IMG/VR virus record: IMGVR_UViG_3300042691_018647 | Span: 1 to 41,276 of that record | Length of the DNA: 41,276 nt | Reading direction: 5' to 3' (one strand) | From: a virus | Shown here: piece after piece, positions 1 to 41,276 of the stretch | How the letters are laid out: the number at the start of each line of letters is the position of its first letter | How positions within the stretch are numbered: position 1 is the stretch's first letter | Translations under genes and position numbers: made by a program | Notes under the pieces: model-generated | The model's input: the letters and a program-made list of their open reading frames with translations, nothing else | The model's database searches: none | What the model was told of the DNA's origin: nothing

Positions 1-69
1 CCCCGTTCGATCAATCGCCGGTGAAGTGGCGGGCGGTCTTGCGACGGGTATCGCGGCGTCGGCGGGGGC
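1..69. repeat. Terminal overlap copy 1, identical to 41208..41276
   Basis: Read base by base: ccccgttcgatcaatcgccggtgaagtggcgggcggtcttgcgacgggtatcgcggcgtcggcgggggc occurs at both ends. It lies inside an open reading frame, so it is more likely a circular-assembly overlap than a physical terminus. Confidence 0.95.
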
Positions 70-1624
70 TAGCTTAACGGCTTCGCGTTTTATCCCGCAG
101 GCGGCTTCAGGCGCTCGTGGCCTTGCCATGCGCGCTGGCGCGGGTGCGCTTGATGGTGTCGCATACGGGGCCACGCAAGGGGCGCTTTCCGCGCGTTCTG
201 GTGAGCGTGGAGAGGGCGCGGCGACGGGCGCTATGATTGGGGGCGCGGCAGGCGTGGCGGCCCCTGTCGTTGGCGCTACGCTCCGCAAGGGGGCGGATGT
301 ATTGCGCCTGTCTCCTGTCGCGGATCGCGCGCGGGATCGCATCGCCTATCTGTTGCAGCGCTCGCGCATGTCACCGGACGATGTGAAACGCTCTCTAGCG
401 GAAGCGCGCGCCGATGGCCAACCTGAATTCACCATTGCAGACGCTTTGGGCAGATCAGGCCGAAACGAGGCGGGCCGCTTGTCGCGTACGGCGTCCGACT
501 TTGGCGACGATATGTTTCGACAGGCAGAACAGCGGCAGCTTGGCGCATCGCGACGTGTCGGCACGATGCTCGATGAAGCGGCGACCGGACAGCCGGGGCG
601 CACGGCGCAAGAGGTTCAAGGCAAAATTCTTGCCGTTCGCGGGCAAGAGGCAAAGGTGAATTACGACGCCGCACGGCAAGCGGCAGGCGCAGTAGACGTG
701 TCAGGCGCGATCAAGGCGGCAGATGACTTTTTGCAGCCGGGTGCGTCCGCAATGCTTCGCCCGCAAAGCGGCATCGCTGACGACAGCGTTGAAAGCGCCG
801 TCCGGCGCGCTCGTGCCTTCCTTTCCGATGGCAAATCGCAAGTTACTAATTTTGATGCGGCCTTGCGTGCCAAGATTGAAATTGACGCGATGATTGAGCG
901 TGCAGCGCCTTCCGTGCAGAGGCAATTGATCGCGGTACGAAACGCGCTCGACGGCGCACTTGAGCAGGCTTCCGCCCCATACGCGCAGGCTCGCAATGCC
1001 TTCCGGTCTGCCTCTCAAGCGGCAGATGCCGTTGATACCGGCGCGGACATGTACCGCAGCGGGCGCTTCGAAGATAACGTCAACAAGTTTGGCGCAATGG
1101 ACCCGCGACAGCAGGCGGCGGCTAAAGTCGGCTACGCTAGCCGTGCTGTGGAAGACGTGCGCGGTAATCCAGAAGCCGACGCCACGAAGCCTTTGCGCGG
1201 GCTCGATCGGCAGGAAGAACTCGGCGCAATGTTCGGGCCGGACATCAACCGCAAGATCGGGCGCGAGCGCACCATGTTTGAAACCTATGGCGAAATTGCC
1301 AAAGGTTCGCAGACAGCAGGTCGCATTGCGGAAGATGTGGCAGGCGACGGCATGGGCGCACAAGTCGGCGGCGTTGTCATGGACGCCGCGACATTCAACG
1401 GACCCGGCATCGCGCGCCGCGCTCTTGACGCTGGCCTTTCGGCTCTTCGTGGCGAAAGCGAAGGTACAAAGCAGGCCATCGCTCGCATCATCATGTCAAA
1501 TCAACCTGAAACGGTTGATGAACTGCGGCAAATGCTCATGGCGCGCGGTGTCTCAAACCGCAACATCGACACCATCGTTCGCTCGCTCATGCTGTCTACG
1601 GGCCAAACCATAGCCGCCCAATAA
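2..1624 (+). CDS. 3' part of a wrap-around gene (about 680 aa in total); putative internal virion/ejection protein
   Basis: ORF-track entry 26..1624 is open to the window edge. Through the overlap it is in frame with 40792..41276: 26-(40792-41207)=441, which is 3x147. A Gly/Ala-rich hydrophobic stretch sits at the junction. No domain recognised; function inferred from position only. Confidence 0.8.
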   Translation, partial: PVRSIAGEVAGGLATGIAASAGASLTASRFIPQAASGARGLAMRAGAGALDGVAYGATQGALSARSGERGEGAATGAMIGGAAGVAAPVVGATLRKGADVLRLSPVADRARDRIAYLLQRSRMSPDDVKRSLAEARADGQPEFTIADALGRSGRNEAGRLSRTASDFGDDMFRQAEQRQLGASRRVGTMLDEAATGQPGRTAQEVQGKILAVRGQEAKVNYDAARQAAGAVDVSGAIKAADDFLQPGASAMLRPQSGIADDSVESAVRRARAFLSDGKSQVTNFDAALRAKIEIDAMIERAAPSVQRQLIAVRNALDGALEQASAPYAQARNAFRSASQAADAVDTGADMYRSGRFEDNVNKFGAMDPRQQAAAKVGYASRAVEDVRGNPEADATKPLRGLDRQEELGAMFGPDINRKIGRERTMFETYGEIAKGSQTAGRIAEDVAGDGMGAQVGGVVMDAATFNGPGIARRALDAGLSALRGESEGTKQAIARIIMSNQPETVDELRQMLMARGVSNRNIDTIVRSLMLSTGQTIAAQ

Positions 1625-1799
1625 CAAGCGCTGTCATCAAAATAGCCATCTCGAAAACAAGACCCCAGGTCAAGGGCGGCGGGCCGTAATCGGTCAAGCC
1701 GAACCAAGTCTTGCGCGGGTACTTCGGCGGCTTTGGCGGCGGTATCGGCGTGTGACCTTCCGATTTCCATTGATCGGGGGGCAGATCGATTTGCTTCAT
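1596..1799 (-). CDS. Small antisense membrane protein (67 aa), moron-like
   Basis: ATG at 1799 is preceded by GAGGAAG. The ORF-track start at 1820 is a TTG. The protein has a Pro-rich N-terminus and a C-terminal hydrophobic helix, LTWGLVFEMAILMTALVIG. It fills the 196-nt gap between plus-strand genes and lies on the opposite strand to its neighbours. Confidence 0.5.
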   Translation of the reverse strand: MKQIDLPPDQWKSEGHTPIPPPKPPKYPRKTWFGLTDYGPPPLTWGLVFEMAILMTALVIGRLWFGP

Positions 1800-1820
1800 A
1801 TCTTCCTCGGAGTCTGACAA

Positions 1821-3395
<1,575 letters not shown>

Positions 3396-3404
3396 GGTGG
3401 CATC

Positions 3405-3854
3405 ATGACAGACCAGATCATCAGCCTCATTGACGCTGACAACATCCTTCGTATGCGCACCATCGGGGGCGATGCCGATTGGTCGCCGCCCGAGGGCTAT
3501 ACGGCCATCGAGGCAGACGGCCAGATCGGCCAGCGCTGGAACGGTTCGGCGTTTCAAGACGTGCCGGTTGTCTTGCCCGTCCCTTCCACTATCTCGCGTC
3601 GTCAATGCGCTCGTGGGATGCTGGCACGCAGCCTTATCAGTGGGGCCGAAGCGCTGGCGATGACGCAGACCGGGGCAATGCCCGCGCTTGTGGACGCCAT
3701 GGTTTCGGGCCAGCCGGATGAAACCCTGATCCGCATCGACTTTGCGGCGGACACTTACGAGCGGGGAAACCCGCTTCTCAATCAGTTGATGACCGGCGCG
3801 GGATACTCGCCCGTTGAAATTGACGACTTTTTCCGCGAGGCGGCTGCGCTTTGA
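3405..3854 (+). CDS. Hypothetical protein, tail-fibre associated (possible assembly factor)
   Basis: 149-aa ORF beginning 10 nt after the fibre gene stop. Function inferred from position only. Confidence 0.7.
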   Translation: MTDQIISLIDADNILRMRTIGGDADWSPPEGYTAIEADGQIGQRWNGSAFQDVPVVLPVPSTISRRQCARGMLARSLISGAEALAMTQTGAMPALVDAMVSGQPDETLIRIDFAADTYERGNPLLNQLMTGAGYSPVEIDDFFREAAAL

Positions 3855-3884
3855 GGGGTTACTTGCACCGCTTGTAAACGGTGG

Positions 3885-4247
3885 TCACTGGCAAGGCCAG
3901 TAAACCCGATCTTCAAGAATGTCGATTTCTTGCGTGTCTTCCCATCCGGAATTCGCGTCCATCACGATAGAGGTCGAAAGCACAACAATCGTCTTCCCGT
4001 TTGTTTTGCTTCGGTAAACAAGCCCGTTCAACCCAGTACCGGAAGAACCAGCGCTGTCGTAATCTTCTCTGGCGTTTGGCGACACCACGGTAAGCCCGCC
4101 GCCTTTTGAATAGATCAACTGAAATTCATCGTTTGAGCCAGAGCAAAGTTTTGCTTGGTCGGATGCTTTCGCTTGTGGCGACGGCGAAACGATGAAAGCG
4201 AGCGAGAGAAATGCAATGGCTGACGTTAGCGAGCGTGACATTGACAT
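3885..4247 (-). CDS. Antisense small secreted protein (about 120 aa, signal peptide), moron-like
   Basis: The internal start MSMSRSLTSAIAFLSLAFIVSPSPQAKA/SD is a classical Sec signal with an AxA site. The mature part has two Cys. The segment is visibly more A/T-rich than its flanks. The ORF track extends it to 4325. Confidence 0.65.
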   Translation of the reverse strand: MSMSRSLTSAIAFLSLAFIVSPSPQAKASDQAKLCSGSNDEFQLIYSKGGGLTVVSPNAREDYDSAGSSGTGLNGLVYRSKTNGKTIVVLSTSIVMDANSGWEDTQEIDILEDRVYWPCQ

Positions 4248-5886
4248 TGTTGCGCGGACCATCCTTGGGGAGGCGTTGAACGAGCCGTATACTGGCAAGA
4301 TCGCCGTTGCGAGCGTCATCGCCAATCGGGCGGCTACAAACTACGCTAAATATGGCTTTTCTCCAGCCGATCAGGCTTTGGCTGGAAACGGCCGCCAGTT
4401 CAACAACTGGATGAAGACCATAAATGGCAGGGCAAACGGCGCTTATTCCGCAACGATGTTACCCGCATCCGATCCGCGTTATCAAGAGGCGCGGTCTATC
4501 GCTGAAGGCGTGCTGAAGGGCGTCATCCCCGATCCTACAGGGGGCGCAACACACTATTACAATCCAAACATTGTTCGCCCCGCATGGGCGCGCGAGATGA
4601 CAGCCAAAGGCGAAACGCGGATTGGCGACCACGTATTTGGCACCGTTGCGCCTGGCGTTCAAATGGATCGGGGGATGGCCCCGGCCGGCTCAACATCCCC
4701 AGGCAAGGCGGCAGACAGTGTCGACAGGTACGCCGAACGCGCTTCCCTGATGCGGCCGCGCGGCTTCCCAACGGGCAAGCCGGGTGAATTGGGTGGCGTT
4801 CCTTTCGGCCTTGTTGCCGCCCCTGCATCTTCGCGCGCCATCAGCACCGCCACGCAGCCGCCTTCGACTTTTCAACAGATCGCCTCTTGGCTTTCGAACA
4901 TTGCGGACCGCGCGAATAACCCTAACCCGCGCCCGCCCGTTGACGTGCCGAAAATTCAGGATCGTATCGCGCCCGAGCAGTGGGGCGGGCCACTCTACAC
5001 GTCAAGCGCCACGCCGCTTTCGTCCGGCATGAGGCGCACGCCAACCGGCACCGGCACCAAAGCCGCGCCTGTCGCGCCTGTCACCCGCGCGACGCTCCCC
5101 GGACTGTCTACCGCGATGCGGACCAATGCGCAGGACGCTATAGATACCGCCCGTCGTCCTGCCCCGTCGCGTTCCAGCGCCGCAAGCATGGACGCCACAT
5201 TTGCTTCGTTCAAGCCGTCCGGACCCGATCCGCTTTCATTGGCAGACACGCGCGTCAGCGACAGGTTCGTTGCGCCAAACCCGTTTTCTTTCAACATCGG
5301 CGACAATCAAGCCGCTCGTGCTCCCCGCATCACGCCACCGACCAGTGGTGCGCGAATGACAGTCCGGAACGTGAACGCAAGTGTCGCCCCGCTAGCCATG
5401 GGGACGCTCGCGCGCGCCGCGTCTTCCGGCATCGGCATGGCGGCTTCTGGCGTGGCTCGTGGCGCGCAAAATGCAGTTGCCCGCATCATGACGCCGCCCG
5501 CTCCTGCAAAGCCCGTCATGACCGGCCTGAAAGGCGCTATAGGCGATCCGCGCCGCATGGACCTAGCGGGTGGCGTGCCGGGTGCGCGCCCCGCTCCCAA
5601 GCCAGTCGTCACGCAAAAGCCAGCGGCGGCAGTCCCTGCCCTTCCCCGCCCCGTCGTGGTCCGGACCGTGCCGCCACCGACGCCAGCCGTCATGTCGCCT
5701 GAACGCAGCACGCCGAACGCCTTTGAGGCGTCAGGAATGCGGCAGATCGGAACCGCGCCCAGCGGGGCCGCGCTCTATTCCAACGGAAACGGCCAAGTCT
5801 TCGCTGGCAAGGCTCCGTCAAACGCGCTCGGCGGCATGGGCTTTGGCGGTGGCGGCGGCTCGTTCCGAGGCGTCAACAACTATTGA
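4192..5886 (+). CDS. SleB-type cell-wall hydrolase domain protein with a long Pro/Ala-rich C-terminal extension
   Basis: The N-terminal ~150 aa (IDIVARTILGEA...IAVASVI.NR...GGATHYYNP..V.P.WA....IGDHVF) match the SleB/Hydrolase_2 pattern. The remaining ~400 aa are low complexity and end GGMGFGGGGGSF. The start could be 4192 or 4216. Confidence 0.85.
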   Translation: MKASERNAMADVSERDIDIVARTILGEALNEPYTGKIAVASVIANRAATNYAKYGFSPADQALAGNGRQFNNWMKTINGRANGAYSATMLPASDPRYQEARSIAEGVLKGVIPDPTGGATHYYNPNIVRPAWAREMTAKGETRIGDHVFGTVAPGVQMDRGMAPAGSTSPGKAADSVDRYAERASLMRPRGFPTGKPGELGGVPFGLVAAPASSRAISTATQPPSTFQQIASWLSNIADRANNPNPRPPVDVPKIQDRIAPEQWGGPLYTSSATPLSSGMRRTPTGTGTKAAPVAPVTRATLPGLSTAMRTNAQDAIDTARRPAPSRSSAASMDATFASFKPSGPDPLSLADTRVSDRFVAPNPFSFNIGDNQAARAPRITPPTSGARMTVRNVNASVAPLAMGTLARAASSGIGMAASGVARGAQNAVARIMTPPAPAKPVMTGLKGAIGDPRRMDLAGGVPGARPAPKPVVTQKPAAAVPALPRPVVVRTVPPPTPAVMSPERSTPNAFEASGMRQIGTAPSGAALYSNGNGQVFAGKAPSNALGGMGFGGGGGSFRGVNNY

Positions 5887-5893
5887 GGACACA

Positions 5894-6598
5894 ATGAACC
5901 GCAAAGCCTTTTATGACAGCGTTCGCGGCACGTTGTTCGGCGGTTCCCTCACGTCCGAACAGGTCGCGGGGATGGACGCGATCCTGAACGAGTGGAATCG
6001 GCGCGATCTGACCTTTGCGCCGTACCTCGCTTACATGCTGGCGACGGTCTTTCACGAGACGGCGCGCACGATGCAGCCCATCCGTGAGAAGGGCGGGCCT
6101 GCCTATTTCGCCAAGTACGAAAGACGGCGCGACCTCGGCAACACGCTACCCGGCGATGGCGTCAAGTTCCATGGGCGCGGCTTCGTGCAGCTTACCGGGC
6201 GGGCGAACTATGCCAAGGCATCGGCCAAACTGAACGCCGATTTTCTCGCCAATCCCGACGCCGTGATGCAGTTGAACTATGCCGTCCTGATCTTGTTCGA
6301 CGGCATGTTGGACGGCTGGTTTACGGGCCGGGAACTGGCTGATTATCGCAACGGCGATGCGTTCGATTATGTCGAGGCGCGGCGCATCATCAACCCTCGC
6401 GACCGGGCGAAGCTGATCGCCAGTCATGCAGAGCGCTTTGCAGATGCAATTGAGGCGGCGGAATCCGCGCCTGCCAGTGGTCCGGAAAAGCCGGACAACT
6501 CCCCGCCCGCCACCATTCCGGAAATTCCGGATAGTTCACCGCAAGCGCCCCGCTCGTGGTGGCGTCGTTTCATTGATTGGCTGACACGAAAGGATTGA
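5894..6598 (+). CDS. Glycoside hydrolase family 19 (chitinase-like) endolysin
   Basis: FHETARTMQPI.E.GG..YF.KYE....LGNT.PGDG.KFHGRGFVQLTGRANY is the GH19 phage lysozyme signature. The true start is the ATG at 5894 (GAGGAC upstream). The ORF-track 5570 start is an out-of-context extension that overlaps the preceding gene. Confidence 0.9.
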   Translation: MNRKAFYDSVRGTLFGGSLTSEQVAGMDAILNEWNRRDLTFAPYLAYMLATVFHETARTMQPIREKGGPAYFAKYERRRDLGNTLPGDGVKFHGRGFVQLTGRANYAKASAKLNADFLANPDAVMQLNYAVLILFDGMLDGWFTGRELADYRNGDAFDYVEARRIINPRDRAKLIASHAERFADAIEAAESAPASGPEKPDNSPPATIPEIPDSSPQAPRSWWRRFIDWLTRKD

Positions 6599-6602
6599 CG
6601 CC

Positions 6603-6953
6603 ATGAAACAGGTTCTTGATCTGATTCTTGAAAAACTGCCACCCATCCTTGAATCCCTCGCGCTTGATCCGATCAAGACAAGTCCAGACCAAGCGGCATC
6701 GAACGCCAAGGTCATCACTGACGGCATCGTCAAGGAAGTAACGAAAGCCATAGCCGCCGCACCAGAACCGAAGAAGCCCGCGTGGCAGTCAAAGACGATC
6801 CTCACCGGCCTTGCGCTGGCGATCGCCCCTGTCGCGCTCGATTACCTCGCTGGCGTGGACTGGACCGCGTATCTGCCGCCGAACGCCGCAATCATCCTGT
6901 CGGGCTTGTTGATGATCGGCCTGCGGCTCATCACTCGCAAGCCGGTGGCGTGA
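6603..6953 (+). CDS. Holin-like protein (two C-terminal TM helices)
   Basis: It follows the endolysin directly. The hydrophobic helices are TILTGLALAIAPVALDYLAGV and AAIILSGLLMIGLRLI. Confidence 0.7.
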   Translation: MKQVLDLILEKLPPILESLALDPIKTSPDQAASNAKVITDGIVKEVTKAIAAAPEPKKPAWQSKTILTGLALAIAPVALDYLAGVDWTAYLPPNAAIILSGLLMIGLRLITRKPVA

Positions 6954-6954
6954 C

Positions 6955-7170
6955 ATGACCGATCCAGATTTGCGCGAGCGCCTTGTCCGTCTCGAAACCG
7001 AGATGGAGCACATGACGGCCAAACTCGACGACGTGTCGAAGAAGGTCACGCTTCTGGTTGACCTGTTGAACCAAGCCAAGGGCGCGCGATGGGTCATCGC
7101 GGGCATGGCTGCAATAGGTGGCTTCGTCGCCGCCAAACTAGCCCCGCTTGTCGGATTCCTGCCACGATAG
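6955..7170 (+). CDS. Small coiled-coil protein with a C-terminal TM helix (lysis-cassette accessory)
   Basis: 71 aa, starting 2 nt after the previous stop. It has a heptad-like N-terminus and the helix WVIAGMAAIGGFVAAKLAPLVGF at the C-terminus. Confidence 0.7.
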   Translation: MTDPDLRERLVRLETEMEHMTAKLDDVSKKVTLLVDLLNQAKGARWVIAGMAAIGGFVAAKLAPLVGFLPR

Positions 7171-7181
7171 GAGGACTGCTC

Positions 7182-7295
7182 ATGTCCCGCCTAGTCGCCG
7201 TCGTCATTGATCCTCGACAGCCGGACACTCGCGAGCGTGTGCAGGGCTTCAAGTCCCTGCGCGCCGCTGTTGCCTGTCGGAAGGCCATTGCATGA
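7182..7295 (+). CDS. Small hypothetical protein (37 aa)
   Basis: ATG 7182 is preceded by AGGAGG (7169-7174) with a 7-nt spacer. Its stop overlaps the next ATG (ATGA). Confidence 0.55.
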   Translation: MSRLVAVVIDPRQPDTRERVQGFKSLRAAVACRKAIA

Positions 7296-7495
7296 CAAAC
7301 CCCGTCCCGCCCTCTCTCGTGCTCAAATCAGCCGCTGCCGCCAATTTTCAACAGGTCGTTGCGATCGGCGTGCAGACCGACGGCTCGGTAAAAATCATTC
7401 AATCGGCGGAGTCTTCGGGGCTGGTCGAGCAAGTGGCAAGGGCTGTGCTTGCTGCCGACGCTCAATCTCGTAATTCAGGTATTCCCGCGCCTTGA
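7292..7495 (+). CDS. Small hypothetical protein (67 aa)
   Basis: ATGA-coupled to the previous ORF. Its 3' 100 nt overlap the convergent DUF3310-like gene, so the extent is uncertain. Confidence 0.45.
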   Translation: MTNPVPPSLVLKSAAAANFQQVVAIGVQTDGSVKIIQSAESSGLVEQVARAVLAADAQSRNSGIPAP

Positions 7496-7733
7496 GTAGG
7501 TTCTCAATGGGGTCGCCCTTCTGATCCGCGCGCCAAACGTACTTGACGACATTCCCTAGGCAAAAGTTCATGTGCTTCGTAATTTCGATGCACTCAATGC
7601 CGGAAGGATGACCCGTGTAATGCGGCGGGTGGTGTACGGTGTCGGTCAAGGCTTTGCCCACTGGTAACTCCGCGAAATGCTGTTGCATTCTTATCAAGAA
7701 CGAAGTTTCTTCATGCGTTGCGATGCCGGTCAT
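7395..7733 (-). CDS. DUF3310-like phage protein
   Basis: PPHY.G.....IECIEIT....F.LGNVVKYVWRA..KG...E.L.KA.EYL matches the DUF3310 pattern. The start at 7733 is ATGA-coupled to the upstream gene. Confidence 0.8.
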   Translation of the reverse strand: MTGIATHEETSFLIRMQQHFAELPVGKALTDTVHHPPHYTGHPSGIECIEITKHMNFCLGNVVKYVWRADQKGDPIENLLKAREYLNYEIERRQQAQPLPLARPAPKTPPIE

Positions 7734-7957
7734 CCCCGCATCTCCTTCACAAATGACGGCCAACGCTTCTCGCGCTTGTGCCATGTGTAAGCGGCAAGGA
7801 TCGCCGCTCGCGCCTCGTCTCTGAACTGTGGCCACATCGTGCATGGCCTCGTCTCTCCATGCGGGCATTCACAGTACACGCAGTATCCACGGTCATTGCC
7901 GGATGAAATGGATTGACCGGCTGAACGGCATAACGCGCGGGCAACTTCGTCAGTCAT
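7730..7957 (-). CDS. Cys-rich small hypothetical protein
   Basis: 75-aa ORF with coupled overlaps at both ends. Confidence 0.7.
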   Translation of the reverse strand: MTDEVARALCRSAGQSISSGNDRGYCVYCECPHGETRPCTMWPQFRDEARAAILAAYTWHKREKRWPSFVKEMRG

Positions 7958-8274
7958 TTCGCCTCCAGTGCTTTGATTGACGCCAGTATCTCCCGCGCTG
8001 CCTGCTTGGCGGCTTTGTACGGATCAGCGTCAAGCGCGCCGTGGTCGTTGATGACTGAGATATAGCCTTCGATCAGCCGGATCGCTGATGCGAGTGTCTG
8101 CGCGTGCGCTTCTTCTCGCTCCCACATCAACGGGTGAACCACGCGGTGGAACACCGAGATTGCGTAGTCCCGTAGGGTCACGTCCATGTCTTGGACGTCT
8201 TCCAGCGCCTCGATAATCGCCTCAACTGGTTTCGCGGAATAGTCGGCATCGATCAGGTCGGATAGATCGGTCAT
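7954..8274 (-). CDS. Hypothetical acidic protein
   Basis: The internal start MTDLSDLIDADY at 8274 is ATGA-coupled to the upstream stop at 8271. Confidence 0.7.
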   Translation of the reverse strand: MTDLSDLIDADYSAKPVEAIIEALEDVQDMDVTLRDYAISVFHRVVHPLMWEREEAHAQTLASAIRLIEGYISVINDHGALDADPYKAAKQAAREILASIKALEAK

Positions 8275-8552
8275 TTCATCGCCCTCACTTTTTCGAGCGC
8301 GTCGCGGGCCATGCGGAGCGAGCATGGGCATTCGCAGAGCGACGAACATGAGCACGCGTGGACTTCCAGCGCCTCCACCAGCATTTCGATGGCGTCGGCG
8401 GCTTGCTCTTGTATCGGCGTGGACGGGAAGCGCCTCACAAATTCATTCGGGTTGTCAGGCTCTTCACTGCCTCCGACCGGGCCTAGCCCGTCCGTAATCG
8501 GGATGCGATAAATACCGCGCAACCTGTCAACGATGGGCAATGTGTCGGTCAT
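8271..8552 (-). CDS. Small protein, paralogue of 9094..9390, with a Cys-cluster insertion
   Basis: The start MTDTLPIVDRLR at 8552 is ATGA-coupled. It shares LPI..RLR...EQAA.AIE.L.EAL...AR.ALEKVR.M with 9094..9390. It carries HACSCSSLCECPCS. Confidence 0.7.
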   Translation of the reverse strand: MTDTLPIVDRLRGIYRIPITDGLGPVGGSEEPDNPNEFVRRFPSTPIQEQAADAIEMLVEALEVHACSCSSLCECPCSLRMARDALEKVRAMK

Positions 8553-9097
8553 TCTGCGGCCTCGTAGGTTTCGTGAAAGTAATAGTCGCACATTGCAACA
8601 AAGCCCTTGGCCTTGTCTCTAACTATCCAGAATCCAGGCGGCACGTATTCAGACATTGCGCGCTGCGCTTCAAAAATAACCGAGTAAATTCCGGTTTTCT
8701 GGTCGAAGCTGACGCCTGCTTTAAATGCGCCGCTTGCCATCAACCAATCAATGATTGGCCCATGATCGCCGTTCCCCGCGTAGAACATCGCTTCCGGCTG
8801 GAATTTGGCGCGGTAGGTTTTTGCCCTTGGGGCCGCATTTTCTTCGTCAGGAAATCGAATTATTTCGCGCAGTTCTTCTTCAATTTGATTTTGCGCGAAT
8901 TCCTTAGCGTCAGCGAATGTTAAACTGGCGGCTTCAAGCGCTACTCGGTCCAAACGTTCCACAAAATATGAATCATTCTTTTTATGCGTGATCCGAAACA
9001 CCGCGCTCCCAATCAACCCGTAGCAATGCGGGTCCGATATGACGTAGGTGCCCTGAATCCAATCACCCCAAGTTATGCGCTTTACCGCGACCATCAC
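8549..9097 (-). CDS. Hypothetical protein (182 aa) in an A/T-richer segment
   Basis: Long ORF, coupled at both ends, with composition visibly lower in GC than its neighbours. No domain recognised. Confidence 0.75.
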   Translation of the reverse strand: MMVAVKRITWGDWIQGTYVISDPHCYGLIGSAVFRITHKKNDSYFVERLDRVALEAASLTFADAKEFAQNQIEEELREIIRFPDEENAAPRAKTYRAKFQPEAMFYAGNGDHGPIIDWLMASGAFKAGVSFDQKTGIYSVIFEAQRAMSEYVPPGFWIVRDKAKGFVAMCDYYFHETYEAAE

Positions 9098-9390
9098 ACG
9101 GCCTCCTTCTTGCTGCGGGGCGCTTCGCCCATGGTTCGGACCTTCTCAAGCGCGGCGCGGGCGTTCGCCATGCTGTCAAGCGTCACGCCTCCGGCATCCC
9201 ACATCATCGTTACGTAGTTCAGCGCCTCGTACAGCGTCTCAATCGCTTCGGCGGCTTGCTCTTCGTGGATGACTGCGCGAAAGCTGCCTGCTTGAAAGCT
9301 GCCGTGGCCCCCATAGCCGTGCATCACAATCGGGACACCGTGGCGAAGACGGGCGGCGATGGGTAGAAATGTGCGGGGTTTGCCGGTCAT
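9094..9390 (-). CDS. Small protein, paralogue of 8271..8552
   Basis: AAGGAGG lies 7 nt upstream of ATG 9390. The shared motif is as for 8271..8552. Confidence 0.75.
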   Translation of the reverse strand: MTGKPRTFLPIAARLRHGVPIVMHGYGGHGSFQAGSFRAVIHEEQAAEAIETLYEALNYVTMMWDAGGVTLDSMANARAALEKVRTMGEAPRSKKEAV

Positions 9391-9408
9391 TCTGCGGCCT
9401 CCTTTTCC

Positions 9409-9592
9409 GTTACAATTCGGCTGTTAAGCTATTGAAATTTAGTCCTTGATTTTTGGCTCGGTTACAGTGAAAGATGCTGTAACATCAATGACCTCCCTAG
9501 TCTGGGGGACTAGGGGTCGTGGGTTCGAATCCCGCCGCTCCGACCAATACTTAGCTGATTTCGGCAGGTGTCTGTTACAGTGGCTTGTTACA
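9409..9592. other. attP region: tRNA-derived core flanked by GTTACA arm-type repeats
   Basis: GTTACA occurs at 9409-9414, 9461-9466, 9574-9579 and 9587-9592, and inverted (TGTAAC) at 9478-9483. GTTACAGTG is repeated exactly at 9461 and 9574. The integrase gene lies about 0.7 kb away. Confidence 0.75.
9497..9546 (+). other. 3' portion of a tRNA-Pro(GGG) gene (anticodon arm to CCA); probable attP core
   Basis: The parts, in order, are: anticodon stem CTAGT, loop CTGGGGG (U33, anticodon GGG, G37), stem ACTAG, variable loop GGGTC, T-arm GTGGG-TTCGAAT-CCCGC, acceptor 3' strand CGCTCCG, discriminator A, then CCA. A C1:G72 pair plus A73 is typical of bacterial tRNA-Pro. No matching 5' acceptor strand (CGGAGCG) or D-arm lies upstream. 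Confidence 0.8.
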
Positions 9593-9754
9593 TTTTTCAT
9601 CCCGCTTTTGTTCCCGAATCTCTTCGTAAGCGCGCTTCTGTTGATCGTGCAATTCCGCCATGTAGGCCTTGATTTTGTCCCTCTCGTTGTACGTTAAGGG
9701 GGTCAACTCGCGCCGTAGCCCTTCTGCAAAAGCCGTCCAAAGCCGTTTAATCAT
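9575..9754 (-). CDS. Small charged protein (59 aa), not in the ORF track
   Basis: My translation is MIKRLWTAFAEGLRRELTPLTYNERDKIKAYMAELHDQQKRAYEEIREQKRDEKCNKPL. ATG 9754 overlaps the upstream stop (ATGATTAA). It ends inside the attP arm. Confidence 0.5.
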   Translation of the reverse strand: MIKRLWTAFAEGLRRELTPLTYNERDKIKAYMAELHDQQKRAYEEIREQKRDEKCNKPL

Positions 9755-10223
9755 TAGCCTTCCCCTTTCCCGAATCCTTGAGCGCGCGGATGGCGTTACG
9801 CACTTCCTCTAAGGCTTCCTCTGCTCGCATAAGACAATCAGTCACTGACTCCGCGCCGTCGCCCTCGTAATAGGCCCAGCATGTCAATTCCGCCGCAATG
9901 CTGCGCAACTTTGCTTCGACCTTAGATTCCGCCTCTTCCAGCGCATCAGCGCGGGCGGTGGCGAGGGCGTCGAGCAACGCCGCGATGTTGTCGGGCGAGC
10001 AGCGGGCGATATGGTCTGCGTCTTCTCTTTCAATATAGACGTATGCGCCGAGGTTGAGGGCCTCGTCTAAAGCCACGACTTCTAAGGGGCTTTTAAATGC
10101 AGGGTGCCAGCGAGTAGATACTATTTCCCGGCCTAAATTCTGAACAACTCGCCACGGCCCCGGCGTTACGCCTTCCAGTCCGGCGCGCAGATCAGCGCGC
10201 AGCTTTTCAACATCAATGGTCAT
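9747..10223 (-). CDS. Ea22-like family protein
   Basis: TPGPW...(test region)...DADHIARCSPDNIAALLDAL is the typical ead/Ea22-like pattern. It is ATGA-coupled to the integrase gene. Confidence 0.75.
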   Translation of the reverse strand: MTIDVEKLRADLRAGLEGVTPGPWRVVQNLGREIVSTRWHPAFKSPLEVVALDEALNLGAYVYIEREDADHIARCSPDNIAALLDALATARADALEEAESKVEAKLRSIAAELTCWAYYEGDGAESVTDCLMRAEEALEEVRNAIRALKDSGKGKAND

Positions 10224-11269
10224 GCTTTCCCCTTATTCCGTTGGTGTTCGTCAAGCCTTGCGATAGCCGCCTCTGCCAGTGCTCGCGTCCGGCTGAGATA
10301 GACCTCTAGAATCCGCGTCGCCGATGCCAGCGAATGGCCGGTGATCGAGCAAATCTCCGGCACGCTGCATCCCGTCTCCGCAAGCATCGTGACTGCGGTG
10401 CCGCGCAGGTCGTGGTAGTGCAGATCGTCCTTGATACCGCTCGCCTCAAATGCCGCTGCCCACGCTTTCTTGAACGCATCGGCGCTCCACGGTCGGCCTG
10501 ACTTGCGCGTGAGGATGTAAAGCCCCCTGCCCTCGATGCCCTCTAGAATGCCCCGCAAAGCCTTCGTGGCGGGGATGTAGATCGCCCTGCGGCGTCGGGC
10601 CTTGGACTGCGTGACGGTCAGCCCCTTGCCGTCCCATGCGGCCCATGTGAGACGCAATAGATCGCCCTGGCGTTGCCCGGTGTGCAAAGCAAGCTGCATC
10701 GCCAATACGATTTCAGCCGGTGCGCTCGCCTCCATTGCCTCGACGTGATGCGGCAGCCAGATCAGGCTGGAGCGGTCCACACGATAGGCGCGCTTGAAGC
10801 CATGAAGCGGATTGTCGGTAATCAATCCACGATCCCGCGCCCATCCTAGAACACGCTGCAAAGCCGCTAATCGAGCATCAGCGGCGCGCGGATATTTCAA
10901 CGCCACACGGTCGCGCCAGTCAAGAAAATCGGCCCTCATTCGCGGATCTGACAGCGCCTCAATCTCGAGCGCTCCGTATTCCTTGCCAACAGCCGCTAGA
11001 TTGATCGCCATTATCGAGCGGGTGCTGTCTCGCAGCGCTGCCCAATCGGAAGACGAGCAAAACCGGTCGATCAAGCGAGCGATGTTGTCAGCGCCTTTGG
11101 GAGCCATTGCAGCTTCTGCCGCGCGCCACGCCTCAACAAACTCGGCGCTGGTCGGGTCGTCTGGCAACCGCGTGCCGGTCGGGCGGTGATAAAAGTGCGT
11201 GCGGGTGCCGCCGTCTGCCAAGCGACGCTTGATCTTGTGTATGTGGCGCAGTCTAGTTACCACGCGCAT
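10220..11269 (-). CDS. int: Tyrosine integrase
   Basis: Catalytic motifs are present: HTGQRQGDL (Arg), HYHDLRGT (His-x-x-Arg), ITGHS (His) and EVYLSRT (Tyr). It is adjacent to attP. Confidence 0.93.
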   Translation of the reverse strand: MRVVTRLRHIHKIKRRLADGGTRTHFYHRPTGTRLPDDPTSAEFVEAWRAAEAAMAPKGADNIARLIDRFCSSSDWAALRDSTRSIMAINLAAVGKEYGALEIEALSDPRMRADFLDWRDRVALKYPRAADARLAALQRVLGWARDRGLITDNPLHGFKRAYRVDRSSLIWLPHHVEAMEASAPAEIVLAMQLALHTGQRQGDLLRLTWAAWDGKGLTVTQSKARRRRAIYIPATKALRGILEGIEGRGLYILTRKSGRPWSADAFKKAWAAAFEASGIKDDLHYHDLRGTAVTMLAETGCSVPEICSITGHSLASATRILEVYLSRTRALAEAAIARLDEHQRNKGKA

Positions 11270-11444
11270 GACGGGCAGCCCTAAAGCGGTCCAAGGCGGT
11301 TACTGGCGTATCCTGCGCAGCAGGCGGCGCGGTGACAATCACCACGCGGCCGTCAGGGCCTATCTCGGCACGAGTGACCGTCAGCCCCTCTTCGCGGATG
11401 ACCCGGACGGCTCTACGCAAGCGAGTGGTGGCGCGCTCGGTCAT
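11253..11444 (-). CDS. Small integrase-adjacent protein (possible directionality factor)
   Basis: 63 aa, overlapping the int start by 17 nt. No canonical excisionase HTH was seen. Confidence 0.6.
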   Translation of the reverse strand: MTERATTRLRRAVRVIREEGLTVTRAEIGPDGRVVIVTAPPAAQDTPVTALDRFRAARHARGN

Positions 11445-11695
11445 GGCTTACCCGCCAGTCCGCAGTAACCCACTTCGTTGCGGATGTTCTCGATCTGCCT
11501 GTCGCCCTCAACGTGTCTCGAAAGCTGCGACACCCAGCGCCAAGCCATGCACTTACTGGCAATGCAACAGTCGGGAACATACGTGATGCCGACCTGATCA
11601 TTGTGCATGTCGTAGTTTGGCACACCTAACCGGATGTGAGGGCATATCTTCGTGTGCGCCTGCTCTTCCGTCAAAAAGCTGGGGTGATGGCTCAT
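11441..11695 (-). CDS. Hypothetical Cys-containing phage protein
   Basis: 84-aa ORF, ATGA-coupled, with a C-terminal GYCGLAG motif. Confidence 0.7.
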   Translation of the reverse strand: MSHHPSFLTEEQAHTKICPHIRLGVPNYDMHNDQVGITYVPDCCIASKCMAWRWVSQLSRHVEGDRQIENIRNEVGYCGLAGKP

Positions 11696-11904
11696 CTTTC
11701 AGCATCCTTGATCGCGGCGGCCTGTGCGTAAGAAAGAGACTTGCCGGCGGCTTCGCGGCCACCGGCCACGCATTTCATGCAGCGCACTTTCCATTTTTTG
11801 GGGCCGGTCCTGTTCTTCCAACGAATGATCTCGAAGAACCTTGCGCCGGCCTCGACCCAGCAGTTACAGTCGCCACATCGCCCGGGATATTGATTGCGCA
11901 TCAC
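11692..11904 (-). CDS. Small zinc-ribbon-like protein
   Basis: 70 aa with CGDCNC ... CMKC. Coupled overlaps at both ends. Confidence 0.7.
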   Translation of the reverse strand: MMRNQYPGRCGDCNCWVEAGARFFEIIRWKNRTGPKKWKVRCMKCVAGGREAAGKSLSYAQAAAIKDAER

Positions 11905-12236
11905 TTGCCCTCCGGTGGCATGGGGAGATGTTGCCAGTGGGTCGGTGGATTGGCGCGGCAGTCCGAAATGCTATGTCGACTGCCAATGGTCCAAATCCAA
12001 AACGGACGCGGGCGTTTTGAATACCTGTCACGGTCCCACCACCCAATCGCGCGGCGGTTTTTTCCCGGTATCCACAGCAATACGTATTCACCATGCTCCT
12101 TCGGCGCTGTCTCAATCGGCTGCCACACCGGCAGCGCGGGGAGGATCAAGTCATCAACGATCATGCCGACGCTGGCTCTTGAAAAACCGTCCGGCATCCG
12201 TTCGTAAAGCGCGTTAATCCATTCATCGCGGGTCAT
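11901..12236 (-). CDS. DUF551-like phage protein
   Basis: WQPIETAPK....VLLW ... PTHWQHLP resembles DUF551-type proteins. This rests on memory, not a search. Confidence 0.7.
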   Translation of the reverse strand: MTRDEWINALYERMPDGFSRASVGMIVDDLILPALPVWQPIETAPKEHGEYVLLWIPGKNRRAIGWWDRDRYSKRPRPFWIWTIGSRHSISDCRANPPTHWQHLPMPPEGK

Positions 12237-12943
12237 GGCTGCGCCTCCTGCGCATCAATGTTGCGGTGGTCGGCAACGAATGAATAGGCGGCAACCCACT
12301 GGTTGGCCTCCCACGCGGCGGGGCCGTTGATCAGCTCCCACGTTCGCCTAAATGCACCCGTGGCGTTCCAGCCATAAAGGAAGTCAACCCCGCCAGTCCA
12401 AGCACCGTGGCTCTCGTCATCGGGGTTATAATTCTGCACCATACCTTCAGCTTTGGCGTCTTCCTCGCTGATGTCCTGGAGCCGCTCGACGCGAACAGAT
12501 GTCACTGTCAACGTGATCCGCGATGCCCATCGGGGCATGAACCGCCCGTGGCGATAGCGGCCACGGCACCCGTCATTCGGTTCGGAACTATAGTCGGCCT
12601 CAAATGAGACCAAAGCGCCGCGCGGCACGTCTCGCGGCGGAAGGGGATCAAACCGCGCCTCACTTCGCCACGCCTCGCGGACCCAAAGCCGGTCGCCGAC
12701 GGCATAGCGCAACCCGCATGTCTCGGTACGGAAAGCTCCACCGCCAACGGCGGCAACCGAACAACGCACATATGCGTCTTGGTTGGACGCTGGCGATGGA
12801 ACAAAGGTGCACTCGACGTTGCCTTCAAAGTATCCATCTTCAAAGGGCTGTGGCTCCAGCAACCTCCGCGTCAGTGTCTTCCTGCCCTCAAGAATCGCTC
12901 GCACCATCGGGCCAGTAAATGGGATCGGTTTGTCGGCCATCAC
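12233..12943 (-). CDS. ASCH-like (PUA-fold) domain protein
   Basis: The N-terminal IPFTGPMVRAILEGRKTLTRR is the typical ASCH-type prophage motif. Confidence 0.75.
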   Translation of the reverse strand: MMADKPIPFTGPMVRAILEGRKTLTRRLLEPQPFEDGYFEGNVECTFVPSPASNQDAYVRCSVAAVGGGAFRTETCGLRYAVGDRLWVREAWRSEARFDPLPPRDVPRGALVSFEADYSSEPNDGCRGRYRHGRFMPRWASRITLTVTSVRVERLQDISEEDAKAEGMVQNYNPDDESHGAWTGGVDFLYGWNATGAFRRTWELINGPAAWEANQWVAAYSFVADHRNIDAQEAQP

Positions 12944-13269
12944 GCGGCCCTCTCTGTGTACTGGTCATCCCGATCCTCTCGAAGCCGATCGGGGTCTCGC
13001 TCGCCCGCTCGGAGCGCCTGTAGCTTGGCCTCGCCCTCGGTCGTCAGCGCATAGCCGGAGCCGCACAGAAGGCCAGTTTCGAAGTTAAAGGCCTCTTCGC
13101 GATAAATGAGACTTTCCGCTTTCAGCACGCGGATCATCATCCTCACCGTCTTTAAGTCTGCGCCCGGAATATCCTCGGTGATCGACCGTGCTGTTGACAG
13201 CCAATCGAATTGCGCCTCGCGCGTGTAGATCGCTTCAAGCACTTGTCGCTGAGAAATCATCCCTGCCAT
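12940..13269 (-). CDS. Hypothetical protein, possible winged-helix
   Basis: 109-aa ORF, coupled at both ends. Confidence 0.7.
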   Translation of the reverse strand: MAGMISQRQVLEAIYTREAQFDWLSTARSITEDIPGADLKTVRMMIRVLKAESLIYREEAFNFETGLLCGSGYALTTEGEAKLQALRAGERDPDRLREDRDDQYTERAA

Positions 13270-13619
13270 TTTGGCCCCCTGTCAAAGCCGCTCCATTTGT
13301 TGATCGGCCCGGTCGCGGCTCCAGGCTTCGGGATCTTCTTAAAACCCGGCCCTTTTGCCCGCAGGGCGCCGGTCTGGCGGTCGCGGGCCCTATCCGCCTT
13401 GCGGATGCCCTTGATGTCGTTTGCCGATTTTTCTCGGTGACAGGGCGTGCAGAGGATCTGCAAGTTGGCCAGCGTCGGCTCGCCGCCAAGCGCAGCGGGT
13501 AGGATGTGATCGCCCTCGCCCTCGCCAACCTTTAGGGCCGCGCCGCATTTCTCGCACCGGCCAGCCGCTCTGGCATGGCTGGCTGCAAGGATCTTGCGGG
13601 AAAATTCGAGCCGCTTCAT
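13257..13619 (-). CDS. HNH endonuclease
   Basis: CEKCG......GDHILP...GG.....NLQILCTPCHREK. The start at 13619 is ATGA-coupled to the upstream stop at 13616. Confidence 0.88.
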   Translation of the reverse strand: MKRLEFSRKILAASHARAAGRCEKCGAALKVGEGEGDHILPAALGGEPTLANLQILCTPCHREKSANDIKGIRKADRARDRQTGALRAKGPGFKKIPKPGAATGPINKWSGFDRGPKWQG

Positions 13620-14116
13620 GCCGATTTCCTCACTTCTTCGGGCGTCACGCCAATCAAGGCCGAGCACCATTCGAGGATGGCGGTCTTGGAGGCTTGAAAC
13701 TCGTCGCGAGGCATGGCGCGGCGGGATTGGGATTTGGGCCGCCGGATCACGACATACCCACCGCGCACAACCACATGGGCGAACTCCTCGGCGCCGCGCA
13801 CATAGGACGCAACGCGGAGTGCTCCGGCGTTGGTGCCGACATCAATCAGTTGCTCAGTATGCCAGCCGGTCTCGATCAGCGCGCGCTTGCGAAGATGCTC
13901 CGCAGTCGGGAAGTGCTCGGCCCATTTTTCGGGAAGGTTCTCCCAGATTGACCGGATCTCGGCGAACTCGTGCCGGTGCGATGCGTCGGATCGCTCTTCC
14001 TCAATGGCAAGCCGGTAAACCTGGCCGACGACAAAATCTCGATCGGCGGCCTTGGGCCTGAGCGGGATCATGGCGTCACCATCCCAGCGAAATGCGTGTG
14101 GCGCGGGTGCGGTCAT
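13616..14116 (-). CDS. Recombination-module hypothetical protein (DUF1367-like by memory)
   Basis: 166 aa, lying between the exonuclease and HNH genes. It carries an R....HR.EFA.I...WENLPE pattern. Confidence 0.7.
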   Translation of the reverse strand: MTAPAPHAFRWDGDAMIPLRPKAADRDFVVGQVYRLAIEEERSDASHRHEFAEIRSIWENLPEKWAEHFPTAEHLRKRALIETGWHTEQLIDVGTNAGALRVASYVRGAEEFAHVVVRGGYVVIRRPKSQSRRAMPRDEFQASKTAILEWCSALIGVTPEEVRKSA

Positions 14117-14117
14117 G

Positions 14118-14783
14118 TCACCCCGCCATAATCGGGTGGAGAAAGTCTGATGGCTTCGCTGGCCGGTAGATCCGCGTCAGTTCGGCGACGGTCGCGCGGA
14201 CCTCAGCGAGAAACGTGACAACCTCGGCTTCCAGTTCTTCGATCCGCCCTTGATCGCGTTCGACGCGCTTCACGAAGAGGCGCATCTCTTCTGGCATCCT
14301 CGGGTCATACGATACGAAATCGCACCATTTGGCCCCTGTACAGGCCATCTGCCATTGCATCTGCGTGATGTATTTGGCCGGTATCGACTGATCGAGCAGC
14401 GTCTCGATGTGCGTAGCGGTTGAGGGGCATTTGATCTCGACAAGCCCGTCCGGCCCGACAAGGCCATCCGGCGAGGCTCCGGTATCCGCAATCGAGTGAT
14501 GCGGAACGAAGCCGACTTCCTCGACCTCGGCGTCTCGCAGCCATGCATAGGCCGCGCGGGCGTCCGCTTCATTGTCGGAGCCCCATTGCATCGCAGCCGA
14601 TTTGAAACCTTCCGCCAGCACGCCGGTCAGCCTTTCTGCGACCAGCTCGGCGGCGTAGTTGGCGCGGCTCGCGCCCCAGCCGGTTTTCGTACGCGCGATG
14701 ACATCGGCCACGCGAGACGCAGTGACCTTGCCGCAACGGATGGCGAACCATTCCGGCGAGCCTTGAATAATCTGGTCAGCCAT
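14118..14783 (-). CDS. YqaJ / lambda-exonuclease-like PD-(D/E)XK recombination exonuclease
   Basis: GSPEW...R.GK.TAS, PDGLV...GLVEIKCP and QMQWQM are YqaJ-family motifs. It sits directly downstream of ERF. Confidence 0.9.
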   Translation of the reverse strand: MADQIIQGSPEWFAIRCGKVTASRVADVIARTKTGWGASRANYAAELVAERLTGVLAEGFKSAAMQWGSDNEADARAAYAWLRDAEVEEVGFVPHHSIADTGASPDGLVGPDGLVEIKCPSTATHIETLLDQSIPAKYITQMQWQMACTGAKWCDFVSYDPRMPEEMRLFVKRVERDQGRIEELEAEVVTFLAEVRATVAELTRIYRPAKPSDFLHPIMAG

Positions 14784-15516
14784 TGGCCTGAACCTTCTTG
14801 TTGAGTGCGCTCAAAGCCGCGTCAAAGCGATCGGCTGGGATTTGTGCCAACTGCTGCACTTTCATGAACGCGCAGAAGCGGATCGGGTCTGAACCCGTCG
14901 CGATCAGCAGATCCTGCAACTGGCTGATCTGCTCGTCTGTGATGAACGCGCTTTGCCCGTCGCGGTCGCGGTCCTGCTTGGCGCGCGAAGTGATATTCAA
15001 CATGTTGATGGCGAGGTACCGCTTGCCGTAAGACGTAGTGGAACCAACGCCTTGCACCGCGTTTTTCGACCCCGACATATCTAGCGGCAAAACCATTGTT
15101 GCCCGCTCAGAATGCCCGTCAATGTGTGAGAGGACAGCAGTCACGGTCACTTTATCGCCGTCAGCCCCAGGCCGAAACGACAGCGTAAAGCCGTGCTTTG
15201 TGAGAATAGGTGCGATGGCGTCGTTGATATCTTCCCAAAGAGCATAAGTTGATTGAACTTTGCCCGACTTGTCTTTGATCCCGCCCTTTTCATCAATCGT
15301 TGGAAGTTGCGGAGTCATGGCGGAGAATGCCGATTCATACGCAAGTCGAGCGTTGCGATCCTGCGCCCGCTCGTACATGTTGAGCAGTCTTTCCAGTTTC
15401 TCAACGTCGGTATTTGGATCAGCCGCGGCGCGGCTAATGACAGATATAATTGAAGTGTCGGCGGCAACGATTTGCGCCGTTGGTGCGGATTGATCAATGG
15501 TAAGAGCGCTTTTCAT
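14776..15516 (-). CDS. erf: ERF-family single-strand annealing protein
   Basis: Y.LWEDI......L..HGF... and GSTTSYGKRYL..NMLNI match the ERF pattern. The real start is ATG 15516 (GGAAGG upstream). The ORF-track N-terminal 146 aa are an Arg-rich out-of-context extension. Confidence 0.88.
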   Translation of the reverse strand: MKSALTIDQSAPTAQIVAADTSIISVISRAAADPNTDVEKLERLLNMYERAQDRNARLAYESAFSAMTPQLPTIDEKGGIKDKSGKVQSTYALWEDINDAIAPILTKHGFTLSFRPGADGDKVTVTAVLSHIDGHSERATMVLPLDMSGSKNAVQGVGSTTSYGKRYLAINMLNITSRAKQDRDRDGQSAFITDEQISQLQDLLIATGSDPIRFCAFMKVQQLAQIPADRFDAALSALNKKVQANG

Positions 15517-15680
15517 TACCGTGCTTCCTTCGCCTTGCGTGCCGCTTGTTTCATTTCCCGCCGCAGCTTTGCGACAACGGCTTGATGTAGCTTTGCTTGC
15601 CATGCAGCGACGGACTGCCGTTTCTCGCGCTTGGCGCGGATCACGTCGCGGATTTCCTGTTCGGATAGCTGGCGGGTCAT
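15516..15680 (-). CDS. Small basic protein (54 aa), not in the ORF track
   Basis: My translation is MTRQLSEQEIRDVIRAKREKRQSVAAWQAKLHQAVVAKLRREMKQAARKAKEAR. It has an ATGA overlap upstream and a TAATG overlap with the erf start. Confidence 0.6.
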   Translation of the reverse strand: MTRQLSEQEIRDVIRAKREKRQSVAAWQAKLHQAVVAKLRREMKQAARKAKEAR

Positions 15681-16009
15681 GGCTGGCGGTCCTTGAGGGC
15701 ACGGATTGCGGCGATATAGGCATCCCGGACCTCTGACGTAGACATGTCGTCCAAGTCATTTGCGCCCGTAGCCTCATCTGTCGACGAACTGTGTGCAGCC
15801 CTGACGGCAGAAATTGCATCTTCCAGCGCCTTCGCCCGCGCCGCATCGCGCTCGATCTCCATTCGGATGGCCAGCGCATGCGCTTCCCGCAGCTCTTTTT
15901 CGGCCCTTTCGGCGCGCTCAATGGCGGCGTCTTTCTGCGCCACCTGTTTAGCAAAAGCGCGGCTCAATTTAGAGCTTTCGCTTTCAAACTCCTCATATGG
16001 ATAGCTCAT
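15677..16009 (-). CDS. Coiled-coil hypothetical protein
   Basis: Internal start MSYPYEEFES at 16009. The protein is Ala/Glu/Arg-rich and helical in character. Confidence 0.7.
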   Translation of the reverse strand: MSYPYEEFESESSKLSRAFAKQVAQKDAAIERAERAEKELREAHALAIRMEIERDAARAKALEDAISAVRAAHSSSTDEATGANDLDDMSTSEVRDAYIAAIRALKDRQP

Positions 16010-16083
16010 GACAGCCCCGCTCCGATGAATGTGACGAGAAACACCGCGATGCACGCGGCTAGGCCTTCGATGTGCTCACGCAT
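16006..16083 (-). CDS. 25-aa hydrophobic micro-ORF (MREHIEGLAACIAVFLVTFIGAGLS)
   Basis: It bridges the two flanking genes exactly. Its ATG shares one nt with the upstream TGA (TGATG), and its TGA overlaps the downstream ATG (ATGA). Confidence 0.5.
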   Translation of the reverse strand: MREHIEGLAACIAVFLVTFIGAGLS

Positions 16084-16472
16084 CACGCGGCCTCCGCGTT
16101 CAGCACGGCGCGATCTTCGCGGCGGGTGTCTACGTCAGCTTCGCGGTAGTGCGCCCACGCGGCTTCCTTGATGTATTGGCGCGTGTCGTCGTGGCGCTCG
16201 ACGGTGTGGCTGATAATGTTCGCCGCACTGGAGGATGAGCCGTCTTCGCCCAACGAACCGATGGCGCGAGACTTTGCCAGCCAATAGCCGATGAAGCGTT
16301 TTTCGCGGCTGTCGTAAGCCCGCACGCGAACCTTCTCGATCCACCAATGCAGTTCGTCACCGTCTACCGAATAGCCAATCTCCAATTCGGTTTCGAGATC
16401 GCCGAACTGCAAGTTACCCGGTCCAAGGATCGGGATCATGATTTCAAGATCGAAGCTGTATTCGGTGAGCAT
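16083..16472 (-). CDS. Hypothetical early protein (129 aa)
   Basis: ATG 16472 has GGGGAA upstream (MLTEYSFDLE...). The ORF-track extension to 16688 runs through the hexamer array from a TTG. Confidence 0.75.
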   Translation of the reverse strand: MLTEYSFDLEIMIPILGPGNLQFGDLETELEIGYSVDGDELHWWIEKVRVRAYDSREKRFIGYWLAKSRAIGSLGEDGSSSSAANIISHTVERHDDTRQYIKEAAWAHYREADVDTRREDRAVLNAEAA

Positions 16473-16530
16473 GTCGTTCCCCGTGTTGCATGACGCCACT
16501 GCTGCCGCTCGTAAGCGGCAGGCTGTGGGG

Positions 16531-16674
16531 TCATTCTTCTTGACCGTAGCCGGAGCCGGAGCCGTCGCCGTCGCCGTCGCCGTAGCCGTAGCCGTAGCCG
16601 GAGCCGTCGCCGTAGCCGTAGCCGTAGCCGTAGCTGCCGTAGCCGTAGCCGTAGCCGTCAACCGCGATAGACAT
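16531..16674 (-). CDS. 47-aa Gly-Tyr / Gly-Asp / Gly-Ser dipeptide-repeat peptide, not in the ORF track
   Basis: My translation is MSIAVDGYGYGYGSYGYGYGYGDGSGYGYGYGDGDGDGSGSGYGQEE. ATG 16674 has GGGAAG 6 nt upstream, and there is a second in-frame ATG at 16692. It overlaps the stop of the upstream gene. Confidence 0.45.
   Translation of the reverse strand: MSIAVDGYGYGYGSYGYGYGYGDGSGYGYGYGDGDGDGSGSGYGQEE
16544..16660. repeat. Tandem hexanucleotide array, 19 units CCG(T/G)(A/C)G with one 3-nt interruption
   Basis: Units counted from the sequence: CCGTAG x12, CCGTCG x4 and CCGGAG x3, followed by a terminal degenerate CCGTCA. CTG is inserted at 16634-16636. Confidence 0.95.
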
Positions 16675-16942
16675 TTGCGGCTTCCCAAGCATTGGCGGCG
16701 GCTTCCGCTACGTCTGTGACCGATGTAACTTTTCGGGCTTCGAAAGTTTCGACAGTTGCTCCAATGCGGGCATTCTTAACCGGCCCCTCGCTGGCAAGGC
16801 CAAGAAATCCGCCCTGCTCAGAAGGCCAGTAAATGCAGTTGCGTGCGCGCTTGAGCGTGATCGTGTCGCCGCTCGTGTCGTCGGCATAGCCGAAGAAAAC
16901 GCCGCGATATTCCGTCGTCACAAGAACAGGTCGTTCGGTCAT
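16658..16942 (-). CDS. First gene of the leftward early operon, hypothetical (94 aa)
   Basis: GAGGGA RBS before ATG 16942. It lies downstream of the PL-like promoter. Confidence 0.8.
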   Translation of the reverse strand: MTERPVLVTTEYRGVFFGYADDTSGDTITLKRARNCIYWPSEQGGFLGLASEGPVKNARIGATVETFEARKVTSVTDVAEAAANAWEAANVYRG

Positions 16943-16974
16943 TGGTTTCCCTCATCGCTTCGTGCGATGGGGAT

Positions 16975-17003
16975 ACACTCGCATGTCGCGAGCGCGCCGT
17001 CAA
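16975..17003 (-). promoter_or_regulatory. PL-like early promoter, TTGACG-17 nt-GAGTGT, with an embedded operator
   Basis: On the minus strand the -35 is TTGACG (17003..16998) and the -10 is GAGTGT (16980..16975). The operator at 16978..16992 spans the spacer and the -10. The geometry is the same as the PR-like promoter. Confidence 0.6.
16978..16992. promoter_or_regulatory. Operator-like inverted repeat CTCGCA-TGT-CGCGAG
   Basis: 15-bp dyad related to the sites at 17012 and 17467. Confidence 0.6.
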
Positions 17004-17011
17004 TAGCCTTA

Positions 17012-17026
17012 CTCGCAAAATGTGAG
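17012..17026. promoter_or_regulatory. Operator-like inverted repeat CTCGCA-AAA-TGTGAG
   Basis: Second dyad, 8 nt upstream of the PL-like -35. Confidence 0.55.
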
Positions 17027-17086
17027 CACGTCGAAACGCCGCCGAAACGGCGAGGGAACGCCTGCGAACAATCAGGCAAATTTTAG

Positions 17087-17413
17087 TCAGGCTGCGGTGG
17101 TAATCCGGGCGATAATGGATTCAATGATGGCGCGATCAGCTGGCGAAACGGCGCGCATTCTCTCTTCAAATGTCGGCTGGGCAGGATCGCGCAAAAGATC
17201 AGCCGGTTCGACGCCTAACGCCCATGCAATTTCAGCCATCCAGGCTTCGTTCATCCGACGCTTGCCGTTCTCTAAGTCCGACACGACGCCGCTGGATGTA
17301 TCTAACCGATTAGCTAATTGCGCTTGCGTCAACCCTTTGGCCGCGCGCCATTCGCGCACGAACCAACGAATTGGTTTTGAAGGGCCGATCCTGTCCATGC
17401 CCATTTTTACCAC
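17087..17413 (-). CDS. CI-like XRE-family HTH repressor
   Basis: GLTQAQLANRLDTSSGVVSDLENGKR is an XRE HTH. The gene is divergent from the Cro-like gene and flanked on both sides by the operator dyads. The start could be GTG 17413, ATG 17404 or ATG 17398. Confidence 0.88.
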   Translation of the reverse strand: MVKMGMDRIGPSKPIRWFVREWRAAKGLTQAQLANRLDTSSGVVSDLENGKRRMNEAWMAEIAWALGVEPADLLRDPAQPTFEERMRAVSPADRAIIESIIARITTAA

Positions 17414-17455
17414 GGCGCTATGTACAATGCGTCATCGTGAGTGCGAGTGCCTCTA

Positions 17456-17484
17456 TTGACTGGCAACTCGCATTATGCGAGTAT
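17456..17484 (+). promoter_or_regulatory. PR-like early promoter, TTGACT-17 nt-GAGTAT
   Basis: The -35 is at 17456-17461 and the -10 at 17479-17484. The perfect operator at 17467-17481 lies across the spacer and the -10. The predicted start site falls at about the ATG (17491). Confidence 0.6.
17467..17481. promoter_or_regulatory. Perfect operator dyad CTCGCA-TTA-TGCGAG
   Basis: The two 6-bp arms are exact reverse complements. Confidence 0.7.
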
Positions 17485-17490
17485 CGGTAC

Positions 17491-17706
17491 ATGATGAAAA
17501 ACGTTCTCCGACTTTTCCGAGACAAGCAGGGCTTGAGCCAGCGAGACGCTGCGGCGCTCATTGGCACATCAAGCGGGTATTGGTGCGATCTGGAAACGAG
17601 CCGCCGCGCGCCGTCGCCAAAGCTGGCGATCCGCATTGAGCAAGCGACCGGCATCCCCCGCGAACAACTCCGCCCGGATTTGTACACACGCGAGGCCAGC
17701 CAATGA
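17491..17706 (+). CDS. Cro-like XRE HTH protein (71 aa)
   Basis: GLSQRDAAALIGTSSGYWCDLETSRR is an HTH. ATG 17491 has no obvious SD. The ORF-track 17371 start lies inside the repressor gene. Confidence 0.85.
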   Translation: MMKNVLRLFRDKQGLSQRDAAALIGTSSGYWCDLETSRRAPSPKLAIRIEQATGIPREQLRPDLYTREASQ

Positions 17707-17819
17707 GCGCCGTCATCGTCGCCTACCTGCTCGACCAGTTCCGAGCGCTCCCCGACCGCTGGCTTCTCCTGTCGCTCGCAGGCGGCATCGTCGCATCTGC
17801 ATGGGCGGTGCTGGCATGA
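17703..17819 (+). CDS. 38-aa membrane peptide, not in the ORF track
   Basis: My translation is MSAVIVAYLLDQFRALPDRWLLLSLAGGIVASAWAVLA. It has ATGA overlaps at both ends. Confidence 0.5.
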   Translation: MSAVIVAYLLDQFRALPDRWLLLSLAGGIVASAWAVLA

Positions 17820-18265
17820 AGCGTCGATCCTTCCTTCAGATGGTGGGACTTGCTCCGTTCGTCGGCACAAAGGCCGTCGAGCAGGCTGTGAAAGAAACGG
17901 CTGCCACGCAAGCCATGCAAATGGCGGGTGTGTCTGCGCTCGGTTTCAGTGGTTCCTCCCTTGGTGCTGCGGGAGAAAGCCCAACTGAAACGGCGGAATG
18001 GGCAGCCAAGCGCATTCCGGAAGTTCTTGCTGACCTCGCAAAGATCAAGGCGATGGGGCGCGACCGATTGGTTGCAAAAATCCGGCGCGAAGACTCCGGC
18101 AGTGTGCACGTGCTTGATCCTGACTTGGTAGCCAATCGCTCTTTCTCAATTTCGACCAAAATCCGCATTCAGCGCGAACGGAATATCCACGCTCGCGCGG
18201 ATGACCGGGTGAACTGGCTGCAAAACCAGCTCGCTAACCTCCAAGAACTGGCGGGGCTGTCATGA
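17816..18265 (+). CDS. Protein with a twin-arginine-type signal (149 aa)
   Basis: MKRRSFLQMVGLAPFVGTKAVEQA fits S/T-R-R-x-F-L followed by an h-region. It is ATGA-coupled. The ORF-track 17561 start overlaps the cro-like gene. Confidence 0.7.
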   Translation: MKRRSFLQMVGLAPFVGTKAVEQAVKETAATQAMQMAGVSALGFSGSSLGAAGESPTETAEWAAKRIPEVLADLAKIKAMGRDRLVAKIRREDSGSVHVLDPDLVANRSFSISTKIRIQRERNIHARADDRVNWLQNQLANLQELAGLS

Positions 18266-18438
18266 TCGACGCTCCCCGCGACCGCTACGCTTGTTCGGAC
18301 TGCTACATGCTCGCGGCATGTAACGGCACATGCAAGACATCGCCCGTTCCGTTCCGGTGGGCGTTCGTTTGCCTCCTCGCAGCTGCCTCGTGGGCAATCA
18401 TCGCCGCGCTCATCATGCTCGTCTGGCAGGCGTTTTGA
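18262..18438 (+). CDS. 58-aa Cys-rich (CxxC-x5-C-x3-C) single-pass membrane protein, not in the ORF track
   Basis: My translation is MIDAPRDRYACSDCYMLAACNGTCKTSPVPFRWAFVCLLAAASWAIIAALIMLVWQAF. It has an ATGA overlap with the upstream gene. Confidence 0.55.
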   Translation: MIDAPRDRYACSDCYMLAACNGTCKTSPVPFRWAFVCLLAAASWAIIAALIMLVWQAF

Positions 18439-18603
18439 CATGGCTTCCCCGGCGATCCTCCTCCCTGTTGCCGGTTACTTGGCGGTCGAGCGCGCAAGTG
18501 CTCCCGCCGCTTTCTATTTGCGCGATGGCGCATCCGAAACCCGGATGGTCCGGGTACTTCGGCGTCCTTCCAGACGCCTCTTGACTCCCTCCCTTGACGA
18601 CTT

Positions 18604-18635
18604 GCCGGGGGCTTTGCGGCTCCCGGCTCTTTTCC
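18604..18635 (+). terminator. Candidate intrinsic terminator after the immediate-early cluster
   Basis: The hairpin is GCCGGGGGC-TTTGCG-GCTCCCGGC (9 bp including one G-U pair) followed by TCTTTTCC. Confidence 0.45.
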
Positions 18636-18742
18636 GCCGCGTCTGCCAGAACGCGCGCAACCACAGTGCCTAGCCGTTCCAAGTGCCGTGCCTCCGTCGG
18701 TTGCTGTTGTGCCTCAACAGCAAACCTCAAGAGGCGCCCAAC

Positions 18743-19108
18743 ATGTCGGAAACATTACCCGGAGTTACGGAAATGACCGCCGCCGCGCTCACAGAAGCGC
18801 ATAGTCACATCGGACGATTGAAAGGTACGCGCCCTTGGAAACAGGCGCTCCCCTCGATTGCGCGCGCCATTGGCTCTACGCCGCGCCGTATCGCCGCCAT
18901 CGTCCATGGCGAGGCCAAGACGATCTATTCAACGGAAATGGACGCGCTGAGACGCGCTGTTTCCGAACAAATCCAATCTGAAATCGCCCGCTTGGAGGCC
19001 GATCTTGCTGCGGCTCGTTTGGCTTCTGCTCACCCTACTGAGGCTCAAGTTTTGGCGGTTTCGATTGCGTTGGAACAAGCAAAAACGCTCTTGAAAGGAA
19101 CGAAATGA
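18743..19108 (+). CDS. Hypothetical early protein (121 aa)
   Basis: ATG 18743 has AAGAGG upstream. The downstream ORFs are coupled to it. Confidence 0.7.
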   Translation: MSETLPGVTEMTAAALTEAHSHIGRLKGTRPWKQALPSIARAIGSTPRRIAAIVHGEAKTIYSTEMDALRRAVSEQIQSEIARLEADLAAARLASAHPTEAQVLAVSIALEQAKTLLKGTK

Positions 19109-19365
19109 CAGACCGTTACGACGCAGTGACCGTTCGCAAAGATAAGGACGGCAAGTCCCGCTACACCTCAGTAGGCGTCATGTTCCGCCGCAAGGAAGGC
19201 GACGGCTGGACGCTGAAACTCAACGCGCTGCCGCTGCCAAACGAGCAGGGCGAAGTGTGGATTTCCATGTACCCGCCGCGTGAGAAGGACAGCGAACGCG
19301 CCGCGCCAGTGCGTGCTGGTGGCGGCATGGACGATGAAATCCCGTTCGCGCCGGAGTTCCGCTAA
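19105..19365 (+). CDS. Small protein with an SSB-type acidic tip motif (DDEIPF) near the C-terminus
   Basis: 86 aa ending ...AGGGMDDEIPFAPEFR. It is ATGA-coupled and sits directly upstream of the initiator-like gene. Confidence 0.75.
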   Translation: MTDRYDAVTVRKDKDGKSRYTSVGVMFRRKEGDGWTLKLNALPLPNEQGEVWISMYPPREKDSERAAPVRAGGGMDDEIPFAPEFR

Positions 19366-19856
19366 TGCAGTTAGCGACACTTGAAGCGCAGCGCGCGCAT
19401 TATGCTGCCGTCAAAAACCGCCTGAACGCGTTTCCAAGCGCTAGGGTGGTGAAGCGGATCGTCCCAGCGAATGAGCCGATTGTCATTCCGCAGCCTACAC
19501 CGGATGCGGCACCATTGCCGGATCCGGTCTCAATCGTCGCTCAATACGAATGCGTTGTGGACACCACGACCAAGGGCTTCAAGCGCAAGATCAAGCCGTC
19601 GTGGGAACAGTTTAGGCGGGTGCTTGATGCCGTGGCCGCGCGTCATGGCTTGAAGCCTTTCGAGGTTTTGAACCCGTCAAGGCGTCAGAAGTTCGTCATT
19701 GCTCGCTTTGAACTTTGTTACGAACTGCGGAAAGCCCATCCAAACTGGTCGTATTCGCAGATCGGGCGAATGCTCCAGCGCGACCACACCAGCATCATGC
19801 ACGGTGTCTACCAATGGGCAGAGATGAACAATCTGCCGATTCCAAGTGGCGAATGA
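19365..19856 (+). CDS. Replication initiator-like protein with a DnaA domain IV-type DNA-binding domain
   Basis: The C-terminal SRRQKFVIARFELCYELRK..P.WSYSQIGRML.RDHTSIMHGV resembles the DnaA C-terminal HTH. Confidence 0.8.
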   Translation: MQLATLEAQRAHYAAVKNRLNAFPSARVVKRIVPANEPIVIPQPTPDAAPLPDPVSIVAQYECVVDTTTKGFKRKIKPSWEQFRRVLDAVAARHGLKPFEVLNPSRRQKFVIARFELCYELRKAHPNWSYSQIGRMLQRDHTSIMHGVYQWAEMNNLPIPSGE

Positions 19857-20200
19857 GCATGATTGACATCGTGCTCCCTCTCCCGCCGACAGCAAATAAC
19901 CTGTTCGCCAATCGCCGCAAAGGTCGCCGCGTTAGTGAGCAGTATGAGGCATGGCGCACACAAGCCGGATGGGCGCTAAAGCAACAGCGCCCGCCCGCCA
20001 TCCTTGGCCGCTTTGATTTGTCGCTGCTCGTTCCGCAGGCCATGCGCGGCGACATAAGCAACCGGATTAAAGCCGCTGAAGACCTGCTTGTCACGCATCG
20101 GCTTATCGAAGACGACCGGCACGCAGCCAGCGTCAAAATCTGCCGCTCGCCTGACGTGGAGCCGGGAACAATTCGCATCATCGTGGAGCCGACAACGTGA
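19853..20200 (+). CDS. rusA: RusA Holliday-junction resolvase
   Basis: LPLPPTANNLF and GDISNRIKAAEDLLV.HRLIEDDRH align with E. coli RusA LPWPPSNNRYY and RDLDNLQKAAFDAL....DDAQV. It has an ATGA overlap. Confidence 0.88.
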   Translation: MSMIDIVLPLPPTANNLFANRRKGRRVSEQYEAWRTQAGWALKQQRPPAILGRFDLSLLVPQAMRGDISNRIKAAEDLLVTHRLIEDDRHAASVKICRSPDVEPGTIRIIVEPTT

Positions 20201-20919
20201 CCCACCGCATTGAGACATTAGCCGAAGGCGTCACGCTCCACCTTGGCGATTGCAGAGAAATCCTGCCGACGCTTGGCAAGGTTGACGCTGTGGTGACCGA
20301 TCCGCCGTATGGTGTTGAGTTTAAAGGAAAGAACACCAAGCATACAAAACGCGAAAAAGACGGTTACGCGTCAACAGATGATAATTCTGATTTTATAGAA
20401 AATGTTGTTTTGCACGCCATCAAATACTGCTTGGCAAAAAGTGATAGTGTTGTGGTCACTCCGGGTACTCGAAATATGTATCGTTATCCTACACCGGCTG
20501 ATGTGGTGTCTATTTTTTATCCGAGCGGCGCTGGACTGGGGCGGTGGGGTTTTACATGCAGTCAGCCAATACTTTATTATGGACGTGATCCATATTTGAA
20601 GAATGGTATGGGCCATCGTCCAAATTCATTTCAAACCACAGAAAGCGCGCCGGAAAACGGTCATCCATGTCCTAAACCAATCGGCACAATGAAATGGCTA
20701 GTAAACAAAGCCAGTTTCCCCGGTTGGACAATCCTCGACCCCTTCATGGGTTCCGGCACGACTGGCGTTGCTGCCGTCAAACTAGGCCGAAAGTTCATCG
20801 GCATAGAGATCGAGCCGAAATACTTCGACATCGCCTGCAAGCGCATCAGCGAAGCGCTCAAGCAACCCGACATGTTTATCGAGCGCACCAAGTCTCCAAA
20901 ACAGGAGGCGTTTCTATGA
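20197..20919 (+). CDS. Beta-class DNA N6-adenine/N4-cytosine methyltransferase (orphan)
   Basis: Motif IV (VVTDPPYG) comes before motif I (ILDPFMGSGTTGVAA.KLGR.FIGIEI). No cognate endonuclease gene is present. Confidence 0.9.
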   Translation: MTHRIETLAEGVTLHLGDCREILPTLGKVDAVVTDPPYGVEFKGKNTKHTKREKDGYASTDDNSDFIENVVLHAIKYCLAKSDSVVVTPGTRNMYRYPTPADVVSIFYPSGAGLGRWGFTCSQPILYYGRDPYLKNGMGHRPNSFQTTESAPENGHPCPKPIGTMKWLVNKASFPGWTILDPFMGSGTTGVAAVKLGRKFIGIEIEPKYFDIACKRISEALKQPDMFIERTKSPKQEAFL

Positions 20920-21155
20920 CTGCCGAAGACGTTCGCACCTACGCTCAAGCGGTGGAACTGCTCGCCATGGAGCGCGGCCAATGGACCACGCTCGAAGCCG
21001 TGCGGAAGCGTTACGCCGCTGATCCGACCGGGCTTGAACGCAAAGCGCAGGACTGCCGATTGGCCGTCATGGGCGCTCGCGTTCTGCACAAGCTCGCGAA
21101 GTCGCCGGAAGCCATCGCAGCGCTGTCCAAAGTCAACATGAAAGAGGCAAGCTGA
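20916..21155 (+). CDS. Hypothetical protein (79 aa)
   Basis: ATG 20916 has AGGAGG 6 nt upstream and an ATGA overlap with the methylase gene. Confidence 0.75.
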   Translation: MTAEDVRTYAQAVELLAMERGQWTTLEAVRKRYAADPTGLERKAQDCRLAVMGARVLHKLAKSPEAIAALSKVNMKEAS

Positions 21156-21156
21156 A

Positions 21157-21750
21157 ATGAGCGTCGGCGCGCTGATTGCAGACATGGTTCGTGCTGGTGT
21201 CGATCCCGATCTGATCGGGCGCACGGCTGAACTATTGGCCGCGCGTGAAGCCGTCACTGTAAAGGACGAACAAGCCGAACGTCGCCGCGCCGCTGACCGC
21301 GAAAGAAAGGCATTCCGCAGAATTCCGCAGAATTCCGCAGAAGCCCCTTCCCCCTTGTTTCCCCCTTCTTTCCTTCCCCCTGAAACCCCTAACCAATCAA
21401 CCCCCTATAATCCCCCTTCCGATGGTTTGGGCGCGCTGACGCTCGCCCCGCCAAAACCCGAAAAGCCAAAGAAACCAAAAGCGCCATCAAACGACGATCA
21501 GGTTCTCGACAAGCTGACGGATGCTCTGATGCCGGATACGGCTCGTGCGCTGATGGACCACCGGAAGCGGCTCGGAAAGCCTCTCACACCGAAAGCCGCT
21601 GAACTCATCGCCCGCGACATTTTGAAACTTCCTGCCGCCGAGTGGGAGGCGGCGGCGGAAATGATGATTGCTCGTGGCTGGCAGGGTTTCAACGTCGATT
21701 GGTACCGGAACGCAACGCAACCACGCCAGAATTTGAGATTTGGAGCCTGA
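21157..21750 (+). CDS. Hypothetical replication-module protein with an internal repeat/linker
   Basis: 197-aa ORF. It has two helical ends joined by a Pro-rich linker encoded by the 10-bp repeats and the polypyrimidine tract. Confidence 0.75.
   Translation: MSVGALIADMVRAGVDPDLIGRTAELLAAREAVTVKDEQAERRRAADRERKAFRRIPQNSAEAPSPLFPPSFLPPETPNQSTPYNPPSDGLGALTLAPPKPEKPKKPKAPSNDDQVLDKLTDALMPDTARALMDHRKRLGKPLTPKAAELIARDILKLPAAEWEAAAEMMIARGWQGFNVDWYRNATQPRQNLRFGA
21312..21341. repeat. 3 x 10-bp perfect tandem repeat (ATTCCGCAGA)
   Basis: Read directly: cattccgcag aattccgcag aattccgcag a. It is followed by an ~80-nt C/T-rich tract (21343-21420). Confidence 0.9.
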
Positions 21751-21753
21751 CAG

Positions 21754-22293
21754 ATGGCAACCGCGACCGAAGGCTTGTTGATTGAAAGCGTGTTTATTGA
21801 CCGGCTGATGAAGTCGGACCTGTACGCCGATCCTGTTGAGGGCTTAGTGCGAGCGCTCAAAGAACAATCGCCAAACGGCCTGACAATTGAGGTTTTGCAG
21901 CGCGCGGCGGATTCTATCATTCGGAACCATAGCAGCGGGGCTTTCCCAAAAACTCCCGCATGTCTTCGGGCAATTCAGGAAGCGTTGTACGCCGCTCCTG
22001 CGCCTTCCGCTGTGGCTGGCACTATCGATCCAACGACGCGCCACAATTACGCGGACCGGGCCATTGCGCATTGCCGGAAGCATGGCGGGAAGCCCATCGT
22101 CATCAGCCGCCTAGACGATCCCGACGCATGGAAGGAATGGGAACTGTATTTTGAACGAGCAGGAATGCCAGCAAGCGCCTCAATGATGCGCGAGGCGCAG
22201 GCGTCATCATGGACTGTCCCCGCCAAGCATCCTTGGGAGTTTGACATAACCGCAGAGGCATTTGGTCCACAATTTAAAGAGGCAGCGGAATGA
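21754..22293 (+). CDS. Hypothetical protein (179 aa)
   Basis: ORF with tight spacing to both neighbours. Confidence 0.75.
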   Translation: MATATEGLLIESVFIDRLMKSDLYADPVEGLVRALKEQSPNGLTIEVLQRAADSIIRNHSSGAFPKTPACLRAIQEALYAAPAPSAVAGTIDPTTRHNYADRAIAHCRKHGGKPIVISRLDDPDAWKEWELYFERAGMPASASMMREAQASSWTVPAKHPWEFDITAEAFGPQFKEAAE

Positions 22294-22838
22294 CGAAACC
22301 AGGCCGCAAGCGTAAGACTGGCGTGAAGCGTGAACCAAGTGGCCGCATCGCCAAAGCCTCGCGCGAGCGGCAGGAAGCGGCGAATGTTGTGGTGCTCGCT
22401 CAACCGCATCGGCGCGGGTCGCCGTCGCATTGGCGCTGCACCGCTTGGGGCCGCGTGATTGAGGACAGCGGACAGGTTCCCGCCGACGTGTCCCGCGCTG
22501 CGCTGTTTGAGGCAGGGAGCCGTTATTTGATCGACTATCGCAGGATGCTAGCGGTGACCGAGAACGTGTTCCCCTACGCAAATGCTGAGGGCGGCACGCC
22601 ACCAGAAATCGACCGAGACGAGCGCGACAAAATCATAGCAGCGTATGCCGGTGCCATGCGGTCCTTGCGCGATGGTGGCATTCGAGTGCGCGAGGCGATT
22701 GAATTTCTGGTGATCGAGCCGTTTGATGAAATGTGGCAGCCGCCGCATTGGGTTCAATTCTATGGCATCATCGGCCTTACGTGCCTTGCCGAGCATTACG
22801 GGCTGCAATGGCGTGGTGCGGATCGGGTGAAGGGCTGA
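22290..22838 (+). CDS. Hypothetical protein with a basic N-terminus (182 aa), last gene before the accessory island
   Basis: ATGA-coupled ORF with the N-terminus KPGRKRKTGVKREPSGR. Confidence 0.75.
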   Translation: MTKPGRKRKTGVKREPSGRIAKASRERQEAANVVVLAQPHRRGSPSHWRCTAWGRVIEDSGQVPADVSRAALFEAGSRYLIDYRRMLAVTENVFPYANAEGGTPPEIDRDERDKIIAAYAGAMRSLRDGGIRVREAIEFLVIEPFDEMWQPPHWVQFYGIIGLTCLAEHYGLQWRGADRVKG

Positions 22839-22861
22839 TGCAAAAATTTATGCAATTCCTG

Positions 22862-22894
22862 TTGACAGATTTGTATCGTTGCGATACATATAAT
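22862..22894 (+). promoter_or_regulatory. Sigma70-like promoter with an embedded perfect inverted repeat
   Basis: TTGACA lies at 22862-22867, the dyad TGTATCG-TTG-CGATACA at 22872-22888, TACATA at 22885-22890 (17-nt spacer) and TATAAT at 22889-22894 (21-nt spacer). Confidence 0.65.
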
Positions 22895-22923
22895 TCATCA
22901 GCAACGGGCTGAAACAACAGGAG

Positions 22924-23199
22924 ATGGAAATGCATTACACCCTTGGAAACCGTGCCAACCTTGCGTTCACCGCTCCCTTCGCGTGGAAGGATACGAAGTC
23001 GATTGAAGGCGTAATCGCATATGTTCGAGATGAATCCACGGGGCAGTATGTTCGCGTGTATGATTATGCAGACGAACAATATGTGCAGGGCGTCGCGCAA
23101 AGTTACAGTTGGGGGAATTTTGGGTCGGTAGAGGAAGCAAAGATTGCGATGAAATCTGCTTATAACTGGATTAACAAGCGATCAAAAAAGGCCGCGTAA
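22924..23199 (+). CDS. Small accessory protein (91 aa), moron
   Basis: AGGAG lies 5-6 nt before ATG 22924. The segment is A/T-richer and has its own promoter. Confidence 0.75.
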   Translation: MEMHYTLGNRANLAFTAPFAWKDTKSIEGVIAYVRDESTGQYVRVYDYADEQYVQGVAQSYSWGNFGSVEEAKIAMKSAYNWINKRSKKAA

Positions 23200-23229
23200 A
23201 AACAAAAAAGGGGGAGGGTGGCCTCCCCC
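23197..23229 (-). terminator. Strong intrinsic terminator oriented for minus-strand transcription
   Basis: The stem is GGGGGAGG/CCTCCCCC (23210-23217 and 23222-23229) with a 4-nt loop. On the minus strand it is followed by TTTTTTGTTTTT. On the plus strand no U-tract follows it. Confidence 0.7.
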
Positions 23230-23354
23230 ACCTTGTAGCGCCCCTCAAGGTTTAGGGACATTGCCTCCAATGCCAGAACAAAACGGACGTAGCGTGCGCG
23301 TTGCGTGCTAAGTTATAAACCATTACTAACAATTTGCGCTAGTAGAGACAAAAA

Positions 23355-23570
23355 ATGACCGCCGCCGAATTCCGCCACGCTCGCGAAAAGGTTTTCGGCC
23401 TCACTCAGTCAGAGTGGGGCCGTCGCCTTGGCATATCCCGCGTACAGGTCGCCAAAATCGAAGGCGGCGTTCATCCAGTGTCGCCCACGCTGGCGCTACT
23501 GGTCGGCGCGTACCTGAACCACGGCATTGACAAATCACCCGGTGCACGCTATCCGCGAAATACAGACTGA
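23355..23570 (+). CDS. Small XRE-family HTH protein (71 aa)
   Basis: GLTQSEWGRRLGISRVQVAKIEGG is an HTH. Confidence 0.8.
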   Translation: MTAAEFRHAREKVFGLTQSEWGRRLGISRVQVAKIEGGVHPVSPTLALLVGAYLNHGIDKSPGARYPRNTD

Positions 23571-23800
23571 CAGTCGTGTGACCGCAGTCGTGCCACCCGG
23601 CATCTACGAGAAGCCGGATACCTCGATTAAGCTGTGGCTTGTAGCGGTTTGAGGTAAACGACGTTCCCATGATGTAAGGATCGTCGGAGCGGGACATCAC
23701 CCGCGAACAGCCTGTAAGACCGCTGCGATGGCGGCGGCAGATAACGGGGATAAGGATCGGCATCAACCGGTCGGCTGCCCCGCTTCATTTGAGGTTGAGC

Positions 23801-24019
23801 ATGGCGCGCATCAACGGCGATAGATCGTCGTTCGCTGTCCATTGCTCGCGTGTGTTTCTCGTCCGAGACGCGCTGGAAGCCAAGTGCGGCCTGTCTGGCG
23901 ACCGAGAGGCGGCGCAGGCTTTCCACAAAGCCGAGACAGCACGCGAGCGGCAGCGCCATGCCGATTGGTCGAAGCAGGTCACACGGCGCGGCAGCATACG
24001 GGCTTGGAGGGCAGAATGA
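23801..24019 (+). CDS. Possible small protein (72 aa)
   Basis: ATG 23801 has GAGG about 9 nt upstream, and GC3 looks coding-like. No similarity recognised. Confidence 0.35.
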   Translation: MARINGDRSSFAVHCSRVFLVRDALEAKCGLSGDREAAQAFHKAETARERQRHADWSKQVTRRGSIRAWRAE

Positions 24020-24051
24020 CTTGCGAGATTGTTCGGATTTAATTACGCGCC

Positions 24052-24315
24052 ATGGACGAAAAACAATCGCGCAAAAAGGTAATGCCGGTATCTCCTGGCA
24101 GGCCAAAAGGCGTTCCAAACAAAGTGAACGGTCTGATCAAAGACATGATCGTGCAGGCCCTCGATAACGCGGGCGGCGTCGATTACCTGACCGAACAGGC
24201 GCGGCTCAATCCCGGCCCGTTCATGACGCTTCTGGGTAAGGTTCTGCCGACGCAAGTCACGGGCGAGGATGGCGGCCCGGTGAAAATCAGTGTCGAATGG
24301 AAACCCGGCGAATAG
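24052..24315 (+). CDS. Terminase small subunit-like protein
   Basis: 87 aa, immediately upstream of and overlapping TerL. The basic N-terminus contains GRPKGVPNK. Confidence 0.65.
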   Translation: MDEKQSRKKVMPVSPGRPKGVPNKVNGLIKDMIVQALDNAGGVDYLTEQARLNPGPFMTLLGKVLPTQVTGEDGGPVKISVEWKPGE

Positions 24316-25607
24316 TGCTCGATTACGCGCCGCGCCGCGCGTTCAAGTCGTTTCACAATCGGCAAGAGAGGTGGGCGGTGCTCGTTGCGCATCGCCGTGC
24401 CGGTAAGACGGTTGCGTGCGTCAATGACATCATCCGCCGCGCCGTGATGCTCGACGCCGAACATGGGCGATACGCCTATGTCGCGCCGTTCTTGGCGCAG
24501 GCGAAAGAGGTGGCGTGGGAATACGCTAAGCGCTTTGCGCAGCCAATCATTGCCAAGGTCAATGAGGCTGAACTCTGGATAGAGTTGTTGAACGGCGCTC
24601 GGATCCGAGTGCATGGTGCTGACAACCCGGATCGCCTTCGCGGTGCCTATCTCGACGGTGTGGTGCTCGACGAGTACGCGGATATGCGCCCCGGCGTCTG
24701 GGGCGAGGTCATCCGCCCGATGCTGGCGGATCGCAAGGGATGGGCGACGTTCATCGGCACGCCAAAGGGCAAGAACTCTTTCTGGCAACTGTATCAGGGA
24801 GCGACCGTAGAGTCTTCTTGGTTCTCGCTGATGCTCAAAGCATCGGAAAGCGGGCTGATCGACGCTGAGGAATTGGAAGCCGCGCGGGCGGACATGACGC
24901 CCGAACAGTTCGCGCAGGAATTCGAGTGCTCGTTTGATGCGGCCATTCTCGGCGCTTACTACGCCGCTGAAATCGCCAATATGGAGCGAGCGGGGCGGAT
25001 CGGGGCAATCGACGTTGAGCCGCTGTTGCCGGTTCATACTGCTTGGGATTTGGGCATAGGCGACAGCACGGCCATTTGGTTTTTCCAAGTCGTCGGCAAT
25101 GAACTGCGCATCGTGGACTTTTACGAGGCGACGGGGCAGGCCATCCCGCACTATGCGGCAGTCATCGCAGCCAAGGGTTACAAGCGCGGCGACGATTGGG
25201 TACCGCACGACGCCAAGGTTCGAGACTACGGTACGGGTCGCACGCGTATTGAGACCATGACGCAGCACGGCTTAAAGCCGCGCCTCGTGCCGGATCACAA
25301 GATTATGGACGGCATCAATGCCGTCCGCCTCACGCTGCCCCAAGCGCGGATTGACGAAGGCCGGTGCAAGGATGGCATCGAGGCGCTTCGCCAGTATCGC
25401 GCGGAATTCGACGAAAAAGCGCGGGTGTTCAAGGACGCGCCAAAGCACGATTGGACGTCACATTGCGCCGACGCGATGCGCTACGTCGCGATGGCATGGC
25501 GCGAAATGAAGCCCAAGACCGAAAAGCCAAAAATCCGATTGCAGACAGGTCAAGTCTGGCTGCCCGGCGCGCCTGAGCCGAACAGGTCCACAAGGATACG
25601 ACTTTGA
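24297..25607 (+). CDS. terL: Terminase large subunit
   Basis: It has a Walker A-like AHRRAGKT, a Walker B-like VVLDEY, and C-terminal nuclease acidic motifs (AWDLGIGDSTA, WVPHDA, HCADAMRY). Confidence 0.9.
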   Translation: METRRIVLDYAPRRAFKSFHNRQERWAVLVAHRRAGKTVACVNDIIRRAVMLDAEHGRYAYVAPFLAQAKEVAWEYAKRFAQPIIAKVNEAELWIELLNGARIRVHGADNPDRLRGAYLDGVVLDEYADMRPGVWGEVIRPMLADRKGWATFIGTPKGKNSFWQLYQGATVESSWFSLMLKASESGLIDAEELEAARADMTPEQFAQEFECSFDAAILGAYYAAEIANMERAGRIGAIDVEPLLPVHTAWDLGIGDSTAIWFFQVVGNELRIVDFYEATGQAIPHYAAVIAAKGYKRGDDWVPHDAKVRDYGTGRTRIETMTQHGLKPRLVPDHKIMDGINAVRLTLPQARIDEGRCKDGIEALRQYRAEFDEKARVFKDAPKHDWTSHCADAMRYVAMAWREMKPKTEKPKIRLQTGQVWLPGAPEPNRSTRIRL

Positions 25608-27814
25608 ACGAAGAAGCCGAACAGATGGCCGAAGCCAAATCGGAAGCGCCAAAGGATGCGCGCGATTGGCTGGGCAAAATCAAATCGGCTGAACGCGAAA
25701 TGGAGAAGTGGCGCGAGCGCTGCGACAAGATCGACAAGCTGTTGACGAAGGAAAGCCGCGCCGAAAGCGCCGACCGTGAAATGTCGGTGTTCTGGGCGAA
25801 TATGGAGGTTTTGAAGCCCGCGACCTACGCGCGGATGCCTATTCCGGTTGTCGCGCCCCGCTTCAAGACGAAGAACAATCTCGCCGGTCCGGCTTCTGAC
25901 ATCCTTGAGCGCTCGCTGATCGTCGCATTCGAGCAGTCGGACATTGACGGCGTCATGCGCGAGGTTCGCGACGAACTGCTTTTGTACGGTCGCGGCACGG
26001 CATGGGTGCGTCTGTCCGAAGAGGATGGCGCGCCGGTCGTGGCGTTTGACGAGGTTGAACGCGACGATTTCATTCATGACATGGTGCCAGCCTGGCGCAA
26101 AGTGCGCTGGGTCGCGCGCCGCGTGCGCATGACGAAGGAAGAGGGCTTGGCTCGCTTCGGGGACGTTTTCGAACAAGTCCCGATGGACAAGACCAAGCGC
26201 GAGAAAGAGGGCGAGCAAAACCGCAAAGAGCAACAGGCGTGCGTTTACGAGGTTTGGTGCAAAACCTCGCGCTTCGTCTACTGGGTCGGCAAAGACTGCC
26301 CGGTCATGCTCGATGCGCAACCGGCCTTTTTGACGCTCAAGGACTTCTTCCCCTGCCCTAAACCGGCATACGGAACGCGCCTTCGTGGCCGCCTGATCCC
26401 GGTTCCGGATATTGTGCAGTACACGGACCAGATTGAAGAAATCAACGAAATGACCGCGCGCATTGCGGCGGTGTCTGAAACGCTGCGGATGCGGGGCTTT
26501 TACCCGGCTGGCCAAGGCGAACTGAGTGAAGCTATCGAGGCCGCTATTGCATCGGTGGACAATCGCTCGCTGTTGATCCCGATTTCATCGTTCGCGGCAT
26601 TCGGTTCTGGCGGGTTCAAAGATCAGATCGTGTGGTTCCCGGTGGTTGACGCGCTCAACCTGATCAAGGGACTGATCGAACTTCGCCGCGTGCTGATTGA
26701 GGACGTGTACCAAGTCACCGGCATTTCCGACATTGTGCGCGGCTCGACCGAGGCCAGCGAGACGGCCACGGCGCAGCAGATCAAATCGCAGTGGGGTTCG
26801 CTTCGCATTCGCGAGCGGCAGAACGAACTAGCAAGGGTCGCGCGCGATCTGGCTCGTATTGCCGCCGAGATTATGGCCGAGAATTTCGACGCTCAAACGC
26901 TTCAGGCCATGTCGCAGGTGCAATTGGCCGATCCGATTGAACGCGCCAAGGTTCAGCAAATGCAGGAAGCGGGGCAGGAAGTGCCGCCCGCTATCGTGCG
27001 CAGGGCCAATCAGCCGACGCTTGATGAAGTGGTGCAATTCCTTCGGGACGACCGCACGCGCGGCTTCACAATTGAGATTGAGACGGATTCGACAATCCAG
27101 CCGGACGAAGACGCGGAAAAGCAGCGCCGTGTCGAATTTACCACGGCCATTGGCGGCTTTATCCAGTCATCCGCCCCGCTCGTGTTGCAGGCTCCGCAGC
27201 TTGGTCCGTTCATTGCCGAGGTGATGAAGTTCGCAGCGGGCGGGTTCCGCGCTGGCAGGCCGCTAGAGGCCGCAATCGACACGTTGGCCGAACAGCTTGA
27301 GCAGGCCGCGCAGGTGGCCATGCAGCCCAAAGAGCCGCCCGTTGATCCGAAGATTGAGATGGAAAAGCAGCGTCTTGCTGCGGACATGGAGGAGCGCAAG
27401 GCGCGCTTTGAAATGGACAAGCAAGAGAAGGCCGCACGGCTTCAGATGGAGCGCGAGCATACCGCCGCAAAACTGGCGATGGAACAGCAAAAAGCGCAGG
27501 CCGAATTGAATGCCATGGTCGCGACGCGCGAGGCTGAAACCTCGCTCAAGCGTGATCTGGCTATGGGCGACATGGCGCTCAAAGCCCGTTCCATGGTGGC
27601 CGATCAGGACCGGGCAAACGCTGAAATGGCCGCGAAGGCATCCGAACAGACGGAAGGCGACGACGGCGAAGACAAGGCGTTGTTGCAGGGTTTGGCCGAA
27701 ATGGCCGACGCCATCCGCTCCATGGGCGAAGCAATCGTGAAATCAAACAGCGCGCCGAAGCGATTGGTGCGCGGGCCGGACGGTCGCGCAACCGGCGTTG
27801 AAACGGTGATGTGA
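25604..27814 (+). CDS. Portal protein (736 aa)
   Basis: Called from size and position directly after TerL (TTGA overlap; the alternative ATG is at 25625). The C-terminus is a charged coiled-coil. Confidence 0.8.
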   Translation: MNEEAEQMAEAKSEAPKDARDWLGKIKSAEREMEKWRERCDKIDKLLTKESRAESADREMSVFWANMEVLKPATYARMPIPVVAPRFKTKNNLAGPASDILERSLIVAFEQSDIDGVMREVRDELLLYGRGTAWVRLSEEDGAPVVAFDEVERDDFIHDMVPAWRKVRWVARRVRMTKEEGLARFGDVFEQVPMDKTKREKEGEQNRKEQQACVYEVWCKTSRFVYWVGKDCPVMLDAQPAFLTLKDFFPCPKPAYGTRLRGRLIPVPDIVQYTDQIEEINEMTARIAAVSETLRMRGFYPAGQGELSEAIEAAIASVDNRSLLIPISSFAAFGSGGFKDQIVWFPVVDALNLIKGLIELRRVLIEDVYQVTGISDIVRGSTEASETATAQQIKSQWGSLRIRERQNELARVARDLARIAAEIMAENFDAQTLQAMSQVQLADPIERAKVQQMQEAGQEVPPAIVRRANQPTLDEVVQFLRDDRTRGFTIEIETDSTIQPDEDAEKQRRVEFTTAIGGFIQSSAPLVLQAPQLGPFIAEVMKFAAGGFRAGRPLEAAIDTLAEQLEQAAQVAMQPKEPPVDPKIEMEKQRLAADMEERKARFEMDKQEKAARLQMEREHTAAKLAMEQQKAQAELNAMVATREAETSLKRDLAMGDMALKARSMVADQDRANAEMAAKASEQTEGDDGEDKALLQGLAEMADAIRSMGEAIVKSNSAPKRLVRGPDGRATGVETVM

Positions 27815-27821
27815 GGGGCGA

Positions 27822-28253
27822 ATGAGCAAGGGCAATACATTCGAGAACGACATACTTTTGTTGATCTTCAACGCAACGGGGATCGCCAATATCGCAGACA
27901 ACGCCGCGTCATCGCCTTTGACGAACCTGTTCGTCTCGCTGCACACGGCAGACCCTGGCGAGGCTGGCAACCAGACCACCAATGAAGCGACCTATGGCGG
28001 TTATGCTCGTGTCGCTGTTGCCCGTTCGGGTTCAGGTTGGACCGTGACGGGCAATGCAGTTGAGAACGCTGCCCTTGTGCAGTTTCCGCAGTGCACGAGC
28101 GGCACTAACACAATCACGCATGTTGGTGTCGGCACGGCTTCGAGCAGCACGGGCAAGCTCTTGTACAAGGGCGCGCTTACGTCGTCGCTCGCAGTCTCGA
28201 CGGGTATTCAGCCCCAGTTTGCAGCGGGCGCACTCGACATAACCGAAGACTAG
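27822..28253 (+). CDS. Virion-module hypothetical protein (143 aa)
   Basis: GAGGGG RBS. The conserved-looking segment LFVSLHTADPGEAG.Q..NEA.Y.GYARV is known to me only as a recurrent phage hypothetical family. Confidence 0.8.
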   Translation: MSKGNTFENDILLLIFNATGIANIADNAASSPLTNLFVSLHTADPGEAGNQTTNEATYGGYARVAVARSGSGWTVTGNAVENAALVQFPQCTSGTNTITHVGVGTASSSTGKLLYKGALTSSLAVSTGIQPQFAAGALDITED

Positions 28254-28254
28254 C

Positions 28255-28404
28255 ATGCGCTACCGATGCGCCCATTGCCTGAGGCCGCTGGCCTTTGTGG
28301 CAGAGGGTGTGTTGGAGCAATGCCCGGATCATCCGGACGGTGGCGTTGAGGTAACGGAACCGGAACAAGAGGAACCTGAACCGGATGCCGTTCCGAACGA
28401 TTAG
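28255..28404 (+). CDS. 49-aa zinc-ribbon-like ORF, not in the ORF track
   Basis: My translation is MRYRCAHCLRPLAFVAEGVLEQCPDHPDGGVEVTEPEQEEPEPDAVPND. It fills the gap between 28253 and 28385 and overlaps the next gene by 20 nt. Confidence 0.5.
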   Translation: MRYRCAHCLRPLAFVAEGVLEQCPDHPDGGVEVTEPEQEEPEPDAVPND

Positions 28405-29257
28405 AGCCTATGCCGACGCGATGGACGCGACGGGGGCGACGTGGACGAGTTGGGTATGGAAGACTGGCGGACCTGCCTCGTTTGGCGCGGGTCGATGGGG
28501 CGACCTATCCATGGGCGCGGGAACGCCCAAGTATAATGCCTATGTCGGAACGCAGGCGGCGGCTACTCCGTTGATCGGCGTGGGGAATGACGGGATATTC
28601 ACCGGCCCCGCACCATCGGCAGGACAGACAAAGCATCTGCACCAAATCTTCATTCAATCGAGCAGCACGACGCTTGCGCCTGCGCACTTCACGTTGTGCG
28701 ACTATCTAATGCACTATCCCCTGATCGACGGGGACGACACGGCGCAACAGGACCTCGACAACACGCAGACGCTCCCTCGCTACACGAGCGGCGAAGGCGT
28801 GCAGTGCATGATCGTATGCACGACGCCCATGGTGGCGAACGCATCGGCAACGCTGAACTATACGAATTCGGACGGTGTTCCCGGTCGAACAGTCACGTTT
28901 CAAGTGCTTTCGACAACGGTTGTCGGTTGCATCGTGTCATCGGCGGATAATAGCGGCGCGGCGAATTCGGCTTCGCCTTTTGTACCGCTCGCCAATGGCG
29001 ACAAAGGCATACGGTCGATCCAAAGCATTACGCTTACGACGGGTTCCGCCGGGTTCTTTGCCATCGTTCTCGTGAAGCCTCTTGCCCATGTGCAGGTTCG
29101 CGAAAGCCTGACGGTGACGGAACTTGACGGCGTAACGCAGCGCGGCGGGTCGGTGCCGCAGATCTACGACGGGGCCTATCTGAATTTCATCTATCAGCCG
29201 GGGCAAAGCGGGACCGCCGTGTCGCTCCGCGCTGGCTTGACTTACGTGTGGGGGTGA
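28385..29257 (+). CDS. Virion-module protein, paralogue A (290 aa)
   Basis: It shares MPF..., GRW.D.S..G, TKHL, L.YTN..G..GR, PF.PLA.GD.G, DGA.L and a terminal WG with 29259..30140. Confidence 0.85.
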   Translation: MPFRTIRAYADAMDATGATWTSWVWKTGGPASFGAGRWGDLSMGAGTPKYNAYVGTQAAATPLIGVGNDGIFTGPAPSAGQTKHLHQIFIQSSSTTLAPAHFTLCDYLMHYPLIDGDDTAQQDLDNTQTLPRYTSGEGVQCMIVCTTPMVANASATLNYTNSDGVPGRTVTFQVLSTTVVGCIVSSADNSGAANSASPFVPLANGDKGIRSIQSITLTTGSAGFFAIVLVKPLAHVQVRESLTVTELDGVTQRGGSVPQIYDGAYLNFIYQPGQSGTAVSLRAGLTYVWG

Positions 29258-29258
29258 T

Positions 29259-30140
29259 ATGCCGTTTTCTTCGATGGACGATCTTGTCAGTGAGATCACA
29301 AACGGCAAATTCTCGCGCTTTGACTGGAACAAGATTACGGGCGGCGCGGCTTATACCGCTGGCCGCTGGTATGATTTTTCCCCGCTTGGTGGTGCGCCGG
29401 TTGCGAATGCTTGGGCTGGCACCGCGCTAAACTGGGTCACATGCACGGAATCGACCGGCAACGGCACGCAGATATTCGGCCTGCCACACGGTGGCAACGT
29501 CTCGACCGACACGAAACATCTGTTGAACGTTGCGGCGGTCACTGGTGTTGCGACGGGCGTCCCTGGCGTCCTGCAACTGGTCGATCTTCAAGGCTATTGG
29601 CCGGGTATCTCGACAAACTCCGCTGTCGCGCAAAACTTGGTCGGCACTCCGACGCTGCGCTATGCGAACGGCGCGGGCTGCCGTCTGTATTTCGTCATCA
29701 CGACGGGTTCGGGCGCAACGGCGCATAACCTTTCGCTGAGTTATACCAATCAGGCGGGCACTTCGGGCCGATCCTTGCCGGTCACGGTGTCTATGACGGC
29801 TTCAGCCATCGTTCCGCACATTGCCCATAGCGGTACGGCAGCCAACAACTACGGCCCGTTCCTGCCCTTGGCTGGTGGTGATACCGGCGTTCAGAACGTG
29901 GCGTCTGTGACGTTCTCTGCGGCTTCTGGCTCCGGTGCCGGTGCGCTTTGTCTCGCACGTCCGTTGCTGACGTTGCCGCTTACGACCGTTTCTGTAGCCG
30001 CTGAGAGAGACCTTCTCAATCAGTTGCCCTCGTTGCCGCGTGTGATCGATGGTGCCTGCCTCGTCTGGCTCTACTTCGCAGGTGCGGCGACGGCAGCGAG
30101 CACGAACTTTTACGGCTCGGTCGAACTTGGCTGGGGCTGA
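29259..30140 (+). CDS. Virion-module protein, paralogue B (293 aa)
   Basis: See paralogue A. It starts 2 nt after that gene's stop. Confidence 0.85.
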   Translation: MPFSSMDDLVSEITNGKFSRFDWNKITGGAAYTAGRWYDFSPLGGAPVANAWAGTALNWVTCTESTGNGTQIFGLPHGGNVSTDTKHLLNVAAVTGVATGVPGVLQLVDLQGYWPGISTNSAVAQNLVGTPTLRYANGAGCRLYFVITTGSGATAHNLSLSYTNQAGTSGRSLPVTVSMTASAIVPHIAHSGTAANNYGPFLPLAGGDTGVQNVASVTFSAASGSGAGALCLARPLLTLPLTTVSVAAERDLLNQLPSLPRVIDGACLVWLYFAGAATAASTNFYGSVELGWG

Positions 30141-30913
30141 TGCTCAAGCAAAACCAGACGATTAACGCTCAATACCCGTTTCGTCTGATCGGCGGCGCTT
30201 TTGCGGGCGAGCGCACTATGTTCGGGCGCACGTCGCTGCGGAATTTCACGGTCGGTGAAGGCATCAATAGCCAGTTAGCGGGCATCCCCAGCGGGCATCT
30301 CGCCCCGTCTGCATGGGTACTGCCCTATAAGCCGGGAGCCATGGCCTCGCGCAACAGTGCGGACGGCGTGGCATCCCTGACGGGTGCTGGGGCGCTTGGC
30401 CGGAACGTCGCGGCGGCAATAGCTGGCACGGCATCGTTGAGCGCCATTGCGGAACTGATTGTTTCTGCGACGGCATCAATCGCCGGTGTGGCGAGTGTCA
30501 GTGGCAACGTCCTTGCGGCTTTGCAGATGGCGGCGGCTTTGGCCGCTAGTGGCAATGCAACTGGCGCTCTTGGCGCTCTTGGGTTTGTTCTCGCCACCAT
30601 AGACGGCGCGACGACGGTTTCTGCGGTGCCTCGCGCCAATGGCTCGCTGGCCGCCTTGATCGAAGTCGGCGCAACCGGCGAACTCACGGCAGGCGGCATC
30701 GCGACCGAGTTGCTTGACGTGCAATTGGTCGAAACGGGCTTGACCGTCCGGGAGACGTTGCGGCTTTGCGTGGCCGCACTGGCTGGCAAGGTGTCGGGCG
30801 CGGCAGGGACGACGATTACTTTCCGCAATGCAGTGGCAGACAACAAGGATCGTATCGTCGCAACGGTGGATTCTAACGGAAACCGGAGTGCGATCACGAT
30901 TGACGTGACCTGA
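30140..30913 (+). CDS. Virion-module protein with Ala/Gly/Ser-rich internal repeats (257 aa)
   Basis: TGATG-coupled. The central region repeats A.G.AS.S..A.L-type periodicity. Confidence 0.8.
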   Translation: MLKQNQTINAQYPFRLIGGAFAGERTMFGRTSLRNFTVGEGINSQLAGIPSGHLAPSAWVLPYKPGAMASRNSADGVASLTGAGALGRNVAAAIAGTASLSAIAELIVSATASIAGVASVSGNVLAALQMAAALAASGNATGALGALGFVLATIDGATTVSAVPRANGSLAALIEVGATGELTAGGIATELLDVQLVETGLTVRETLRLCVAALAGKVSGAAGTTITFRNAVADNKDRIVATVDSNGNRSAITIDVT

Positions 30914-31437
30914 TGCCCGATTTCTACGCCGATAAATACTTCAACGGGCGATATTTCGCCCCGCGATATTGGCAGTCGTCGGACGGTTCGGGCGCTACCA
31001 TTGGCGAAATGGTGGCCACGCTTTCGGGCGCCAGCAGCGTTTCCGGAACTCTGGAGGCAGTTAGCAGGCCTGTCGAAACCCGCCGCACGGGTGGCGGCTT
31101 TGTTTACCGCAAGCGTCGGGAGCGTGTGTTCCGTGTCCTTGCGAATGACCGGGAATATCCCGAACGCCGCAAGCGCACACTGGAATTGTTGAAAGCGTTC
31201 TTCGAACCGGAAGCCAAGCCGGAAGCGAAGGGAACGCCAGTCACACAACCGGCACTGCCGGACATAGACGTGATGGTCTACGCCGCACGGCTTCAGGCCA
31301 TCTTGGAGCGTGTCGAGGCCGTCGAGCGCGGCAGGCGGCAGCGAAAGATTGACGCGCTGATCGCACAAGCGCTGAGCATCATTGAAGAGTTTGAGCAGGA
31401 CGAAGACGACGCCGATTTCCTGATGATGGCGGCGTAA
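30913..31437 (+). CDS. Virion-module hypothetical protein (174 aa)
   Basis: ATGA/TGATG-type coupling. The N-terminus is FYADKYFNGRYFAPRYW and the C-terminus is acidic. Confidence 0.8.
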   Translation: MPDFYADKYFNGRYFAPRYWQSSDGSGATIGEMVATLSGASSVSGTLEAVSRPVETRRTGGGFVYRKRRERVFRVLANDREYPERRKRTLELLKAFFEPEAKPEAKGTPVTQPALPDIDVMVYAARLQAILERVEAVERGRRQRKIDALIAQALSIIEEFEQDEDDADFLMMAA

Positions 31438-31446
31438 GGAGGCACC

Positions 31447-31710
31447 ATGCCAACAACGGCTGATGATTTTGTGGTTCGCGGGATGCCATCGGCGCTCGCG
31501 ACAGAAGTCGCGTTCCAGTTTGATAACGCCGGGTCGCGTTCTGACGTGCGCTTGATGGGCCTTGGAATGCCGCAGGCCACCGCGACGGAACTTGTCCGAC
31601 TGATGGCCAAGCCGTCGAATTATTTGACGCAGGGGCCGACAAACCTTGCCGCGCTTGGGGTGCCAATGCCGCTCGCGTCTCATCTGATTACCGCAATTCA
31701 GGCAACGTAA
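31447..31710 (+). CDS. Hypothetical protein (87 aa)
   Basis: Strong AAGGAGG RBS. Confidence 0.8.
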   Translation: MPTTADDFVVRGMPSALATEVAFQFDNAGSRSDVRLMGLGMPQATATELVRLMAKPSNYLTQGPTNLAALGVPMPLASHLITAIQAT

Positions 31711-31720
31711 GGGCGCAACC

Positions 31721-32164
31721 ATGCCAGTGATTGAAATCGCAGGCCGCGACGCCAGCAACCTTGTTGTGTCTGCTTTGATCGACACGACGGGTAAGCAAAT
31801 CGTTGTTCCCTATGCTGCCGATGCTTTGGCGTGGCGCTACGCTGCCGGTGCGTCTGGCATTGTCAACACGACAACCGCTGTCACGATCAAGACGGCAGCT
31901 GGTGCGGGGCTTCGCAATTATATTACATCGCTCCAGATCAATGCTGACGCGCTCGGAACGGCAACAGAAGTCGCCATCCGCGATGGAGCCGCCGGGGCGG
32001 TGTTGTGGCGGGCGAAGATACAGACCGCAGGCTTGCCGCTGATGGAAATCAACTTCCCGATTCCGCTTCGTGGCACGGCAAACACTCTTCTCGAAGTCGT
32101 GACGTTGACCGCAACGACGACGGGCGGCGTTTACATCAATGCTCAAGGCTTTGCGGCACCGTGA
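31721..32164 (+). CDS. Hypothetical protein (147 aa)
   Basis: ORF with RBS-like AAGGG upstream. The next gene is coupled to it. Confidence 0.8.
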   Translation: MPVIEIAGRDASNLVVSALIDTTGKQIVVPYAADALAWRYAAGASGIVNTTTAVTIKTAAGAGLRNYITSLQINADALGTATEVAIRDGAAGAVLWRAKIQTAGLPLMEINFPIPLRGTANTLLEVVTLTATTTGGVYINAQGFAAP

Positions 32165-32496
32165 TGCGCGGGCGCTGGATTTGGGACCGCCACGCGGGCG
32201 AACTCGTTGACGTGGAGGAATGGGCGCGTCGGCAGAACATGCCCGCACGTTCTGAAACCGTCCCGATGCCGCATTTTGTCCGCGATTGCATCGAAATGAA
32301 ATCGATGGTGGACGGAAAAATATACACTTCGAAAGCCGCTTATCGGCAGCATCTGCGCCACAAGGGCTACATCGAAGTCGGCAACGAATGGCTCAAGAAC
32401 GAGCCGAAGAAGCCAGAGCCGAAGATCGACCGCAAGGCGATACGCGACAGCATCGGCAAGGCATTCAATCGCGTCGGCGTATCGGTCGACGGCTAA
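32164..32496 (+). CDS. Hypothetical protein (110 aa)
   Basis: ATG 32164 overlaps the upstream TGA. The ORF-track 32005 start is an overlap extension. Confidence 0.7.
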   Translation: MRGRWIWDRHAGELVDVEEWARRQNMPARSETVPMPHFVRDCIEMKSMVDGKIYTSKAAYRQHLRHKGYIEVGNEWLKNEPKKPEPKIDRKAIRDSIGKAFNRVGVSVDG

Positions 32497-32509
32497 ACCT
32501 AGAGGCATC

Positions 32510-33559
32510 ATGACAGACGAAATCAACGGCGCTCAAACCGCCGAAGACGAAGTATTGCCCGATGACACTGTAACGCCGGAAGTCGAAGCCCCGGTGCCTT
32601 CACGGCGCGAGGCGATTGACAAGGCGTTTGCGTCACTGTCCGACGATAACGGGCCAGTGGAACGCGTGCGCGACGATCAGGGCCGCTTTGTCCGCAAGGA
32701 TGGAGCAGAACAGCCTGCGGCAGAGAAGCCTGCCAGCGAGCCTGCAAAGCCCGTAGAAACGCCCGCGCAGGAGGCGGCAAAGCCAGCAACCGACATTGAG
32801 CCGCCATCACGCTTTGCCCCGGAAGCCAAAGCCGCATGGCAGGCAACGCCCGAACCTGTCCGCAAGGAAGTGCAACGGGCGATCAACGAACTCACAAGCG
32901 GTATTGAGAAATATCGCGAGGCGGGCGAAGCGTATCGAAATATCGAGCATTTCGACCGCATGGCACGCGAGACAGGCACCACGCTTGTGGACGCGCTCAA
33001 CAATTACGTCGGCATCGAAACGATGCTGCGGCAGGACCCGATCAAGGGCTTTGCCACCATCGCACAAAACATCGGCCTTAACCCCGCTGAAATCGGCGCG
33101 GCTTTGGCTGGCCAGCAACATCAACCCGGCGCGGCAGATCAGACGATCCATTCGCTGAAACAGGAAGTCCTGGCACTCAAGCAACAGCTTGGCACCGTGA
33201 CTGGCACAATCCAACAACAACGCCAGCAAACAACGTTGCAACAGGTCGAGGCCTTCGCCAAGGCCAACCCGCATTTTGACGTTGTGCAAGAGACTATCGC
33301 GCAGATGCTCGAAACGGGCTTCGCGAAGTCGTTGCAGGACGCATACGAGAAGGCAATTCGCCTCTCCCCCGAAGTTCAGGCGGCAATCGCCGCTGAAACC
33401 GCCGCTAAAGCGGCACCGCCCGCGCCTCCGCCTCATACGCAGAAAGCGCGCCTCTCTATCACCGGAAGCCCCGCCACGGCCTCAAACGCCTCCGCCACGC
33501 CTCCCGGTTCCCGCCAAGACGCCATCAATCGGGCGTTCGCGGCAGTCGGTATCAACTAA
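32510..33559 (+). CDS. Scaffolding protein (positional call)
   Basis: 349 aa, acidic, Ala/Gln/Glu-rich and helical in character. It lies immediately upstream of the major capsid gene. Confidence 0.75.
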   Translation: MTDEINGAQTAEDEVLPDDTVTPEVEAPVPSRREAIDKAFASLSDDNGPVERVRDDQGRFVRKDGAEQPAAEKPASEPAKPVETPAQEAAKPATDIEPPSRFAPEAKAAWQATPEPVRKEVQRAINELTSGIEKYREAGEAYRNIEHFDRMARETGTTLVDALNNYVGIETMLRQDPIKGFATIAQNIGLNPAEIGAALAGQQHQPGAADQTIHSLKQEVLALKQQLGTVTGTIQQQRQQTTLQQVEAFAKANPHFDVVQETIAQMLETGFAKSLQDAYEKAIRLSPEVQAAIAAETAAKAAPPAPPPHTQKARLSITGSPATASNASATPPGSRQDAINRAFAAVGIN

Positions 33560-33571
33560 AGGATCAACCTC

Positions 33572-34558
33572 ATGGGCATCGTCAGCAATGCGAAGCTGCA
33601 AGAGGCGTTCTCGTTGGCGCTGGAAGATCGTTCGCGTGGGTACGCCGATCTTGTCAGCAATAACAACGCCATTCTTGCGGTGATGAAGAAAAACGGCGGT
33701 TGGAAATCGTTCTCCGGCCCAACCATCCGCGAGCGGCTTCTGTATCAGGAAAGCGGTACTTATGTCCGCTACTCCGGGTACGACCCGCTCAACCCCGTCC
33801 CTGTCGAACTGTTCAACGACGCCGAGTATACGCCGAAGCTGGCAGCGGTTTCGGTCACGCTCTCCATGGAAGAAGTGCTGAAGAACTCCGGTTCTAATCA
33901 GATTATGGACATCATGGACGAGCACATGGCGGCGGCTGAACGCGAACTGATCGACCGCTTTGTCGAAGACCTCCACTCGGACGGCACCGCGACAAATCAG
34001 ATCGGCGGTCTTCAGGCGGCGGTTCCGTCCACCGTGACAAACACCTACGGCGGTATTGACCGCAACACGGTGACGGCATGGCGCACGGGTTCGTATAACG
34101 ACACCGTGGACTTTTCGGCGGCCACTTCGGCGGCGAATATTCACGATCAGTACACCCGCGTTCTTATCAACCACACTCGTGGCAAGAGCGGGCCGAACTT
34201 GATCGCGGCTTCGTCTTCGCACTTCCGATTCTTCCAGCAGGCCACGGTCGCTTTGCAGCGTGTGACCAAGGAAGGCGGCAGCGCGAGCCTTGGTTTCCCG
34301 TCGCTGGCTTTTGCCGGTGTCGGTTATGAACTCGACGTGGTGCTTGAAGGTGGGATCGGATCGGCAATGCCCGCCGACACGACCTATTTCCTTGCCCTCG
34401 GCGATCAGGGTATTCGGTTCCGCTACCATCCCGACCGTAACTTTGTTGCGTTCGGTGGCAAGCGTGCGCCGGTCAATCAGGACGCGATTGTGCAGCATAT
34501 CGGTTTCTTCGGAAACCTGACGATTGCCAATCCGCTGTTCTGCGCGAAACTCTACTAA
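33572..34558 (+). CDS. Major capsid protein
   Basis: 328 aa. It follows the scaffold gene and lies in the block that ends with the strongest terminator in the genome. The HK97-fold assignment is an inference only. Confidence 0.8.
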   Translation: MGIVSNAKLQEAFSLALEDRSRGYADLVSNNNAILAVMKKNGGWKSFSGPTIRERLLYQESGTYVRYSGYDPLNPVPVELFNDAEYTPKLAAVSVTLSMEEVLKNSGSNQIMDIMDEHMAAAERELIDRFVEDLHSDGTATNQIGGLQAAVPSTVTNTYGGIDRNTVTAWRTGSYNDTVDFSAATSAANIHDQYTRVLINHTRGKSGPNLIAASSSHFRFFQQATVALQRVTKEGGSASLGFPSLAFAGVGYELDVVLEGGIGSAMPADTTYFLALGDQGIRFRYHPDRNFVAFGGKRAPVNQDAIVQHIGFFGNLTIANPLFCAKLY

Positions 34559-34570
34559 GGAGGAACGCAT

Positions 34571-35062
34571 ATGTCTTGGCGTCCCGCTGAAAACTTCCTG
34601 ATTGCTCAGAAGATCACTGATACTTCTGACGTTCAGACCATGCCGCTTGGCACCATCATTCGGGGCGTGCACCCGACTTATGGCGCGGGCGAATTCATCT
34701 ACCTGGCAGGCGCGGCTTCCACGGCTGTTGGGACTTGGGTCACGTACAACGCAGATGACTGGTCTACGACCCGTCTTGCTGCGAACGCTATTGGCCCCGT
34801 CGCTGTCGCCATGTCGGCCTCAGTCGCGAATAACTGGGGCTGGTATCAGATCAGCGGTAAGGCTGTCGGCGCTGTCCTGACGGGCTTCGTTGATAACGCC
34901 AACGTTTACGCGACCGCCACGGCGGGCAGCGTTGACGACGCTATCGTGGCAGGCGACCGCGTAAAGGGCGCTGTCGGCGCGTCGGCTATTGGTACGCCTT
35001 CCGCTGGGCTTGCTGAGTTTGAGATTGCTCGCCCGCTCATGGATGATGGCCTCGCCGCGTAA
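34571..35062 (+). CDS. Capsid-associated protein (possible decoration/cement protein)
   Basis: Strong AAGGAGG RBS. 163 aa, lying between the capsid gene and the terminator. Confidence 0.75.
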   Translation: MSWRPAENFLIAQKITDTSDVQTMPLGTIIRGVHPTYGAGEFIYLAGAASTAVGTWVTYNADDWSTTRLAANAIGPVAVAMSASVANNWGWYQISGKAVGAVLTGFVDNANVYATATAGSVDDAIVAGDRVKGAVGASAIGTPSAGLAEFEIARPLMDDGLAA

Positions 35063-35082
35063 GTGGCTGAAAAACGACGAGA

Positions 35083-35112
35083 GGGGCGGCAATGGTGCCG
35101 CCCCTTTTTCTT
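35083..35112 (+). terminator. Rho-independent terminator after the capsid block
   Basis: GGGGCGGCA-ATGG-TGCCGCCCC (9-bp GC stem) followed by TTTTTCTT. Confidence 0.85.
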
Positions 35113-35133
35113 GACCCAAGGAAACCCCGCGAC

Positions 35134-35811
35134 ATGGCCTCAAACGCCCGCGACTTCTCCAAATCGTGGCCTCAGTTTTATGTTGAGGCAATCGAACTTA
35201 AAGCCGAAAGCGAACGCGCCGGACGCGCCATCTTCGAGGATCGCGAGTTTGTCCGCATCCTCGTCCCCGGCGACCGCCTGTTGAACGTCGTTCATCAGGT
35301 CACACCAGAAATCATTGATCGTTTCCCCGAAGCATACGCGCGCTGGAAGGCCAATCAGTCTGAGAGCGTCATCGGCACGCCGCTTGAGCAGTGGCCGCCT
35401 GTCACCAAAGCCCGCGCTTACGAATTGAAGGCGATAAACATCCGCACCGTTGAGGAATTGGCGGGCATCCCGGACGGCGTTCTTGCCAATCTCGGCATGG
35501 GTGGCCGGGAACTTCGCGCCAAGGCGCAGGCATGGATTGCGGCGGCCTCTGGCAACGCGCAGGCCGGTGCTATGGCGGCAGAGAATGAAGCCCTTAAGCA
35601 GCGCCTTGCGGCCTTGGAAGATGCCATCGCCCGCATGGTTGCAGCGCCCCCTGCCCCGACTGAAGAGCGCAACATCGACGAACTGAGCGACAAGGAATTG
35701 CGCGACTACATCAAGCAACAGTCTGGCGTTTCGGCTCCGCCAAACGCGAAGCGTGACTGGCTGATTGAGCGCGCAACCCAGATCGCCAACGGAATGACTG
35801 AGGCTGCCTGA
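35134..35811 (+). CDS. Virion protein (225 aa), possible head-tail connector component
   Basis: ATG 35134 has AAGGAAA upstream. The ORF-track start at 35092 lies inside the terminator hairpin. Confidence 0.75.
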   Translation: MASNARDFSKSWPQFYVEAIELKAESERAGRAIFEDREFVRILVPGDRLLNVVHQVTPEIIDRFPEAYARWKANQSESVIGTPLEQWPPVTKARAYELKAINIRTVEELAGIPDGVLANLGMGGRELRAKAQAWIAAASGNAQAGAMAAENEALKQRLAALEDAIARMVAAPPAPTEERNIDELSDKELRDYIKQQSGVSAPPNAKRDWLIERATQIANGMTEAA

Positions 35812-36503
35812 TGACGATCCTGAGCGCCGTTCAATCCGCCGCTGTTAGGCTTATCGGCTCCAGGCCGAGTGCTGTTTTTTCAGCGACGGACGCGACGGCG
35901 CTCCAATTTCAGGATTTGGCAATCGAAAGCGCCACCGCCATCGCCAAGGCGCACGATTGGCGCGAATTGACATCACTTGCCACTATCGTTGGCGATGGAA
36001 CGACGGAAAGTTTCGCGCTCCCGACCGATTTTGACCGGATGAAGCGCGAGACGGGCGTTTATGTGGACAACACCATTCGCCAAATCCAGCCCGCGCAGGA
36101 CATGGATCACTGGCTACAGTTTGTTGTGAATGACATTGTTGGTACGCCGGGTTTCTGGATTATTTTTGGCGGGCAAATCCATATCAAGCAGGCGCTTACC
36201 GCGACGGAAACCGCGAAATACTACTACCAATCGACAAAGATTTTCGAGACGGGAGGCACGCCGACAGCGTCATTGACGGCAGATACGCAGACCTTCCGGC
36301 TGTCCGAACGTCTTTTGACCCTTGATATGATCTGGCGTTGGCGAGCGCGTAAAGGCCTCGACTACGCGCAGGACAAGGCGAACTTTGACCTTGCGTTCGG
36401 CGAAGAGGCAGGACGCGACCGTGGCGCGCGAATGCTGGCAATGGGACGCCGCCGCTATGCGTCCGGCGTTGACTTCGCCTATCCCAAGCAGATCACGCCA
36501 TGA
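35811..36503 (+). CDS. Tail/adaptor protein (230 aa)
   Basis: TGATG-coupled. Function inferred from position only. Confidence 0.75.
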   Translation: MTILSAVQSAAVRLIGSRPSAVFSATDATALQFQDLAIESATAIAKAHDWRELTSLATIVGDGTTESFALPTDFDRMKRETGVYVDNTIRQIQPAQDMDHWLQFVVNDIVGTPGFWIIFGGQIHIKQALTATETAKYYYQSTKIFETGGTPTASLTADTQTFRLSERLLTLDMIWRWRARKGLDYAQDKANFDLAFGEEAGRDRGARMLAMGRRRYASGVDFAYPKQITP

Positions 36504-38071
36504 TGCAATCCATACAGGCGGCGGTGCAGCGATCCGCTAGGCGCGTTGCCAAGACGAAGACGTTCCCCGCCCCTACGCGCGGCTGGATTCGGAACGAGAA
36601 TTTGTTGTCTCCCGGCGTTGCGGGCGCGTCGCTTTTGGATAACTGGATACCGCTTGAAAAGGCGGTACGGATGCGCGCGGGCCGCACGAAATACGCAACG
36701 ATTGGTTCGGGAGCACAGTGCACCGCCATCATGTCCTGGGCGTCTGGTGGAACTGAAAAGCTGTTCGGCGCGTCGTCTTCCGGCATTTACGACATTACGA
36801 CCGTTGCCGATCCGAACGCCTCGCCAAGTGTCGCGCAGGCGATGACGGCAGACACCTATTCGTGGACACAGTTTACCAACGCGGCCGGGTCATGGCTGAT
36901 CGTCGCCAATGGCGTTGATGATGTGGTGCGATACAACGGCACGTCATGGACCGGCACGAGCGGCATAACAGGCGTTTCGGGCGCCGATCTTTCGGCGGTG
37001 TGGAGTTTTAAGGCGCGGCTTTGGTTCGCGCAAAAATCGACCTTGGATGCGTGGTACTTGGGCCTTGATGCGATCACCGGGGCGGCTACCAAACTGCCCC
37101 TCGGTGGCATCTTCCGCGATGGTGGTTCGCTCCTGTTCGGCACGTCGATTTCAATCGATGCTGGCGATGGGATCGACGACAAGCTGGTTTTCGTCACGGA
37201 TCGTGGGGAAGTCGCGGTTTACACAGGCACCGACCCGGCTTCTATCTCGCTGGAGGGCATTTACCGGATTGGCGAACCGCTCGGAAACCGCGCCTTCATG
37301 CGGGCGGGCGGCGACGTGCTGATTGCAACGGTTGACGGCGTGATCCCGCTTTCTGCCGCGTTGCAGACGGATAGCGCAGTTATCGCCACAAAAGCGCTTT
37401 CATTCCCGATTGAGGAAGAATGGCGCAAGGAAGTGGAGCGGCGCTCCACGGAACGCTGGCAGATGGCCATTTGGCCGCAAGGGCAGATCGCGCTTGTCGC
37501 CATGCCATCGGCGGCAGACAGGCCCAAACGCTGTTTCGTCGTGAATATCAGAACCGGCGCTTGGGCGCGGTGGACGAACCACGACACCGAGTGCGTCGCG
37601 TTCTTCGACGGGCGAATGTTTATAGGGTCAAGTGACGGGACTGTTTCGACCGTCAATGATGGCATCACAGACAACGGCGAAAGCTATACGGCTGTTTTCA
37701 TCGGCCTGTTTGAAGATTGCCGCGCGATGGGCGCATACAAGGTCGCCAGCACGGCGCGGCCAACGTTCCTGACGAATTATTTCACAAATGCCCAAGTCAC
37801 CGTGAACGGCGACTATGATTTGACGCTCCCAACGGCCCCGTCGGGCGGCTCCGCAATTATCGGATCCGCTCTTTGGGGAAGCGCTCTTTGGGGAACCGGG
37901 ACTTGGGGCAGCGACGAAGACGACCAAACACGCGAGGCGATTTGGCAGACGGTCGCAGGCGAAGGAACGATGCTCGCGCCGCTCGTTCAGATCACCGGCG
38001 GCGTTGTTATCCCAATTGTCGATCTTCTGTCGGTCGACGTGGTTTTTGAAGTCGGGGACGTGCTCGTTTGA
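36500..38071 (+). CDS. Tail protein (523 aa)
   Basis: ATGATG coupling. It is the largest structural gene between the capsid and fibre genes. It contains an SALWG SALWG duplication. Confidence 0.8.
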   Translation: MMQSIQAAVQRSARRVAKTKTFPAPTRGWIRNENLLSPGVAGASLLDNWIPLEKAVRMRAGRTKYATIGSGAQCTAIMSWASGGTEKLFGASSSGIYDITTVADPNASPSVAQAMTADTYSWTQFTNAAGSWLIVANGVDDVVRYNGTSWTGTSGITGVSGADLSAVWSFKARLWFAQKSTLDAWYLGLDAITGAATKLPLGGIFRDGGSLLFGTSISIDAGDGIDDKLVFVTDRGEVAVYTGTDPASISLEGIYRIGEPLGNRAFMRAGGDVLIATVDGVIPLSAALQTDSAVIATKALSFPIEEEWRKEVERRSTERWQMAIWPQGQIALVAMPSAADRPKRCFVVNIRTGAWARWTNHDTECVAFFDGRMFIGSSDGTVSTVNDGITDNGESYTAVFIGLFEDCRAMGAYKVASTARPTFLTNYFTNAQVTVNGDYDLTLPTAPSGGSAIIGSALWGSALWGTGTWGSDEDDQTREAIWQTVAGEGTMLAPLVQITGGVVIPIVDLLSVDVVFEVGDVLV

Positions 38072-38514
38072 CCGGGTTTGTCACGGTTGGCCGCGTCCTG
38101 TTCGGAGCGGATCAAATCGTTGCCGAATGGGTGGTTGATCGGCTTCCTGAACTTGTAAGCGTTCCTGACAAGATGGCCGCGCTTGGTGTTCTTGACCAGA
38201 CAGGAACGCTGATTGGCGGCGTCATCTATCACGATCAGCGTGGAGCGGACATCACCGTTTCTATAGCGGCCTCGTCGCCACGATGGGCGTTGCCGGACAC
38301 GATGGCGACGTTGTTTCAATATCCGTTCGGCCAACTTGGTTTGCGGCGGATCACGTGCCTTGTGGCCGAAAGCAACAGGCGCTCGGCGCGGTTCTGTGAG
38401 GGCTTGGGCTTCGTCCCGGAAGGGCGGCTCCGGGAAGGCGCACCGGACGGTTCAGACATGTTTATCTTCGGCCTTTTGGCGCGAGACTGCAAATATCTTC
38501 GGAGGCTGGCATGA
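38068..38514 (+). CDS. GNAT-family N-acetyltransferase embedded in the tail module
   Basis: GLRRITCLVAESNRRSARFCEGLGFVPEGRLRE....GSDMFIFGLL matches the RimJ/RimL-like GNAT C-terminal pattern. It has a TTG start overlapping the upstream stop (TTGA) and an ATGA overlap downstream. Confidence 0.8.
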   Translation: MTGFVTVGRVLFGADQIVAEWVVDRLPELVSVPDKMAALGVLDQTGTLIGGVIYHDQRGADITVSIAASSPRWALPDTMATLFQYPFGQLGLRRITCLVAESNRRSARFCEGLGFVPEGRLREGAPDGSDMFIFGLLARDCKYLRRLA

Positions 38515-39599
38515 GTAAAGGCGGAAGCGCACCAAAAGCGCCCGATCCCTACGCGACAGCAGCGGCGCAAGGCGCGGCCAATCGTGAAACGGCCATTACG
38601 CAGGCCGGGTTGAATATGGTCAATCAGGTGACTCCGAACGGCTCCCTGACCTATTCCGAAAACGGCAAGTGGTCGGACGGCACGCCGCGCTTTACCGCCA
38701 CCTCTGCGCTATCGCCGACCGGGCAGCAATTGCAGGGCTTGAACGATCAAACGCAGGTGCAACTTGCCACGGCAAGCCGCGACCAGTCGCAACGCCTTGG
38801 TGGTTTGCTTGGTACGCCGGTCAACTTTGACAGCGCCGCGCCGATGCGCACGTCGTTTGGCGCAAATGATTTCTCAGCAGATCGGCAGCGCGTCGAACAG
38901 GCGCTTTTTGACCGCTTGACCCCACAAATGGACCGTCGCCGAGATCAGCTTGAAACGCAGCTTCGGAACCAAGGTTTTGCGCGCGGATCGGCTGGCTGGA
39001 ACCAAGGCATGGACGATTACAACCGCGAAACGAACGACTTGCGGCTTGCTACAGTGGCTCAGGGTGGTTCGGAACAGTCTCGCCTTGCGGGACTCGATCA
39101 GGCTCAAGCGTCGTTCCAGAACAACGCGCGCTCGCAGCGGATTGCAGAAATCCTGCAACAGCGCAATCAACCGATCAACGAGACGACGGCGCTCATGTCC
39201 GGCTCGCAGGTCAGTGGGCCGAACCTTGTGTCAACACCGCAAACGGGTGTCGGCGGCGTCGATCTGCAAGGCCAAATCAATTCGAACTATCAAAACCAAT
39301 TGAATGCTTACAACCAAAACCGGCAAGCGACCATGGGGGGCCTGTTCGGCGTAGGCGGCTCAATCGCAGGTGCCTTGCCGTGGGGTTCGATGTTCTCGGA
39401 GCGGACATTGAAGGAATGCGTGCGGCTTTTGACACGGCTGCGCAACGGGATCGGCGTTTACGCTTATCGCTATGTTGGCGGCGTTCAGGATCGTATCGGC
39501 GTCATGGTGGACGAAGTGGCGGCCATCTTGCCGGAAGCCATCATCAGCGCGGGCGGTCGTTCGGCGGTCAATTACTCGGAGGTTCGTAAATGGCTTTGA
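38511..39599 (+). CDS. Tail fibre/needle-like protein with a C-terminal S74 intramolecular-chaperone (self-cleaving) domain
   Basis: The C-terminus FSERTLKECV..L..L.....Y.Y......RIGVMVDEVAAILPEAI......VNY fits the endosialidase-chaperone (Peptidase_S74) pattern. The body is Gln/Asn-rich. Confidence 0.8.
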   Translation: MSKGGSAPKAPDPYATAAAQGAANRETAITQAGLNMVNQVTPNGSLTYSENGKWSDGTPRFTATSALSPTGQQLQGLNDQTQVQLATASRDQSQRLGGLLGTPVNFDSAAPMRTSFGANDFSADRQRVEQALFDRLTPQMDRRRDQLETQLRNQGFARGSAGWNQGMDDYNRETNDLRLATVAQGGSEQSRLAGLDQAQASFQNNARSQRIAEILQQRNQPINETTALMSGSQVSGPNLVSTPQTGVGGVDLQGQINSNYQNQLNAYNQNRQATMGGLFGVGGSIAGALPWGSMFSERTLKECVRLLTRLRNGIGVYAYRYVGGVQDRIGVMVDEVAAILPEAIISAGGRSAVNYSEVRKWL

Positions 39600-40795
39600 A
39601 CATGCCTTCGACCCCGTTCTTTTGGGATGCCAGCGGCGCGAAAATGTCGCCGGATGAGGTAAAGCGCAAGCGCCGCATTGCCGATGCCATGATTGAAAAG
39701 GGGGCCGACTATTCCCCTATCGTGTCGCCTTGGCAGGGCGTGGCGCGCATCGCAAACGCTATCAGCGGAAAGTATCAGTCCGACGTTGCCGACATGGCAG
39801 AAACGAACGGGCGCAAGCAGACATCCGAAGATATTGCCGCAATGTTTGGCGACGGCAAGCAGCCCGATCTTGGGACGGTGATGCAAAAGCAGGCCGAAAA
39901 CCCTTGGGGCGGCGAAATGTACGCGCCGATCGCGAACGCGCTTTTGGAACGGCAGATGGAAGACCCTGCAATTCGTCAGGCGCGCCAATTGCAATTGCAA
40001 AAGGCGCAGCTTGAACTTGAGCAGATGCGCAATCCGGTGCGCAAGCGCGATTGGGGCGTGATCGGCCAAGACGCTTACGGGAACAATCAATACGGCTGGA
40101 TTGACGAGCGGGGCGGCACGATTGAGCCGTACCAGATGCCGCAGGCAGCGCAGCCCGCGACGGGCGCGCAGGTCGCATCGCCAATGGAAATCCCGCCTGC
40201 GCCTCCCGGCACTGATCCGAAGGTTTGGCGTCAAAAATACACCGAAATGGCAGCGGCGGAAGCTGAGCGGGCGCGTTCTGCCGAACGTCAGAAAAAAGCG
40301 TCCGATGTTACAAACAATGTTGTGGTGCAAGACATTGATCGGATTTTGGCGATTGGCGACGAGGCGGCGAATGACCCGCTAAGCCCGGACGTGGATAATT
40401 GGGTAGCGGGTCTAATCCCTGGCAGCGCGGTGAACCGCATTTCCGGCCTGTTGCCTTCGATTGAGGCCAATACCTCATTTGAGACGTTGCAACAGATGCG
40501 GACAAATTCACCGACGGGCGGCGCTTTGGGCGCGGTGTCGGAGGGAGAAATGAAGCTCCTGCAATCTACTAAAGGCGCGCTTCGCACGGCATTAGAGGCC
40601 AAGAATTACGACGATTTCAAATTCAACATGCGCCGCCTGAAAAACATTACGCTCGACATTATCCACGGCCCCGGCAACGGGCCGACGCGCGAGGATTTGA
40701 GCAAGCCTAGTGGATTGACGCAGGGCGGCGGTGCTGAAGCGTTGACCGCCGATCAAATCCTTGAAGAACTCCGTCGCCGTGGTGTCGCGCAATGA
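39590..40795 (+). CDS. Putative internal virion protein (401 aa)
   Basis: Coupled ORF. No domain recognised. Confidence 0.75.
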   Translation: MALNMPSTPFFWDASGAKMSPDEVKRKRRIADAMIEKGADYSPIVSPWQGVARIANAISGKYQSDVADMAETNGRKQTSEDIAAMFGDGKQPDLGTVMQKQAENPWGGEMYAPIANALLERQMEDPAIRQARQLQLQKAQLELEQMRNPVRKRDWGVIGQDAYGNNQYGWIDERGGTIEPYQMPQAAQPATGAQVASPMEIPPAPPGTDPKVWRQKYTEMAAAEAERARSAERQKKASDVTNNVVVQDIDRILAIGDEAANDPLSPDVDNWVAGLIPGSAVNRISGLLPSIEANTSFETLQQMRTNSPTGGALGAVSEGEMKLLQSTKGALRTALEAKNYDDFKFNMRRLKNITLDIIHGPGNGPTREDLSKPSGLTQGGGAEALTADQILEELRRRGVAQ

Positions 40796-41276
40796 CCGAT
40801 TTGTCATCGCTTTCAACGGAACAGCTTCTTGATTTGCTCAAGCGCAAGAGCGCGGCGGATTCCATGCCCAAGCCGCCCAAAGGCGTCATCATCCACGGCG
40901 GCGATGGTAAATCCTATTCCGCGTCCGATCCGTCAATCAGCGTTGAGCGCTCGCAGTCTATCGCAGGCAACGCCGATGAAGGCCGCGCGCAGATGGCGGA
41001 ACAAGAGGCTTTGCGCCGTCGTGCCAGCGGGCAAGATTTCGGGGCTGCGCGGGCGGCAATGCCGTTTTATCAGGGCGTCAGCATGGGCGGGGGCGATGAG
41101 GTCGCTTCCGCAGCGGCGGCGCTTACTCAGCCCGGAACCTTTGGCGACAATTACGCCGTCAATCAAGAAATGCAGCGGCAGGAATTGGCGCGCGAGCGAA
41201 AAGAAAACCCCGTTCGATCAATCGCCGGTGAAGTGGCGGGCGGTCTTGCGACGGGTATCGCGGCGTCGGCGGGGGC
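40792..41276 (+). CDS. 5' part of the wrap-around gene continued at 2..1624
   Basis: ATG 40792 has an ATGA overlap with the upstream stop. The frame stays open to the window end, and it is in frame with 26..1624 through the 69-bp overlap. Confidence 0.8.
   Translation, partial: MTDLSSLSTEQLLDLLKRKSAADSMPKPPKGVIIHGGDGKSYSASDPSISVERSQSIAGNADEGRAQMAEQEALRRRASGQDFGAARAAMPFYQGVSMGGGDEVASAAAALTQPGTFGDNYAVNQEMQRQELARERKENPVRSIAGEVAGGLATGIAASAG
41208..41276. repeat. Terminal overlap copy 2, identical to 1..69
   Basis: Same 69-mer as at 1..69. Confidence 0.95.

What the first reader, a model, noticed from the sequence alone, without database searches (positions are those of the whole stretch)
16531..16692. 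Hexanucleotide microsatellite in the early operon that can encode a Gly-Tyr/Gly-Asp/Gly-Ser dipeptide-repeat peptide
Positions 16544-16660 hold 19 contiguous CCG(T/G)(A/C)G units with one 3-nt interruption, just after the first gene of the PL-like operon.

Gly-Tyr frame. On the coding (minus) strand one frame has ATG codons at 16674 and 16692. The 16674 start has GGGAAG 6 nt upstream. This frame reads MSIAVDGYGYGYGSYGYGYGYGDGSGYGYGYGDGDGDGSGSGYGQEE and stops at 16531. An 8-bp hairpin follows at 16502-16521. At 47 aa it falls below the ORF-track cutoff.

Thr-Ala frame. The ORF track instead fuses a Thr-Ala repeat reading of the same DNA to the downstream gene. That reading has no ATG; its only start is a TTG inside the upstream gene. 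The downstream gene also has its own ATG (16472) and RBS.

Caveat. The Tyr-to-Asp unit variants are synonymous (GCT/GCG) in the Thr-Ala frame, so the frame cannot be settled by eye.

I know of no described phage early function for a (GY)n peptide. A DNA-level role, as a contiguous short-repeat protein-binding array, is equally open.
Basis: partly seen in the sequence, partly recalled or inferred. Interest (0 to 1): 0.78.

Follow-up and report, generated by a model that had tools for sequence, protein, structure and literature searches.

The report
Hypervariable Gly-Tyr repeat phage early protein
The six-base repeat is the coding sequence of a tiny acidic protein made of Gly-Tyr/Gly-Asp/Gly-Ser pairs; it always sits just after (or is fused to) a small beta-barrel protein, DUF6948, in thousands of phage genomes, changes length faster than anything around it, and neither its function nor the gene pair has been described.

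Summary
TRF finds a 6-nt array at 16544-16658 with 19.7 copies.

**Reading frame.** Only the Gly-Tyr frame is conserved.
- A G-[Y/D/S/N] repeat ORF follows every one of 27 IMG/VR DUF6948 loci, and 16 of 18 in reference genomes.
- It survives changes of Gly and Tyr codons (GGG, GGA, TAT) that rewrite the other two frames.
- In relatives it runs in frame into folded domains.
- In 38/38 loci it starts at an ATG/GTG with a Shine-Dalgarno-like motif overlapping the end of DUF6948. The control frame does so in 1/38.
- DUF6948 and the repeat also occur fused in one polypeptide, in both orders.

**Cultured phages.** Rhodobacter RcapNL (gp47/gp46) and 115 Rheinheimera Barba isolates (gp018/gp017) carry the pair. 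In four Barba isolates compared, the flanks are 99.7-100% identical while the repeat ORF is 69, 71, 79 or 83 aa. Published RNA-seq places both Barba genes in the early cluster.

**What is excluded.** The Thr-Ala fusion and a DNA-level binding array are rejected.

**Function (inferred, not shown).** The product is probably a disordered Tyr/Asp-rich tail or scaffold working with a predicted Sm-like barrel. I found no literature or curated family describing it.

The parts
16544..16660 (-). Hexanucleotide array: 19 units of GGC-TAC / GGC-GAC / GGC-TCC on the coding strand, with one 3-nt AGC insertion
   Evidence: TRF period 6, 19.7 copies, score 160. Sequence read directly.
16531..16674 (-). Gly-X repeat gene: 47 aa, MSIAVD-(G[YDS])n-GQEE, stop TGA at 16533-16531. 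Net charge -7, pI about 4, no Lys or Arg.
   Evidence: - ORF list.
- Gene callers chose this frame on identical-flank contigs.
- Homologous ORFs in 27/27 and 16/18 DUF6948 loci.
- Codon evidence for the frame.
- Composition.
16681..16686 (-). Shine-Dalgarno-like GGGAAG, 6 nt upstream of ATG 16674. It is encoded by the conserved Trp-Glu codons at the C-terminus of DUF6948.
   Evidence: Sequence. In 38/38 related loci an SD-like motif plus ATG/GTG lies in the Gly-Tyr frame at the DUF6948 stop, against 1/38 in the control frame.
16675..16692 (-). Optional upstream extension (ATG 16692, MLGKPQ). Probably not used.
   Evidence: Not conserved in the closest relatives, which start at the position equivalent to 16674, once with GTG.
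16658..16942 (-). Partner gene: DUF6948 protein, 94 aa. Its last 17 nt overlap the start of the repeat gene. Predicted small beta-barrel with a C-terminal helix.
   Evidence: - Pfam PF22253, E 4.3e-21, 75 bits against a 27-bit cutoff.
- AF2 model, pLDDT 82.5.
- Foldseek top 50 PDB hits are all Sm/LSm, E from 4e-3, TM up to 0.70.
16502..16521 (-). 8-bp GC-rich hairpin (loop TACG), 10 nt after the stop of the repeat gene. No U-tract.
   Evidence: Fold -30.8 kcal/mol, z -4.0 for 16465-16540. Not scored as a terminator. Role untested.
16083..16472 (-). Next gene in the operon (129 aa, own ATG and GGGGAA ribosome-binding site). Not part of the conserved pair.
   Evidence: ORF. No relatives next to DUF6948 in viral contigs. 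No family hits.

Best explanation
**Shown**

The array is protein-coding in the Gly-Tyr frame. It encodes a 47-aa acidic (Gly-X)n protein, with X = Tyr, Asp or Ser, running from ATG 16674 to TGA 16531. This is the second gene of a conserved two-gene early cassette. The first gene is DUF6948, a predicted small Sm/SH3-like beta-barrel. The repeat gene starts inside the last codons of DUF6948, at an SD-like motif supplied by DUF6948's conserved Trp-Glu codons. The two are therefore very likely translationally coupled.

The array changes by gain, loss and reshuffling of whole 6-nt units. I infer the mechanism to be replication slippage or unequal recombination. Length and unit order thus diverge between otherwise identical genomes while the frame is kept. 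Homologues in a cultured phage are transcribed early.

**Inferred**

The product is an intrinsically disordered tail. Tyr residues act as stickers and Gly/Ser/Asp as spacers, usually ending in an acidic tip (QEE here). It works together with the DUF6948 barrel. In some lineages it is covalently attached, here it acts in trans.

The nearest analogies are the Gly-rich tails of SSB, Hfq, Sm proteins and plant GR-RBPs. On that model it would tune the barrel's nucleic-acid or partner binding, or its multivalent self-association. Repeat number would set valency.
For: **Frame**
- G-[YDSN] ORFs follow DUF6948 in 27/27 IMG/VR loci and 16/18 genome loci.
- Arrays built on GGG, GGA or TAT/GAT/TCT keep the same peptide but change the other two frames.
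- Barba isolates show synonymous GGA, GGT and TAT inside the array.
- The frame continues into C-terminal or N-terminal domains in relatives.

**Coupling**
- 38/38 loci have an SD-like motif plus ATG/GTG at the DUF6948 stop, against 1/38 in the control frame.

**Functional link**
- Single-chain fusions exist in three architectures: DUF6948-GY, GY-DUF6948 and TIGR02996-GY-DUF6948.
- In the reverse test, 58 of 70 assessable GY ORFs found by DNA pattern alone have a DUF6948-superfamily gene upstream or fused. The divergent branch is confirmed by hhalign at 95.2% probability, E 2.5e-8.

**Hypervariability**
- Window-identical flanks carry arrays of 117, 306, 318 and >390 nt.
- Identical DUF6948 proteins are followed by ORFs of 80, 82, 85 and 120 aa.
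- Barba isolates have ORFs of 69, 71, 79 and 83 aa with flanks 314-315/315 and 210/210 nt identical.

**Expression**
- Barba18A gp018 and gp017 fall in the early RNA-seq cluster (PMC9305737 Tables S2/S3).

**Selection on X**
- X is Y 42%, D 26%, S 19%, N 6%. The other one-step neighbours of TAC are rare: F 1.6%, H 0.6%, C 0.2%.

**Fold of the partner**
- AF2 pLDDT 82.5. Foldseek hits are Sm/LSm and phage 'Sm-like' proteins.

**Physical plausibility of Tyr-driven association**
- Synthetic GYGYGYG peptides self-assemble (PMC8163036, PMC11093263).
- Plant GR-RBPs use a Gly/Tyr-rich tail next to an RNA-binding domain (PMC4117745).
Against: - There is no direct evidence of translation, of a DUF6948-repeat protein contact, or of nucleic-acid binding by DUF6948.
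- The Sm-like assignment rests on a predicted model and modest Foldseek scores (E about 4e-3). DUF6948 has a C-terminal rather than an N-terminal helix, and no Sm sequence motif was detected.
- C-terminal tips are not uniform across the family. Among 176 classifiable tails, 31 are acidic, 18 basic, 77 neutral or absent, and 50 are regions longer than 12 aa.
- The repeat also links other domains: DUF7666, a 'GAC' domain and a 190-aa unknown domain. It may be a generic linker rather than a DUF6948-specific tail.
- About 12 of 70 GY ORFs had no detectable DUF6948 neighbour.
- AF2 on a fusion protein without an alignment was uninformative, pLDDT 34.
- One relative, L056 (a contig of unverified assembly method), has the frame broken within the array.
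Confidence: 0.5

Rival explanations
1. Self-assembling scaffold. The (Gly-Tyr)n protein forms cross-beta fibrils, gels or liquid condensates through Tyr stacking, and Asp runs keep it soluble or make it ion- or pH-responsive. DUF6948 would be a client or nucleator. Repeat number would tune the assembly threshold.
For: - Synthetic GYGYGYG, SYSYSYS and NYNYNYN heptapeptides assemble into amyloid-like fibrils (PMC8163036, PMC11093263).
- Strict Gly-X alternation with 42% Tyr.
- Stand-alone versions with no folded domain are common.
- Sm-like partner, as in eukaryotic RNP-granule proteins (the comparison is from my own knowledge).
Against: - No experimental data on any family member.
- High Asp content and net charge -7 in 47 aa oppose aggregation.
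- Arrays also serve as connectors between folded domains.
Confidence: 0.15
2. Passive flexible linker. The repeat is only a spacer. The window's 47-aa version is then a domain-less remnant, or a minimal leader-plus-tail whose length is effectively neutral.
For: The repeat joins many unrelated domains in either order. Extreme length tolerance.
Against: - Domain-less versions are retained in many divergent lineages, including cultured phages, always with a coupled start.
- X is restricted to Y, D, S and N rather than drifting.
- A neutral spacer need not keep 40% Tyr.
Confidence: 0.15
3. Host-directed decoy or mimic. The acidic, aromatic repeat could imitate nucleic acid, as acidic DNA-mimic anti-restriction proteins do. 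It could instead imitate the Tyr-Gly clusters that bacterial tyrosine kinases phosphorylate, thereby titrating a host factor early in infection.
For: - Early expression and position at the head of the early-left operon of a temperate phage.
- Strongly acidic, Tyr-rich composition.
- Rapid diversification is typical of arms-race genes.
- The resemblance to kinase Tyr clusters is from memory only.
Against: - No hit to any anti-defence or defence model.
- Does not explain the obligate link and fusions with DUF6948.
- Some relatives have basic tails.
Confidence: 0.1
4. DNA- or RNA-level element. The hexamer array is a protein-binding or recombination-prone repeat, for example bound by an early phage protein, and the ORF is incidental.
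For: Perfectly phased short repeats. Arrays are homogenised within each genome, which shows active DNA-level turnover. Assemblies break there.
Against: - Different lineages use GGG, GGA, GGT and TAT, GAT, TCT yet keep the same amino acids.
- All 38 loci tested have an ATG/GTG with an SD-like motif in this frame. The stop shortly after the array was seen by inspection in the domain-less relatives.
- In-frame fusion to protein domains.
- Length changes are multiples of 3.
- No Rfam match.
Confidence: 0.03
5. Thr-Ala reading. The array is the N-terminal extension of the downstream 129-aa gene (ORF 16688..16083).
For: The frame is open from a TTG at 16688 through to the downstream gene.
Against: - The downstream gene has its own ATG and ribosome-binding site, and it is not conserved next to the array.
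- In relatives the second frame reads Gly-Thr, Asp-Thr or Ala-Met, and a different frame happens to run into the next gene.
- Gene callers on identical contigs call the 129-aa gene alone.
Confidence: 0.01

Closest known systems
Gly-rich disordered tails of small nucleic-acid-binding domains: E. coli SSB linker plus acidic tip, Hfq C-terminal domain (Gly-rich in Acinetobacter), Sm protein RG tails, plant GR-RBPs (RRM plus Gly/Tyr-rich region, PMC4117745)
   Same: - A small barrel or RNA-binding domain combined with a long Gly-rich low-complexity region.
- Often an acidic tip (QEE, EEE, DDDE).
- Location in an early replication/recombination operon.
- Covalent barrel-plus-tail versions exist in this family.
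   Different: - Here the tail is usually a separate, translationally coupled polypeptide.
- Strict Gly-X dipeptide periodicity with Tyr/Asp/Ser.
- Extreme copy-number instability.
- DUF6948 is not an OB fold, and it is not a sequence member of Sm or Hfq.
- No SSB-type DDDIPF tip.
FUS-family / prion-like low-complexity domains with [G/S]Y[G/S] motifs, and synthetic prion-inspired GYGYGYG peptides (PMC8163036)
   Same: A high density of Tyr flanked by Gly or Ser. Polar composition with few hydrophobic residues. The synthetic GYGYGYG peptide is literally a fragment of this protein.
   Different: A bacterial virus context. Much more Asp, almost no Gln, no Arg partner domain. A perfectly periodic DNA repeat. 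No assembly has been demonstrated.
Silk fibroin-type (Gly-X)n repeats
   Same: Strict alternation of Gly with a small set of X residues that includes Ser and Tyr.
   Different: X is Tyr/Asp/Ser/Asn rather than Ala/Ser. Acidic, cytoplasmic and small. No evidence of beta-sheet crystallites.
Simple-sequence contingency loci (phase-variable repeats in bacterial and phage genes)
   Same: A tandem short repeat inside a gene that mutates by slippage far faster than its flanks.
   Different: The unit is 6 nt. Changes therefore alter length and valency, not reading frame, and there is no on/off switching.
Gly/Tyr-rich structural proteins that share the composition and account for database labels: keratin-associated proteins, lamprin, sulfur globule proteins
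   Same: Composition. Weak Pfam hits to KRTAP, SGP and TrAA12. A GenBank 'lamprin' label on one homologue.
   Different: Most hits are below the curated cutoffs, and the only one above (TrAA12, 32.6 bits on the L029 protein) lies wholly within the repeat. There is no homology. These are extracellular or structural proteins of unrelated organisms.

Membership tests
Pfam DUF6948 (PF22253), the partner gene | Match to the family HMM above the gathering score | tested here: met
   94-aa protein at 16942..16658: E 4.3e-21, 75.3 bits against a 27-bit cutoff, covering profile positions 2-85 of 85.
DUF6948 + (Gly-X)n cassette (defined in this report, not a named family) | A G-[Y/D/S/N] repeat ORF immediately downstream of, and overlapping, a DUF6948-superfamily gene, with its own SD-like motif and start codon | tested here: met
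   Window: ATG 16674 lies 17 nt before the end of DUF6948, with GGGAAG 6 nt upstream. The same layout occurs in 38/38 relatives.
Sm / LSm / Hfq | Sm fold: N-terminal helix followed by five bent strands | tested here: inconclusive
   The AF2 model has five strands but a C-terminal helix. The Foldseek top 50 are all Sm/LSm, yet E is only 4e-3 to 2e-2 and TM 0.44-0.70.
Sm / LSm / Hfq | Sequence membership (Sm1/Sm2 motifs, LSM or Hfq HMM) | tested here: not met
   No LSM or Hfq Pfam or NCBIfam hit. No PDB sequence hit with the family profile.
Sm / LSm / Hfq | Ring oligomer that binds RNA | not testable with these tools
   Needs multimer modelling or biochemistry.
SSB (OB fold + Gly-rich linker + acidic tip) | SSB/OB-fold domain | tested here: not met
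   No SSB Pfam hit on DUF6948. tblastn of E. coli SSB finds nothing significant anywhere in the window.
SSB (OB fold + Gly-rich linker + acidic tip) | Gly-rich disordered region ending in an acidic tip | tested here: met
   40% Gly, ends GQEE, net charge -7. This is an analogy only. The conserved D-D-D-I-P-F tip is absent.
FUS-like / prion-like low-complexity domain | Dense [G/S]-Y-[G/S] motifs in a polar low-complexity region | tested here: met
   11 Tyr in 47 aa, each flanked by Gly or Ser.
FUS-like / prion-like low-complexity domain | Reversible self-assembly or phase separation | not testable with these tools
   Only synthetic GYGYGYG data exist (PMC8163036).
Phase-variable contingency locus | Repeat-number change shifts the reading frame or promoter spacing, giving on/off switching | tested here: not met
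   The unit is 6 nt. The observed differences of 189, 201, 6, 30 and 42 nt are all multiples of 3.
DNA-binding iteron/operator array | The nucleotide motif itself is conserved among relatives | tested here: not met
   The motif changes to GGGTAC, GGATAC or GGCTAT among relatives while the peptide is kept.
RTX-type Ca-binding Gly-Asp repeats | Nonapeptide GGxGxDxUx periodicity | tested here: not met
   The period is 2 residues (6 nt). No RTX/HemolysinCabind Pfam hit.
Keratin-associated protein / lamprin / sulfur globule protein | HMM match above the curated cutoff | tested here: not met
   - KRTAP 15-16 bits against a 21.1-bit cutoff.
- SGP 16.2 against 26.7.
- TrAA12 scores 14.7-28.2 bits for all other proteins tested (cutoff 30.9); the L029 protein scores 32.6 bits, E 3.7e-8, above it.
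- That match, like the others, lies only within the repeat region (residues 58-110), so it reflects composition, not homology.

The most novel reading that the evidence does not exclude
Phages encode a minimal condensate or fibril module. It would consist of an Sm-like barrel (DUF6948) and a separately translated, FUS-like (Gly-Tyr/Asp/Ser)n sticker-spacer protein. Valency would be retuned continually by in-frame slippage of a 6-nt repeat. Early in infection the pair would organise phage RNA or recombination intermediates into a membraneless compartment. Repeat-number polymorphism would adapt its assembly threshold to host or environment.
Probability: 0.15. Interest if true: 0.9.

Novelty: categorically new. 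Interest (0 to 1): 0.72.

Why it matters
**Scale and neglect.** The finding turns an apparent intergenic microsatellite into a real, widespread and undescribed phage gene family.
- DUF6948 relatives form 2394 clusters at 90% identity.
- They form 921 clusters at 50% identity.
- The exact repeat pattern occurs in at least 120 IMG/VR contigs.

**Annotation consequences.**
- The gene is missed, called 'hypothetical' or mislabelled 'lamprin'.
- The repeat protein has no Lys or Arg, so standard tryptic proteomics would be expected to miss it (my inference).
- The array breaks short-read assemblies. Most contigs carrying the partner gene are under 2 kb.

**Biology.**
- It is a natural example of a strictly periodic dipeptide-repeat protein kept by selection while its length mutates faster than any flanking base.
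- It comes with ready experimental systems: Rhodobacter phage RcapNL, and the 115-isolate Rheinheimera Barba collection, which already has RNA-seq data.
- If the Tyr-rich tail modulates an Sm-like barrel or drives assembly, it would be a simple prokaryotic-virus counterpart of eukaryotic low-complexity RNP biology.

Tried and rejected
**Searches that found nothing**
- Nucleotide search of the locus against cultured phages gave no match.
- tblastn of the window's own DUF6948 against cultured phages gave no match. Only divergent family members found cultured phages.
- phmmer with the 47-aa peptide found nothing, because composition correction removes it.
- Pfam, PHROGs, NCBIfam and PADLOC on the repeat proteins gave no family assignment. 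Hits to TrAA12, KRTAP, SGP and phrog_18306 lie only within the repeat region and reflect composition; one TrAA12 hit (32.6 bits, L029 protein) exceeds its 30.9-bit cutoff.
- PDB sequence searches for DUF6948 and for the 190-aa C-terminal domain of relatives found nothing.
- Rfam on 16000-17600 gave only a chance miRNA hit at E 0.2.
- Literature searches for DUF6948, DUF7666, GYGDGYG and glycine-tyrosine plus bacteriophage found nothing on phage proteins.

**Ideas tested and dropped**
- Readthrough of the DUF6948 TGA into the Leu-Arg frame would give an Arg-rich tail like SmD1. I rejected it because the frame relation between DUF6948 and the array differs between subfamilies (+1 here, -1 in most).
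- Programmed frameshifting to fuse DUF6948 with the repeat. No slippery site is visible, and a conserved start codon with an SD-like motif is present in 38/38 loci. It is not strictly excluded.
- My first narrow HMM suggested most pattern-found GY ORFs lack DUF6948. That was an artefact of the narrow profile. It was corrected by iteration and profile-profile comparison. Only 5 of 25 divergent sequences reach the Pfam model itself.

**Uninformative**
- AF2 of a DUF6948-GY fusion without an alignment gave pLDDT 34.
Full report
**1. The observation**

Tandem Repeats Finder reports one outstanding array in the window: 16544-16658, period 6, 19.7 copies, consensus CCGTAG, score 160. On the minus strand the units are GGC-TAC, GGC-GAC and GGC-TCC, with a single extra AGC.

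- a 53-aa ORF at 16692..16531;
- an internal ATG at 16674, preceded by GGGAAG (16686-16681) six bases upstream;
- the stop TGA at 16533-16531;
- a TTG-initiated Thr-Ala ORF at 16688..16083;
- the downstream ATG at 16472.

The hairpin at 16521-16502 is real and part of a stable fold of -30.8 kcal/mol, z -4.0. It has no U-tract and is not scored as a terminator.

**2. Context**

Genes on the minus strand run in this order:

| Gene | Coordinates | Evidence |
|---|---|---|
| HTH regulator | 17413..17087 | Pfam HTH families |
| DUF6948 | 16942..16658 | PF22253, E 4e-21 |
| Repeat ORF | 16674..16531 | this report |
| Three small ORFs | between | no family hits |
| ERF recombinase | | Pfam ERF |
| YqaJ exonuclease | 14783..14118 | Pfam YqaJ |
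| HNH endonuclease | | Pfam HNH |
| Integrase | 11269..10220 | Pfam Phage_integrase |

A second HTH gene is divergently transcribed. This is the early-left operon of a temperate phage, so 'PL-like' is a fair description. A tblastn search with E. coli SSB found no canonical SSB anywhere in the window.

**3. Near-identical genomes**

Exact-protein look-ups found metagenome contigs whose 440 nt upstream and 461 nt downstream are 100% identical to the window. Their arrays differ: 306 nt (L004), 318 nt (L002) and more than 390 nt (L009), against 117 nt here.

All differences are multiples of three. The arrays share their first and last blocks and differ internally. Gene callers on those contigs chose the Gly-Tyr frame.

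Many contigs end inside the array, so it breaks short-read assemblies. The window's short array could therefore itself be an assembly collapse.

**4. Which frame is used**

I fetched 27 IMG/VR loci encoding DUF6948 homologues at 48-72% identity. Every one has a G-[Y/D/S/N/H] repeat ORF immediately downstream. In one-genome-per-species bacterial and archaeal contigs, 16 of 18 do. One more is masked at that spot and one lacks it.

Four lines of evidence fix the frame.

*(i) Codons.* Most arrays use GGC-TAC. Some are built entirely on GGG (L023, L030, L052), on GGA (L036), or on TAT/GAT/TCT (L025, L038). These keep Gly-Tyr/Asp/Ser but turn the second frame into Gly-Thr, Asp-Thr or Ala-Met, and the third into Val-Arg, Ile-Arg or Leu-Trp.

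*(ii) Attached domains.* In relatives the Gly-Tyr frame runs without a stop into conserved domains. These include a DUF7666-like domain on either side, a 'VTVVDVLDAGAC' N-domain and a 'HLGACSEA' N-domain.

*(iii) Start signals.* In 38 of 38 loci an ATG or GTG in this frame lies between -30 and +15 nt of the DUF6948 stop. An SD-like motif sits 4-16 nt upstream and the frame is open to the array. The control frame does this in 1 of 38. The SD-like TGGGAG is encoded by the nearly invariant Trp-Glu at the C-terminus of DUF6948. This arrangement implies translational coupling. The closest relatives start MSTAGN, MSTVVD, MSIADSD or VSTAGN, which identifies 16674 rather than 16692 as the start here.

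*(iv) The other frames.* The downstream 129-aa gene is not conserved next to the array. In L028 it is the Leu-Arg frame, not Thr-Ala, that happens to stay open into the next gene.

The Thr-Ala fusion and a DNA-level array are therefore rejected.

**5. Link to DUF6948**

I also searched in the reverse direction.

A narrow DUF6948 profile at first suggested that few of these had the partner. One such ORF (L071) then proved to be a bona fide DUF6948 domain (Pfam E 3e-23) fused in frame to the repeat.

After iterating the profile, 58 of 70 assessable repeat ORFs have a DUF6948-superfamily gene directly upstream or fused. The divergent branch ('IVVLDRGWVFVGDV...WGTTKGLGEL') is outside the Pfam model; only 5 of 25 divergent sequences match it. 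It aligns to DUF6948 by profile-profile comparison at 95.2% probability, E 2.5e-8.

A protein search seeded with the fusion recovered many single-chain architectures:
- DUF6948-GY: P0121, P0137, P0163-P0165;
- GY-DUF6948: P0162, P0166, P0214, P0220, P0368;
- TIGR02996-GY-DUF6948: P0168, P0171, P0181, P0226, with TIGR02996 confirmed at E 1e-13.

Recurrent fusion in both orders is classical evidence that the two parts work together.

The same repeat also connects other modules: DUF7666, a 'GAC' domain and a 190-aa unknown domain behind an 'MTLDEKIKAFL' leader. It is therefore a reusable low-complexity module and not exclusive to DUF6948.

**6. Cultured phages and expression**

Divergent queries found the pair in isolates:
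- Rhodobacter phage RcapNL: gp47 plus gp46 (75 aa, GY/GD), downstream of the repressor.
- 115 Rheinheimera Barba isolates: gp018 plus gp017 (69 aa, GN/GY/GD).
- A spring-water phage genome in which the repeat ORF is annotated 'lamprin'.

Among the Barba isolates the matched region is 792, 798, 822 or 834 nt long. Fetching four of them shows the following:
- the DUF6948-like gene is 314-315/315 nt identical;
- the next gene is 210/210 nt identical;
- the repeat ORF is 69, 71, 79 or 83 aa, with reshuffled units and synonymous GGA, GGT and TAT variants.

This is genuine in-frame hypervariability in individually sequenced isolates, not an assembly effect.

Published RNA-seq of Barba18A lists gp018 and gp017 in cluster 1, the early genes. 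Log-cpm falls from 13.0 to 11.5 for gp018 and from 10.1 to 8.5 for gp017 (PMC9305737 Tables S2 and S3). Gene identities were checked. Neither Barba paper discusses these genes.

**7. Properties of the product**

The window peptide has G19, Y11, S5, D5 and E2. It has no Lys or Arg, a net charge of -7 and a pI of about 4.

Across 200 distinct arrays, X is Tyr 42%, Asp 26%, Ser 19% and Asn 6%. The other one-step neighbours of TAC are rare: Phe 1.6%, His 0.6%, Cys 0.2%. That sample is biased by the search pattern. The same residues nevertheless dominate in lineages with different codons, which indicates selection for polar or acidic residues plus Tyr.

Each genome's array is codon-homogeneous. Arrays are therefore continually regenerated from a few units. 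Replication slippage or unequal recombination is my inferred mechanism.

C-terminal tips are often acidic (QEE, EEE, DDDE, GEE), but some subfamilies end in basic tails.

**8. The partner**

AlphaFold2 with 46 homologues gives a confident small barrel of five strands and a C-terminal helix, pLDDT 82.5.

Foldseek against the PDB returns only Sm/LSm proteins in the top 50, with modest scores: E from 4e-3, TM up to 0.70. Against BFVD it returns other DUF6948 proteins, the Barba protein and a cyanophage 'Sm-like domain' protein.

There is no sequence-level membership in Sm, Hfq or SSB. I treat 'Sm-like small barrel, possibly nucleic-acid binding' as a lead, not a result.

**9. Most likely mechanism**

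Shown:
- a coding, translationally coupled, early-transcribed, hypervariable (Gly-X)n protein;
- a genetic link to DUF6948.

Inferred: it is a disordered Tyr-sticker and Gly/Ser/Asp-spacer tail that acts with the barrel, in cis in fusion lineages and in trans here. It would act like the Gly-rich tails of SSB, Hfq, Sm proteins or plant GR-RBPs (PMC4117745). It would tune binding or multivalent association, with repeat number setting valency.

The fact that synthetic GYGYGYG peptides self-assemble makes a scaffold or condensate role physically plausible (PMC8163036, PMC11093263).

The rivals are a passive linker, a decoy or mimic, and pure self-assembly. None can be excluded by computation. I put about 0.95 on the coding and cassette conclusions and about 0.35 on the tail mechanism.

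**10. Novelty**

No curated family covers the repeat protein in Pfam, PHROGs, NCBIfam or PADLOC. DUF6948 and DUF7666 have no literature in the library searched, and no paper prints such a phage sequence.

DUF6948 relatives number 2394 clusters at 90% identity and 921 at 50% identity. This is a large, overlooked family. Its repeat partner is systematically mis-annotated or lost at contig ends.

Noticed in passing
window 16502-16521 (minus strand), wider fold 16465-16540: A very stable hairpin lies directly after the repeat gene and before the next ribosome-binding site: -30.8 kcal/mol, z -4, none of 200 shuffles as stable. It has no U-tract. It could be an attenuator, an RNase site or an mRNA stabiliser in the early-left operon.
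   Followed up: partly
window 2733-3334 (plus strand, inside ORF 1821..3395): Several GGC/GGT triplet and 9-18-nt Gly-rich tandem repeats lie inside a 524-aa ORF. This is a different kind of Gly-rich protein, possibly structural, and is unrelated to the Gly-Tyr array.
   Followed up: no
window 21312-21373: Two adjacent perfect or near-perfect direct repeats: ATTCCGCAGA x3.1 at 100% identity, and an 11-mer x2.4. They lie in the rightward early region and might be iterons or an origin.
   Followed up: no
L001 1-170: One contig has downstream sequence identical to the window, but a different region runs in frame into the Gly-Tyr array (PGGPVSDALLQRLRREAL...) in place of DUF6948. This is either a chimeric assembly or another N-terminal module fused to the repeat.
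   Followed up: no
L063 2328-3442 (minus strand): Four tandem paralogous small genes, each with the leader MKEKHNMNNNG followed by a Gly-Asn/Tyr/His/Arg repeat. No DUF6948 neighbour was detected.
   Followed up: no
L077, L088, L089, L108, L114, L115, L119, L138; P0217, P0176: A recurrent architecture: a leader (MTLDEKIKAFL...), then a Gly-Tyr array, then a conserved domain of about 190 aa (IDG..T.I...GN.A.G...PCYIVKQ..FAHG.T.REA...WHHRLTGSC..GR..FA.DHG). The domain has no Pfam or PDB match.
   Followed up: partly
P0168, P0171, P0181, P0226, P0178: A TIGR02996 'repeat-companion' N-domain (LVYADWLDExGD) is joined by a Gly-Tyr array to DUF6948. This connects the phage cassette to an enigmatic domain known mainly from Planctomycetes and Myxobacteria.
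   Followed up: partly
L056 6266-6523: In one contig the Gly-Tyr frame slips into the Thr-Ala/Ser-Ala frame midway through the array. This may be an assembly or sequencing indel error (I did not verify how the contig was assembled), but it is the only broken example seen.
   Followed up: no
window, whole: tblastn with E. coli SSB detects no canonical SSB gene, although the operon has an ERF recombinase and a YqaJ exonuclease. I did not test whether DUF6948 plus the repeat protein substitutes for SSB.
   Followed up: partly
(contig length distributions): Most public contigs carrying these DUF6948 proteins are under 2 kb and stop at the array. The repeat systematically fragments short-read metagenome assemblies of these phages.
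   Followed up: partly

What the first reader, a model, noticed from the sequence alone, without database searches (positions are those of the whole stretch)
22839..23570. Accessory island with acr-aca-like architecture: operator-bearing promoter, small A/T-rich gene, small HTH gene
Between the early genes and the terminase lies an A/T-richer island. It has three parts.
- A near-consensus promoter: TTGACA at 22862, then TACATA or TATAAT. The spacer is a perfect 7-bp inverted repeat, TGTATCG-TTG-CGATACA.
- A 91-aa protein of no recognisable family, with a good RBS (22924..23199).
- A 71-aa XRE HTH protein (23355..23570). Its own upstream region carries a TACTA-N11-TAGTA dyad over a TTGCGT-17-TACTAA promoter-like sequence.

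A strong promoter containing a dyad, followed by small unknown gene(s) and a small HTH autoregulator, is the hallmark layout of anti-CRISPR/Aca and other anti-defence loci. The sequence gives no direct evidence of function. The two genes are separated by 155 nt and a hairpin, so they may not form one operon.
Basis: inference. Interest (0 to 1): 0.65.

Follow-up and report, generated by a model that had tools for sequence, protein, structure and literature searches.

The report
Self-regulated accessory gene cassette in phage
A temperate phage from lake metagenomes carries, between its replication and DNA-packaging genes, a horizontally acquired cassette: a strong promoter with a built-in repressor site, an 89-residue protein of unknown function and no known fold, and a small DNA-binding regulator. 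This is the same layout as anti-CRISPR/Aca loci, but what the small protein does is still untested.

Summary
The sequence features are real and at the stated coordinates. Four details need correcting.
- The gene starts at ATG 22930, giving 89 aa rather than 91.
- The -10 that fits the spacing is TACATA. TATAAT lies 21 nt from the -35.
- The second dyad and promoter, in front of the HTH gene, are no better than chance and are not conserved.
- The low-GC island (46.5% against 59.4%) covers the promoter, the 89-aa gene and the spacer, but not the HTH gene.

Comparison with other phages supports the architecture.
- The 89-aa protein belongs to a phage-restricted family (phrog_22809, about 89 clusters). 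Its confident model matches no solved structure.
- In 13 independent loci the gene sits 53-69 nt behind its own sigma-70-type promoter.
- Inverted repeats are enriched in these promoters (combined p about 0.001). In five of them the right arm overlaps the -10.
- In five independent phages the gene is followed by a small XRE HTH. Four of these HTHs clearly belong to one subfamily (phrog_14076), and in four phages the genes overlap as an operon.
- The same HTH subfamily also follows unrelated small genes. In phage 16-3 it heads a replication operon behind its own dyad-bearing promoter.

Best reading: an autorepressed, moron-like early cassette that works like an acr-aca operon. An anti-defence role for the cargo is plausible (about 0.3) but has no direct evidence.

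The parts
22839..22861 (+). A/T-rich tract upstream of the -35 (TGCAAAAATTTATGCAATTCCTG), resembling an UP element
   Evidence: GC of 22839-22929 is 0.374. Similar AAAAT(T)ATGCA tracts lie upstream of the -35 in L018, L030 and L031.
22862..22867 (+). -35 hexamer TTGACA
   Evidence: TTGAC(A/T/G) occupies the same position, 53-69 nt from the ATG, in 10 homologous loci.
22872..22888 (+). 17-bp operator-like dyad TGTATCG-TTG-CGATACA. It fills the promoter spacer and overlaps the first 4 nt of the -10.
   Evidence: Unique in the window. p about 0.03-0.04 alone; the same geometry occurs in L031, L115, L018 and L029.
22885..22890 (+). Most likely -10 (TACATA, 17-nt spacer). The alternative TATAAT at 22889-22894 has a 21-nt spacer.
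   Evidence: Alignment with homologous promoters TTGACA-17-TAnnnT. Not called by the consensus scan.
22895..22929 (+). Inferred transcription start (A22897 within TCAT) and 5' leader. It includes the conserved 13-mer TCATCAGCAACGG (22895-22907) and the RBS GGAG (22920-22923).
   Evidence: The 13-mer or near-copies occur in L021/L017, L030 and L116 in front of different first genes. The leader fold is not significant (z 0.14).
22930..23199 (+). 89-aa protein of family phrog_22809 ('fam89'). The model has five beta strands and a C-terminal basic helix.
   Evidence: phrog_22809 E 8.2e-8 over its full length. There are 11 representative relatives and 89 clusters. AF2 pLDDT 83, pTM 0.71. No PDB fold match. 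The only BFVD match is the phiM12 homologue. GC 0.481.
23210..23229 (+). G+C-rich hairpin GGGGGAGG-GTGG-CCTCCCCC closing the cassette, acting as a terminator or 3' stabiliser. It has no T-run on the plus strand.
   Evidence: Homologous to the plus-strand terminator upstream of the HTH in L016. Comparable hairpins without a T-run close cistrons in L018.
23233..23276 (+). Non-coding stretch TTGTAGCGCCCCTCAA..TAGGG..TGCC.CCA..GCCAG, conserved with L016. Role unknown.
   Evidence: alignment.
23301..23344 (+). Unsupported.
   Evidence: Present. Not called by the scan. The dyad is not above chance. The segment is absent from L016.
23355..23570 (+). 71-aa XRE-type HTH regulator of subfamily phrog_14076 (N-terminal MTxxEFR, C-terminal LLxxAY). 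It is the candidate repressor of the 22872 dyad.
   Evidence: HTH_31. phrog_14076 for the window, L029 and L115 proteins. Subfamily HMM hits: 16-3 p099 1e-35, L115 6e-17, DSS3-P1 3e-17. AF2 model of four helices, pLDDT 84.

Best explanation
Region 22839-23570 is an autonomous accessory transcription unit. It lies at the junction between the replication module and the packaging module of a temperate phage.

**Proposed mechanism**
1. Host sigma-70 RNA polymerase fires a strong promoter: an A/T-rich upstream tract, TTGACA, a 17-nt spacer and TACATA, with the start near A22897.
2. This produces a burst of an 89-aa phage-specific protein (phrog_22809). The protein acts on the host cell. Its target is unknown; a defence system is the leading candidate.
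3. A G+C-rich hairpin closes the cassette.
4. The adjacent 71-aa XRE HTH is made by read-through and/or from a weak promoter of its own.
5. The HTH binds as a dimer to the 17-bp dyad TGTATCG-TTG-CGATACA. This dyad fills the spacer and overlaps the -10, so binding excludes polymerase and shuts the promoter off again.

This is the pulse-then-silence logic of acr-aca operons. The promoter, gene and hairpin have the properties of a moron: low GC, self-contained, and absent from relatives. They were probably inserted in front of a resident HTH.

**Shown:** the anatomy; conservation of the promoter and dyad geometry; linkage between the cargo and the HTH; phage restriction of the cargo family.

**Inferred:** that the HTH binds this dyad; that binding represses; what the 89-aa protein does.
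For: - **Anatomy.** Established.
- **Own promoter.** fam89 has a sigma-70-type promoter 53-69 nt upstream in 10-13 independent loci. These include lytic Sinorhizobium phage phiM12, with TTGACA-17-TATGTT.
- **Inverted repeats are enriched in these promoters.** Five of 13 promoters have perfect arms of at least 7 bp, and the combined p is 0.0013.
- **The right arm overlaps the -10** in the window, L031 (TATAGCGC-agat-GCGCTATA-TT), L115 (CATACGCT-agaa-AGCGTATG-TT), L018 and L029.
- **fam89 is followed by a small HTH** in the window, L029, L031, L115 and L116. In the last four the genes overlap as operons.
- **The window, L029 and L115 HTHs belong to one PHROG**.
- **The L029 operator-promoter is repeated** in front of a second HTH paralogue.
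- **Phage 16-3 p099 has two TAATGA-AAAA-TCATTA-type dyads** in its own promoter.
- **Different regulators appear with the same cargo.** In L019 a ribbon-helix-helix (RHH)-like gene and a duplicated inverted-repeat promoter flank fam89. In L018 four repeated dyad promoters drive small-gene cassettes that include fam89.
- **The cassette is accessory.** It is absent from 80 phages with related terminases. It is essentially absent from 185,579 representative genomes.
- **Orientation is independent of both flanking modules** in L115 and L116.
- **Published Aca promoters have the same design** (PMC9410906 section 18; PMC13551039 sections 22 and 24).
Against: - In this window the two genes are separated by 155 nt, a stable hairpin and a composition break, so co-transcription is not assured.
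- The dyad occurs only once in the window. Nothing similar lies upstream of the HTH gene.
- No binding data exist.
- L021 encodes an HTH with an almost identical recognition helix. Its promoter has direct GCTACA repeats rather than this dyad.
- Five or six of the 13 fam89 loci have no recognisable regulator nearby.
- The HTH subfamily also heads a replication operon in phage 16-3, so it is not specific to accessory cargo.
- fam89 is mildly basic (median pI 8). It resembles no known anti-defence protein.
- The promoter windows for the first enrichment test were chosen after inspection. The unbiased re-test still rests on few loci.
Confidence: 0.55

Rival explanations
1. The region holds two unrelated units. 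One is a moron (promoter, fam89, terminator) whose dyad is bound by some other factor or is incidental. The other is an independent resident HTH that regulates something else, such as the late or packaging operon or a replication operon as in phage 16-3.
For: - A hairpin, a 155-nt gap and a GC break separate the genes.
- In L016 the unit 'terminator, conserved spacer, HTH' follows a different gene.
- Phage 16-3 p099 heads an endonuclease VII and primase operon.
- The HTH lies just upstream of the terminase genes in the window, L021, L029 and L031.
Against: - fam89 and a small HTH are adjacent in five independent phages, and overlap in four.
- No copy of the dyad, and no other repeated site, lies between the HTH gene and terS.
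- The HTH is missing from 80 phages with related terminases, so it is not a core late regulator.
Confidence: 0.2
2. The region is a lysis-lysogeny accessory switch of the P22 immI type. fam89 would be a small antirepressor, or another modulator of the CI-like repressor. It would be kept silent by the small HTH acting at an operator inside a strong promoter.
For: - The phage is temperate: it has an integrase and a CI/Cro pair.
- The layout (strong promoter overlapped by an operator, small regulator, small effector) also describes P22 Pant/arc/ant. This rests on established knowledge, not on a test made here.
Against: - fam89 is also carried by lytic T4-superfamily Sinorhizobium phages and sits in long early small-gene arrays. 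An antirepressor has no obvious use there.
- It shows no similarity to known antirepressors.
Confidence: 0.1
3. The region is a type II toxin-antitoxin pair in HigBA order, with fam89 as toxin and the HTH as antitoxin and autorepressor.
For: - A small gene is followed by an overlapping XRE HTH in L029, L031, L115 and L116.
- The HTH model superposes best on the HigA2 antitoxin (TM 0.72, rmsd 1.1 A).
- There are sub-threshold NCBIfam hits to the HipB, MqsA and HigA antitoxin families.
Against: - fam89 occurs without any HTH in several phages, including lytic ones.
- It is virtually absent from 185,579 cellular genomes.
- There are no PADLOC or NCBIfam toxin hits.
- The antitoxin-family hits lie far below their cut-offs and equal the generic XRE similarity to Aca2 and C proteins.
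Confidence: 0.05

Closest known systems
acr-aca operons (anti-CRISPR genes with Aca1-Aca14 repressors)
   Same: - A sigma-70-type promoter has an inverted repeat inside the core promoter.
- Small genes of unknown family come first and a small DNA-binding autoregulator comes last.
- In relatives the same operator-promoter is duplicated in front of neighbouring units (L018, L019, L029). This matches the multi-operon control described for Aca proteins (PMC13551039).
- The locus is accessory and mobile.
   Different: - The cargo has no similarity to any known Acr or anti-defence protein.
- The HTH has no specific similarity to known Aca families.
- In this window a hairpin and 155 nt separate cargo and regulator.
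- The HTH subfamily also heads a replication operon in phage 16-3.
- The host and its defence systems are unknown.
Phage morons (promoter-gene-terminator insertions, as defined in lambdoid phages)
   Same: - The unit has its own promoter and a closing hairpin.
- Its G+C content is atypical (0.465 against 0.594).
- It sits between two functional modules.
- It is absent from related phages.
- In L115 and L116 it lies in the opposite orientation to both flanking modules.
   Different: Classical morons are usually constitutively expressed from the prophage. This promoter carries an operator and has a neighbouring regulator, which points to gated, probably early-lytic, expression.
Restriction-modification controller (C) proteins, and Cro-type autoregulators
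   Same: - The regulator is a small XRE HTH of about 70 aa.
- A dyad operator overlaps its own promoter.
- The HTH model superposes on C.AhdI, C.Kpn2I, C.BclI and 434 Cro.
   Different: - There is no restriction enzyme gene downstream.
- This is not the phage's immunity Cro. That pair lies at 17087-17706 and uses a different operator, ACTCGCAT-T-ATGCGAGT.
Rhizobium phage 16-3 p099 (annotated 'transcriptional regulator') and phrog_14076
   Same: - It belongs to the same HTH subfamily (HMM E 1e-35).
- It has its own promoter with a dyad in the spacer.
   Different: - In 16-3 it is the first gene of a unit that continues into endonuclease VII and primase/polymerase.
- It is preceded by an unrelated 124-aa gene.
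- No fam89 is present.

Membership tests
acr-aca (Aca-regulated anti-defence) operon | A small HTH or RHH regulator gene lies at the 3' end of, or directly beside, the small-gene unit. | tested here: met
   - Window: HTH at 23355-23570, 155 nt after the cargo.
- The genes overlap as an operon in L029, L031, L115 and L116.
acr-aca (Aca-regulated anti-defence) operon | A consensus-like promoter carries an inverted repeat within the core promoter. | tested here: met
   - TTGACA, 17 nt, TACATA, with a 7-bp perfect dyad in the spacer and -10.
- Enrichment across 13 loci, p = 0.0013.
- The -10 is weak, and the scan tool did not call the promoter.
acr-aca (Aca-regulated anti-defence) operon | The regulator binds the inverted repeat and represses the promoter. 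| not testable with these tools
   Only indirect support: a duplicated operator-promoter in front of the second HTH paralogue in L029, and dyads in the phage 16-3 p099 promoter.
acr-aca (Aca-regulated anti-defence) operon | The regulator is homologous to a described Aca family. | tested here: not met
   - A profile search of PDB sequences, which include solved Aca proteins, returned no Aca at E <= 1.
- Foldseek gives Aca2 TM 0.70, no better than HigA2 or C proteins, and all E >= 0.014.
- Aca HMMs were not available.
acr-aca (Aca-regulated anti-defence) operon | The upstream gene inhibits CRISPR-Cas or another defence system, or is homologous to a protein that does. | tested here: not met
   - No Pfam, NCBIfam or PADLOC hit.
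- No PDB fold match.
- Only a noise-level profile hit to Tad1 (E 0.7).
- Activity itself cannot be tested here.
acr-aca (Aca-regulated anti-defence) operon | The regulator is linked to variable cargo in different elements (guilt by association). | tested here: inconclusive
   - Genes upstream of the HTH subfamily: fam89 (window, L029, L031, L115); a 65-aa gene (L017/L021); a 61-aa gene (L023); a different gene (L016); p098 (phage 16-3); gp25-gp23 (DSS3-P1).
- Few loci were available, and 16-3 points to a housekeeping use.
Moron | A self-contained promoter-gene-terminator unit with atypical composition, absent from related phages. | tested here: met
   - Promoter and hairpin.
- GC at the 0.07th percentile.
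- No fam89 in 80 loci with related terminases.
- Opposite orientation to both flanks in L115 and L116.
phrog_22809 (uncharacterised phage protein family) | A full-length match to the family profile. | tested here: met
   - E 8.2e-8, residues 3-88 against profile positions 1-90 of 91.
- Structural match to the phiM12 member: TM 0.81, rmsd 1.8 A.
XRE/Cro-C1 HTH (Pfam HTH_31; phrog_14076) | A profile match above the curated cut-off, and a helical HTH fold. | tested here: met
   - HTH_31 at 29.7 bits against a cut-off of 27.
- phrog_14076 E 2.8e-8.
- Four-helix model, pLDDT 84.
- XRE-type regulators are the top Foldseek hits.
Type II toxin-antitoxin (HigBA order) | The toxin gene is never found without its antitoxin, and the pair is widespread in cellular genomes. 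| tested here: not met
   - fam89 occurs without an HTH in L030, L032, L033, L117 and phiM12.
- Two scans of 185,579 genomes gave one hit, a phage-like MAG contig.
R-M controller (C) protein system | The regulator precedes a restriction endonuclease gene. | tested here: not met
   Downstream of the HTH are a 480-nt gap and the terminase genes.

The most novel reading that the evidence does not exclude
phrog_22809 is a new family of phage counter-defence or host-takeover proteins. It has a fold not represented among solved structures. In alphaproteobacterial phages it is deployed from burst-type promoters, and these promoters are shut off by a previously undescribed Aca-like XRE subfamily (phrog_14076; in some phages an RHH-like protein instead). 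The early/late module junction would then be a hotspot for such cassettes in these phages.
Probability: 0.3. Interest if true: 0.7.

Novelty: new member of a known kind. Interest (0 to 1): 0.5.

Why it matters
If the inference holds, this is a ready-made candidate for a new anti-defence or host-takeover protein. It comes together with its regulator and operator.

The family is also present in cultivable systems where it can be tested directly:
- Sinorhizobium phages phiM12, phiM7 and phiN3;
- an Ensifer adhaerens prophage;
- phage 16-3, for the HTH subfamily.

It would also extend the acr-aca design principle to alphaproteobacterial and freshwater phages, where few anti-defence genes are known. 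If the 89-aa protein has some other role, the locus remains a clean natural example of an operator-gated moron.

Tried and rejected
- **Rfam scan of the whole window.** No RNA family reached threshold.
- **DNA similarity of 22290-24320 to isolated phages.** Only a 69-nt hit inside the terS-like gene.
- **tblastn of the window fam89 against phages.** No match, although phiM12-type homologues exist. This is a sensitivity limit of the search.
- **Word-indexed protein search with single sequences.** It returned almost only the phage itself. All 15 contigs carrying the genes are at least 99.8% identical copies of the same phage, so they provide no natural variants.
- **Structured 5' UTR.** This would be the analogue of the RNA motifs bound by Aca1 and Aca2. 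Leader folds are no better than shuffles.
- **Tad1 lead.** The profile hit to the C-terminal helix of Tad1 has E 0.7 and Foldseek does not recover it. Treated as noise.
- **Is the dyad the CI/Cro operator?** No. The immunity operator is ACTCGCAT-T-ATGCGAGT, and there is no second copy of the 22872 dyad.
- **Is the HTH a core late regulator?** It is absent upstream of TerL in 80 related phages.
- **Conserved partner for fam89.** A 46-62-aa protein follows it only in L029, L030 and L031. The other downstream neighbours are unrelated to one another.
- **Minus-strand terminator reading of the hairpin.** No minus-strand gene ends there. The A-run partly encodes the Lys-rich C-terminus of fam89, and the hairpin aligns to a plus-strand terminator in L016.
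- **Literature search.** Searching by family and locus-tag names found nothing.
Full report
**1. What is in the sequence**

- TTGACA lies at 22862-22867.
- The perfect dyad TGTATCG-TTG-CGATACA lies at 22872-22888.
- TACATA (22885-22890) is 17 nt from the -35. TATAAT (22889-22894) is 21 nt from it.
- One ORF ends at 23199. A 155-nt gap follows, with a G+C-rich hairpin at 23210-23229.
- A 71-codon ORF runs from 23355 to 23570. Its product is an HTH_31 protein (E 7.9e-7, above Pfam's cut-off).

Several details need correcting.
- **Start codon.** GGAG (22920-22923) abuts the first ATG. The usable start is ATG 22930, giving 89 aa. Public gene calls use this start, and homologous leaders of the type GGAGAnnGAAATG agree.
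- **Promoter strength.** The consensus scan found no promoter in 22000-24600. The -10 at correct spacing matches only 3 of 6 positions and lacks the final T.
- **Hairpin.** The same scan scores the hairpin as a terminator only on the minus strand.
- **Extent of the island.** Region 22839-23354 has GC 0.465 against 0.594 for the contig, the 0.07th percentile. The HTH gene is ordinary at 0.606. The low-GC island is therefore the promoter, the 89-aa gene and the spacer, not the HTH gene.

**2. The phage**

The window is a whole 41.3-kb contig of a temperate phage. It encodes:
- a tyrosine integrase, and ERF and YqaJ recombination proteins;
- a divergent CI-like/Cro-like pair at 17087-17706, with operator ACTCGCAT-T-ATGCGAGT;
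- a replication module with DnaA_C-like, RusA, an orphan N6/N4 methyltransferase and an O-like protein;
- then the island, a terS-like gene, TerL and the portal gene.

Fifteen other public contigs that carry the two genes are at least 99.8% identical copies from several metagenome samples.

**3. The 89-aa protein**

The protein matches phrog_22809 over its full length. It has no Pfam, NCBIfam or PADLOC hit. An exhaustive HMMER search found 11 representative relatives. A profile search found 89 clusters.

AlphaFold gives a confident model (pLDDT 83, pTM 0.71) with five beta strands and a long C-terminal helix. Foldseek finds nothing in the PDB (best E 1.2). In BFVD it finds only the homologue from Sinorhizobium phage phiM12 (TM 0.81). 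A profile hit to the C-terminal helix of Tad1 is at noise level (E 0.7) and the fold search does not recover it.

The family is mildly basic (median pI 8). It is phage-restricted. Two pattern scans of 185,579 representative genomes gave a single hit, on a phage-like MAG contig that is the same element as L030. Among isolates, only the lytic T4-superfamily Sinorhizobium phages phiM12, phiM7, phiM19 and phiN3 carry it. In phiM12 it lies in an accessory region of tRNAs and small ORFs.

**4. Promoters of the family**

I compared thirteen independent loci: the window, L018-L020, L029-L034 and L115-L117.

A TTGAC-type -35 lies 53-69 nt before the start codon in ten of these loci where a promoter was assigned. 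About 17 nt downstream is a TAnnnT-type -10, and then a TCAT initiator. L115 and L116, read by eye, show the same -10 and initiator. This pattern places the window's -10 at TACATA and its transcription start near A22897.

The leader 13-mer TCATCAGCAACGG (22895-22907) recurs in L021/L017, L030 and L116.

Inverted repeats are enriched in these promoters. With a fixed window of -95 to -35 from the ATG, five of 13 loci have perfect arms of at least 7 bp. Each of these has p <= 0.043 against random windows from the same locus, and Fisher's combined p is 0.0013. An earlier test that used promoter-centred windows gave p = 0.002.

The geometry also repeats: the right arm runs into the -10.

| Locus | Dyad and -10 |
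|---|---|
| Window | CGA[TACA]TA |
| L031 | TATAGCGC-agat-GCGC[TATA]TT |
| L115 | CATACGCT-agaa-AGCG[TATG]TT |
| L018 | ATACGAA-N5-TTCGCA[TA]CTGT, present four times in one small-gene array |
| L029 | TATAGCAA-TTGCCA[TA]TATA |

Published Aca promoters have the same design (PMC9410906, section 18).

**5. Link to the HTH**

fam89 is followed by a small XRE HTH in five independent phages:
- the window, after a 155-nt gap;
- the Ensifer adhaerens prophage L029, as fam89, a 46-aa ORF and the HTH, with overlapping stop and start codons;
- L031, as fam89, a 58-aa ORF and the HTH;
- L115, as fam89 and the HTH, overlapping;
- L116, as fam89, a 44-aa ORF and the HTH.

The window, L029 and L115 HTHs fall in one PHROG, phrog_14076. 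A subfamily HMM scores L115 at 6e-17, phage 16-3 p099 at 1e-35 and the two Ruegeria phage DSS3-P1 paralogues at about 3e-17. L116 is borderline at 1e-6.

In L029 the fam89 promoter is duplicated (18 of 24 positions identical) immediately upstream of a second HTH paralogue. Phage 16-3 p099 has TAATGA-AAAA-TCATTA-type dyads in and just upstream of its own promoter. So members of this subfamily consistently sit behind dyad-bearing promoters.

Two other phages place fam89 under repeated inverted-repeat promoters with a different candidate regulator. L019 has a ribbon-helix-helix (RHH)-like ORF between two copies of TTTTTGGTATTGCCAAAAA. L018 has an HTH-like ORF at the end of a four-promoter array. 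This resembles the multi-operon control reported for Aca proteins, including the RHH protein Aca14 (PMC13551039, sections 22 and 24).

**6. Is the cargo variable?**

Partly. The HTH subfamily follows:
- fam89 in four phages;
- an unrelated 65-aa gene in L017/L021. There the promoter and leader are homologous to the window's, and the unit lies divergent from terS;
- a 61-aa gene in L023;
- a different gene in L016;
- a 124-aa gene in phage 16-3;
- a three-gene set in DSS3-P1.

The L016 alignment is informative. The hairpin and a 44-nt spacer (23233-23276) are homologous, but the gene upstream of them differs. Together with the GC break, this suggests that the fam89 cassette was inserted in front of a resident 'terminator, spacer, HTH' unit.

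In phage 16-3 the HTH heads a unit that continues into endonuclease VII and primase/polymerase. The subfamily is therefore a general small autoregulator, not a dedicated Aca.

**7. Accessory status and location**

None of 80 viral contigs with related TerL (50-69% identity) has fam89 or a specific HTH within 5 kb upstream. These relatives share little beyond the packaging genes, so this shows only that the island is not part of the packaging module.

The cassette lies at the junction of the replication and packaging modules in the window, L029, L031, L115 and L116. In the last two it is in the opposite orientation to both flanking modules. That is what an autonomous transcription unit would look like.

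**8. What did not hold up**
- The second dyad (TACTA-N11-TAGTA) and the TTGCGT-17-TACTAA promoter are not above chance, are not called by the scan, and lie in a 40-nt segment missing from L016.
- The 5' leaders are not significantly structured.
- The HTH model (pLDDT 84) superposes equally well on HigA2, Aca2, C proteins and 434 or P22 repressors, all with E >= 0.014. Fold therefore does not discriminate between Aca, antitoxin and controller roles. Sequence profiles recover no Aca from the PDB.

**9. Interpretation**

The best-supported model is an operator-gated, moron-like early cassette that works like an acr-aca operon. It gives a burst of an 89-aa host-directed protein from a strong promoter. 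The neighbouring HTH then shuts the promoter off by binding the dyad that overlaps the -10.

My confidence in this regulatory architecture is about 0.55. The cargo's function is unknown. I put an anti-defence role at about 0.3, based on guilt by association:
- it is phage-restricted;
- it is small;
- it is expressed early from a strong promoter;
- it appears with different regulators in different phages;
- it is also carried by lytic phages.

The rivals are:
- two unrelated units (0.2);
- an immI-like antirepressor module (0.1);
- a toxin-antitoxin pair (0.05). This is weakened because fam89 occurs without an HTH and is nearly absent from cellular genomes.

**10. Novelty and verdict**

The design is a known kind. 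The members are new: an uncharacterised protein family with no structural relatives, and an HTH subfamily not among the described Aca proteins as far as I could test.

I rate the finding a new member of a known kind, with interest 0.5. It is a concrete and testable candidate, with homologues in cultivable Sinorhizobium/Ensifer phage-host systems, but it has no functional evidence yet.

Noticed in passing
window 23571-24051: A 480-nt stretch lies between the HTH stop codon and the terS-like gene. It opens with a tandem direct repeat, CAGTCGTGTGACC / CAGTCGTGCCACC, at 23571-23597. Public gene calls on identical contigs disagree about a 72-aa ORF at 23801-24019 (GC3 0.70). This could be the pac/cos site or the late-promoter region.
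   Followed up: partly
window 17405-17490 (operator at 17466-17482): The immunity region has a CI-like gene at 17087-17404 (-) and a Cro-like gene at 17491-17706 (+). Between them lies a perfect 8-bp-arm palindrome, ACTCGCAT-T-ATGCGAGT. It is unrelated to the 22872 dyad.
   Followed up: partly
L018 1700-5200 (IMGVR_UViG_3300032282_002682): Four copies of the promoter GTTGACATACGAAG-N4-TTCGCATA each drive one or a few small genes. The leaders end in ATGGAGATnGAnATG. The cistrons are closed by GGGGCTTCGGCCCC hairpins that have no T-run. fam89 is the first gene after copy 2.
   Followed up: partly
L019 4640-6280 (IMGVR_UViG_3300045733_000243): The inverted-repeat promoter TTTTTGGTATTGCCAAAAA occurs twice, at 4644 and 5903. 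An RHH-like 69-aa ORF (5687-5896) ends the first unit, and fam89 starts the second. The 'RHH' assignment is by eye only; Pfam gave no hit.
   Followed up: partly
L119 3400-3710 (Rhizobium phage 16-3, p099): p099 is a strong member of the HTH subfamily. Its promoter is TTGTCT-17-TATATG, with TAATGA-AAAA-TCCTTA in the spacer. A perfect TAATGA-AAAA-TCATTA lies just upstream. The mRNA would be almost leaderless. Endonuclease VII and primase/polymerase genes follow. No paper that mentions p099 was found.
   Followed up: partly
window 22895-22907; L021 4783-4795; L030 about 5975; L116 about 4975: The 5' leader motif TCATCAGCAACGG, or near-copies of it, is shared by promoters in front of different first genes (fam89 or an unrelated 65-aa gene). 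The promoter-leader unit therefore travels independently of the cargo.
   Followed up: partly
window 23233-23276 and L016 95-137: A non-coding stretch, TTGT.GCGCCCCTCAA....TAGGG.C..TGCC.CCA..GCCAG, is conserved between two otherwise diverged HTH upstream regions. No function is assigned, and its fold is only marginally stable.
   Followed up: partly
window 20197-20919: An orphan N6/N4 DNA methyltransferase gene has the lowest G+C of the contig (0.49). It is probably another acquired accessory, possibly anti-restriction, gene. Relatives L029, L030 and phage 16-3 also carry orphan methyltransferases near their cassettes.
   Followed up: no
L029 6282-6422; L031 4627-4803; L030 6231-6419: A tiny conserved ORF of 46-62 aa, with the motif EQ..ARLE.LW.KLEDEG.Y..ANTVALAIE.I, directly follows fam89 in three phages. 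It has no family assignment and is absent from the window.
   Followed up: partly
L031 3473-4006: A phage-encoded sigma-70 region-2 (ECF-like) sigma factor gene lies just upstream of the fam89-HTH operon in this relative.
   Followed up: no
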